Shown piece after piece: positions 1 to 64,000 of a stretch of 64,000 nt of DNA (position 1 is its first letter; each line of letters opens with the position of its first letter). This stretch comes from Oikopleura dioica. Lineage: Eukaryota; Animalia; Chordata. Both the position numbers and the translations under genes were made by a program. The notes below the pieces were generated by a model, which saw only the letters and a list, made by a program, of their open reading frames with translations, ran no database searches and had not been told where the DNA came from. The DNA is taken from contig OU015568.1 in NCBI GenBank assembly GCA_907165135.1, positions 7,440,001-7,504,000 of the forward strand, read 5' to 3'.

Positions 1-2965
1 GGTACTGAAAAGGGAAAGCTGATCATTTGCGATCATGATGGGAACAAAACGAAGGATCTTTGCACTCTCAAAGGCGCCATAAGCTGCATTAGAACCGATG
101 AGCGTGGAGAAATTATCGCTTGTTCCACACTGGAAGGTCATGTCCGCGTCATATCTTTGTTTGAAGATCCAGAAGTTGAGCTAAAAATGAAATTCAAAAA
201 TGCAGTTCATAGAATCACCTTATCCGACACTTATCTATCTTCGGGGAAAATAATCATTGCAGGCGAGAAGATTACTCTCTGTGAAAGGGGGCTTTTGGGT
301 TCGAAAAAGTCGACAAACTTGGCGATCACAAAAGAGGTTTCTCAAATTGAATGGAGAGGAGACCTGTTGACCTGGGCTGATGCTAGCGAAGTCAAAGTAT
401 GATTGTTTAGCTCGTTCAGTTGCTGAATGTTACGATTTAGGTGTTTGACATGGGTTCCCGTGAGATCATATCGATTATCTCCCGCCAGTCCATTTCTGAG
501 GAAAAAGACTACTCTTGCAACTTCACTTGGACTTCAAGTTCAACCTTGATAATCGGCTGGGACAACACAATCCAAATTTGCGGCGTGAAAACGCGCCAGA
601 ACTCGACAAAGATCGAAATCCAGAAAATAATCACGACAGAGTTCCCTATCACGGCTCTCCTGCCTCTTGGAGCTTCGAATGAAATGCTCATTTGTTCTGT
701 CAGCGCGAGACAAAAGCCCTCCGTGAAGATTATTGAGTTGCAAGAGGGATCTGGCTATCTTGAACATTGTGATGATCAAATTTCTGTCAGAGCTTATTCC
801 AGTTTCGTGTCAAAAGACTATCTAATGAGGTGAATGTAGGCGAAATACCGCGATTGGCAGTCCTGACTGACTGATTTTTGAAAGATGCACATTGACGTTA
901 CACTTCTCCATGCTAAAAACATAGGAGATTTGTAACGTAGATTGCGTAGGCGTCACTGGTTTGACGGAACTCTCAAAGAAGAGACACTAGAGTCAAATTT
1001 TAATTGGTTGATTAGCTATTTCACTCGAAAATCAGAATCAGTCAGTCAGAAATGCCAATCGCGGTAATTTTAATGATTAATCCAAAGACTAATTCACCAA
1101 CGAGAAAATAATTGATGAATTAGTGTAATTTATCTGCAATAAAACCTGTTTTCAGCGTTGTCAACTACGAAGGTCACGATCTGACGGCGTTTATAGCTTC
1201 GCCAAAAGACATAATTGTAGCGACCGAGCCAAATGACGAGGACCACGTAACCTGGCTCCTCGATAACGAGCAGTATCTTGAAGCCCTTGATTTTACGAAA
1301 AATCGAAAACTCGCGTCGCATAATTACGCTGCCATCGGACGAGAATATATTCGATTTCTGATTGAAACGGATGATCTGGAGCTGGCTGCAAAAAAGTGCC
1401 CCGCTTTTCTCAGGTGTTTCCTCTTTGTTTAGCCTGTTTTGGAATGATTTTAGTACGGCTCATGATTGGGAAAAAGAAGCATTGGCATTTTCGTCCAAGA
1501 ACTCGCTGAAAATCTTGATTCCTTATTTGCCTACCTCAAATCCACAGCTTCGAAGTTCTGTTTACGGCGAGGCCTTGCGCGAACTCATAGAAAGCAAGGA
1601 ATACGAGCGGTATTTATTTCTTATCAAGTCTTGGCCAAGGTATGATGATGTAAAGTTTCATGGTCTAAGCTGATTCTAGTGCTATTTTCGAAATAAAGAA
1701 TCAGGTCCATCTCATCCGCAACGAACTCTATCAGCTCGAGTCTTCAACAACTGAAACTCGCACTCTATCAGTTGCTCTCAGGATTTTACTAGAAGTAGAT
1801 CATCGATTCGAAGAAGCCTTTGAAATCTTCATGAAATTAGCTGACGCGGATGTGTTTTACTTCATTGAGAAGCATCTTCTTTACAAATTGCCGTGGGTGT
1901 CCGGGAGGATTTTGGATTTGATGGAGATTGATACTGACAAATGTTCCCAAATTTTGATAGAACACAGAGAAGACTTTCCTATTAGGTTTGAAACTTTCAT
2001 TCAATCTAAAATTTGAGCTGTTTTTCCCAGAGATATGGTTGAAGTTCTCCGCGGAAGCTCCCACTTCCTGCACAACTATCTTCACAATTTATATTGTCAG
2101 GATGGCGAATCTCTTCCTCCAGAATATCACGATCTCCAGGTTGTCCTTTATGCCAACTACGACCGGCCAAAGCTGCTTGATTTTCTCAAAACATCACCTT
2201 ATTACGAGGAGCGAGATGCACTTGACATTTGCACGGCAAAAGACTTGACCGCTGAACGAGTTTACCTCCTCGCGCGCATGGGAAAAAAGTCTGAAGCGCT
2301 CACACTCCTTCTTGACTCGTCCGAAACAATCCATCCTTGTGTTGACTTCTGTCTTCAACAGAATGATCACGAGCTGTGGACAGAGCTCATTGACATGTCA
2401 GTTTCGAAACCAGAGCATGTAAAGAACTTGCTGAATATAGTCGGCCAATACGTCAGCCCGTTGATGATTATTGAGAGGATACCAGAGGGAATGGAGATTC
2501 CAGGATTGCGAGATGCTCTTCAAGTTGTTCTCAACGACTCCACTGATCGTCAGAATATGTGGGAGCTTACAGAGAAAATCGGTAAGGTTGAATAAGCTGA
2601 TCAAAGGAATGCAACCAAAAAATTTAGCGGCCATTGATGGCATGAGCCTCTTGAGCCGCTTTTATAGCAACAAAAAGCGCGCAGTTGTGATAGACAGTTC
2701 GGACACAGGCAAACCGCTACAATGCGCTGGCTGCTCGCAACCGCTCTTCTGGAAACATGATATCTACCACCGAAAATGCATGGTCTTCACATGTGGCCAT
2801 CACTGTCACATTCAGTGCGCTGTTGACGCATCACACGCCGGCAGTAACTCGCAGAGAACCTCGACCTCCAGCAGTCCGTCTTACAGACGCACGGGGTCAT
2901 TTTCCAGCTCTCATTTTTCCTTTTCCTCAGGCGGAGAACGCTGTCCAAAATGCAACCATCGTTGA
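1..2965 (+). CDS. VPS41: Vacuolar protein sorting 41 (HOPS subunit), multi-exon, 5' end outside window
   Basis: Frame is open from base 1 (GTEKGKLIICDHDGN). WD40-like N-terminus (IEWRGDLLTWAD), then the clathrin-repeat region (YANYDRPKLLDFLKTSPYY, ERVYLLARMG, LWTELID, IERIPEGMEIPGLRDAL) and a C-terminal RING-H2 (CAGC...CGHHCH..C...CPKC). Short GT-AG introns join the ORF-track pieces. Confidence 0.93.
846..1066. mobile_element. MITE with TA target duplication (Tc1/mariner-type) in a VPS41 intron
   Basis: ta|ccgcgattggca..tgactgactgat at the left end and atcagtcagtca..tgccaatcgcgg|ta at the right end form an imperfect TIR of about 30 bp flanked by TA. There is also an internal hairpin (acgttaca..ctcc..ggag..tgtaacgt). 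Confidence 0.7.
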
Positions 2966-3103
2966 TTCTTCTCTCTTTTTTACAAATGCCTTTCTTCTGA
3001 AAATTTCTTCTACCATTCTGTCAGTTCACCACGATTCTTCATTGTTTTTTCTTCGATAAAAAGATTCAGCATTCAAATAAGCTTCCATCGTCTAACGCTA
3101 GTA

Positions 3104-3112
3104 CTTTTCTAG
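3104..3112 (+). promoter_or_regulatory. Candidate trans-splice acceptor upstream of AGPAT
   Basis: Pyrimidine-rich ttttctag about 18 nt upstream of the ATG with no obvious upstream donor, and only about 165 nt after the VPS41 stop. Confidence 0.45.
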
Positions 3113-3129
3113 TTGTGAAAAACTGGCAG

Positions 3130-4541
3130 ATGGGAATCGTCAACTCATTATTTATACAAGCGACGCTTGTAACTTTCATTTCCACCGGCTTTTTGCACAA
3201 TCTCATTCAACTCGCTGCGCTTGTCTTCGTCTACCCTTTCCACAAGAACACATATCGACGAATCGCTGAAGCTGCGCAAGTTCTTCACTGGTCTATCGTC
3301 GCCAATCTCGGTTGGCGATCTGGTTCCAAGCTAAAAATCTTTTGCTCTGACGACGACTTGAAACACATTGGAAAAGAGGCTGCTATTCTCATCGCAAATC
3401 ACCGCTACAGTATTGACTTTCTCTCGACAGTGCTCATTCCTGATCAATTCGGACGTCTCGGACAATTTAAAGCGTTCCAGAAACACGAGACGAAATTCTT
3501 GCCTATCGTGGGTTGGGACTTTTGGTTCACGGAGAATATATTCTTACGAAGAGATGCTAAACGAGATGTAAAAGGTAAGACATTACTGACCTAGATCGGT
3601 GTCAAGTTGATGCAAATATCATTAATTCATCGGCGTTGTGATAATTCATAATATAAACAGAATCATCAAATAAGAGACTTATCGTTTCTTCAGCCATAGA
3701 AAATGGGGTCAAGCGACTTGTAGACTCCAACCGTCCGTTTTGGCTGATGCTTTACGCCGAAGGCAGTCGTTTCACAAACGACAAGCATGCGAGAAGCGAA
3801 GAAATCGCAGCTGAAAAAGGATGGTCTCCTCTTGAATACCATCTCCAGCCCCGTGCCACAGGCTTTACCAAAGTCTGGGAGCAAGTAAAAGAGGTAGATT
3901 TACTTTTTATCTATCAGATTGACAGTTACTGTTCAGAAAAATGTGGCAATTTATGACATGACAGTTCAATTAGAAGACAATATCGACCAGAAAATGTCGA
4001 GGATACTCCGCAAAGAGCCAGTTACATTTAATGTGTACATTCGGCGATTGATTCCTGACGAAAATTTAATAAAAGCTAAAGAGGATCCTGGCGATTGGAT
4101 TCGAAAGCTGTATCAGGAAAAGGATGAGCGTTTTAAAAAGCTGCTGAAGACAAAGACCCTTGATGGCCACGTTGCTAGTTTCCCCGAGGGTGCAAAGCCA
4201 GTCCGGGAGCAAGTTTTGCCGCAGCCAGCGGGAAGCAAGAGTAAGATCAAAATACACTTCTTTTGAATGTTAACATTTTATTCTAGTGGTTACTAACGCG
4301 CTGATGGCGACAGTCTTCCCGACCTGTTGCTACTTATTTTATCAGATGGGCAAGTCCTCGTACGTTGGGTTGGCCGCTAGCTTATCTGTCCCACTTGTGT
4401 GTCAATACCTTACTAGCAAAATTATCAAGTAAGTATTATCAAGTAGAAATTTTATTTTTACAAAAAACATTTTCCTTTTAAAATTTCAGATCCGGAGATA
4501 TTTCATCTGCTTCCACTCACGGCTTGAAAAAGACCCAGTAG
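3130..4541 (+). CDS. AGPAT3: 1-acylglycerol-3-phosphate acyltransferase, AGPAT3/4-like
   Basis: Acyltransferase motifs NHRYSID (HX4D), KFLPIVGWDFWFTENIFLRRD and WLMLYAEGSRFT. C-terminal transmembrane segments and a KKTQ-stop dilysine ER-retrieval motif. AGPAT3 versus AGPAT4 cannot be resolved. Confidence 0.85.
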
Positions 4542-4724
4542 CCCCCAATCTGCCAATCTACGAAAACACACTAGAATTCTTCACCTTATTATTTAATATC
4601 GTAATAACGAGCGCACGTTATTTATAAAACCCCTTTCTCTGTTGTCAAAATTTCAGCAAGAATCTGTTGGTTACTCCAATATGTCAAGACTGGATTTTTA
4701 GATTATGCTATCGTGTGCAAAATT

Positions 4725-6464
4725 ATGTTGAGACCGCGGATCGGCGGTGTCCTTTTGATTCTGGTCGATATTATTTGGATTATTTTCAGTCAGCTCAAGG
4801 ATTACGTTTTCAAAGATGTCCATTTCGACAAGCCATACTTCTCAACATACCTAAACTACTCATTTTTCACGTATGACTCGGGTCCGTCCTTATTTTTTTA
4901 ATTGATCTAATCAGTGTATACCTCCTTGGATTCTTGGTCTACAAGCCATGGGGTCGTCAATGCGTGCGATGCACCTGTGCTGATGACTACTACTACAACG
5001 TGCTTGAAAACACCGAGGATGAAGACGACTCGACCCAATCGGATACTGAATCATGTTCATCGTTTGTATTGAAGTTTGTTGCTCATTTTTATCGTATTTT
5101 CTAGCTTCGAAGCCCTATCCCAATCACAGTACATTGAAATTCATCTCCCTTCATGCCCATCAGATGACTCAGGTACTCTCGAACTTCTAGTGCTGTAATC
5201 AAAAGCATTTTCATAGAAGCCGATACTACAATGCGCGTGAAATTCTCGCCAACAGCCGAAGTGAAATCACTGCCCGACTCAACTTCCGAAAAGATCGCTC
5301 GGATGAGCCACCTCAAGTCGCGCCGCGCCCGTCAAACCAACAAAATCATGAAAAGCACCCGCAAAATGACTTTTATTGCCAAAGTAAATTACGAACTATC
5401 CTCTTCCTTCCACTCTAACTTAACTTTAAGTACGCGTTCTTATTTACGCTTCCGTTGTTTATGGCAGATTATTGTCGCGTCTTAGCGAGGACCAAGACCT
5501 CCGCTCCCGTCAGTGACATTTTGCAGAGTACCGCTGGCGTTTTTACACTCATTCTGGGGGCGATATTTCCTGCTTCTACGATCGACAAGTTCAGTGTTTT
5601 AAAGTTCATCTTTGCGATTTTAATGATGGGTGGCATGGTGCTCATTTCTGTTGGAGGATCTGAGGAGATTTACGTTGATGCTAGTACTGGCACGATCCTA
5701 TCGCTAAGTATGTATCCAGAACGGGAGATAAATTGGGAAATTACAATACTTCTAGTATCAACACTATCTATCTCCATCTTTTGACCGGAACAAGGCGCGT
5801 TTCCGGGCGAGATATGGACATCGACGTTCCAATGTTCTTTGGCTTCGTCGGCCTTTTTACGCTGCTGATGTTCTGGCCAGGGTTGGTTGTCCTCCACTTG
5901 ACGGGAATCGAAAGCTTTACCTTGCCAAGTAAAATCGAATGGATTTACTTGTGCATAAGTGCTCTAGTCACTGCGGTATGAATATGCATTCGCTTGCATA
6001 TCGAATCGTAACTCACCTTTTTTAGGTAATCTGTCAGTTGCTCTGGCTCTGGGCAAGTCTAGCCACTTCTCCACTTCAAGGAATCTTGGCATTGGCATTG
6101 ATCGTCCCCGGATCCAAAGGAATTTCAAACGTAAATATTTAAAATGTCTCAGAATAATTTGATTACTCACGAACTTTTTACGCCGTTTAGTTTTCGCCCG
6201 AGCTAATGTTTCTCTCAGACGAGTTTTTTCATTCAAGAGATTTATTTGAACATCGAGCTATTTTGATATCAAAAGTCGTTGGTTTTCAAATCGCCACATT
6301 TTTGCTTATGTTTTGTTAAGATTTTGGAGGGACAGCCGCTTTCTCTAAAATTCGCAGCTGGTGCGGCTTTAACCCTCATCAGCTACATCGGCGTTTGTAA
6401 TACTAACCGCTCTCCACGGCAAACCGCGGCTAAAGTGGAAGCTTTCGAATTGGAGTTACGATAA
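4725..6464 (+). CDS. SLC35F5: SLC35F5-like solute carrier (EamA/DMT fold)
   Basis: GVLLILVDIIWIIFSQL..YVFKDVHFDKPYFSTY, MRVKFSPTAEVKSL, DILQSTAGVFTLILGAIFP and DVPMFFGFVGLFTLLMFWPG match the SLC35F5 pattern. One junction near 5707-5755 could not be phased cleanly. Confidence 0.88.
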
Positions 6465-6962
6465 AAAGCTCCCAACCTGTACCTGTTTTTTCTTTTATTT
6501 GACCTACCTATCTTGCTAACTTCTGTCACACCTCATTTTACCTGCCAACTCATCCCATGCGAATTAAATATTTAATAAATTATTTGCTTATCCTTTCTCT
6601 TTCACTATTTAAAAAATTCAGATTCAAGAATTCAAAATCGGACTCGCTAAAAGACGCAACAAGAATTTCTGAATGATTCCAACGTCGTTTCTTGAAATCA
6701 TTTTGAATGAACTCGGACTTTGTTGACTCTTCAAAGCGCCAAAATTTCAATCCCTCGGATAGACGAAAGCTCAACGATTTAAATCTCATCCGAAACGACC
6801 CTATAAATCCGCGTAAAGCGCTTGATTTCAAACCCAGGTACTTTTGGAAGTTATTTTGACCCGCTTTTTTTTTAAGAAAGCGGTTTCGTGAACTAACCAC
6901 AAGCGAGTTAATTCTTTGTCTGAAGATAGTTCTATCTCTCTTTCCTCAAGTTTTTAGCTATC

Positions 6963-12688
<5,726 letters not shown>

Positions 12689-12996
12689 AAACCGTTCATC
12701 ATCCCTCGTTTCTTCTTTCTTTGCTACATTTCAAAAAACAAAAAAATATACGAAAACTAGAACTGCCAAATTGTCGCGCTACGCTTAGAACAAAAAATAA
12801 TAAGTAACGAAAACATTACATTGTGTAGATCGCTTTCAGTTCGGCGAATTCCCGAAAAGCAATTCGCGAATTTATATAAAAAAAAACAAACTAACTTTTA
12901 ATGAACAATTCTTATCCATCTTTCCCGCTTTTCCCTAAAAAAAGAGTAAAATACTTACTCAGCAACTCGACCCCTGCAAGTTTTTTCAACTAAAAG

Positions 12997-13185
12997 CTGG
13001 GCTCTGCAACAAGTGTAAAAACCTGAGTCAGGGTCTCAGAGATCTTTAATGAAAAGCCGCGTAGCGCCTTTGTTGAAAACTAAGCCGCGTAGCAGCTTCG
13101 CTAGAATTTAAGACATCATCCGAGCTTTTTCCTAGAGATCTTTGAGACCCTGACTCAGGTTTTTCACACAGGTTGCCAAGCTAAG
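12997..13185. mobile_element. Family-A MITE copy in the LATS 3' UTR/flank
   Basis: TIR ctgggctctgcaac..aaaacctgagtcaggg with an inverted copy at the right end, plus aagccgc-nnn-gcggctt hairpins. Confidence 0.8.
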
Positions 13186-13890
13186 GCTAAAACGAAACAC
13201 ACAAACACACACAAATTCAACCCAACGCCCCAGATCTTCTTCTCGGAGAACGAAAAAGCTGTTCTAACTCTCCTTTACTTTCCTAAACGAACAAAAAAAT
13301 AACCGAAGAATGAAAATTGAGTTGAAAATTTATTTATTTTGTCATTCTTTTCGATTTTTAAAATTATGCCCTAAAATCAAAAACTCTTTATTTTTTACCG
13401 AGAAAATTACCTTTTCTGCCCAAGTTCCATTTACAGAAAAATAACCGTACACTCCCACGAAAATTCCGCACCCTCTTGGAAAAAATGAAAATTCTGGATC
13501 CAGATAAATCAACTTTATACGAACATTACAAGCCTGTTACCCAACCGTTCAAGAATAAACTCTTTACTGATTCTATTGTTCTTACGTTCCATATTCTCTT
13601 CTTGATATTTCAGTGCCTTTTTCTTGGAACTTCTTTTCTTGTAACTTTATTTTTTCGTTATTACCTTCCATGTACTTCTCCTATTCTTTACCAGCGCATT
13701 TCAGCCCAACAATTAAACTAACATTTAACCCGGCTAAACGCGCATTTTCGCTGGTTTCAGTAATCAGTGAAAATGAGGACCAACCGTACCAAAAATATTG
13801 CTTTCTAATCTTTCCTTTCTTTTACAAAAAATAAATTTAACCAATTCAAAATTTCGAAATGAATATATTTTCAGTCAAAAAGACCATCTC

Positions 13891-15006
13891 CTGGGCTCAG
13901 AAACCTGAGCCAGGGTCCAGAAATGGCTCTGATTAAAAGCCTCGTAGCGGCTTTTTTAAAAACGGGGTTCTCCGCTTTGTGTTGGTGCTAAAAACTCGCA
14001 GTGGCCAAGTACAGGCAGGTGTCAAGCTGTGCAAATAGGATGCAACGGGCCCACCGAAACGCGCAGCCTGCTGCGCTGTCCTGCAGAGACTGGTCCTAGC
14101 ACCAATTTCGAGCAACGCTCAGTGTGATATAGCTTCAAAATCAGCAAGCTAAGCCGAGGATAAGCTCAAAAGTGAAGTTTGAAAAGAGTAAAAAATTGGA
14201 ATTTCATAAAACCTTGTAGAATAATTTTTTGTAGATTTTACTTCTAAGATCGAAAATATATTTATCTGACCATAGGCTATGGACCATAGCTCACCTAAGC
14301 CTGCCCTTGACGAGAAAGGTCGGGTACCAATTGGTATTGTCTGCTCATTGAAAATATAGTACAAAAAAATCTGCCAAGGCAAAAAGAGATGATTAAAGAT
14401 AGCGATTCATATATAAAACAAATATTTTCATAACTTTATTATAACCAAGGGAATCTAGATTTTTATGAAGATGATTTCGAGGTTCATAATCGAAATCTCC
14501 GTAAAAAATAACCATACAAGGCGAGTTTTCATAAAATTTCAATCTTCATTCTTTTTATCTTCACTTTTAACCGGCTGAGCTTGATCCGATTTTGCAGCTA
14601 AGTTCCCCTTGTTTGTGTTAACTTTGGCTCAATCCATCTCACACCGAGCCTTGCTCAGAGTTGGTGCTAGGAGCAGTCTCTGCGGGACTTCCCAGTGGGT
14701 AGCACATGTCGGTGAACCTCTTGCATCCCATTTGCACAGCTTGACATCATGCCCGCACCTGGCCACTGTGAGTTTTTAGCACCAACACAAAGCGGAGTGA
14801 GCCTTAAAAACGAAGCCGCTTTGCGGCTTCGCCAAAATCACCATCTCAATCCATTCAATTGACTTTTAAGTTATAACAATAGATTGAGATGGCTTCTTGG
14901 CAAAGCCGCAAAGCGGCTTCGTTTTTAAAATAGCCGCTACGCGGCTCTTGATAAGTAGTTTATCAGTGCCCTGACTCAGGTTTTCCACACAGGTTGCTGA
15001 GCCTAG
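13891..15006. mobile_element. Family-A MITE split by a nested foldback element
   Basis: The left arm stops at ttaaaaacg and resumes at 14804 with the same 9-mer, then cgaagccgc. The right TIR ends gctgagcctag. Confidence 0.8.
13965..14803. mobile_element. Non-autonomous foldback DNA element, long diverged TIRs, 9-bp TSD (Mutator- or Merlin-like)
   Basis: Perfect TSD TTAAAAACG at 13956-13964 and 14804-14812. About 250 bp of imperfect inverted repeat starts ctccgctttgtgttggtgctaaaaactc. No ORF of note. Confidence 0.8.
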
Positions 15007-17527
15007 GCCCTTTCTTTTGACTGAAATTTGGCGTTTATTTGTTGTTTGAGAATCCAGGCAAAATGACTGAAGATGAGTAGCATTTATTTGACGAATCTGT
15101 TTATTCCAGGTCATTTTTTATGCAGGATGGTGCTTGAAAACGTTGAACCACTACTTTTACAAGGCGACAGTACATTTTTCTAATATGCGCGTCCACCTGC
15201 TTGCGCGCGGGAGTAAATCATCGGCGTACATGAGTTGTTTTGCAATTTTGAATTATTCCAACTATATAAGTCGCCAAGCCGCTTTTCCAACACATTTCAC
15301 ATCCGAGTAAGAAACAGAAAAGGAGGAGAACGAAATCGAAAAAGAATGAAGTTGATATCGATGATGGTAAATCTTTTTTGCTCGATTTCCGCGGCGCATG
15401 CTGGTTTCAACGATGTTTTTACACGTAAGTTCAAATAAAAATAATCTATTTTCAAATTTAAAATTTTGCATATCAGGTCTTTTTTGTAATTTATAAGGGA
15501 AAATAAATCACGTGACAAGTCGATAAGTTAATTATTCAAATAATAATTAGAGGCATCGAGATCTAATTTAAGTTTTTTTTTGGTAATTTACCATTTACTT
15601 ATTCTGAATAAGTTATTCAGTTTCTTCTCTGAAAACCAGGCTTTGTAACCGACTGACGTCACCCGAAGCAAGATTAGATGCTGGATGTGAACTGAAAGAA
15701 TCGAAGCTAGGGCCCGACTCTTCAAAATCTATCGATCTTACGAAAAGCTTATCTGGACTTGTAAATGACTTCCAATCTGTTCCATTAATGTTAAAACGAT
15801 TTATTTAAATAAAATTCATCATGCATTTATAAATTATCAAAAATCATCGGTAAGTTCCTCTCCAAGCGTTGCTGCTCAACAATGTGTCTGAAAAATACGA
15901 GCTAGTAGCTACAGCTTGATTAAACCCATCGGATTAATAGGAAATGAAGATTGTTGCGGAAACGGAGCTGCCCACTTAGTATTAGCGGTCAAATTGCAAG
16001 ATTCGGTGTTTTCTTGAATAAACAAAGTTTTTCTGTCAAAACCGATTTTTTTTGCCACGTGGTTTTTTGATGACCTTGTTTCTCTTTTGATTTCCTTTTG
16101 TTTTGACTTTTGAAGCCAAAGACAATTCTACAGACATTCAGATGTTTCGCGCGTAAACAGTTTTCAATGAAGTTTTTCAAGGGCAAAAAGTAATATTTTG
16201 ACGAAAATTCGACCTTCAGACAAAACTCCCCACTTCATATGTCGAATATATCTTGACTTTCTAGCTCCCTAGACGCCTGTTTATCATAAGATATTGATTT
16301 TATGCTTGAGTTTCATTAATTTCGTAAATGGAATGACCTCTACCAGAGTCTGGTTGGTACGAGTCCGGATCATGGGGCGATAGATTGCCTCATACATCGC
16401 CTCCTTTTAGAGAGAGAAAGACACATTTCCTTTTTAGGATTCAAACACGACAAATTCAAAATATAAGTCGAAAAGTCTTGCAGCAAGAAAGAAATTCAGA
16501 ATAAAAGCAACTCTAAAATGCCTCCTCAAGAAGAGAAAATTTCAACCACCACCAGACAAAGTCACGAAGAGAATATAAGCGAGAAAACCAGGAAAGGATT
16601 CCTTCGTTAATTGAGAATTGAAGTCAGAGGCTAAGCGGTTGAGCCGTTATCTTGAAATTATCCGTTACTCTTTTGATAGAACGATATTCTTAGAATATAC
16701 CTAATTTTTGTCTACTGAAATGATCCGATTTATTCAACCGGAATATCCGGCAGACGAGGGAGATCAAAGCCTTCGGCATTATTTAAGGGTATCATCTTCT
16801 AAATTGCAAGAAGCTTATAGTGGACCTCGATCGACCCAAGTAGGAGTGTCATTCCAATTTGCACTCGCAGCAATTTCAAAAGAATAAAAATGGGTGTGTG
16901 AGTCCGTATTTGTAGAGCGAAAAAAACGTAAAAAAGTTAAGCTTGCATTATCACTTCATAATGAAATCTTCATTGATCAACTCTGCTTTTTGAATCTTGA
17001 ATCTGAATTCATTATGCTATCACTGCCAGCCTAGCAGTAATTAAGGGTATTTTGGTATTTTTCATAATTATGATCACATCTCTAGAAAAATTAGATAAGG
17101 ACCAAGTTGATACTCAAAATATACCACAATAAAGCACAAAATGAGAAGTTTTATTATGTAAGTTTTCAGATTATCATTATTAAAATATTGCTACTTGAAC
17201 TAAGGAATAAGTTACATAACGTAGAAAAAGTATTCTCACCGTCTTGGTTTTTTATTGACACGCCTATTTTCGTCTGAGCTTGATCGATGATCGCTTGCCA
17301 GGATCATCAACAATGGCCCCAACATTTTTCGGCAATAAAACAACGTTTGCTAATCAATTAGCCACATGAGGGCAGCAATTTCGTAAAACTACTTTCACGA
17401 ATGATGTTCGTTTTCAAGCTCCGTCCTCAGGGCATATTTCAGTTTTTCTGACTGCAGACGCCGTCCGGCTTTACCCCCTCAAACCTTGTTTTCAACCCTT
17501 CCACAAAAAACTTGGACTTTTTTAAAA

Positions 17528-19990
17528 ATGCGTCTTTTTTCTTCTATATCCCGTCAAAACCTCCTCCTCAATCGGTAAAACGCGGCGATAGATAGAGAGA
17601 GATAGTTGTTGAGAAGATTGAATCAATGATAGCAATAAAAATTCTTTCAATTAAAAATTTAATTTATTTCACAAAAAGAATTATTTTGTCACATAGAAGT
17701 TCGCAATTCGAACTCCCTAAAACCTCCTTGTTAACTTTACTTAGCCTTAACCCCGTGCGAATCCTCCTAAGACGAGACTACTCGGCCGCTTCTGTAGCTC
17801 ACCTCGCTCCACACATCCAAGAGTACATTCTTGAAAAGGCTGCGCTCTGCCAGCCCGACGACATCTACGTCTGCAACGGCTCCGAAGCTGGTGACTCACT
17901 TGCCAATTGAGGCTTTTAAGCCAACAACGTTTTAATTTCTAGAAAAAGAAAAGATCATCAACACCCTGCTCAAGGAGAAGCTGATCAAGCCGATCCCCAA
18001 GCTTGAAAACTGCTATTTGGCCAAGACTGATCCAAAGGACGTCGCCCGGGTTGAAAGCAAAACCGTCATCTCCACTGAAAACGAACGAGAGACCATTCCA
18101 ATCCCTCAAGAAGGCGTCGAAGGTACGATTTTTGTTTGATCCCTTTTTTCAGTCCCTTCGGAAAAGGCCTGGGGCACCGGGCGACTTCTTGGCCGAGGTC
18201 GCGCCATGTTTTTTCTTGGCAACGCCTACTTTCCTACTTTCACGTTTCTACCATTTACATCATCGTAAAATTTAATTACTAGCCTTGACCCAGCTTCCTT
18301 AGATCAATATTTTCAAGAAAGAAATATTCGGGTTGAATGAGTTGATTCTTTTCAGGAAAACTCGGAAAATGGATGGCTCCCGGAGACCTTCAGGCTGCCA
18401 TTCAAGATCGATTCCCTGGATGCATGAAGGGTCGAACTATGTACGTCATTCCTTTCTCCATGGGTCCAATTGGAGGTTCCATCTCAAAGTACGGCATTGA
18501 ACTGACCGATTCTCCTTACGTTGTCGCGTCGATGGGAATCATGACTCGAGTGAACGAAAGTGTCTTGGAAGAAATCGGCAGCGGCGAATTCGTCAAGTGT
18601 CTCCACTCTGTCGGCTGTCCTCTCCCCTTGAGCGAGAATTGACCAACAACTGGCCATGCAATCCTGAAAAGGTTCTCGTCACACACATTCCAAAGGACAG
18701 AGAGATCATCTCCTTCGGATCTGGATACGGTGGAAACTCTCTTCTCGGCAAGAAATGCTTCGCTCTCCGAATTGGTTCTACCATTGCTCGTGATGAAGGA
18801 TGGCTCGCCGAGCATATGCTCATTCTCGGAATCACCAACCCGCAGGGTGAGAAGAAATACATCGCTGCTGCCTTCCCAAGTGCCTGTGGAAAGACAAATC
18901 TTGCGATGATGGCTCCAACCATTCCCGGCTGGAAGGTTGAGTGCGTTGGTGATGATATCGCCTGGATGAAATTCGACAAAGACGGAAAACTTAGAGCTAT
19001 CAATCCAGGAAAGGTCCTCAATTTAAGCTTCTATTGATACTTTTAACGAAAGAAACAAATGAGAACCGTTGAAAAGAAAACGGTTTCTTCGGTGTTGCTC
19101 CCGGAACTTCAAACCATACCAATCCCAACGCCATGACCTGCATGGAGAAAAACACAGTCTACACAAACGTCGCCGAGACTTCTGACGGAAATGTCTGGTG
19201 GGAAGGAATCGGACACGATCCAACCGGTGATGTTATTGACTGGAAAAACCAGCCATGGACGAAGGAGTCTGGAACACCCGCTGCTCATCCTAACTCGCGA
19301 TTCTGTGCTCCAGCTGGACAATGTCCAACTATTGATCCTCAGTGGGAGTCCGCTGAAGGTGTGCCAATCGAGGCCATCGTGTTCGGCGGCCGACGACCAG
19401 AGGGAGTTCCACTCGTTTACGAAGCTAACTCCTGGGAGCATGGTGTCTTCCTCGGTGCTGCTATGCGATCAGAAGCCACTGCCGCTGCTGAATTCAAGGG
19501 CAAGGCGATTATGAACGATCCTTTTGCTATGCGACCATTCTTTGGATACAACTTCGGCCACTATCTTCAACACTGGCTCGATGTTAATCAAGAGGGACGA
19601 CAAATGCCTAAAATCTTCAATGTCAACTGGTTCAGAAAGAATGAGAATGGGTAAGAAGATGATCGATTGGATTATTAATTTTATTGTCAATTTAGTTTTA
19701 TCTGGCCAGGATTTGGCGAAAACTCGCGAGTCCTCGAATGGATCATTCGACGATGCAGCGGTGAAGACATTGCCCAGGACAGCATCGTCGGCAAAATCCC
19801 CAAACCAGGTTCTCTCAACATGGAAGGTTGCGACGGAGTCGATCTCGACGCTTGCTTCGAGCTGAGCAGTGATTTCTGGAAACAGGAAGCCGCAGAAGTG
19901 AGGCAATACCTCGAACAGCAGGTCGGCGAAGATTGCCCTGCCGAGATTTATGCCCAATGTGACGATCTTGCTAAGCGTGCAAGCCAGTAA
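17528..19990 (+). CDS. PCK2: GTP-dependent phosphoenolpyruvate carboxykinase, mitochondrial-type N-terminus; apparent 1-nt deletion near 18625
   Basis: [101 protein letters not shown] and [13 protein letters not shown]. Exon 1 ([16 protein letters not shown]) splices in phase to [10 protein letters not shown]. Confidence 0.95.
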
Positions 19991-20226
19991 ATTGATCTTC
20001 TGTATTTCCCAGTTCTTCTGTAGTCTCGAATTTTTCTTGTAAGATTGATGCCAAATTGAATGTCTCCTCTCTTTCTCTTTTTGTCTGCTCAGTAACATAA
20101 TCATGCTTTACAAAAACATCCATCAACGTACGAATTCTCAGAATAAATTAAGCTAAAAATCATCAGAAATTCGAAGTCGCGTTGCAATCAAGGAAGACTT
20201 ATTAAAGTAGAAATTTATTGAATTTT

Positions 20227-22456
20227 TCAAAACATTTCACCAATCGAGTTTGTTGACTGCATCGATATGCTCGGTAGTCGATCCAAACCTTGGGAAGACA
20301 ATCAAAAAGGAAGGTTTCGAAGGAGGTACCTTGGTTGGCAGATTCAAGCTCGAAAATCTCGTTGATGATTCTTTCCGCGAGGTCGAATTCTGGATCATCT
20401 GGTGTTAGCTCACTGCAGATGTCAATCACTGGATTTGGTTCCATGAAAGAGCTAACCCTTACCCTATTTCTAGGAGAACCGGTGATTATTTCGACTTTTT
20501 TCTGGGCTTAGGTATGGGAGAGTTTGATGCAGTTTTAGAAAGCCCAGATCATGCGGATCATTTTGACTATTGACACCATGGGGTCATCTTTTAACCTAAG
20601 GGCATCAAGGGCCTTGTAAAGTCCCAAAATCGAAGTTTTTCCGGAAATCCGGTAATTTGAAGGCTTGTCCGGAGGTTTGGTGGAAAACTGCTTATGCCAA
20701 TTCAAAGAAGAGACATTGAGGAGTCAGAAACCGTCGAAAAAAGTAGTAGGCTAGGGGGTTCCAGAGGAGCTAGAGGCTCTAGAAGTTGACGAAGTCACCC
20801 GGAAACGAGTAAATTTTCTCTAAAAAGGGATGAAAACGCTTCTTTCTATGTCTGAAAGGGCTTTTAAACGCTTAATATGATATAAATTATGTCGATTACA
20901 TCATCTGAGGTGACTTGGGGTGATTTATTCAAAGATTTTCAATTTTTTTGAAGATGACCCCAAGTGACCTCAGATGACCCCACAATTAATTATTGATATC
21001 AAAAACCTAGCACAACGTGATAAAAGCCCATCCGGATATATAAGTTTACAATTTCGTCCCTTTTTAAAGAAAATTTACTCGTTTCCGGTTGACTTCCTCA
21101 ACTTCTAGAGCCTCGAGCTCCTCAGGAACCCCCTAGCCTACTACTTTTTTCGACGGTTTCTGACTCCTCAATGTCTCTTCTTTGAATTGGCATAAGCAGT
21201 TTTCCACCAAACCTCCGGACAAGCCTTCAAATTACCGGATTTCCGGAAAAACTTCGATTTTGGGACTTTACAAGGCCCTTGATGCCCTTAGGTTAAAAGA
21301 TGACCCCATGGTGTCAATAGTCAAAATGATCCGCATGATCTGGGCTTTCTAAAACTGCATCAAGCTCTCCCATACCTAAGCCCAGAAAAAAGTCGAAATA
21401 ATCACCGGTTCTCCTACCTATTTCTTAGTAACTTTCGTATGAACGCTATCCTGTGCTCACTTTCTGTTCTTCGAGTTGCTTCTTCTTCTCCAGCAGTTGA
21501 ATCGAGTGTTTCAAGCGGCTCAGCTCAGTCCGTAACTCCGCTAAAATCGTATGAGTTTCCCTATGTAACATAGGCTATGTTAGAATTTACGAACATAATT
21601 GCTTCTGAAGAGCAAAGTCTTGTGTAGCTGCTCCCGATTTATTTCCAGATAAAAATACGCTGCCGTTTTTGGACGGTAGTCTTGCTCTGTTGGCGCCTCT
21701 CGATCCAGCCAAATTTGATCTTGATCCAGTTCGAGAGCCAACAATCAGCTCCTTTGTACTTGAAAACGATCAAAGTCAAGATCAGAAGATGATCAAACCT
21801 TTTTGCCAAAGGTGCTCGCCCTGCTCTTGACCGTGCTGATTTTGACCGTCTCAGATCGCGCTCACTTTTACATCGCTGGCGGCTTTTTACAGGATCATAT
21901 TCTTCAAGCGTAAAACTTATCAAACTCCTATGATTTTACGGAACTACCTCGTGGTTCGTAATTGACGTCAAAGAAAAGTATCATCCACTGAATAAATTCA
22001 AGATTCGACTTCATATGACCCTGTAAAAGATATTGATTCTGTCTGTAATTATGGAAGAAAATTGCGACATTCAAAATCGTTTCTTTGTCAAGTCATTAAT
22101 CGGAATTTTCTTGTCGATTTCAGCGAGCTTGAAGGCTTCTTGCAAGACTTTGAAATTGTTGATTTTGTCGATTTCGTGCTTGCAATTCCATTTAACTTTT
22201 CGCATTTGAACTAATGGACTATGAAAACGAAGATATTACGGAAGGGAGTGTACCTAGGTCGGGGAAGATCATATCAAGCAATTGGCAATAATGAGATCCC
22301 TCGCCGAGCTCGCCAATTTTGACGATGTTTGTATGAAGGGTATCATTGACCCAGTCGATTATTTCTTTCCTGGACATGTGATATGCATTTCCTAGGTTAG
22401 TAAATAAAGGAATTCGCAGCTAGCAAACCTGGGGAATAAATAACATTAATCGTCAT
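20227..22456 (-). CDS. MAPRE1: Divergent EB1/MAPRE-family microtubule plus-end protein
   Basis: CH domain MTINVIYSP..MSRKEIIDWVNDTL..YCQLLDMIFP..NNFKVLQEAF..NLEFIQWMILFFDVNY..EYDPV. Basic linker, coiled coil ELRTELSRLKHSIQLLEK, an EBH-like segment DIC..LAERIINEIF, and a predicted C-terminus GEMF resembling EEY/F. Two junctions are unresolved; the symbol indicates family only. Confidence 0.8.
20471..21416. mobile_element. 946-bp near-perfect palindromic non-autonomous transposon, 8-bp TSD (hAT-like)
   Basis: TSD CCTATTTC at 20463-20470 and 21417-21424. Termini are TAGGAGAACCGG...CCGGTTCTCCTA. The arms are nearly identical over about 370 bp, with a further inner inverted repeat. Confidence 0.92.
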
Positions 22457-22737
22457 ACTTCTATTTTCCTTCTCTTTCTTAAAAATATATTGACTTTTCA
22501 CAAGAGCGAGTCATTTCCTGCTCAAATTATGAGACAAAAAATTATAAATTTTGAAAATTTAATCCGAATAAAATGAATTTCCTTTTATAGAGTATGGTCT
22601 AACCAATCGTAGACGTTAATAACGTCAATAATAATATTATTAATAACTTATTAACAGTCAGTTGCAACAATGAGGAAAATAAATATGCCTGTATTACGCC
22701 TGTAATAATCAAATAAAGAAATCCAATCCAATCCAAT

Positions 22738-22851
22738 TTGGGCTCAGCAACCTGTGTAGAAATCCTGAGTCAGGGTCTAAAAGATCTTAAATGATAAGCC
22801 GCGATATCTCAGACCCTGAGTCAGGTTTTCTGCGCAGGTTGCCGAGCCCAG
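22738..22851. mobile_element. Short family-A MITE copy
   Basis: Both TIRs present; flanks aatccaat and tatccaat (7/8 TSD match). Confidence 0.8.
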
Positions 22852-24487
22852 TATCCAATTCCTTGTCGTTCATTTTCGTTCAAATTCGACATGAGCAAAA
22901 AGCCGCAATGATATTATTTCGTGGAGTTGAACCCCTCCTTTTACGGGCAACAATAAAATTTGAAAATTTATGTAAACAAGGCGCCCCGCAAGATAGCCCG
23001 GCGCATCATCTTATCCTCCTCTTTCATGGAACGTCGTTTCGAGGACCAAAAAGGACCTTTCTTTCCTGTTTGTTCGACCTCAAAAGTTATGAAATCGTAA
23101 GTCCATGCGTGAGATACTCGACCGTTTTTTACAAATATTTGAGATTTGACGCTTTTCAAAAAGCCTGAGATTTTTTTGAAATCCGCTTATTTTGAAGTGA
23201 GAGTCTGGAGCTTCACGAAAATACAAAATATTTTATTGATACAGAAGGAGAAGAAATATTGATTCAGAAAATCGGATATTTAAAAAGAGAAGCAAAAAAC
23301 GCGACGCAAAGAGATTTTTTAACAAGGAGTCATAAAAGGTGAGATTTTCACAACTTTGTTATTCGGGGTTTTTCTTACTTCCGCGTAAACATTAGTAATT
23401 TCGTAAAAGAGGATGGTTCGTATTTTGATAAAAGACAATCATTGTGCTTTGGTCCAAAATAAAGGGGATGACAAATTCGTTCGTTTTGAACTCATTTAGC
23501 CAGAATTATGACGTAATTAAATTCAAAAGCAATCGTAAAAATAGGATAATTTAATGTTAAACACGTGATTTGATAACAAAAGAGCGTTTTCTTTATCATC
23601 TTTGTTAAGTTTTTAATCAAAATTTAAATTAATCGATAATAATAAGGTGAAATTTGAAAACTGCAGACTTTGGCATTTTTTGCATGCCATTCTGCACGTG
23701 TTACTGTTAAATAAATTTTTCTAGCGCTGTGATTGGTGGAACCTGAGTCGCTCCGCTCTGCTCCGCGCCGCTCCAGATCGCTGCAGCGCTACGCTCCATT
23801 CAGTTTCATTCCGCGCCCGAGCCCCGCGCCGTCGCGAAATCCGAGCAAAAAGAAAAAGACAAAAACGAAGATAATTGTTAAGAGAACGCAAGGAAACATC
23901 CTAAGGGAAGATCACTCCTTCAGAAAACAGCGCGTACGCCCTTACACAGACTGTGCTAAAGTCACAATTGGGTCAATTTGTCCAAACAGATTACACTTCT
24001 CCCTTTTTTCTCTTCGCCAGCGGCTCATCTAGAGAAAAGAAAAGAAAAAAACTGAAGAAAAAAAGATAAAGAAAGAAACAAATCGTAATTCGACGAATTT
24101 ACGATCCTTCAAAAGGAAGAAAAAAAATAATTCAGCAAAGAAATCAGTGAAATTCATTCAGAGGAATCGAAGAATTGAAGAAAAAAATATGATTGAAGAA
24201 GTTTCATTGAAAGAAAATGCAATTGCAGGACTTTGCCAGGGATTTTTAACAGAAAAAATTCTGTAGCTTTCAATTTAATCGGCGGATTTCGGTAATTTTT
24301 GTTGAAAAAAGTCATCAAAATCTGTTTTTGATCAGCTAATTTTTAATTGATAAGTCTGTTCCTGCCGAATCATAAAAAATGAAATTAGGTCAAGTTTGAT
24401 TGATTCCTACTTCACCCAGTTTTTTACATCAATTATAAAATTAACATGAATAAAAAGCTAGCTACAAATGAAAATCCCATCACCAGC

Positions 24488-26452
24488 ATGTTCCTATTCT
24501 GCGCCGGAATCCTCGTCATCTTACCCCTGGTCGACAGTTGCCTCCGGAAAAAGAAGAAAGATCTGGAAAAGAACGGAAAAAAGACCGAGAAAAGCTGTCC
24601 AAGCATTAACTTTACCGATTTAGCCTCCGCTGCTGGTGGTGGCGCCTTGTTCAGGTAAAGTCTCGTTTTGAGAATTTTTCAAATTGAATGTTCTGAGATC
24701 GGTCAATATTTGAGCGGTTCCTCGGAAGTGGGGATTCTGATAAGGAGCATTTTGTTTTAGTTTGGCTTTGGTGGACCTTGTGCCGGAACTTGCTGAAAAA
24801 GTCGAGGCTGTCTACGATAAGCACTATCCGCTTCACCAGTTCCTGTTTATTTGGTAAGTTCATCATGCGTGAAAGAAAAAAAACAGAAAAAACTAGAACG
24901 GCTTCAGCTAAAAATGGTTCAAATGATTTCCATGAGCCGGTATGCTCTAGTGATTATTGACGATCAATTACAGTAGTTGCCCGTTAGACTCTGCTATTGA
25001 CTTTACTGTCAGACAAGAAAACCTTTTTGACCTTCGAACCCAGGATCCTATCCTTAGTATTCGACTCGCAGATCACGTGACAGACCTTGTGTTTGACTTG
25101 TGTAACCTAAGCTAGACCTGAGAGATCATACTCATGTCTTAACACTTTCAAAAGTTGATTTACAATTTATTCAACGATTTCTTTTTTCTCTCAAAGATGA
25201 ATCTTCAGCGGGATATTCTTCGTTGCAATTGTGGACGACATCACGCAAAAAATCGTCGGCTGCTTCATCAGCGCGAACAAGCGACGACCAAGCTGCAGGA
25301 ACTTGCTTTCCGAATCAAATGAAAGCGAAGCTGCTCTGTCCGATTCTAGTGGTTCGACCGACTCCATGGAATTGAGAGCTGTTCGATTTCAAATTGAAGA
25401 ACCGGATGAAAACGCGCCGACGAGAAAGGCGATGAAGCTGATTATTGGGCTTTCTATTCATTCGTGTAAGTTGGAATATGCTATTTGACGAGCAAAGAAT
25501 ATCTTTTATCGGCGTTCATTGCGCTTGGGAAGCAATATTGCGTTCAATTAAAGCATGGGATCTTTATTCTTTGCGATAGAATACCGGTAGTATCACGAAA
25601 AAACGCTCTTGATTCTCAATTCAAGACTTCAAAGGCGAGCTTTTACCGAAACGGATTAAAACTGTAAGTGGGCGTCGCCTGCGCCCAATTTTTTTCTAGG
25701 TAAATGTCGGTAATAGAACGTCGATTATCCAATTGACGATAAAAGCTTTGACTTGAGGACATCATGACGTTATATAGAAGCAAATTAGCCATCCCATGAG
25801 TGTTTAGATTCTGCTTACTAAAGTAGACTCACAATCCTGTTTTGAGGCTCGTTATACCAAATTATGTTCAGGTTTAACTGGATTAACAGTTGGGATGATG
25901 GGAGAGGGTCTGCAGACAGGACTAATTGCTTTAATTCCTCACAAGGCTGCAGTGCTGTTTCTGCTTTCATCAATGCTCATCGACGTTCCAAAAGGACCGC
26001 GAACCGCGCTGGTATGAAATCAACGAGGACTAACTCCGTTAATTTTAATTGTTAGATAATCACGTTCTCCGCTGCTTTGCCTCTGGGATTGATTGCTGCT
26101 GCGATTGTTTCTTCGTCTACGACAGACACATGGGTAAATAAACTGTTAGAACAACAGTGACTTTGATTGAGAAATTTCAGACAATCATTATTTTGGAAGC
26201 TATTGGCGCTGGGGCGGTAATGCAAGTTGCGATCTTCGAAATGCTTCCCGATGGTATTTTGCTTCTTGATCTCTTCTTTTTACTCACTGATACTCTTAAG
26301 CCCTTTCGAAACCGCACAGACTGATGAAGATCTTCACCGCCTTCCTGGGCGCCTTGGTTATTGCATTTATGCAAACCACTCACGCTGAACATGGCGAACA
26401 CGGGGAAGAGCACCATTTAGAAGGAAACCATCACGACTCGTCCCATCACTAG
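24488..26452 (+). CDS. ZIP (SLC39A1/2/3-like) metal transporter with His-rich C-terminal tail
   Basis: GGGALFSLALVDLVPE, HYPLHQFLFI, LIIGLSIHS (TM4), ALIPHKAA (TM5), FSAALPLGL and LEAIGAGAVMQVAIFEMLP (TM7) follow the ZIP subfamily II pattern. The last exon ends HAEHGEHGEEHHLEGNHHDSSHH-stop. Confidence 0.8.
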
Positions 26453-26783
26453 AATCGCCCACCCAACTGATGCACAAACAACAAAAAGAGCAGAACGAAA
26501 AGAACGAACAAGAAAAGGAAAAAATAATATTTCGCTCTGTTTTCACAGAAAACTTGTACTTGTAATTACTATCTTGTTTGAAAGTTGACAAGTTGTTTCC
26601 CGACTAACACTAAAAAGACAGTTCATTCGAATTCAGTTTACTATATTCAGTGTTTTATGTAAAGGTATCGACAGGTGCTATTTATATTTGTTTCTTCTAT
26701 TCACATGAGCTTGGAGGTGACTGCCAGATTGTCCTGGGGAAGAAGCCGTTTTCTTCGTTGCTGTTTGTTGAGGTCTTCAGTTT

Positions 26784-29700
26784 CTATTTCTTTGTTGCTT
26801 TTTCTTTTTACTGGAAAAGGATGAGGATAGATTCGATGCAGTTCAACTTACCAATTAGCATGATGATGCCAGTATAACCACTGACACAGTGGAAAATGGC
26901 GGAGTTGTTCGGAAAGTTGAGTTCTTTTCCATCATCAGTGCGCTGTAACAACTTCCATTTTTCTACATTTGTTGTCGACAGGTTGAATTTGTCAAGAGTC
27001 GTGACGATCAAATTGCTCACACGATCTCTTTCGAATATCCTGATTGTTCTGAAAACAATTTTTAGGTACCAATTCCTGACTCATTTGACCCTAACTATGC
27101 TATTTGATGAATAAGATTTGATGTAAGTACCTGTAATTAATGCCGGCCGAGCAGGCTGCATCTTCCACACTGATCCGCACCATCAAGCTCTGGCCAAACT
27201 CTTCACTGAATGATTTCGAGTTGCTGGTGGCCAGTGGCTGAGGTGTTTCCGGAGAGAGTGCTTCAGATGAAACGTGTCGGACCGCGGGCTTGCGTCTTCC
27301 GTCTGACGAGTGCGCTTCATCCGATTCTGATTGAATGCTGCTATCGATCGAGGATCCCGTTGATTCAATCTTTTCAGAATCTGTTCATGGTTTTTTTTGA
27401 CTTGTTTTGAAAATGACTGATCTTTGATCAGAGGGCTCTTTCAAAAACCGTGGCTTGAAGTAGCGTTGAAAACGAGTGCTCCATTGGACTGCCGGCCAGC
27501 CGCGAACTAAGTGGCTCCAGCTCCACGCTTGCATCAGGCTCAATCATCAAGGATAGCTCGAGACTTTGCTGCTCCGAAAGTGGCTATTGAAAATGGAAAA
27601 TAAGATACGAGTAATAAGAGACTACGGTGTGCGTCAAGTGATGTTTCATGCGTTGGATTAATAAAGCGAACCAGTTATAGAGGCAAGGGGTAATTATTGT
27701 CTTTGAGTAGTTGGGTTAAATATTTATGCACTTGTGGTGGAGAGGAAGTTTGGCAATTACATTTGTAATGCGTTTCTAACGATGTTTCTCTACGATTAAG
27801 AGTATTGTCCTACTGTGAAGAAAACCTGAGTCAGGGTCTGAAAGAACTGAAATGGAAAGCCGCGCAGCGCCTTTAAAACGAAGCCGCAAAGCGGCTTCGC
27901 TAATATTACCATTACAATTTATCTTAACTTTTGGCGAAGCCGCTTCGCGGCTTCGTTTTTAAAAGCCGCTGCGCGGCTTTCCATTTCAGTTCTTTCAGAC
28001 CCTGACTCAGGTTTTCTATACAGATAGGCGAGCTTGGTTTGGAAGGAAAATACGGTACCTGAACGAAGGAGATCCAAGTCTTGAAAATCGGCGTAATTTC
28101 CAAGTTTTTGAAATTTTCAGAATCTCGGCATGAATCTTGAAGCGTGGCGATGGTCTTCAGCAGATCGTATTCTTTTCGCCTTTTCTCGAAATTGACCAGG
28201 CGGCCGCCTTCTATTTTATCTAAAGAGCACATTGTTAAAGACGAAATTCGTAAATAGCATCGACGGATTGCTTGCGTAATCCAATTGCGCGTATCATTCG
28301 GTAGAACTTCCACGATGTGGATGGATTAGCCAACTTCGTGGATTGCCAAGTAATTTGACTCAGGCATCGCCAAAGATTACGTTTTCTTGGCCACGTGGTA
28401 CTAATGAACCACTTCAAAAGTTCAATCCAAAGAAAAATTTTAAGGCTGGGCTCGGCAACCTGTGTAGAAAACCTGAGTCAGGCTTTAAAGAGCCAATATT
28501 TTAAAAACATAAGAGTGATGGTGTTGCGAAGCCGCTTTGCGGCTTTTTTCGAAAAAGCCGCTTTATGGCTTTTCATTTTAGCTCTTCAAAGCCTGACTCA
28601 GGTTTTCTACACAGGTTGCTGAGCCCAATTTTAAGGAAAATTGCTAAAAATCGATCTCTAAATTCAAGAAATTGACTATTTTCGATTCTAAAGAGAATTA
28701 TTCGCGAGTTAGTTAGTAAAAGCTGAATTGAGCTATTTTCATTCTCATCATGAACAAATTAAATATAAACAAAGCTTGACGTACTGGTAGTTCCGAATAT
28801 AGAAGTTCCTAAGGAAGTACCTGAGTAGGCCGCGTCGATCATCATCAAATCCGTCAAAAAGTGCCCCAAGTAAGGAATCGACTCATTTTCATAGTTGGAC
28901 TCCTTGGAAACGCTCTGGACCTGCTGGAAGGTGGACAAAATCCCTCTGTCCACCGCCGCCCAGGTCTTCTTCAGTCGATGAACTGCGTGAGACAGAAAGA
29001 AAGGTCCGAAAGAATTGTTAGTTTTTAGAGGTCATTTAATTATTATGCCCTCGCTAATTCTAATTTCGTGTCTTGAACGTCTTATTACGCGAGCAAGAAG
29101 GTGTAATTTTAATTTGCACCTGGCGGTTTTTATCAAAGATGCGGTCGAGCCGAGAAAATAGTATAGAACAGCTCGAACTTGCCTTGTGGAGCAAATTCGA
29201 TTAAAATGTCGAAAACCAGGCTGGACAGCCTGTGTAGAAAACCTGAGTCAGGGTTTGAAAGATCTCAAATGAAAAGCCGCGTAGCGGCTTCTTTCAAAAC
29301 GAAGCCGCAAAGCGGCTTCGCCAAAATTATAAATAGAGGAGAAAGGTAATTTTCGCTTTTGTTTTTGAAATTTTGAAAAAGCCGCTACGCGGCTTTTCGT
29401 CTGAGATCTTCCAGACGATGACTCAGGTTTTCTCCACAGTTTGCCGCGCTTAGATAAAAAAAAGATATCCTTTTTCTGGAAGATGCTGGATGCTGGCTCA
29501 TCGCAAAAATAGCAACTGCTAATTGTTCATAAAACGCCTTTGAGCCGTTGTTTACCCTCGTTTCGAGAAAATATCAACTCTCAACCGCCGGATCGAGTTC
29601 TGTTTGTCAACACTGAGCTGCTCGGCTTCAAGCTTGGGGACCTTTTCCTGGAGTCCAGACGCCACTGCACGCAGGGCATTGTAGTTCCGCAAGCGTAGAC

Positions 29701-32700
29701 ACTCGGCTCCGATCTGAATCCAGCTTTCGAGGACTTTAACCCGCTGCGGAAGGGTTAAGCAAGGAGACAGAACGGTTGATACGACGAGGTACACAACGTT
29801 GTTGAATTGCCGCACAGTTGCCTAAACACAATTTTTGAATGATTCAATTTACAAGAAAAATTGTCAGAGACATATGTAGAAAACCAGAGTCAAGCTTTGA
29901 AAGAGTTTAAATTAAAAGCCGCGTAGCGGCTTTTACAAAAACGAAGCCGCGAAGCGGCTTCGCCAAAACAACCATTATGATCGATTTATAATTCTAGCGA
30001 AGCCGCTTTGCGGCTTTATTATCGTAAAGCCGCTACGCTAGAATTACAAATAAATCATATTGGTTGTTTTGGCGAAGCCGCCTTGCGGCTTCGTTTTTGT
30101 AAAAGCCGCTACGAGGCTTTTTATTGAAGCTCTTTCAAAGTTTGATTTAGGTTTTGCCGGGGCCTATTTACAAGAAAAATCGTCAGTTTCGTAAAAACAT
30201 ATATTCGGAAAGTATCGTGGCTGATTTGCCAGAAACAAGCTAGCAACTCTGAGATCGTGGAAAGGTCTGACGTCGCTCGATAAGTCGCGCCGCTCGTTCC
30301 GCAAAATTTGATTGAGGGGATCATCCGAGGTTTGATCAGGTAAGTAAATGTTGAAATTTTTCCAAGAGCGCGGATCATTCTTTTTTCCAGAATTTTAACA
30401 TTGAACTTTCAAAAATATCAACGTTTCCCGTGGCGATGAGATTTCACGGCGACTCACCTTGACTGTGGCAATTTCTGCACCCTGGCCGCGACGGGACCAG
30501 ACCGAGCCCAAGCACTGCCACGGTTGTACTTCGCAGAAGAGGCGCCTGTCAACGGCGCTGAGGCTGCGCACGATTTCCGACACGCTGAGCCGATTCAAGA
30601 AAAGTTCAGCTGATTTACCGTTTATCGACGTTCTGTCAAGGTCATCAGATGGGAACCCCGACAGTTCCATTACATAAGGTTTTAATTCGTCGATTTTGCC
30701 TTTCTTTCGAATATCCTGAAATTTATTATAGATTATTAGATTCGAGAAGCCGCTTGCGGCTTCGAGCCAAAATCAAAAAGCCGCACAGAGCGCGGCTTAA
30801 TATTTATGAAGCTCGAAGCCGCAATATCCTTAAAATTCATTCGACTCGAGAAGCCGCTTGCGATTTCGAGTCAAAACAAAAAGCCGCGCGAAGCGCGGCT
30901 CAAATGTTTATTGAGCTCGAAGCCGCAAGCGGCTTCTCGATATGACAAATGCTCTTCGCATTTTCAGATTTGCAAGTGAAAGCAAAATAACTGGGAAAAT
31001 CGGGACTCGCATACCTTGGCAACTTGGAGCATGGTTTTGACGGCGGCTTCGAGTTCAGCCGCATGTGGTCTGTTTGCCTTGCAAAACTAGAAAAGCACAT
31101 AGATTAGAATAATTCAAGTCGCTCTTGTCACTAGTGGATCTTCTTATGCTAAGCGTGTTTTACCACTTCGCTAATAATTGTTTCAAAACAACTCGCGATA
31201 CTAATAGTTTTGATAAGAAGAGAAGGAGAGTTCCAAGTATTTCTGTGCAGAGAAAACGTGTTTGGAAAGAGCCGATTTGAGCGTTTATATTTATTACTAA
31301 ATCGTTTTGGAATAAACTCGCGTTTTTCACATTCCGTTGGCGAATTATTCAGATAAACATTATTCAATTACGCCGTTTCTAACAGTTAAAATTAAGATTA
31401 GAAACAGTCTAATCTAATAACACAACTTCTGAGTCAGGGTTTGAAAACCAGAAATTAAAAGCCGCGCAGCGGCTTTTCTGAAAACGAAGCCGCAAAGCGG
31501 CTTCGCCAGAATTTGGGATAGACTGTAAATTAGCCGCTAATGATAAGTGAAGCCGCTTCGCGGCTTTGTATTTGAAAAAGCCGCTGCGCGGCTTTTCATT
31601 TCAGTTCTTCTAGACCCTGACTCAGGCCTTCTACACAGGTTGCCGAGTCAAGGTCGCAGCCTGACAGAACTTCTTTTAGAAAGTACAGGGGTTACAAAAT
31701 GTTTGACTGAACTGACCTCTTTGGTCTTCTTAATCAAAACTCGGCAGCGCTTGTTTTTGATTTGATTCCAGTCCTCCGGATGTCTCGCTATTCTTGGGTC
31801 ACTACCTGTCACCTAACCGACCGGTATGCGGTCGTCACTATTTAAATATTCTGAACCCGGAGTCCTAGCCACTCCATAACGGCGAGTAAGATGGATTCTG
31901 AAGAGCGGTTTCAACACGAGAAAATTGACGATTTCACTGATTTCGTCACTAGAATAATTTCAATTTACATTTGTTTTCACGCCTTTTGGTTTGATCCAAC
32001 ACTAAAATCATCAAATAAAGGGACGTTTTTTCAAGCCCAAAGCTTCAAAGCTTATGAAAAATGAAATTCTAGTGCTTTTTTTTAACTTTTCGACAATTTT
32101 TCTTATCAAAAATTACAGTTTTTAGCTGAAATTTCGAAGGATGATATCAACCTTCGATCACGCAATTAGAACTTCCTCGTAAAACTGATAAGAAATGGTG
32201 ATAAGAATCACCGTCAATGACGTAAACTGTGACAGTAATTTATTTTCCTTTCGAATTAGACGCGATAATTTTTCGCCACGTTTTCTTTTCAGGGCAGTTT
32301 TGGCTTGAAAAATAAACGAAAGAAGGAGTCTTCAAAAATCCCATTTTTTTCATAAAAAAGTATTGAAACCGTTAGCTTTGATCGTCTTATTGTCGGGCAA
32401 CTTCCTGCTCTCGTAGCTCTTCTGAAGCTTGACCCTGTCCAGATGATTGTATCGAAGAAATAGAAGGTCCAAAACTGACTTGGTTGAATAGAGAAGATAC
32501 TCTATTCGAACTTTTGCGGAACGGCGATTTTCAAAAAGTAGCTCGTTATTTTGCAAAATTGGCAGAAAAATTTTCAAGCGCAAAGTACTTCCAGCGCGTC
32601 TTCCTCTCTCTACGTGGCTTATTTACCGTTTTCACTTCGATAAAAACGGAGGAAGGGGATGATAGGCCTTTCGGAAGCTGAGATTCGATGAAGAAGAGAT

Positions 32701-35164
32701 AATCTTGCCAAGAAATAGACAAAAAAGTCTACCTAGGTACTCATGGAAAAAACGCTAAAGAACGAGCGAAAAATAGCCGCGCAGCGGCTTTTCAAAACGA
32801 AGCCACGTAGCGGCTTCGCCAAGAAATAAATATTTATTTAAATTAATAAAATTTTATTGAATGAATTTTTTTATTTCAGAATTAACAACTAAATGTTTAT
32901 TTCTTGGCGAAGCCGCTACCGTAGCGCGGCTTTGTTTTGAAAAGCCGCAGCGCGGCTTTTTTCTTCTACTCTCCTTTCTTCAGCCTTTCCTCGAGGAATA
33001 AGACCGTTTTCCTTAGAGATTACCAAGAAAAAACTTTCTTTGATTAAACTAATCATATTTACTTCCAATCAACACGATAAGCTCGCCATATTTTCTATAA
33101 TCAAAATAAGGATCGCTGAGAAAAAAAAAGTTTGGCACACAAATTTCGTCAAAAATTTCCTACACGTTTTTTCGCGCAGCGTGAGTTTCAAACTTTCGCA
33201 GACGATTAAAATTTTAAGTTGATGCGAAGCTGAATTTTTGAAATTATGTTAATCGGGGGCGATAATCTTGCTTGGTGGAGTTTGTTTAAAGAAGGGAAAT
33301 TCCAGCGGGATATATATATTTATGATCGAATTATACACGTTAGGTTTTGGTTTCAGACAATTCCAAATTCCGCGTTTGGCCAATCTAAATATGCTTTTCT
33401 TAGATGTTCTGAATAGAGCGACGTTTTTCTTTTTTGGGGAAAGGCAATTATCGAGAGTTGTGTTATTGAATTCCTGTAGAAATAACTAACAGTTTATTTT
33501 GGCAGGTGGACTTCAGCGGCCCCATTCACCAAAATAGAACGTGGCATGATTTCAATCCTTTTTGTTAATTCTTTCATTTGATTTATTTATTTTTTTAATA
33601 ATTAGTTCAAAATTGAAAGCATTTTTGGTCATTATTATTATATTTTTTTTCAAAAATTAGAAACAAAAATTCACCAAAAAAATACCGATCGCTGATTGGC
33701 CGATAGGTCGGATGGAAATTTCTAATTGGCGAAAAATTATTCAAATATTTTGTCTCTAAGATACATTGAATCCAGGCTCGACAACCTGTGTTGAAAACCT
33801 GAGTCAGGGTCTGAAAGAACGCGACTTTTCATTTAAGCTTTTTCAAACCCTGACTCAGGTCTCCTATAAAGTTTGCCGAGCTCAAAAAGTTCGTGTGAAC
33901 GAAGAGCTCCGTTATTCAACCTGCTCGCCCTCAGAGACCTCGATGTTACCAACCTTGCTACCTTCCATCACGTTTTTTGTTGGCCACAAGATATTTCCCA
34001 CAAGTTACGTATTTAAAAATCTTCGTTGATTCTTTCGATTTTCGTTTCTAAATGGCTGAAAAGTGCTCTGTCCGGCGAGGACAAGTTCCAGGGGTATCAC
34101 GTGACCGCTTTAAACAAGCTTCGACGTAACAGTAGTTGGGCGCCTTAAAAGACCTTTATGAAGTAATTTGGCGCCAACCAAAAGCCCCTGTAAAATTTGA
34201 ATAGCACCCTGTTATCCTCGGACACGTTGAAAATATTGCCACCTTTCTAAAAGGATCTCTTTCAACCCGTGCCTTGATACGGCAAGATAAACGTCCGATA
34301 CGTCGATAAGAAGATGGAGAGGAACTTTTCGTCGCCGAAGATAGGGGCGCATGCTAAATGCGTGTTCCTCAAATATTTATATTTAAAAAACTGAAATTTA
34401 TATAAAATTTTAAGCTGACTTTTTAACAAAAATTACATAGTGACTCCCTTAATTTTGATGTGGCAACCTGTGTAGAAAACCTGAGTCAGGATCTAAAATA
34501 TCAAACGAAAAGCCGCGTAACGGCTTCTTTTAAAAACAAAGCCAGGAAGCGGCTTCGCCAAAAATTTGATCAGATTTAGATCAGAACATTTGCGAAGATG
34601 AAAAGCCGCGTAGCGGCTTTTACTAGGCACGAAGCCGCAAAGCGGCTTCCCAAATATTCCTCTTTAATCCGTTCAAATTTTTGGCAAAGTCGCTTCGCGA
34701 CTTCGTTTTTAAAAATCCGCTACGCGGCTTTTCGTTTGATATCTTTTAGACCTCGACTCAGGTTTTCTACACAAGTTGCCAAGCTGAGCTTATATTGTAA
34801 CGATGTTGTAATTATGCATTTTCTTGAGCTGTAGGCACTCAGCAAAACTGTGGATTATGCATGTGCCTCGAAATAAAACTCTCAGAAAGCAATTAAATTA
34901 TATTTTTGTGAAAATATCGGAAACCCGCCCTTTTCTTGCAATTTTTACGTAAAAATGGAACACGGGCCTAAGTGATCGACTAATCGATCGATGCTTCCGG
35001 CTTTGAGGAGTTTGATTTTCGTCGTCTCGATGTGGCCAGGCTCAAAGTCGGAGACGGGCGGCTTGCGCTGCTGCTTGAGCAGAATTGTATAGAGCAAGTC
35101 ATTCCTGAAAGAAATGAAATCAACATGTTTACTTGTTCAATGAACAATGGAATACGAAGAACAT
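26784..35164 (-). CDS. RGL1: RalGDS/RGL-family RasGEF (REM + CDC25 + RA domains); 5' end uncertain
   Basis: REM exons LLKAGSIDRLVDHL (about 34970-35100) and SVLDLLFLRY (about 32450). CDC25 motifs CLGSVWSRR, VRQFN, WIQIGAECLRLRNYNAL, HRLKKTW, IPYLGHFLTDLMMID and VNFEKRRKEY. RA-like end LDKFNL..WKLLQ..FPNNSAIFHCV. The symbol indicates family only. Confidence 0.85.
27812..28035. mobile_element. Family-A MITE copy (RalGDS-like intron)
   Basis: aaaacctgagtcagggtctg..aagccgcgcagcg with the inverted arm present. Confidence 0.75.
28446..28628. mobile_element. Family-A MITE copy with perfect 8-bp TSD
   Basis: TTTTAAGG at 28438-28445 and 28629-28636, flanking ctgggctcggcaacc...ggttgctgagcccaa. Confidence 0.9.
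29221..29453. mobile_element. Family-A MITE copy
   Basis: Both arms with triloop hairpins and cctgagtcagg. Confidence 0.75.
29872..30165. mobile_element. Family-A MITE, composite/degenerate copy
   Basis: Several aagccgc..gcggctt cores; ends eroded. Confidence 0.65.
30742..30940. mobile_element. Small element with perfect 25-bp TIR and two internal direct units (family B)
   Basis: tcgagaagccgcttgcggcttcgag at the left end and its exact reverse complement at the right end; no clear TSD. Confidence 0.65.
31428..31651. mobile_element. Family-A MITE copy
   Basis: ctgagtcagggtttg..aagccgc arms; right end caggttgccgagtcaag. Confidence 0.75.
32775..32960. repeat. Family-A MITE core without outer TIRs
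   Basis: Only the inverted gccgc..gcggc hairpin blocks and an AT-rich spacer remain. Confidence 0.65.
33772..33882. mobile_element. Short family-A MITE copy
   Basis: ggctcgacaacctgtg..cctgagtcagggtc with the inverted end tttgccgagctc. Confidence 0.7.
34462..34788. mobile_element. Family-A MITE copy (three-arm)
   Basis: ggcaacctgtgtagaaaacctgagtcagg through ggttttctacacaagttgcc. Confidence 0.75.
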
Positions 35165-35978
35165 GAGCGCTTTCTGTTTAATTTTTGTCTAATTTGGGGA
35201 CGAGTAACGGGGATAAAGCTATTTACACTGCGCATAATGAAACAATCGACCACGGTAAAATAACGACACGGCGCCCGTTTCAAAACAAAACAGAAAAAAC
35301 GTAGCTAGAATTTTAAGACGACACTTTTGTCTTATCTCTTTGGTTCGACAAAATGCCCAAGAAACAACGAAATTTATTTTGGAGTCGGAAATGGAAGGTT
35401 TCTGGAGAAATTTAAACCGATTTGAATAAATTTCAAATTTGAAAATATTGCAATAGAGGCTGAAAATGATTATTATTTATTTATGATGGATTTGAGCGAA
35501 AACATGATGCGAAAAAACGATTCTGCTGAAAAAAAGATAACGAAAATAACGATCGTTCAATTATCATGAGTTATCATGATAAAATTTCAGGTTAAAAATT
35601 GAAAAAAAGTAGCTACAGTAATAATTGTCAGCTTGAATTTTTCTTTTAAAAAACAAAATCCCCCTTAATCAGTGAATCACTGAATTTCCGCCGGGCCGAA
35701 ATTTATCTTGATCCACGAACTTCTTATGGGTTAATCTCTGTGCGTACTTGTCCGGCTTTGGAAGGCTTAATTCTCGCATTTCGGCGCCTAACGTGAACAT
35801 GTGGCTCTTATAATCTGCTGGCTTCTTTTTCCTAACGCGCAGCTCATCCCCTGGCCCATGTTCGCTCTACGACACTATATTATCACTAACACTTGTTTTT
35901 TGGCTTATCATCGGTTTAGCTTCTCGGATTTCTGCGAGGGCCAAATCGGGGGAAAACAAATACCAAATCTATTGGTTT

Positions 35979-36344
35979 TTAACCCGTTCGCGCATCATGA
36001 CCAATTTTGTGGTAACTTTTAAATATAGCGTATGTAAATATTCCCTAAATACGCCAATGGGTTAAATCGGTTCTATCTATCAAACTGCTAAGTCTATTGG
36101 ATTTTAACCCATCGACGTATAATGACCAATTTTGTGGCAAGTTTTAAATGAAGCGTAGGCCAAAATTTCCCAAAATACGCCAACAAGTTAAAATTTTCTT
36201 TATCTAGCTACTTAACCTATTGGATTTTAACCCGTTGACGTGTCATGACCAATTTTGTGGCAAGCTGTGAAATGAAAATAGTGGCCTACCGGGAAGACCC
36301 TGCCCGGTTGAGCAAAAAGAGCCCAGAATACGCCAACGGGTTAA
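35979..36344. repeat. Three tandem ~124-bp units, each a TTAA-CCC...GGG-TTAA mini-element (piggyBac-like MITE)
   Basis: Units start at 35979, 36104 and 36227, sharing ctattgg-ttttaaccc and atgaccaattttgtgg. Units 1 and 3 close with acgccaa(t/c)gggttaa; unit 2 closes with a mutated acgccaacaagttaa. Confidence 0.65.
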
Positions 36345-37507
36345 AACCCTCTTTAACCCTTTCTATCTTACTTGAACTCATCGCCACAAGTCCGCGTCGA
36401 TTCCAAATCAATCTTCAGAGAAAGCTTTTCTTTTCTAGGTCTCTTAACACTGATCACTCTCGAAATGCGCTCGGCAATTGTCATTTAGTCTTTTGGTATT
36501 TACAAATTTCAAATAATTTCGCTCATTAGCTGCTTTGCTAAGCAAATCTCTTCCGAAGGGCGCGATGCAAACTTGGTGGAGGCATTTTTTCGCGACGATC
36601 GACTATCGCGAGCGCGCAGGTGGCGCTAGTACGACCGATGGAATGTTATGAAGCGCGTTTAGGGAGGATTGTGAATGAGAAAGTTCGGCTAGTCTTCTGC
36701 TCAAAATTTCCTTGAAGAATTAAGAACTTTCGAGGAATATTAATTTTTAGAATAATCTTAAATTTCGCGAATCATAATTAAAAACCTTGAAATTAAGAAA
36801 TGCGCTTGAAGCCAAAATATCTGCTAGTAAGGTTAAAATGTCAACCCCTTGACGGGCTGTGGCTCTTTTTGCCGACGTTTTGCAAAGTTTCTTCCCCAAA
36901 TTGGTGAATATTTAATTTCTACCCTAGTCACCTCAAAATTTCGAATTTCCAGCTTTAGTATGCAAAATCCAGCGTTATTTTTCCCGGAAGTGTGATTTTT
37001 ACTGGACTTTTCTTGGAAGTTCATAAAACATTGAATTTGAATTTTTGCCACCCTTTTTCGGCGAAAACACTTGTCGAATCCAGTTATTACAGGGAAAAAT
37101 ATTTATGGTACAATAATTCGCACCAGTTTTTTGGTCTGCAGATTTAATCTCGTTAAATTAGGTTCCATAAAATTCTTATCGCTGAAATGCGACCTTATCA
37201 GCCGCTAGAATCGGGCGCACTTGAGCAACATCACTCAACAGTATTTAAATTGAACACCTGGTTTGTTTTACCCATATCAGAGCAACTAGCTAATTAGAGA
37301 TAGAAGTAACTATCAACGTGAAAGAAAAGAACAAACGACAAATAATGATGAAGAACAAGCTTTTTCAATCTTTCTTTTACTACAGGATAAGAGTTAGGAA
37401 TTAGAATTTCGAGATAGACTCCTACTAGGGGGGCAAAAAGTCGGGGTGGGAGAGTTCCTGGGGGAGTTTCTTGCCTGCGATTGGCTGAAGGGGTTAACCC
37501 CTAACCC

Positions 37508-37795
37508 CAAACCTGTGTAAAAAGCTGAGTCAGGGTTTGAAATATCTTAAATGAAAAGCCGCGTAGCGGCTTTTTCAAAATGAAGCCGCGAAGCGGCTTC
37601 GCGAATTCACCTTTTCAATTAATCTTCAAATTCTCCGCGGCTTCGTTTTGAAAAAGCCGCGTAGCAAGAATTTAAAAATTAATTATAAAGGTGAATTCGC
37701 GAAGCCGCTTCGCGGCTTCGTTTATGAAAAGCCGCTACGCGGCTTTTCATTTGAGATTTTTTAAATCCTGACTCAGGTATTCTACACAGATTTTC
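37508..37795. mobile_element. Family-A MITE copy
   Basis: aaacctgtgtaaaaagctgagtcaggg arm, internally duplicated core and inverted arm. Confidence 0.75.
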
Positions 37796-37881
37796 AATAC
37801 GAGAACCCCCAATCGGTACCGACTTTAGGAAGTTATAAAAGATCCACATTATGATTCTAAATTAATCTTTAACTCTTAACA

Positions 37882-39538
37882 GAAAACCGAAGGCGGCGTT
37901 TTTAACACCGTCAGCGCGACACTGGACTTGTCAGATTCAAATTCAGCGTTTTCCAGCTGCTCTGCAATGCGACTCGACGAGCGAATTTCAAAGGCAGAAT
38001 GCGGCGAGCAAAATGGAAATTTCTCGGAAAACGCGTCTTGCTACGTGGCGTGTTTAGAAACGCTAGAATTTGAGTGTTCCTGCACGTACGTTGAGCAGGG
38101 TATGCGAATGTTGAACAAAGAGGGCTGTTACTGGCAGCAAAAGGACGAGACGCAGCGCTGCGAGCTCACGCAAACCAGCAACTTTCTTCAAACAACTCTT
38201 GATATTCACTTTCAAGAGCTGCTGACAGAATCGCAGTGTCAAGACATGATTCAAAACGCGCTAGTTGCGAATTATCTCCAGGAAACAGTTTCTAAAAGGA
38301 GAAAGATTTCGAGTTTAATTAATCGCAAGAAGTATCATTTTTCTATATTTTTGAAGACAGAAAAGTTGGGCGGGATAAATTATGAAGTAAGAATGGCATC
38401 TTGGTTTCATCTAAACGATCAAGTTTCATTTCAAATGAAGTAAATTTTCAAATCGAAGTTTAGTTATAAAGGAAATGTCAGCTGTGAGGCAAGCTGTGAG
38501 ACAAGCCGTTCTCCAGCTGTAGCCAGAACAGCTGATCAAAAATGCATTTGAAAAAAATTTGATCTTGATCTTGCTTTCTTCAAATATTAAACTGTTTAAA
38601 GGTCTCCAGCGTTGAATGCTCCATATCATCTCAAAACCGAAAACGTCGGTCCTCAACAGCCAGTTCTACCAATTTCTCCGTCGTGGTATCTTCTACAGTA
38701 GAATCCATCAACGGCACCGTTCCCTCAGAAAGCGTATCCCCGGACGAATTTATCGAAAATCTTTTTATCGCTTTCGAGAGTACCAGTGGCGCTGATTGCG
38801 AAAATATAAATACGGAAAGTGTTCTCACGATTGACTATCCGGTCGAGCTTGAGAGTGTTTTTCAAAATGCTACAGAAACCTCGACTTCGACGGAATCGAC
38901 AACTACGGGGTCTTCTTCGAATAACGATGAGTTTATTAAAGAACTTGAAGCTCAGGTAAGCTGGACTCGAGAATATTTCCTCCTGGGCTGGGCGATATGT
39001 GTAGAAAACCTGAGTCAGGGTCTGAAAGATCTTTATTGAAAAGCCGCGCAGCGGCTTTTTCGAAGATCGAAGCCGCAAAGCGGCTTCGCCATTATTTAGA
39101 AAAAGATTAAAAGGTAGTTTTGCGAAGCCGCTGCGCGGCTTCGATTTACAAAAAAAGCCGCCACGCGGCTTTTCTTTAAAGGTATTTCAGACCCTGACTC
39201 AGGTTTTTCACACAGATTGCCGAGCCCAGCAGGTAGGATTTTTTTTGTTTCTAGCAAAATTTTTATGTTAAAAATTTCAGCTGCTGGAGCTGAATTCGAA
39301 GAACGAGGAGCTAAAAGAGACGGTGAACAGCATGGAAGTTCAAATGGAAATGCTGATGGAAGAAGATCGCCATCTTGAAAAGTCGCTGAAAACACAAACT
39401 TTCATGCAGATAAGCTTGTCAAATAGACTTAACCATGCGCTTCACTTTGTCGAGCACGAGCGAAAGACATCCGAGTGGCAGCTCAAAAAGATGATAAATG
39501 AGCTCAGCACCAAGATTGCCGACTTACTCTATCATTAA
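37882..39538 (+). CDS. Orphan protein: Cys-rich sushi/CCP-like module, Ser/Thr-rich stretch and C-terminal coiled coil; 5' end uncertain
   Basis: Cys/Trp spacing in CGEQNG..CYVAC..ECSC..GCYW..RC. In-phase splice from EAQ|gtaag to ttcag|LLELNSKNEELKE, and heptad periodicity to the stop at 39538. Confidence 0.55.
38983..39229. mobile_element. Family-A MITE copy, intronic
   Basis: ctgggctgggcg...ccgagcccag complete termini. Confidence 0.85.
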
Positions 39539-39954
39539 CACGCTTTTCCTTCCTGCCTAAGAGGAGACTCTTATAACGTCATCTCCAATTATCCACTGTT
39601 TTATCTTCAAAAGAATGCCAAGCAATAAACAAAAGAAAATCAAAACCAAATTGTCTGGGCTCCGCAACCTGCGCGGCTTTTCATTGGAGATATTTTAACC
39701 CTTACTCAGGTTTTCTACACACGTTGCCTTTTCATTGAAGACTCTGACTCAGGATTTCTTATTCCGACAAGATACAGAACACGAAATAATTTTAAATACG
39801 TTCAACCTTTCTAACCATCATCCCCAAACACGCGTTTTAGATGCCAAATCGTCAAGCAAATCCGAAAATCCGCAAATCTCAAACATGTCGAGCAAGTCCT
39901 ATAAAACGCGCGCGCGTACCTAACTTTCCACGATAGAAAAAAATATTTCCAAGC

Positions 39955-41219
39955 ATGCAGATTTTCACTTTTTTGCTCTTTTCGAAGATCTTTGCGGAAG
40001 AAATTGTCGACTGGGATGAGCTCATTGCGAAGTTAGAGGCAGAAGATCAAGAGCATCATGCTTTTGCGGAACATCACGATCATCTGGAGGTTGACGAGAG
40101 GCATCACAGTCTTGATAACTTAGATTATGATTATCAGATGCCGGAGAGTCTCTGGACCACTCAGCAAGGTTTTCAAAAGGGACTCTAGAATTTTCCACCG
40201 AAAAAAAGCTTTTGCAAACCTGTAAAAGGATAGAACATTCGACGATTTCGACTCACTTGCTGAGCAACTCACTTTTGGAAAAGTAGAGCCACATAAACTC
40301 GTCAACTACGGCTGCCACTGTTTCAATACTGGCGATCGACCACAATCGGACATGACCAAGGGGCCCCCAGTTGATGAAATCGACAGAGCTTGTATGAACT
40401 ACAAGGTAAGAAAAACCCCCCAAAAAGAAGGGATGAATAATTTTGTTAGCACTGCTTGGCATGCAGCAGACTCCATCTCGACGATAACAACTGCATTCCA
40501 GAATTGATCGAGTACTCGCTCGTCGGCATCCAGCCTCAGTGTCGTAAGTGTAAACTAAGGGCCCTGTCAGCAATAATTTTCTTTGGCGAAATTAGACGAA
40601 ATATTTCAAGGAGCATTTCATGTCCAAAACACCCTAAATCTTTCATTCTATGGAAGCACTAAAACTTTAATAAATTCAGCTGCGGCCGTCGGCAACAACG
40701 AACAACGATGCAAATCAATGGTTTGCCAGGTACTTTTGCTTCTTGAATAATAAATAATAAATATAATTTAAATTTTAAATATTTTCAGTGCGATAAGATG
40801 CTCGTCAACGATCTCCTCGATCTGATCAACCAAGGAATCGACTTTGATGCTCAAAACTACATGATCATGAATACGGATCAATGCTTTAGTGGAGGCCAGA
40901 ATACGGGACCAGGGCCAAATCATGGAAACAATACACCAAGACAATGCTGCGGGGAGTTTCCAGCGCAGGAATGGGTTAATTTGAAGACAAGCGATAAACT
41001 GGGTTCGTCAACCTGAGTAGAAAACCTGAGTTAGGTTCTGAAGCGGCTTCTGATTTAAGCTCCTCAGAACCTGACTCAGGTTTTCTACTCAGGTTGACGA
41101 ACCTAGTTAATTGACGAATGAAAATTAACCTTTTTTCGCAGATCTTGTACCGTCCATCAAAGAAGGAGTGTTGCCTCGGAAAGGTTCGAGCTTTAGGAAC
41201 CTGTTCTGCTAACAACTGA
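39955..41219 (+). CDS. Secreted phospholipase-A2-fold protein, probably non-catalytic, with Cys-rich C-terminal extension
   Basis: Signal peptide MQIFTFLLFSKIFA and an acidic/His-rich pro-region. Then NYGCHC..KGPPVDEIDRACMNYK (no His-Asp dyad), C..MVCQCDK, and CCGEFP..YRPSKKECC. Confidence 0.7.
40988..41107. mobile_element. Short family-A-related MITE in PLA2-like intron
   Basis: ctgggttcgtcaacctgagtagaaaacc and the inverted ggttttctactcaggttgacgaacctag. Confidence 0.75.
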
Positions 41220-41464
41220 TCAAAATCTCGTCACCATTCTTGTGTGTGAACCCCTTGTTTTTATCCGTCATTTATAAATAAACCTCGTAAAATTAACCTT
41301 ACCAACAGTGGATAATAAATAACATTGTGCTTGTTGGGGTAATTTTTGTTGACGCGGGGAAATAATAAACGCGCCTGTCCTCTGTTTTGCAGATTATATG
41401 ACGCTTTATCACCTTGGCACTAAAGAGAGCAAGGCAGAGTAAAAACGAAAGTTCGAATCGTATT

Positions 41465-44400
41465 ATGAATGTTAATTCTGGCAGCGAAGATGGCCGGAAA
41501 AAGCAAGAAAACAGCAACAAAGCTTTTAAATGGACTGCAATTTCAGCTTTATGCCTTTGTTTCGTGGCGATAGTTAATCATGTGAGTGTCGAGTTAAACT
41601 AGCAAGAAATAAAAATAACTCGTCGAATTCTCACGAAATTAATTAGTGCGTTTACGGACCGCTGCCAGAATGCGACTTGTTCTTCTATCGCGTTTTGCCC
41701 TTGTTCGATTGCGTTTACATCATCGGTGCTATTATTGGACTCATCGCCGCGAAAATGCACAGTGTGATGATTTACTCTTTCTTTAGGTACAGGCCGACTG
41801 CCTGGGCTCGGCAACTTGTGTAGAAAACCTGAGTCTGGTTCTGAAGAGCTAAAATTATAAACCGCGCAGCATTAGCATTTTATTTTATATGCTTAACTGA
41901 AAACGTGGTATGGGCTGATTCTTCGGCAAGACCGAAGAATTGATGCTTTCAATAACACTGATTCTTCGGCAAATCGAGAATTGCCTTGAACCGAAGGATT
42001 AATGATAAAATTGACAGTGATTCTTCGGCAAATTTTCTAGAATCCATTATCAGAATTCTTTTGATAAATTTTTGATTGCAACCTATGAGTCATCACTTAT
42101 GAAAAAGACATTTTCTAGAAAAAAACACATTTTAGCAATAAGTACTTTCTATAATTTGAGGTTAGTGTTAGGGGGCACTGGGCAAAATGACAGAACTAAC
42201 TCACCCGAGGGGGATAGGCTAGGGTTAGTTAGGGTTACCGAAGGTAACCCTAAGTAACCATAGACTAGACCCCGGCATTTAGGACCTAAGGGGCGTAGCC
42301 CCGTGGTTAGGGGCACAGGAATCTGTGAATAAATTCACCTTAGCCGAAGAATCAGTGTTCTTTTATCTCTTTTATCACTCATTCTTCGGTTCAGGCCGAA
42401 GAATCAGTGTTCTTACACGCATCAATCCTTCGGCCTCCAAGCCGAAGAATTAGGCCGTATCACCACTGAAAAGCCGCGTGGCGGCTTTTGAAAACGAAGC
42501 CGCGAAGCGGCTTCGCAAGTATTTGAAAAAGATCAAGATGGTAATGTTGGCTCTCGAATAAGCTGCAAAAACTGAACACGGTCTTGCGTAGGAAAAAGAA
42601 CTGGTATATTTTGTAGAGCTCCGTAGAGCGGGCGAGAACGAAGTGTGTGAAAGTGGCAGCGCGCTCCGCATAAATACGTTGCGCGAGAAAAACATGAAAA
42701 CAAGATAGAATCAGGATCGGCTTTTTCGTGAACCACAACAGCCCCCAGACGATGATGATTCTAGGGTGATGAGTAGAGTTGACTGGACGCGCGGCGCAGG
42801 TTTTGAGCGCGAGCACGGTGATTCGGAAGGGAAGAAGTAGACGATCAGGGTGAAATTGTAGAAGATGAGAACTAAAGATGAGTTGAAAGTGTAGATTTAC
42901 CAGGGCGAGAGCTGGATTTGGAGTCGAAGAGAGATGCCAGGTAGCGGCGTGATAAGGAGAAGTCAGGATTGCCAGGACAATAGCTGGGCTTGTAGATGTA
43001 GAAGGGAGAGTAGAGAGCAGTACCAGGGCTAGAGCTGGGTTTGAAGAGTAGTTAGGATTGCCAGGGCTAGGGCTAGGGCTGGTCTTGGTAGATTCGAGTA
43101 GTAGTGCCAGGGCTTGAGCTGGGCTTAGTGAGAGTTGATTGAGGTTGAGTTGGTTGCCAGGGCGAGTGCTGGGCTTGAAAGAGAGAGGTGTGCCAGGACG
43201 AAAACTGGGCTTAGAAGTTGAGATTGTAGTTGTAGTAGTAGTTGACGTAGTAGTTGTCGAAGTTGAAGTAGGGAGTCTGCGAAGTCGATCAGCTGAGTTT
43301 TGTGCGTCTTGAGTCGAGCGCGGAGTAGAGATGAGAGACAGGAGAAGCGAGCGAAGGATGCATCGTACCCCGAGCTGATGACGAGCAGAGCGTTGAGTAG
43401 AGAAGAAGGATGAAGATTGGTGGATGAAGTTGTTAGAATTGATATGAATTGATGAAAAGGTGAAGAGATTGAAGTTGTTGTGTAGTTTTGGCGATCAAAA
43501 TCATGTCGGTGGAGTTGAGCGGAGGTCATAACCGTTTAGTTGATGATGGCGGGAAGATCGCGAGATTAGAGTTGAACTTGAGCGGCGATGTGACCAAGAC
43601 TCGAAGATTGAAAGAAGATCGCTCGTGAGATCGACGTTGGCGATTTTGATGCAGAGTGCCGTTGGGGATGTGAGGTTTTGGCGGGAGATTTCCGTGTGTC
43701 AACGGAGAAAGTAGTTGAGGGAGGTCGAACGTGTTGAAACTGACGTTGACGGCGTTGAGCAAGAGAAAATCGAGGTAAGTGGCTCAGAAGGCTAGACTAC
43801 CTTTGGTGGGCACTCTTTATGTGCCGAAAACTCGACACAAGTAAAGAGTGACGCGAGAGTTTCGCGGTTTGATTCATGCGCCAGCTAACAGTAAACCAGC
43901 GAGAGAGAGGTTGTTGTCGTAGCCAACGTTGAGCGCAAGAAAACAACGGCGGGGATGTCCAGAGGTGGCTAGGTGACGTTCGTTCTCTACCAGCGAAGAG
44001 TAGACGAGATTCCAACAAAAAAAAACGAAGTTTTTTAGATGAAGGGCGAGGGTTCTAGTAGTCCTGGTACCATTTTATGTTGGCTCTCGAATAAGCTGCA
44101 AAAACTGAACACGGTCTTGCGTAGGAAAAAGAACTGGTATATTTTGTAGAGCTCCGTAGAGCGGGCGAGAACGAAGTGTGTGAAAGTGGCAGCGCGCTCC
44201 GCATAAATACGTTGCGCGAGAAAAACATGAAAACAAGATAGAATCAGGATCGGCTTTTTCGTGAACCACAACAGTAACGTTGCGAAGGCGCTTCGCGGCT
44301 TCATTTTCAAAAAAGCCGCTACGCGGCTTTTCAGTTAAGCTCTTCAGTGCCTGACTCAGGTATTCTAACTCTTGTTCATTTTTTACAGTCGATTCTAGCG

Positions 44401-44772
44401 TATCTGCGGTGACGACAATGCTGTGTTACATTATCAACGCCGCTGTAGACACGATGTCGATTACAGCGGACATGAAGCAGCTAAGGGTAGTACTAGGCGA
44501 TAAGTTTAGAAAGTAATTTTGGATGTCGATTCTTCCTATCCACCCCTCAGGAAGCGTCAGTAAGTGCCAGCGAGGTATTAGAAGACGATGCCGTAACTGG
44601 CAGAGTTATCGATTACTGCAGGTGAGCTCAACGGGGGATTACGGCTCTGGATTAGGCTTTTAGATATCCGGAGAATCGTTATCATGGATACAAGTTCGAC
44701 TTAATTGTGGAGGCGCTTGGAGTTGCCATTCATATCGCTGCTTTGCTTTTCGAGTTTCAAATGTTCATTTAA
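41465..44772 (+). CDS. Small multi-pass membrane orphan protein; one intron holds the nested transposon stack
   Basis: Hydrophobic exons WTAISALCLCFVAIVNH, CVYIIGAIIGLIAAKMH, VSAVTTMLCYIINAAVD and LIVEALGVAIHIAALLFEF. The splice 41761-44388 is in phase (phase 1). Confidence 0.6.
41904..42464. mobile_element. Non-autonomous DNA element with 8-bp TSD and subterminal attcttcggc repeats
   Basis: ACTGAAAA is duplicated at 41896-41903 and 42465-42472. Multiple attcttcgg(c/t) repeats on the left are mirrored by gccgaagaat on the right. Confidence 0.75.
42545..44273 (-). mobile_element. Young non-autonomous LTR retroelement (TRIM-like / Ty3-gypsy derivative)
   Basis: Two 196-bp TG...CA LTRs (42545-42740, 44078-44273) identical by eye, and a GTAA TSD. 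Minus-strand PBS TGGTACCAGGA (44062-44072) and a G-run PPT next to the other LTR. No RT, integrase or protease motifs are visible. Confidence 0.92.
42898..43212 (-). repeat. Seven spaced copies of a ~21-nt stem-loop motif AAGCCCAGnnnnnnCCTGGCA
   Basis: Plus-strand copies begin near 42898, 42970, 43021, 43059, 43105, 43155 and 43191, with unrelated spacers. Confidence 0.8.
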
Positions 44773-45090
44773 CATCGTCCAAATTTGCAAATTTCAAACT
44801 CGCAAAAGATCCTTTCAATCCGCGCAAGAAAGAAGCTCGAACGAGATGTTCATTATAAAAAACTCCTCCAAAAAACATTGACCCTCGAATAGAAAAAATT
44901 TCAGAAACTGTTGAATAAACATTCTCAAAGAAATTAAAGGCTGACCGCGTAGTAAAGCGATGCTTGAGATGGATTAAAATAACACAGACTTTAACCGACT
45001 TGTCTTATGCGTTCATGGCTATTAATTTTATTGAAGAGAAGGTTAAAGAAAGAAAATTGTATAAAGAAAGAAGGGAAGTCGATTCTCTAA

Positions 45091-45632
45091 ATGGGCAAAA
45101 AGCTGTTTAGCTATTCTTTCCCAGGTAGATAAGTCGAGTACTGAAGGAGAGCTGGAACGTGGTTTTGTTTCAGAGCGCAACCACGAGCGGACGACGACCC
45201 TTGGCAGAATTACGGCCGTCTCGATTGTTCTTATCTTGGCGATAACAGGTAAACACTAGTATGAGACATTCTTGCTACAAACACGCGACTCTTTTCATCA
45301 TTTCTTTCTTCTTTTTAGGGGCAGTGATGATAGCTGAAGTTAGCGCGAAAACGAGGAACAAAAATTCCTCTTCAATGGAAGAAGTCGCTGTTGATCAAAT
45401 AGAAATCGTCGAGGAAATAGTTGAAAAAGATGAAAAACGAAGAAAAACGACGACAACAACGCCGCAGGCTCCAACAACTACAACACGTTTATTATTCAAC
45501 GATAGCGTTTCTAACTTGAAGGATGCCTCAGCTGACTCAAATCGAACAGAGATAGGGGATAAGCCGCCGGCTGAGCCAGAAGATGCAGATTCTTCTTTTT
45601 GGGTGGATTACATCGAAGAACTGCCCAATTGA
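45091..45632 (+). CDS. Orphan type II single-pass membrane protein with Thr-rich stalk
   Basis: In-phase exons MGKKLFSYSFP|ERNHERTTTLGRITAVSIVLILAIT|GAVMIAEVSAK..., followed by TTTTTPQAPTTTT and N-glycosylation sequons. The ORF-track start at 45261 lies in the second intron. Confidence 0.65.
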
Positions 45633-45683
45633 CCTGTTTTTATTGCTTCTCTATCTCTTTCAAAGAAATACTGTCAAAAACAA

Positions 45684-45908
45684 TCTGAGTAGAAAACCTG
45701 AGTTGGGGTTCTAAAAGATAAAAATGAAAAGCCGCGTAGCGGCTTTTTTAACAAAGCCGCGAAGCGGCTTCGCGAGTTAAAATAATACAATGAGTTGGTA
45801 ACTTTGGCGGAGCCGCTTTGCGGCTTCGTTAAAAAAAAAAGCCGCTACGCGGCTTTTCATTTAAATCTTTTAGAAACCTGACTCTGGTTTTCTACACAGG
45901 TTGCCGAT
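45684..45908. mobile_element. Family-A MITE copy
   Basis: Both arms with hairpin cores. Confidence 0.75.
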
Positions 45909-46307
45909 GACAGGTTTCCATTATATTCCTGCTAGAGTGGATAGAACTGTCCAATAAACGTCCCATCCTCGCGAATATTAAATGCATTTGCACTAAAGTT
46001 TAGTACTACCAAACACTCCCTCTCTTCTCCTTTGCTTAAATAATTCGCCCCCAAAGCCGGAGAGAACCAGCATCAGATTTTTTTTCTCAAAGCCACGAAA
46101 TAACATCTTTTCTCGCAGGTTGAAAACCGCACATGGGTAAGCACACGAATAATGGTTTCTTTTCAGTACCGCACTTTCTCGTTAAACATTTACAGACAGA
46201 GAGAATAGACAAGAGACTGAGATAATTTTTGATCTTCAGAGTTTTCCAATAGCGATTACGATTCCGGGTTTCTAAGAAAACATTCTTTACTGTAAGTTTC
46301 TCAAAAA

Positions 46308-46412
46308 TGGGCTCGAAAACCTGAGTAGAAAACCTGAGTCAGGGTCTGAAATATCTCAAATGAAAAGCCGCGTAGAGAAATTTCAGACCCTGACTCAGGT
46401 TTTCTACTCAGG
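46308..46412. mobile_element. Short family-A MITE copy
   Basis: gggctcgaaaacctgagtagaaaacctgagtcaggg with an inverted arm. Confidence 0.7.
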
Positions 46413-47179
46413 ATAATTAATATTGCATTAATATCACCTTAAGGGAGTACCAAATATAAGTAAGTCTTGAACAATTTTACTTACTAAGTATGATAGAAAT
46501 TGGATTTCATGCGAATAAAAAAGTTTTATCCAAAAGTCATAAATTGAAGTTTTTTTTACCTTTTTTATAATTTCATTCATATAAAAACATTGAATAAAGT
46601 TAAAAATGAATAGTATACCCTGCAAATTATATAACAGCTTCGATGAAATCGAGTACCAAATATAAGTTTTTTTCACTATAGTCTTGAATAATTGAGTATT
46701 CAGCGGATTTAGCGTCCGCTAAATTAGATAATTGAACGGGGCTGTTCAGTGCCAGCGGCGATTATTTGTTGTCCCTTTAGTCGGATTTTTTCACGCTCGA
46801 GATTTATTCCTAAATAAATTATTTACTGGGAAAATAATACCAACTGTCCGTGGCTTTCTTTTGCGGCGCGGACTGACATTGCCCCCGGCGCATGTCCCAG
46901 TCGGGAGTCGCAAGGTGGCGTCGCCATTCAATTTTGGACCGAAGGGAAGAGCATCGTTACTGAATGTTTTTGGATTTTTTTTGAATTACAGAGACGCGTA
47001 AATACATAAAAAATGAAGATGATAAGAGTTAGATAACAAGAAAGAAAAAGAGGATCAAAATGGAATTTATTTTCAGGACCGGTGATAGAATATACATTTT
47101 CCTTGAGAAAGAACGGATCAACTTATTTTTAATTAATCAGAGTTTTTAATAAGTCTTTTTTGATTCAAAAAAGTGAAGA

Positions 47180-50100
47180 ATGAAAGATTCACCTGAAGAA
47201 AGCTCGTCTTTTTGGAGAAATGGTGTACAAAATAGAGATATCTTTTATTGGTCGAGTATTACGAAGAGATATATTCTTGCCTGGGCAACATGTAAGAAAC
47301 CAAATCCTGAGCTCGGCAAACTTTGTAGAAAATCTGAGTCAGGGTCTGAAAAATCTTTACTGAAAAGCCGCGCAGCGGCTTCTTCAAAAACAAAGCCGCA
47401 AAGTGGCTTTATAAAATTATCATTCGAATTCTTTTTTTTTTATTTTATTAAAATGATTAAAATTTTAATTTAAAAATAGATTTGAGTGATAATTTTGTGA
47501 AGCCACTTTGCGGTTTTGTTTTAAAAGAAGCCGCTGCGCGGCTTTTCATTAAAGATTTTTCAGACCCTGACTCAGGTTTTTACACAGGTTGCCGAACCCA
47601 GACCAAATCATTCTAGCTTTTTTTTAATAAATGTAGTTTATTCTTATTCAAAATATACAGAGGTTTGAAATAAGCCCCTCTGCATGTTCTTGATTGATAA
47701 TCGCGGTTGTTAAATTCATGAGCTGTCTGGTAATGAGACTACTTAAGGTATAGGATTTATGCTAACGTTTGCCATGCGCTGCAATTTGGGAGTGACGCTG
47801 ACGGAACTCACGAAGCCGAAGAATGTCACGGTCCCTGTCAGAGAAGTCGTTGTCGACGAGACGCTGCCTGATCCAGGCAATTTTAATAAAACATTCGCGA
47901 ATCGGGCTCTACTACTCTTTTTCATACATATAGAATCGCAGATGAGAAAAAAAAAAAGAAATCCGTTTGACTAATCAATTATTTCTACCTTTCTTTCGTC
48001 GAAAACAGAGGGTTGATTCTCTCATGTTTTCTTCGTAAAAGACCTATTTTAAATACAAGCTTTTTACAGTACTTATTTTTGACCTCCTCTCCTTTCCTGG
48101 AGTCCTGATCCTCAAAGGACAAAACAGAAACAAACACTTGTTTACGGCATCGTAAATTTATGCAAGGAAAACATGCTAGTCGTGTTTGAGGTCGACCCAG
48201 TAATGTGTCACTAACATGATAACAATAAAAGAGCCCGTGAAAAAGAAATTGATGAAAACATCAACACAGATGTGGTGGAAAAGGTAGCGGTGCTGAGTTG
48301 GGACCCGGAAATGATCGGCCTGGTGCACTCATCATTCTTCTGGGGATACATCCTTACGCAGATTCCCTCTGGCTACGCTGCTTCTATATTTCCTCCTTAC
48401 AAGTTAGTTTGCGTGTTTTCTAAAGTTTGAGTAATGAGTGAAAAGTTGAACTTTTTTTTGTTAACTTCTCATGCATTCCAAGCCCCTCCTAAGTCGTAAG
48501 GAACAGTAACATTCCTCAGACAAGCAATTTCATTTTGAAAACTTTTGTAAAAAGGGTAAGTGCTGTCCTGGGAAAAGCCAAAAGCGGACTTAGCAGATGG
48601 GACTTAGCCGCCGCGTCGGAGGACGCAATTCGCGGCGCAATTATGATTCTAAAGATGCCTGTCGAGGGAATCGTCGCAGCGCTTATCCGAGGGATTAATA
48701 GATGTTTATAGACAATTTCATGTCGATAAACAATACCTACAGATCTGAAGACGTTTTTCTTCAGTATGAAATCATTGCGACTTATATTGTCAGACTCTGA
48801 GCTCGGCAACCTTTGTAGAAAACCTGACTCAGGGTCTAAAGAGTTCTTAAATTGAGTGGAAAGGTAATTTTGCGAAGCCGCTTCGCGGCTTCGTTTTAAA
48901 AAAAGCCGCTACGCGGCTTTTCATTTTAGCCTTTTAGACCCTGACTCAGGTTTTCTACGCTGTTTGCCGAGCGGATTTTTTCACAAAAATTTGTAAATTA
49001 TGGTTTTTAGATTATTTACACTGTCGATCATCATCTCAACTTCGATGAACATCTTCCTCCCGATCGCAATTAGAAACGAAAACTTCGGCGGTACAATTTT
49101 TCTGCGAATTATTCAAGGCCTAGCGGAGGGAATGTTGTATCCTTGTTGTCATGGAATCTGGGCGAAGTGGGCGCCTCCTTTAGAACGTTCAAGATTAGCC
49201 ACAATTTCCTTTTCGGGCTCTTACGCAGGCACGCGAGTTCAAATAAACCCTTTTTCTTGCCATAATAATTGTTTTTGAACTTGGAAAGGGCCCGTTCTTG
49301 GCTACGCGCTGGGTGGATATTTGATCGACAACTATGGCGCGTTCGGTCTTCTGTCGCCATTTTACTTCTGCTCTTTTCTCAATGTAATATGGATAGGTGC
49401 GTTTTAAAGCCAGAGCTACTGAAGCATGTGACGTGCTCTGCGGTTCTCAATCCTGTTTTCAGTGACGTTCTGTCTTTTGGCCCACGACTCACCGAGGAGC
49501 CATCCCACCATCCTTCAAGAAGAGCGCGATTATATCGAAAAATCACTCGATGAAAAACAAACATTTGCAATCAAATCGGTAATCAAGGAATTTTTGATCA
49601 AAGCTTAATTTCTGTAGTTTTGGAATACGCCGTGGAAAAAGTTCTTCACCTCGCTGCCTGTTTGGGCGATTATCGTCGCCAATTTCTGCCGATCGTGGAC
49701 GTTTTACATGTTGATCATTTCCCAATCTCGCTTTTTGGAGGATGTTCTAAATTTGGGTACGTTCTAAGGCTCAGAATCTGAGCTAGCTGCCTGTGAGCTA
49801 AGCAACCTGTGTAGAAAACCTGAGTCAGGGTCTGAGAGATTTTGAATGAAAAGCCGCGTAGCGGCTTTTTTTAAACGAAGCCGCAAAGCGGCTTCGCCGA
49901 ATTTTGAAAATATAAATGAATGAAAATTTTGCGAAGCCGCGCCGCGGCTTCGTTTTTAAAAAAGCCGCTACGCGGCTTTTCATCAAATCTCACCAGCAGA
50001 TCTATCAGACCCCGAGTCAGGTTTTCAATTTTTTATCATCTTTTTTTATTCTATTCTCGATTTTAAGACGCTTCGCAAGCTGGAGTTGTTGGTGCAATTC

Positions 50101-51458
50101 CTCATCTAGTCATGGCATTTATCGTCCCTGTAGGAGGCTGGCTAGCGGACAATCTAAGGCGGAAGAAAATTCTATCGCCAACGAATGTGAGAAAAGTGAT
50201 GAATTGCGGAGGATTCGGAACCGAGGCGTTTTTCTTGCTGGTTCTAAGGGAAGGTTAAGAACATTTATTTTGGCGGATTTCCTAATCCCTCGATTCTGAG
50301 TTCGATGATTTCGAATTGTTTTGGCTAAAAATGATAACCTCCTCGAAAAGCTATACAAAGACGAAAATAGACAATGTCATGGCGCTGATTATAGCTGTTG
50401 GAGCGTCTGGTTTCGCCATTTCCGGCTTTAACGTTAACCATTTGGATATTGCGCCACGTTATGCCTCCATTTTGATGGGAATTACCAACTCCTGCGGAAC
50501 GTTAAGTGGCATCCTCGTTTCTATTGTTTCCGGAGCGCTGACGAAAGATACTGTGAGTGCCACTGAGGCGAACTAAAGATCGTTTTCGAGCTCGGATGAT
50601 AGTGATTAAGCCGTTTCTTTTTGGATTAAGAACCACTTAAAAAATATTTTAAGAGCTCGGCTTCCTTCGTAGAAAACCTGAGTCAGGGTCTGGAAGATAT
50701 CAAACGAAAAGCCGCATCGCGGCTTTTTTAAAAACGAAGCCGCAAAGCGGCTTCGCTAGAACTTGAAACTTGAGTCGAAAAGTAATTTTGAGAAGCCGCT
50801 CAGCGGCTTCGTTTAAAAAAAAGCCGCTATGCGGCTTTTCGTTTGAGATCTTCCAGACCCTGACTCAGGTTTTCCAGAGGAAATTGATGATGTTTCTGAA
50901 AGTTCCAAAAACTATCTTTTTGTTGATCATTATTGACAATAATTTATTGTATTTAGCGCGTCGAAGACACTGCCGACGCCCGCGAAGCCTGGCGAGACGT
51001 CTTTGTCCTAGCAGCTTGTGTTCATATCTTCGGCGTTGTATTTTATGGTACTTGCGGGATTAGACAAACTTCTCTTTTGCTCATTAAAATTTCAAGGATT
51101 CTTTGCATCTGCTGAGAAACAGTACTGGGCTGAGCCGCATGAAGATATGATCAGACTTTATGATGAAGATACTGGCTTCGGAGGTGAAGATAATGAAGGA
51201 ATAGTTCGAAATTAAGGGTATACTAGCAGAAAAAATTTAAGAAGAAAATTGAAATCATAGAGGAAAATTGAATATTTTTCGAACTGGAATAAAGGACTCG
51301 GGGGATATGGCGCTATCGGCGAGGTAATCGAAGGGCATTTAATCTTTTAAAACAATTTAATTTTTAATAAGGTGAACACAGATCTCGTACAGCCTCCTGC
51401 CACTGCCGCAAATGGACAAAGCACTCTTGAGAAAGATGGCTATCAAGCAGTCGACTGA
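47180..51458 (+). CDS. SLC17A6: Vesicular glutamate transporter (SLC17A6/7/8-type); extreme C-terminus uncertain (stop at 51215 or 51458)
   Basis: [120 protein letters not shown] and [11 protein letters not shown] are VGLUT-diagnostic. The symbol indicates family only. Confidence 0.93.
47307..47601. mobile_element. Family-A MITE copy with perfect 8-bp TSD in VGLUT intron 1
   Basis: ACCAAATC at 47299-47306 and 47602-47609. Confidence 0.9.
48797..48974. mobile_element. Family-A MITE copy (VGLUT intron)
   Basis: ctgagctcggcaacc arm and inverted arm. Confidence 0.75.
49795..50025. mobile_element. Family-A MITE copy (VGLUT intron)
   Basis: gcaacctgtgtagaaaacctgagtcaggg arm and hairpin cores. 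Confidence 0.75.
50652..50880. mobile_element. Family-A MITE copy (VGLUT intron)
   Basis: Both arms with hairpin cores. Confidence 0.75.
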
Positions 51459-51687
51459 GCTACTACTTCTTTTCTGTCGACATTATGACTGTAGAATTTT
51501 TTTATTTAAATTATTACCAACGCGCGTCAGCAAGAAAATAAACTATTTATCCACAAAAAATATCTTTCCTATTTTTAAAATGAGCAATAAGTCGCTTTTC
51601 TTACCGGAAGTAGGGAAATAATTGCAAAAATAAAAATCATTAATTAGGTTCAAAAGTCTTAGTAAAGCATCGTTTGATTGAAATAAA

Positions 51688-52941
51688 ATGGTAGAGAGTT
51701 TCGATAAGCGAAGAAAAATGTGTATTTTCAGGCAATTGAAGGTGAGGATCTTTCAAAAACGGCACTTCATGTCAAGAAAGCACTTGTAAGAGCCAAGCAA
51801 AAATATGGACAACCGTTTATTGCAGCAATCGCTGTTATTATTCATGGTGATATATAATCGGAATTCTCGTAATTATACCAGTTGCAGAGGTATCTCCTGG
51901 CATGGCGAAATACTTGAGAGAAGCAGAGAGAGTCGGATGGAAAGACGTTCCCGTCGATTTTGGAGACCTTGTTCAAAAGCTTCAGGAGAAGTATATGCAA
52001 ACAATAAGAAAAAGATCGAAAATGAACGACTTTATGAAAGTCAAATTGCAGGAAAAATATGAGACGGTATCAAGAAGGATTGATGAGGCAGTATTTAGAA
52101 CTGACGACTTTCAAGTTTTCTTTGAACGGCCAGGTTTCTGCCCTAGGTACTGATCTTTCAAGGCAAAATCCGAGTTGAATCCTAAAAAGACAAAAAAGGA
52201 ACTCGAGGAAATTCTGACTGCCGACGACGTGGATTTCGTCGGAAATTATATTGAAGGAGTTCTCGGTCAAAAGGTAGGGTTTTAGTCTTCTTTTTAGTTC
52301 TTGATTGACGAGAATATCAATATTTTCAGGAAAGTGGAAGTCAAGATATTTCAAAATCCGCACTTGCTGTTACGAAATCCCTTCATAGAGCGAAAGCAAA
52401 ATTTGGGAATGAGTTTACTGAAACCATCGCGGCGATTCTTCACGGTAATGTTCTTATTGGAAGGTTTGTCTTATTATCAAATCCAGCAATATCTCCTGCT
52501 ACTGCGAAATACTTGAGACAAGCAGAAGGAAACAAATGGCGGGACGTAACGCGCCCTCAGTTCGATTTTGATAATTACGATCAAAACAATCAAAACTACG
52601 AAAAAGCAGTTACAGAAATGCAAGAACCTGTCAAAGCTAAACTGCAAGAAAAATACGCGCACGCATCAAGAGTGATTGATGAGGCTGTGGATGAAACTGG
52701 TGACTTTCAAGTCTTCTATGAAAAGCTAGGTTTCAAAAGATCTTCACGGCATAAAAATTATTCAAAATCGTGCTTTTGAATCCTGAAAAGATAAAGCACG
52801 AACTCGAGTCAATTCTGACCGCCGACGACGTTGATTTCGTCAAGCATTATGTTGAGGGAGTTCTTGGTCCTGAGGTCGAGCTTTCACTTTATCGATGATT
52901 TTCAGTCTTCATTTAAGTTTTTGATTGATGAATATTTATGA
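51688..52941 (+). CDS. Orphan protein built from two tandem ~150-aa homologous units
   Basis: Unit pairs: DLSKTAL..RAKQKYG / DISKSAL..RAKAKFG; AKYLREAE / AKYLRQAE; KLQEKY..SRRIDEAV..DFQVF / KLQEKY..SRVIDEAV..DFQVF; ILTADDVDFV..Y.EGVLG in both. Intron positions are shared between units. Confidence 0.7.
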
Positions 52942-53329
52942 TCTTCGAACTCTGCCAATAAAGAATCAATCCTTGTTGTCTCCAACAAAATTTGTCGGGT
53001 TGAAATATCAATACGGTATTGAGATGCCATGAGATCCACGTTGAGCTTTAGAAATGTTGTTTTGAATAATTCTATAAACTCTGAAAACAAAATCTGAATA
53101 ATTAAACGCTCCATGCGATGAGTCTCGGCTGTGGAGATTCATGTAAGAAAATATTTTTCGACACGGTTTTTCGTTGATTTTAACAAGGAATGGATTACAC
53201 ATTGGAGCAGCTCAAAGATTTGACAAGAGAATTAGAGATTCATGGAGCGGCTCAGGAGCGGTTTTCGAAATCATCGTTCACTCTTTCATTCTTTCTGACT
53301 TCAAAAGAAGCTAGAATTTTTTGATAAAA

Positions 53330-54641
53330 ATGGATGCGAGAATGAGAGCTATGCAAAAGGCCAAGCTTTTGGCCAAACGTAAGAGGGCCAAAGCAGAGAA
53401 AGTAGAGAAAGAAAACAGGTAAAGAATCAAGTTAAAGCTCAAAATACTAGAATATCTCGATAGTAAACCAAAGAATGAAGCGTCATCGCCATTGGGGGAG
53501 TCCCCAAAGAGCAAGCGGCAAATTTCGATGGTGCCCGAAATGCTCTCTAAATTTAAAAATCTCCACGGACAAGATGAATTCGAAAACTGGACGCAGGAAG
53601 ATGTCATTTTCGACCTTCTCGGTCAAATGTCCAAGAATGAGGAGCAGGTCAAGGCGGAAATAGAAGGCTTTCAGGACGATTTCATCGACGTCGCAAACAA
53701 GTTTCAAGTTTCTTCGCAAAAACTTGGAGGGCTTTCGAAAGAGCTGCAGCTTGAGGAGGCGAGGATGCTCAGAGAGCATCAGAGATTTCAGCGCGTAAAA
53801 GTGCTGAATGCTGAGATTCGACGGGAGAAGGAAAAGCTCGAGCAAAAGAGAGGAGAGATGATCAAATATCTACAGGAGCAGAGGCAGCGACTCAATCTTC
53901 TGAAGGACAAACAAGCTGAAGTCGATATCAAGAGAAAAGATATTCAAAAGGTAAGTGCAAAAGGTTGTAGTTTATTATTTCATAAAAAGAGGATTCTTGA
54001 AAGAAAATTAATTGGTGTTTTCATATTGCTTTTTCTTCACCGACTATGCATACAGTATGCAGCAAACTTTCACCGACTATATAAAGATAAGTGTATTGAA
54101 TCATTTAAAAATTATATCATATTATTTATATCATATAAATTATATGGGTTTTGGATTTTTTCGTCATTTTATGACATTGTGTCCCCAAAAGAGGGCGCAA
54201 CACTGCACTAGTTCTCAGTGGGAACTCAGTATAACTTGGTTCGATTCAATGTTACTTTAACTGATTGGCATCAATCATGATCGATAATGCACTAACGATA
54301 CTACCTTCTTTTAGAAACTATTCGAAGCAAGAACCCGTCATACCAACGAACGATTCATTTCTACATCGAAGGTCAAGAACTTTTTGAGGGAAGGGGAAGT
54401 ACTCAACGACGAGAACAACCGTCTTCTTGAGAAGGTATCAAAATTTACCTCACAGAAATTTATCTTATTTCAGATGAACGAGCTAAAAGCAGACTATGAA
54501 CTCGCATCAAATGCATTTCTCGACGACTTGAAGGTATTTTTTGAGCAAGACAAGCTTTCTAGTTCTTTTCTAGCAAAACTCGAGCTTCATTCGATCTCTA
54601 CGAGACAAACTCAGAGCCATACAGGAACTGGTTCATCTTGA
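53330..54641 (+). CDS. Coiled-coil protein, family not identified
   Basis: Long charged heptad ORF (53492-53950) linked by GT-AG introns to flanking exons. Confidence 0.6.
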
Positions 54642-54844
54642 CTACTGAAAACATCGATGAGAAAAATTTCAAGGAACCACTTTCAGGCAACTGAAAGCGA
54701 AAAACCAGCAATTTTGAAGCGATAAGAAGTTGCGAAGAAAAATAATTTATACTGTAACATCTGTACTTGAATAAACGTCTCTTCAGATAAAAATTCAAAA
54801 TACTATGAAGAAGATAGAAAAAATCTCCAAAAATGAAAAACAGC

Positions 54845-54864
54845 TCTAGAACATCATCTCTAGA
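54845..54864 (+). promoter_or_regulatory. Tandem TCTAGA motifs, candidate testis core-promoter element
   Basis: ctctagaaca occurs twice, 50-70 nt upstream of the CFAP58 ATG. Confidence 0.5.
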
Positions 54865-54914
54865 ACACGTCGTAAAATCAGGTTTATTTACAGTCATTCG
54901 CCAGTTTGTTAAAA

Positions 54915-57900
54915 ATGAGCGAAAAGACCGGAGACTCCGATCTCGTGCAGCTTGAGAAGGATTTCCAGGTAAGTTCTCGCCGCTCTCGTTCAGAATTTGA
55001 TTTTAAAATTACAGGAGGTGATCAATGAGCTCGCAGGAGAGCCGGCCCTTGAAAAATTCAAGGCCGAATTTGAAAAAGTGCACAATGCGCTGATTGAGGC
55101 CAATTTGTCTAACACCAAACTAGCAGCAAAGGAAGGGGTTAACCTTATCATCCTATCTACTTTAGTTTAAGTTTAAGCATTAATTTTTATTAAAATTTTG
55201 ATCAAAAACGAAACCCGCAAAAAGTGCCGCGAGCTCAACGCCGAGATCGTCTCCAACTCGACCAAGGTCTCTGAAGCGCTCAAGATCGGCGAGGATGATC
55301 AGTCCAGCATCTCGCAGCTCCAGTCCGAGCTGGAGAAGGCCTGGGTCATGCTCGACGCGTCGAATGAAAAGGAGAACCGAGCGCGAGAAACGATCAAAGC
55401 GCTCAAGATCGAGGTCGAGAACCTGACCAAGCTGGTTGAGAACAACACTGGTAAGGATTCCTCAAAGGGTTCATCATAACAAGGTGTGTTCTAGAGACTG
55501 TGGTGGGTCATGACAGCTCGATGAAAGAAATTATGCGCCAGAAACAAGAGCTCAAGGACGAACGAGACGCGCTCGTGAAAGAGTGCGACGAGCATCGAGC
55601 CGAGCTTGAGAAGAATACGGAACGCATTATTTCTGTAAGTTTACTCTTCCTTGATCTCTAATCTCATCTTTTTCCTAGCTCGAGGATCAGACCGCCCGCG
55701 CAACAAACGACATCGCCGAGCTGAAACAAGACATTCAGTTCAAAACCAACGACGCCGCCAAAGCCCTCCGAGCAAAGGAGAAGCTCGAGAAGGAGATCTC
55801 TGTCGTCGCTACAGCCCGCGCTGCATCCGAGCTCGAAGCGAAGAAACTCTCGGATCAGCTCGCGAAAAAGAAGGCTGAGCACGATGCTGTGGTCGAGAAA
55901 ACTCGCGCCGTTCGGATTGCTGCCGATCGAGCGCAAAAGGATATCAAAAATCTTGACCACAAGCTTCAAAAGACGAACGAAGAACTTTTGGTAAGGCGAT
56001 TCTCTCTCCATATTGGTCGATTTATTATCATTTTAGAAACAACAAGAGGTCACTGGCAAGTTGGGTGGCGAAAAAACTGAGCTTTTGTGCGAGTTGCGCA
56101 TCAGGGAGGATGAAATCTCAACATTAAAAAATGAAATTAATCGAAATAACAAAATTATGGAGAAGCTCAAGGTCAAGGTAGGCGGTTTCTTCCTTGATTC
56201 CGATGTTAAAATTGTCTTTTAGCTTCAAAAATCCGAAAGCGACCGAATTGAACTGGACAAAAAACGCGACGACCTGAAAGGCAAGGCAGCTGCGCTCGAG
56301 CGAGACCGAGACATTGCCGTCAAGCTGGCCGAAGTGGACAAGAAGCAGATTGAAGAATTGGCGCGCGAACGCGACATTCTCGATAATAACCTGCTCAAGG
56401 CCGCTTCTGCCACTGCTGCTCAAGTTGAAGCCGTCAAGCTCCATGTGTCGCACAAGAAGAATCTTGAATGCGAGATTGCTTCGTACAGAGAAGAGTCCAC
56501 TAAGCAGCGAAAGATTATCTTCCAGCTCGAAAAAGGTACCCGCCAAAATCCAAATATATTTTCTAATTCCAATTTCCCTAGAGCGAGAAAAATACATCAC
56601 GAGCACAATGGAATTGAACGTGAAAATCAACGAGCTGAGCAAGGACATGCGAATCTCAAAGCTGGAGCTGTTCGACTATCAGAAGCAGATCGCCGAGTAC
56701 GAGGCGCGACTGAAGCAGCAGCAGAGCATGAATGATACCGTACGCGCGGATCGCAATCTTTACTTGAAGAACTTGACCGACAGTCAGGAAGAAATCAACG
56801 AGCTCAGGAAAAAGATCAAAATCATGACGTACCAAGTGGACCAGTTCAAGGACGAAATCTCCAACAAGGAAGCCAGTCTCGTCAAAGTGAATCTTGAGCA
56901 CGCCCGAATCGAGAAGGAAAAGGAAGCTCTTCGGGCGGATATCCAGCGATTGAAGAACAACGCTGGAGACTCCGATCGACAACTAGAGTCGATGGAGAAG
57001 CAGATTTCAAATCTGCAGCAGATCATTCGCGAGGCCGAAGTCGAGCGACAGGGTCAACAGAAAACGCTGGAAAAAGTGTTGACCGAGCGAGATCTTCTTG
57101 GAACACAGCTTGTCCGGCGAAATGACGAACTCGCTCTTCTCCACGAAAAAACAAAGCTCCAGACGAGCGAGGCGATCAAGGGAGAACAGCACTACAAAAT
57201 GCGGCTGGACGACATTCGAATTTTAAAGACCGAACTCGCCGAAATTCGACGCGAGAAGAAACTGCTCAAGAAGAACTTGAACAGCGCCGAGCACACGCAA
57301 CGCGAAGTTCACAAGCTCTCCAGCGAGCTCATCCGCGAAAAGACCAGATGCAGAGCGCTGGAAGAAGAGCTCGAGAATCCGATGAACATCCATCGATGGC
57401 GACGACTCGAAGGCGCAGATCCATCAACTTACGAGCTTATCCAGCAAGTGCACGCGCTTCAGAAGCGACTGATCGAGAAGACCGCCGAAATCGTCCAGAA
57501 AGAGTTCAAGATCAAGGAGAAAGAAGCTTGCTACGTCGAGTTGCGAGAGATCCTCGCGCGACAGCCAGGACCTGAAGCAGCTGAGCAACTGGCCGAGTAC
57601 CAGCGATGCATGAGAAACAAGACAAAACAGCTCAAACGACTCGTTGCTGAACTCAACGTTGCGGAAATGTCGATGTCAGAGCAAGAGACTGAAATTGGCA
57701 GAATTTCCAATGAACTCAAGGTAAATGGCCCTCATTAATTTCAGATCATAATTCTGTATTTTTTAGGAAGTGAAGCAAAAGTACCTGGAAATGAAAAAGA
57801 ACGAAGCTCTCGCCCGCAATCAACGTCACATTCCCGCTGGAAAGCCACCAAAGCCAAATACAGAGCCAAAATTGCGCTTTGCAGGCGGCGGATTCAATTT

Positions 57901-57961
57901 GAAGCAGGCCAATGCTCTCCAGAAAAATGTATTATCTGCAAGTGTTACTAATTTCTCATAA
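54915..57961 (+). CDS. CFAP58: Cilia- and flagella-associated protein 58 (CCDC147)
   Basis: LEKDFQEVINELAG..LEKFKAEFEK, AKCRELNAEIV, LEKAW.MLDAS, VRADRNLY.KNL, ERDLLGTQLVRRNDELALL.EK, LEEELENPMNIHRWRRLEG.DPSTYEL, LKEILARQPGPEAAEQL-like segment and RFAGGGF. Confidence 0.95.
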
Positions 57962-57989
57962 ATAAATTATATTCTATTTTATCATCTCC

Positions 57990-58200
57990 AGGGCGTTTAC
58001 TTTTTATTTGACAGTTGGATTGGACCAATACAGTAATAGAGCATTTGAAAGTAGGATCAGCAGCTTCAAGCTCTTTTATAATTTTATAGCCAGCAGGGTT
58101 TTCCAACTAGCTCTTGACGCCATAAAAATTATGATCTCCCGGAAAGTCACGGCAGAGACAGCAACAATATTTTTCCAGTGCGTGGCATTTGAAGTCTTCC
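57990..58200 (-). pseudogene. Degenerate copy of the last ABHD exon
   Basis: Nucleotide match to 60520-60650. Reads FYGVKS*LENPAGYKIIKELEAADPTFKCSITV versus LYGGKSWVENSVGYKIIKELEAADPNFKCSVTV, with TAG at 58107-58109 replacing Trp. Confidence 0.8.
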
Positions 58201-58234
58201 AGTTGTTGTTACAAATATTTTTCTTTTTTCAATT

Positions 58235-60302
58235 ATGGGGCGATATTTTATTCTATGGGGCGAGAAATCTGACGCATATTTTTACGAGCTCCGTCATTTG
58301 CTGAACATAACGAATGGAGACTATACGAAAGGAAATACGTTTTTTGCATCAATGGATTACTATGCAAGGATGTTTTACCTTGTCATTCTGGGTGTACTCG
58401 GAGCGGCTATACTCCTTGCATCTGCAATTTATTTTTTTTGCAAAAAAAAGTATGTACTATTTTCGCAAAAAATAATTCATACTGTATAGATTTTCTAACA
58501 ATACCACATGGATACGCGCTCATCAAAATTTCTATATTTTGCGAATGTTTATCTTCTTGCTTTTTTACCTCGTTGATTTCGGGTAAGCCTTACTCCAGCT
58601 CACCAATACTTTCGTTTAATCTTCATTCAGGCTCGATATTTATATGGCAATACAACTGTTTAGGACAAGAAATTTCTTTTGGGGTTCATCGTCAATCATA
58701 ATTATCATCATTGCTCAATTTATTCAAAATATTGCTTCTTTTAACTCTAAAGCTCGGTTTTCAAAAGGACTCCTATTTATGATAGAGGATAATTTGAAAT
58801 CTTTTAAGATTTAACAGATGAAGAAAGAGAATCGTTTTCTGTAAAATTACTCCATTGTTTATGCATTGGACCAATATTTATATTTTATAAGCTCTTAAAA
58901 GTCCATAAGTCAGAGGTAGGCATAAAAGTTATACTTAGGCCACGCGCTTTTTAGTATACTGTACAGTCATTTCTCAAGCTCGTTAACAGGGAGAGCGCGC
59001 CGCTTGTTAAGAAACATTTTTTGATGGATTTGCCGAAAATAGATGGGCGCTCGCTAAGCCTGCCTTTCTCGGCTTGGAAAGTGGAGCTTTGCATCCCTTG
59101 TAAAGAAACTTGGGTTTTCCAAAAATAAATAGGACGCCCGGTGTAAAGAAACATGAGTGCAAATTGGTGTTGACAAACTTGAGAAATGACTGTATACGGT
59201 TTATACAGTATAACTTATACTTGAAATTGAAGTCGATGATTTACTTGGGGAATAATGCCGATTTTAGGGCACCAGCGAAAATTTACTAGAAAGAAAAAGA
59301 TCTTTAGAAATAGAATTCACTAAACTCAAAATTATAGAAGGATTGATTGAAGGAACTAGTCAGGTAAATATGGCAGAAATCGACAATTTTTGACCGACTT
59401 ATTAAATTTATGACAGGTTTTGTTGATTTATGAATTTTTTTTAGCTTTTTCTTAAATTTTATATTTACGTAAACTGCACATGGTATAAAGAATTCAGCGA
59501 CGGAGTCAGAAAAGAAGGGTTTCCACCCTATACTCGTGCTGGTAAAAATTAATTGATTCTATAAAATGTATATTTTTTTCTAGTAAATGATTATTGCGTT
59601 GCCGAACAGTCCATAAGTGTAAACCTTCGATCTTTATCCTTGTTAATGTCAGTGGCTACTTTTTTAATAACCATGAAGATGATCAAGGACGTTCAATACG
59701 ATAGTGATGGGTTGTCACTAAGTAAGCAGATATTTATTCTTTTTCAATTGGTACTGCAATTAGTTTTCCGTTCGATCATTTATATACTATTTTCATTTCA
59801 TTTCGGTGTTTCATCCACACAGTCCCCAACGAAAAATTTTCTCATCAGTTTTTTGCCCTTACTTATTCATTTTTTAATACTTATTGCTTATCAATCAATT
59901 ACAGATGGATTTTTGAAAGTTATTCGTCAAGATTGGTATTATTCAATAGGACGAGTATTTTTCTATGATCTAGGAGAGAAAAATTCAAGTATTGGCGCAT
60001 TGAATTTTTTACTAATGCATCTTGAAATTTTGATTGTTTTCATTCTGTTGATAGTAAATGGCTTAGGCGATGATTATGTATTCGGAATTTTTGGCTTAGA
60101 AATTCGATTAGAAACTGCTGCTACACTGATTAACATTTATCTATTTTTATTAATCATATTCGGCTTAAATTTGCTGTGGATATTCCGTCTTTGTCCGGCT
60201 TCATCAGTAAGACGTCAGTCTTTTGTCGAAGAAATCAAACTGATTCTCTGCCGGAATTGCCTCGTGAACACAAGCAATCAGGATGATTCTAATCAACCAT
60301 AA
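58235..60302 (+). CDS. AT-rich polytopic membrane protein, possibly XK-related; exon structure unclear
   Basis: Hydrophobic ORFs at 58235-58489 and 59640-60302 with an in-phase splice at about 59541-59584. SLSLLMSVATFL and LVFRSIIYILF loosely resemble XK-family segments. Confidence 0.35.
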
Positions 60303-60440
60303 TAAAATGAAACTGAGCTCTATTATTCCTTTTTAAATTTTTTTAAATTGATACAAAAGCTTCTCAATAAATTAATAAAATATTATTTTTAAACAACTTC
60401 AGGGGGCTTTTATTTATTCGCAAAACTTTGGCAGTTGGAT

Positions 60441-62072
60441 TTAAATTTTTGAGTTCAATATTTTGTTGACTACAGAATTGACTTCTTCCGGATGCGTGCA
60501 TTGAAGGTGATGAGACGCGTTTTCCACTACAGTTACAGAGCATTTGAAATTAGGATCAGCAGCTTCAAGCTCTTTTATAATTTTGTAGCCGACAGAGTTT
60601 TCCACCCAGCTTTTGCCGCCATAGAGAAAATGAATGTTTTTCGGAAGGTTTTCGTGTTTTTCGAGCATTCGAGGACCCATCGGATTTTTAGCGTATCCGA
60701 AGCCAGCATTCAAGTTGCTAAACGCGATCTCTCCGCTAGCCTTTAAAAACGAGTTTGAAAAGACGTTGCTGTGTTTGAGTACTTACAGGCTTTGCAGAGT
60801 TAATTTCAAAAATGTAGTCCAAAAACTCATTGCCATAGGTCGCCGCCAAATCCTTCCTCGCTGCTTTGAGTATTTTCGGGCCGAGCGACATGGGAAGAGC
60901 TCTGAGGATGTCCATACCACCGAACTTTAACCCAAGTCCTTGGTACGATTTGAGCAAGATTTTCTGCCACCAGTTTAGGCGCTTTTCAACGCGCTCTTCA
61001 AAGGTCATTTCAGACTCTTTTATTCCCCAGGCGTCGAGGAGAATAACTCTGAACATGAATTTAACAACAAAAGCTCCCATTTTCATCTTACCCTTCGGTG
61101 GAAAAATCAGCCTCAATCGCTAGTCTCGCTGCAAGATATCCTCCGAAAGAGTGGCCGCCGATCCAGAAGGTTGTTTCTCCAGGAACTTCTACCGCAATAA
61201 CATCTTTGAGTGATTTTACCCATTCATCTTCGGGTTCTTCTGGAAACTCTGGCCTTTCTGACTGAGCAAAACCAGGCAAATCGATCATCAAAATCGCTCT
61301 AAATTAGCGTCAATCTCTTTCAAGATTGAAAATCTGAAGATGAACGTACCCTGGGCTCGGGAACCAGTGTAGAAAACCTGAGTCAGGGTATTAAATAACT
61401 GAAATGAAAAGCCGCAAAGCGGCTTTTTTAAAAAACGAAGCCGCAAAGCTGCTTCGCAAATATTATCATTTCAATCTATCAAAAATTAAGACGAAGCCGC
61501 TTCGCGGCTTCGATTTTAAAAACGCCGCTGCGCGGCTTTTCATTTCAGTTCTTTCAGACCCTGACTCAGGTTTTCTACACAGGTTGTTGAGCCCAGAACG
61601 TACCTATCCGAAGCCATATCCGCTACATTTTTATAAAAACATCCTGTTCCAGCGACCCAGCCATGTAAAAGCACTAATGGCGGTTTCTCATTTTTGAGTT
61701 CTTCTCTGACCCAGTAGCATCGCGTTCGTCCAAGGTCAGTTTTTACGTCGACGAAGCTCACCGGCGTCGGCGAGAATAGACTCTTGACTGGATCTGGCGA
61801 AGGGACGGGAGTGGAGGCGATGGCAAAAGGAAGGGATTTAAAGTTGTAAGTGCATATTTTTAACGCTCTCAATTTAAAATTTGCCATTTGAATTTTGTAT
61901 TTTTCTAGCTTTGAAGTTGCTTTTAGTTTCTTTTATTACTTTTTCTTACATAATTAAGTACATTCGAGCTTATAAATCCCTATCCATTGATCCTCTGTTC
62001 GAAGGAAAATTAATTTATTTTTTGTATTTTTTTCTGGTTATCTTACCCTAAGAGCTGTCGTAAAAAGTTCAT
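60441..62072 (-). CDS. ABHD4: Alpha/beta hydrolase, ABHD4/ABHD5 family, Ser-nucleophile type; 5' exon uncertain
   Basis: PLVLLHG, IDLPGFAQSERP, GHSFGGYLA, ILLDAWG, YAKNPM..R, IHFLYGGKSW and ASHHL. Confidence 0.8.
61351..61596. mobile_element. Family-A MITE copy with perfect 8-bp TSD overlapping an ABHD splice donor
   Basis: AACGTACC at 61343-61350 and 61597-61604. On the minus strand the TSD reads G|GTACGTT, which is the donor. Confidence 0.92.
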
Positions 62073-62381
62073 TTTGTAGTACGAAAAAGTCACGATTAAA
62101 AGGATTGTTTGTTTGATCTCGGTCTCTGACTTGCCGTTCTCGACTGTCCCATTTACGCTCCAAAACAAGAAGTTACGTAAAGACAAATAACTCTGAAGAA
62201 AAAACTGGGGTAGAATGTGTGGGATAGAAAGATTCAGATTGTCAAACAAGAATGAAACTCCTATGAACGTGAATCGATTGGATGGGCGCGCGGCCAACTC
62301 TCCGTGGGGCAAAAGCATGCTGTATTACAAAAAATAAACGCAACCTTGAAAAAGTCTCTAAAAGTAGAAAATTTTTATTTT

Positions 62382-63268
62382 TTAAAAAGGTTTGAACAGA
62401 GCAAGGTATCCCTTGCAAATTTCTTCTTTGTCTTCGAGTTTCTTGTACAAAGGGTAGTCCTTCGAATAAGCTTCGTATTTGATGTAGTTGTACTCTTTCA
62501 GCTGAATTTTTTGTTAAGAAAAGTCTAAGGGAACGGAACATACGCCAATCTTCGTAGCTAGCTTTTGGCTGGCCTTGTTTGGGGCTGTGAAGAAAAAGGC
62601 CTCTGCTCCTTCTTTCTGCGAATTGCTAATGCAAGTTGACAGGAAAGTTGAGGCAATTCCCTTCTTTCTAAGTGCGCTTTTGACGCACATAACTCGGCAC
62701 GTGACCAGCTGATAGCCCTTCATTCGACCTTAAAATTACGATCAAGACCTGGACATAATCGAGTCGTCTATGATTTCAAGACTTTTTCGCTCGTATTTTG
62801 ACCTGCTAGTAGACTGACCTTGAGACTTGCTCATCGCGCCAATTTGCATGTCTGCCATGAGCGAAAAGTAGTTCACAGCGGTCTGTCCTTGAATAGGTTG
62901 GAGCTCGTTTGGCTTCCAGATCTTCGGGAACTTTTCTTTCGTCCCTAACATCACGGCTACCAGCTCATTATCCAACAGGAGCCCGAAAGAGTGGGGTTGA
63001 ATTTCGTCTAAAACGCCGTGAACGATGCAGTTTGTGACGATGTACTCCATTGAATCCTAATTTTCGGGAAAGAGAAAATAGTTATAAGAGCCCTAGAGAA
63101 GTAGATAATCTCGTCTATCCCTCTTTCCTCAAGAACAGTCCCCTCAACCGGCTTATCCCCGTTGAAAGTCACTATAACCGGCTCTGTGAAGGCATTATTT
63201 CGTAGAAACTGATTCACTTGATCCACGTGCTCTTCACTCAACGTAATTAAATCTAATGTTCCAGACAT
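62382..63268 (-). CDS. GNAT acetyltransferase of the insect aaNAT (Dat/speck-like) type
   Basis: V..FLRNNAFTEPV (cf. FFKDEPL), SFGLLLDNELVAVMLG, FSLMADMQ, motif A VMCVKSALRKKGIASTFL, and ASQKLATKIGLKEYNYIKY (cf. SARVMEKLGF). Confidence 0.78.
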
Positions 63269-63291
63269 ATTCCTCTCTAATTTCTTTCTAC

Positions 63292-63312
63292 AATTTGACG
63301 CAGCTGAAAAGG
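63292..63312 (-). promoter_or_regulatory. Candidate trans-splice acceptor between PAH and the GNAT gene
   Basis: Minus-strand tttcccttttcag about 35 nt upstream of the GNAT ATG, within a gap of about 135 nt after the PAH stop. Confidence 0.5.
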
Positions 63313-63403
63313 GAAATTGTGGATGTACTTGACACTTAGCGGGAAATTCAAAGGCGCGAAGCTTGAAAAAGAAAGAAGAAAATATTCATTGAAATTGGAT
63401 AAT

Positions 63404-63969
63404 TTATTCGATCATGCGTTTGAGTGCAGCGGAAAGGGCTTCGACTTGATTCTTGACTCCGTCGGCGATATTCTTGCATTGCTCAATATTGTCAAGAATT
63501 TCAACGGACTCGGTGTATGCGTTGTACTGCACTTGAACCGGCTTGTTCATCGTTTTGGCGAATTCAGAAACAAGGCGTTTTGCATCTTCAAATGACTCGG
63601 TAACGAAATAGGTTGGCTGGTAGGTGGTGATTGGGTATTCTGTCACAGAAGTTACTGATGGTTGGAAGGGGAGGATCTTTGGCTCGTCAGTTCGGCAGTA
63701 CTCAAGTTCGCCGAATGAGCTCAAAATGCCAGCGCCGTATGCTTTGATTTCTCCATCTTCCCTAAATGAACGGTTCCAGCTATGATAATGTTTGTTTCTG
63801 ATTTACCGGCAAAGTCCAAATTCAATAGTAAACCAATAAATCGTCGCTAATTTCTTCACGTCCTCATCTGATGCTCCAAGCGAAGCGAGGCCAATCTCTT
63901 GACTGAAGGCAGCAAACTTCGGGTCAGCAAAAAGAGGAACATGGCCGATCAGCTCGTGGCAAACATCTC
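63404..63969 (-). CDS. PAH: Biopterin-dependent aromatic amino-acid hydroxylase, phenylalanine hydroxylase-like; 3' exons only
   Basis: [50 protein letters not shown] and a C-terminal tetramerisation helix. YWFT/KAYG argue against TPH, and PITTYQ lacks the TH-type Asp. Confidence 0.88.
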
Positions 63970-64000
63970 TGGAAATAAAAACGTTTTTAGCGTTGTTGGA

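Follow-up and report, generated by a model that had tools for sequence, protein, structure and literature searches.

Does the genome of Oikopleura dioica hold a gene pair in which two enzymes of aromatic metabolism are made from one transcript, or do two unrelated genes simply lie close together? The question arises in a window of 64,000 nucleotides (the whole stretch of DNA that was analysed; contig OU015568.1, positions 7,440,001 to 7,504,000), near the end of which a gene of the phenylalanine hydroxylase (PAH) type is followed on the same strand by a gene for an acetyltransferase of the GNAT superfamily. A sequence-only reading of the window had proposed that the two genes form an operon for the acylation of aromatic amines, with an insect-type arylalkylamine N-acetyltransferase (aaNAT) as its second product. 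We favour, with a probability of about one half, a real tandem pair in which the GNAT gene has its own promoter, maybe as part of a hybrid operon, and in which the adjacency reflects linkage in a compact genome and not a metabolic unit.

Structure of the two genes

The hydroxylase gene continues past the end of the window, and its last two exons lie inside. The penultimate exon (63807..64000, minus strand, as are all features below) matches the Biopterin_H profile over profile positions 164-216 with 102 bits and has a GT donor after 63807; the last exon (63404..63761) matches with 132 bits and ends in a stop codon at 63406-63404. Since the last exon scores higher against solved structures of PAH (119 bits) than against those of TH (96) or TPH (94), a PAH-type aromatic amino acid hydroxylase is the best reading of the predicted product, judged from its 183 C-terminal residues, and the initial identification of this gene is thus retained. 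Over these last 183 residues, the predicted protein has the Biopterin_H catalytic domain and the C-terminal helix in common with animal PAH (e.g. PDB 5DEN and 2PAH). An AATAAA polyadenylation signal (63403..63408) overlaps the stop codon. An environmental metatranscriptome contig of 254 nt (run X1) covers 63453-63706 of the last exon at 96% identity.

The GNAT gene is modelled as four exons between 63268 and 62382, encoding about 232 amino acids, with introns of 56 nt, 90 nt and 42 nt. Exon 1 (63113..63268; ATG at 63268-63266) encodes 52 residues that comprise strand beta1, helix alpha1 and a Glu29-Pro30 motif, and exon 2 (62819..63056; 79 residues) encodes strands beta2-beta3 and most of a long insert. 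Exon 3 (62544..62728) contains motif A, the acetyl-CoA site, and the beginning of motif B; exon 4 (62382..62501) adds 39 residues and the stop codon (62384-62382), after which an AATAAA follows at 62379-62374. Intron 1 (63057..63112) is of the GA-AG type. At the position of its donor, 63112, the window and one related lineage (L001, described below) have GA, and a second related lineage (L005) has a canonical GT; in a more distant relative (L002), the exon 2/3 junction is free of an intron, which confirms that junction. Both observations support the splice model. Intron 1 could instead be of the GC-AG type and 35 nt long; exon 1 would then extend to 63092, and the product would gain seven residues.

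Compared with L005, the four exons together yield dN/dS of 0.07 at a dS of 1.6, that is, with synonymous sites saturated, and the values for single exons range from 0.05 to 0.09. In exon 1 (dN/dS 0.09), the ATG and the reading frame are preserved in L001 as well as L005. Exon 2 is 84-87% identical to its counterparts in these two lineages and 38-42% identical to those of more distant marine relatives, and exon 4 is 85% identical in L005, with the C-terminal KGYL.LFKP retained in distant relatives. By these measures of substitution, the predicted GNAT gene is a real, functional gene under strong purifying selection. It seems to be unannotated as a full-length protein in the public protein library: a search of every protein with exon 2 yielded three hits in all, each of them a short open frame of marine metagenomic origin, and none was a full-length protein.

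Conservation of the gene pair

The PAH-GNAT adjacency on the same strand is present in three lineages of the O. dioica type, namely the window, L001 (a contig from a Tara Oceans metagenome) and L005 (a contig from a JGI marine metagenome). Both metagenomic contigs carry the 3' exons of the hydroxylase, a spacer and then the GNAT gene, all on one strand, and the distance from the hydroxylase stop to the GNAT ATG is 135 nt in the window, 132 nt in L001 and 150 nt in L005. The AATAAA at the hydroxylase stop is kept in both contigs, each of which repeats the AATAAA 18 nt downstream. At the DNA level, identity to the window is 72-75% for L001 and L005, and the two match each other at 88%. Because RNA reads filed under the species label of the window match the 3' end of the first intron of L005 exactly (30/30 bases), we regard L001 and L005 as lineages of the O. 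dioica complex.

More distant homologues of the GNAT, with 30-42% identity, are L002-L004 and L006-L011. In L007-L010, which are perhaps not orthologues, the 2 kb upstream and the 7 kb downstream contain no PAH gene. The expectation that the linkage should recur in related genomes is thus borne out in L001 and L005 but not in L007-L010; given that the latter may be paralogues, the missing PAH weighs little. In L006, an open frame upstream of the homologous exon resembled exon 1 by eye, but a word search identified it as a dispersed repeat, a mistake that counsels caution with by-eye alignments in general.

A conserved block and a candidate acceptor in the spacer

From the stop codon of the hydroxylase to the ATG of the GNAT, the spacer (63269..63403) measures exactly 135 nt, as the sequence-only reading had estimated. 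Within it lies a non-coding block of 45 nt (63324..63368), a candidate promoter of the GNAT gene, that consists of tandem E2F-like sites, TTCGCGCC at 63360-63353 and TTTCCCGC at 63346-63339, followed by GTCAAGTACA. Apart from a single base difference and the loss of 6 nt in L001, the three lineages share this block unchanged, even though synonymous sites are saturated (dS 1.6). Elsewhere in the spacer, identity between lineages is about 55%, and in the introns it is 21-46%. The block is GC-rich. The double E2F-like site occurs once in the 64-kb window and in 0/100 shuffles. Single E2F-like octamers, on the other side, are found at the chance level (13 in the window vs 12.9 expected), and it is therefore the conservation that carries the case for a promoter.

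Downstream of the block, a pyrimidine tract plus AG at 63304..63316, 36 nt before the ATG, forms a candidate spliced-leader acceptor. All GT dinucleotides upstream of it within the gap are less than 35 nt away, so that the acceptor lacks a plausible donor for a cis-intron; the unpaired polypyrimidine-AG acceptor described earlier is accordingly found at 63316-63304. Two more AG-A sites of the spacer terminate at 63288 and 63277. Near the position of the candidate acceptor, L001 and L005 also show a pyrimidine-rich CAG, and the order is the same in each of the three lineages: a pyrimidine-rich CAG 8-20 nt after the block and then an A-rich leader with AG-A sites.

In published O. dioica data, 27.7% of well-supported ovary promoters have E2F1 at their start sites, annotated operons contain 693 internal promoters, and 39% of genes, single genes included, are trans-spliced, at an unpaired AG that is usually followed by A (PMC6389100). 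The gene after the GNAT encodes an alpha/beta-hydrolase (Pfam Abhydrolase_1). In the gap between the GNAT and this gene, too, a block is conserved; it includes a CCAAT box, and because of this similar block, conserved promoter-like sequences placed right after the preceding gene may be a local rule. A 91-aa open frame in the same gap was considered as a possible gene and rejected as non-coding, its conservation being interrupted by 1-nt and 8-nt indels and a Pfam hit being absent.

An own promoter for the GNAT is favoured because of the conserved E2F-like block, the published E2F1-bound and internal promoters, and the similar block in the next gap. Most likely, transcription of the GNAT would start at its own E2F-type promoter in the spacer, and the message may still receive a spliced leader at the candidate acceptor; alternatively, the two genes may form a hybrid operon in which the promoter of the GNAT is internal. 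Several observations argue against an own promoter. A start in or just after the block would leave a short outron, about 10-25 nt before the acceptor, and a relative that lacks the PAH linkage has no E2F-like site upstream. The chance frequency of single octamers bears on the same side, and the block itself could belong to a true polycistron, as an element for processing between the cistrons.

One transcript or two

The last of these points leads to the reading in which the pair is a true dicistronic operon, with the hydroxylase promoter driving both genes, cleavage after the AATAAA and trans-splicing at the 63304 AG. The GNAT would then depend on the hydroxylase promoter, and the block would be an intercistronic processing or regulatory element. 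We consider this somewhat unlikely. The pair resembles the spliced-leader-resolved operons of O. dioica (PMC6389100, PMC7986045, PMC11067885) in that the genes are co-oriented across a short gap, a poly(A) signal closes the first gene and an unpaired AG acceptor precedes the second, an arrangement that is kept in all three lineages. It differs from them in that the gap exceeds the distance in the reference definition and includes a conserved promoter-like block. In the reference operon set, intercistronic distances are at most 60 bp (median 31-33 bp), whereas 413 bp is the cut-off inferred from spliced-leader data (PMC7986045), and the Okinawa annotation rule counts genes up to 500 bp apart as an operon (PMC11067885). 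A gap of 135 nt falls within the 500-bp rule and below 413 bp but outside the 60-bp rule, and even the roughly 80 nt that lie between the likely site of cleavage and the acceptor exceed the distances of the reference set. Thus, the PAH-GNAT pair qualifies as an operon by proximity only. Of the operon originally proposed for this locus, the tight same-strand pair and the acceptor stand, whereas the reference spacing is exceeded and the gap holds a block that, being GC-rich and E2F-like, resembles a promoter. The acceptor is no proof of an operon either, considering the proportion of O. dioica genes, single ones among them, that are trans-spliced.

RNA data were taken from runs X5, X6, X2 and X1. 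The bulk runs gave 6-7 reads each, all less than 95% identical to the window and hence from a divergent lineage, and run X2 gave no matching reads at the locus. According to these reads, both genes are expressed at a low level in the divergent lineage. Neither a spliced leader nor splice joints nor a transcript bridging PAH and GNAT were seen among the 6-7 divergent-lineage reads per run, and the co-transcription initially suggested gained no support from them. One RNA read piece matches just the conserved block (63325-63368), past the likely poly(A) site, as would be expected if transcription ran through from the hydroxylase. This single piece may, however, come from precursor RNA or DNA: three reads of the L005-type lineage retain intron 1, and because the libraries contain unspliced molecules, a read on the block says nothing about co-transcription.

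The persistence of the adjacency can be read either way as well. That it outlasted heavy genome scrambling between lineages would speak for a dicistronic unit, but breakpoints of rearrangements would rarely fall within a gap of only 135 nt. Operons of O. dioica are rarely conserved between lineages (PMC11067885). The preferred reading of the adjacency is linkage in a compact genome and not a metabolic unit, and, on balance, an interpretation as an operon or a pathway is less likely than separate promoters in such a genome.

The acetyltransferase subfamily

Membership of the GNAT superfamily is indicated by exon 3, the only exon to match Pfam Acetyltransf_1 (20.9 bits vs a cut-off of 20.7), and by the acetyl-CoA segment of motif A, a membership feature of the superfamily with the pattern R/Q-x-x-G-x-G/A after strand beta4, which is RKKGIA at residues 152-157 here. 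The assignment to a subfamily is more difficult. Solved structures were searched with exons 1, 2, 3 and 4 and with a bridge of exons 2 and 3, as sequences or profiles, queries of exon size and hence of low sensitivity. The exon 3 profile matched solved GNATs with E values of 8e-4 to 1e-2; these are generic GNATs aligned over motif A, namely archaeal and eukaryotic N-terminal acetyltransferases, NATA1-like proteins and diamine acetyltransferases. With these exon-sized queries, none of Dat, AgmNAT and the mosquito aaNATs (3TE4, 5K9N, 4FD4-7) was matched among all solved structures at E up to 10, and the sheep serotonin N-acetyltransferase, a vertebrate AANAT, was likewise absent from the solved-structure matches. 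The alignment with Drosophila Dat along the entire length, on which the sequence-only reading had relied, was thus reproduced by no search, membership of the insect aaNAT family drew no support from any sequence search with queries of this size, and motif A, although present as described, points to generic GNATs only. Language-model look-alikes of exon 3 belong to eukaryotic GNAT clusters and are commonest in nematodes and arthropods, which we take as a lead only; for exon 2, the ESM Atlas gave no match.

Dat residues and motif limits from PMC3429931 and PMC6070697 were mapped onto the GNAT. At a single ungapped offset of −1, 8/22 named Dat residues of motifs A and B are identical (Val148, Arg153, Gly156, Ile157, Ala158, Gly173, Ser186 and Lys192), a number reached by 5/2000 shuffles. 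Dat Arg153, Ser186 (the general acid) and Lys192 correspond to Arg152, Ser185 and Lys191 of the GNAT. Under this alignment of motifs A and B, the catalytic Ser182 of Dat corresponds to Pro181, so that of the distal catalytic serines Ser186 has a counterpart and Ser182 has not; His220 of Dat is replaced by Cys (by eye). Arg and Gly/Ala contacts are common to many GNATs.

The N-terminal comparison is less favourable. The DEPLN motif holds the catalytic Glu, Glu47 in Dat (PMC6070697), and its counterpart in the GNAT is TEPVI (residues 28-32), in which 2/5 residues, Glu and Pro, are kept; the mapping of N-terminal Dat residues is not above chance (806/2000 shuffles). The EP motif noted at the outset is therefore present, but the rest of DEPLN differs. 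In the distant relative L008, the Glu-Pro position is occupied by Asp-Pro. The stretch from the Glu-Pro motif to motif D is 18 residues longer in the GNAT than in Dat. The insert between motif D and motif A, placed between the presumed strands beta3 and beta4, spans about 47 residues (91-137, with motif D of the GNAT located by eye), and the Dat insert 48 (motif D ending at Asn90 and motif A starting at Leu139); the insert length is the GNAT's most insect-aaNAT-like feature.

Taken as a protein family, then, Dat and its relatives (3TE4, 5K9N, 4FD6) share with the predicted protein a GNAT core with motif A, a similar overall length, a helix 1 followed by an acidic residue and Pro, an insert of nearly equal length (with motif D placed by eye) and the three counterparts at one offset; they differ from it in their lack of detectable similarity in exon-sized profile searches of solved structures and in the DEPLN, Ser182 and His220 positions. 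Judging from these residue-level comparisons, we hold membership of the insect aaNAT family to be plausible, with chances not far short of even.

It is also quite conceivable, if somewhat doubtful, that the GNAT belongs to some other subfamily, i.e. that it is a protein, polyamine or small-molecule acetyltransferase, possibly of cycling or endocycling cells, whose likeness to Dat stems from the common GNAT core. The best motif A matches are archaeal and eukaryotic protein N-acetyltransferases and diamine acetyltransferases, most of the eight identities with Dat are acetyl-CoA contacts common to GNATs, and control of the E2F type would fit a housekeeping role linked to proliferation or the endocycle. 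The structure matches, though, extend over no more than 25-38 motif A residues and have E values that begin at about 1e-3, and the long beta3-beta4 insert and the Glu-Pro motif are, to our knowledge, not typical of protein N-acetyltransferases or diamine acetyltransferases.

A proposed shared pathway

The proposal that prompted the analysis goes further, in that PAH and an insect-type aaNAT would share a transcript and together form a functional unit producing N-acetylated aromatic amines. We regard this as improbable. In its favour are the Glu29-Pro30 after helix 1, the insert of 47 vs 48 residues, the Arg153/Ser186/Lys192 counterparts at one ungapped offset and the prevalence of nematodes and arthropods among the exon 3 look-alikes. 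Insect-type aaNATs exist in a tunicate, Ciona (PMC4394704), and in C. elegans PAH can contribute to the synthesis of serotonin (PMC9898190). Against these stand the failure of every profile search with exon-sized queries to return an insect aaNAT structure, the Pro and Cys at the positions of Ser182 and His220, the reduced DEPLN motif with its chance-level N-terminal mapping, and a more distant homologue, perhaps not an orthologue, with no PAH nearby. Moreover, at least one decarboxylase step lies between PAH and an aaNAT. Genes within O. dioica operons are functionally only loosely related, with poorly correlated expression (PMC11067885), and the shared aromatic-amine pathway assumed by the sequence-only reading has no basis in the present data.

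The strongest version of this idea, namely that a chordate keeps PAH and an insect-type aaNAT as one spliced-leader-resolved unit whose adjacency was selected across cryptic species with scrambled genomes, appears very improbable. If it were true, hydroxylation of Phe or Trp and the final N-acetylation of amines would be co-expressed, e.g. in the house-secreting epithelium.

As for precedents, the excerpted text of Hiragaki et al. 2015 (PMC4394704) reports insect-type aaNATs (iaaNATs) retrieved from Ciona intestinalis (two genes) and Saccoglossus (four). These are deuterostome genes of insect type, those of Ciona from a tunicate, and are compared here by description only; the excerpted text mentions no linkage to PAH. 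Thus, if the Oikopleura GNAT is an iaaNAT, it is a further deuterostome member of the family and not the first. Within the literature collection searched, no paper links Oikopleura, PAH and an N-acetyltransferase; the novelty claimed for the pairing stands to that extent, but not for the presence of insect-type aaNATs in tunicates.

Implications

Closely spaced gene pairs, acceptors for the spliced leader and internal promoters have already been described in O. dioica, and a tandem pair with an own promoter for the second gene is unsurprising to a specialist. The annotation of the GNAT could be improved, its full-length protein seemingly being absent from public protein sets. If the GNAT proves to be a homologue of the insect enzymes, the insect-type family would extend to appendicularians, and Oikopleura would gain a candidate enzyme for the inactivation or modification of amines. 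The E2F-like block is a compact, testable promoter-like element inside a pair that proximity rules call an operon, and it bears on how many of the annotated Oikopleura operons are truly polycistronic.

Palindromic MITEs and a dispersed repeat

A palindromic MITE of 246 nt (window 61351-61596), with arms of 83 nt each that are 88% complementary, lies in an intron of the minus-strand alpha/beta-hydrolase gene that follows the acetyltransferase (GNAT) gene. The splice donor of this intron directly precedes the element, and the flanking duplication of 8 bp, AACGTACC, repeats the donor sequence, so that two GTACGT donors flank the MITE. A duplication of this length is consistent with hAT-like MITEs.

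In L005, a marine metagenome contig of an O. dioica-type lineage that carries the 3' exons of the PAH-type hydroxylase together with GNAT, the first GNAT intron spans 268 nt (L005:3250-3517), compared to 56 nt in the window, because it contains a palindromic MITE; the contig carries a similar copy within one of its PAH introns (~1440-1640). On L006, a marine contig with a more distant GNAT homologue, a dispersed repeat (L006:26-127; proteins P0007-P0013) that contains a long open frame is located immediately upstream of the GNAT exon and was found again on many unrelated marine contigs.

Sequences flanking the hydrolase gene

Between the GNAT stop codon and the hydrolase gene, a non-coding block (~62215-62312) that includes a CCAAT box is conserved; it is retained in L005 although indels of 1, 3 and 8 nt are present. 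A 91-aa open frame overlapping this block had no match in a Pfam search and is probably non-coding. Among the RNA reads, one was located at ~62055-62115, beyond the block. Just past the hydrolase gene, on the opposite strand, a hydrophobic open frame of 220 aa (59640-60302, plus strand) likewise gave no Pfam match.

Intron positions

Intron positions vary among the GNAT homologues, as seen when those of the marine contigs L002, L006 and L008 are compared with the window gene (62382-63268). The L002 homologue lacks O. dioica intron 2 and has an intron of its own 14 codons earlier, the N-terminal part of the L008 homologue contains two additional introns, and the last intron sits earlier in both L006 and L008 than in the window gene. 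Intron turnover is high in appendicularians, and the differing GNAT intron positions are compatible with this pattern.
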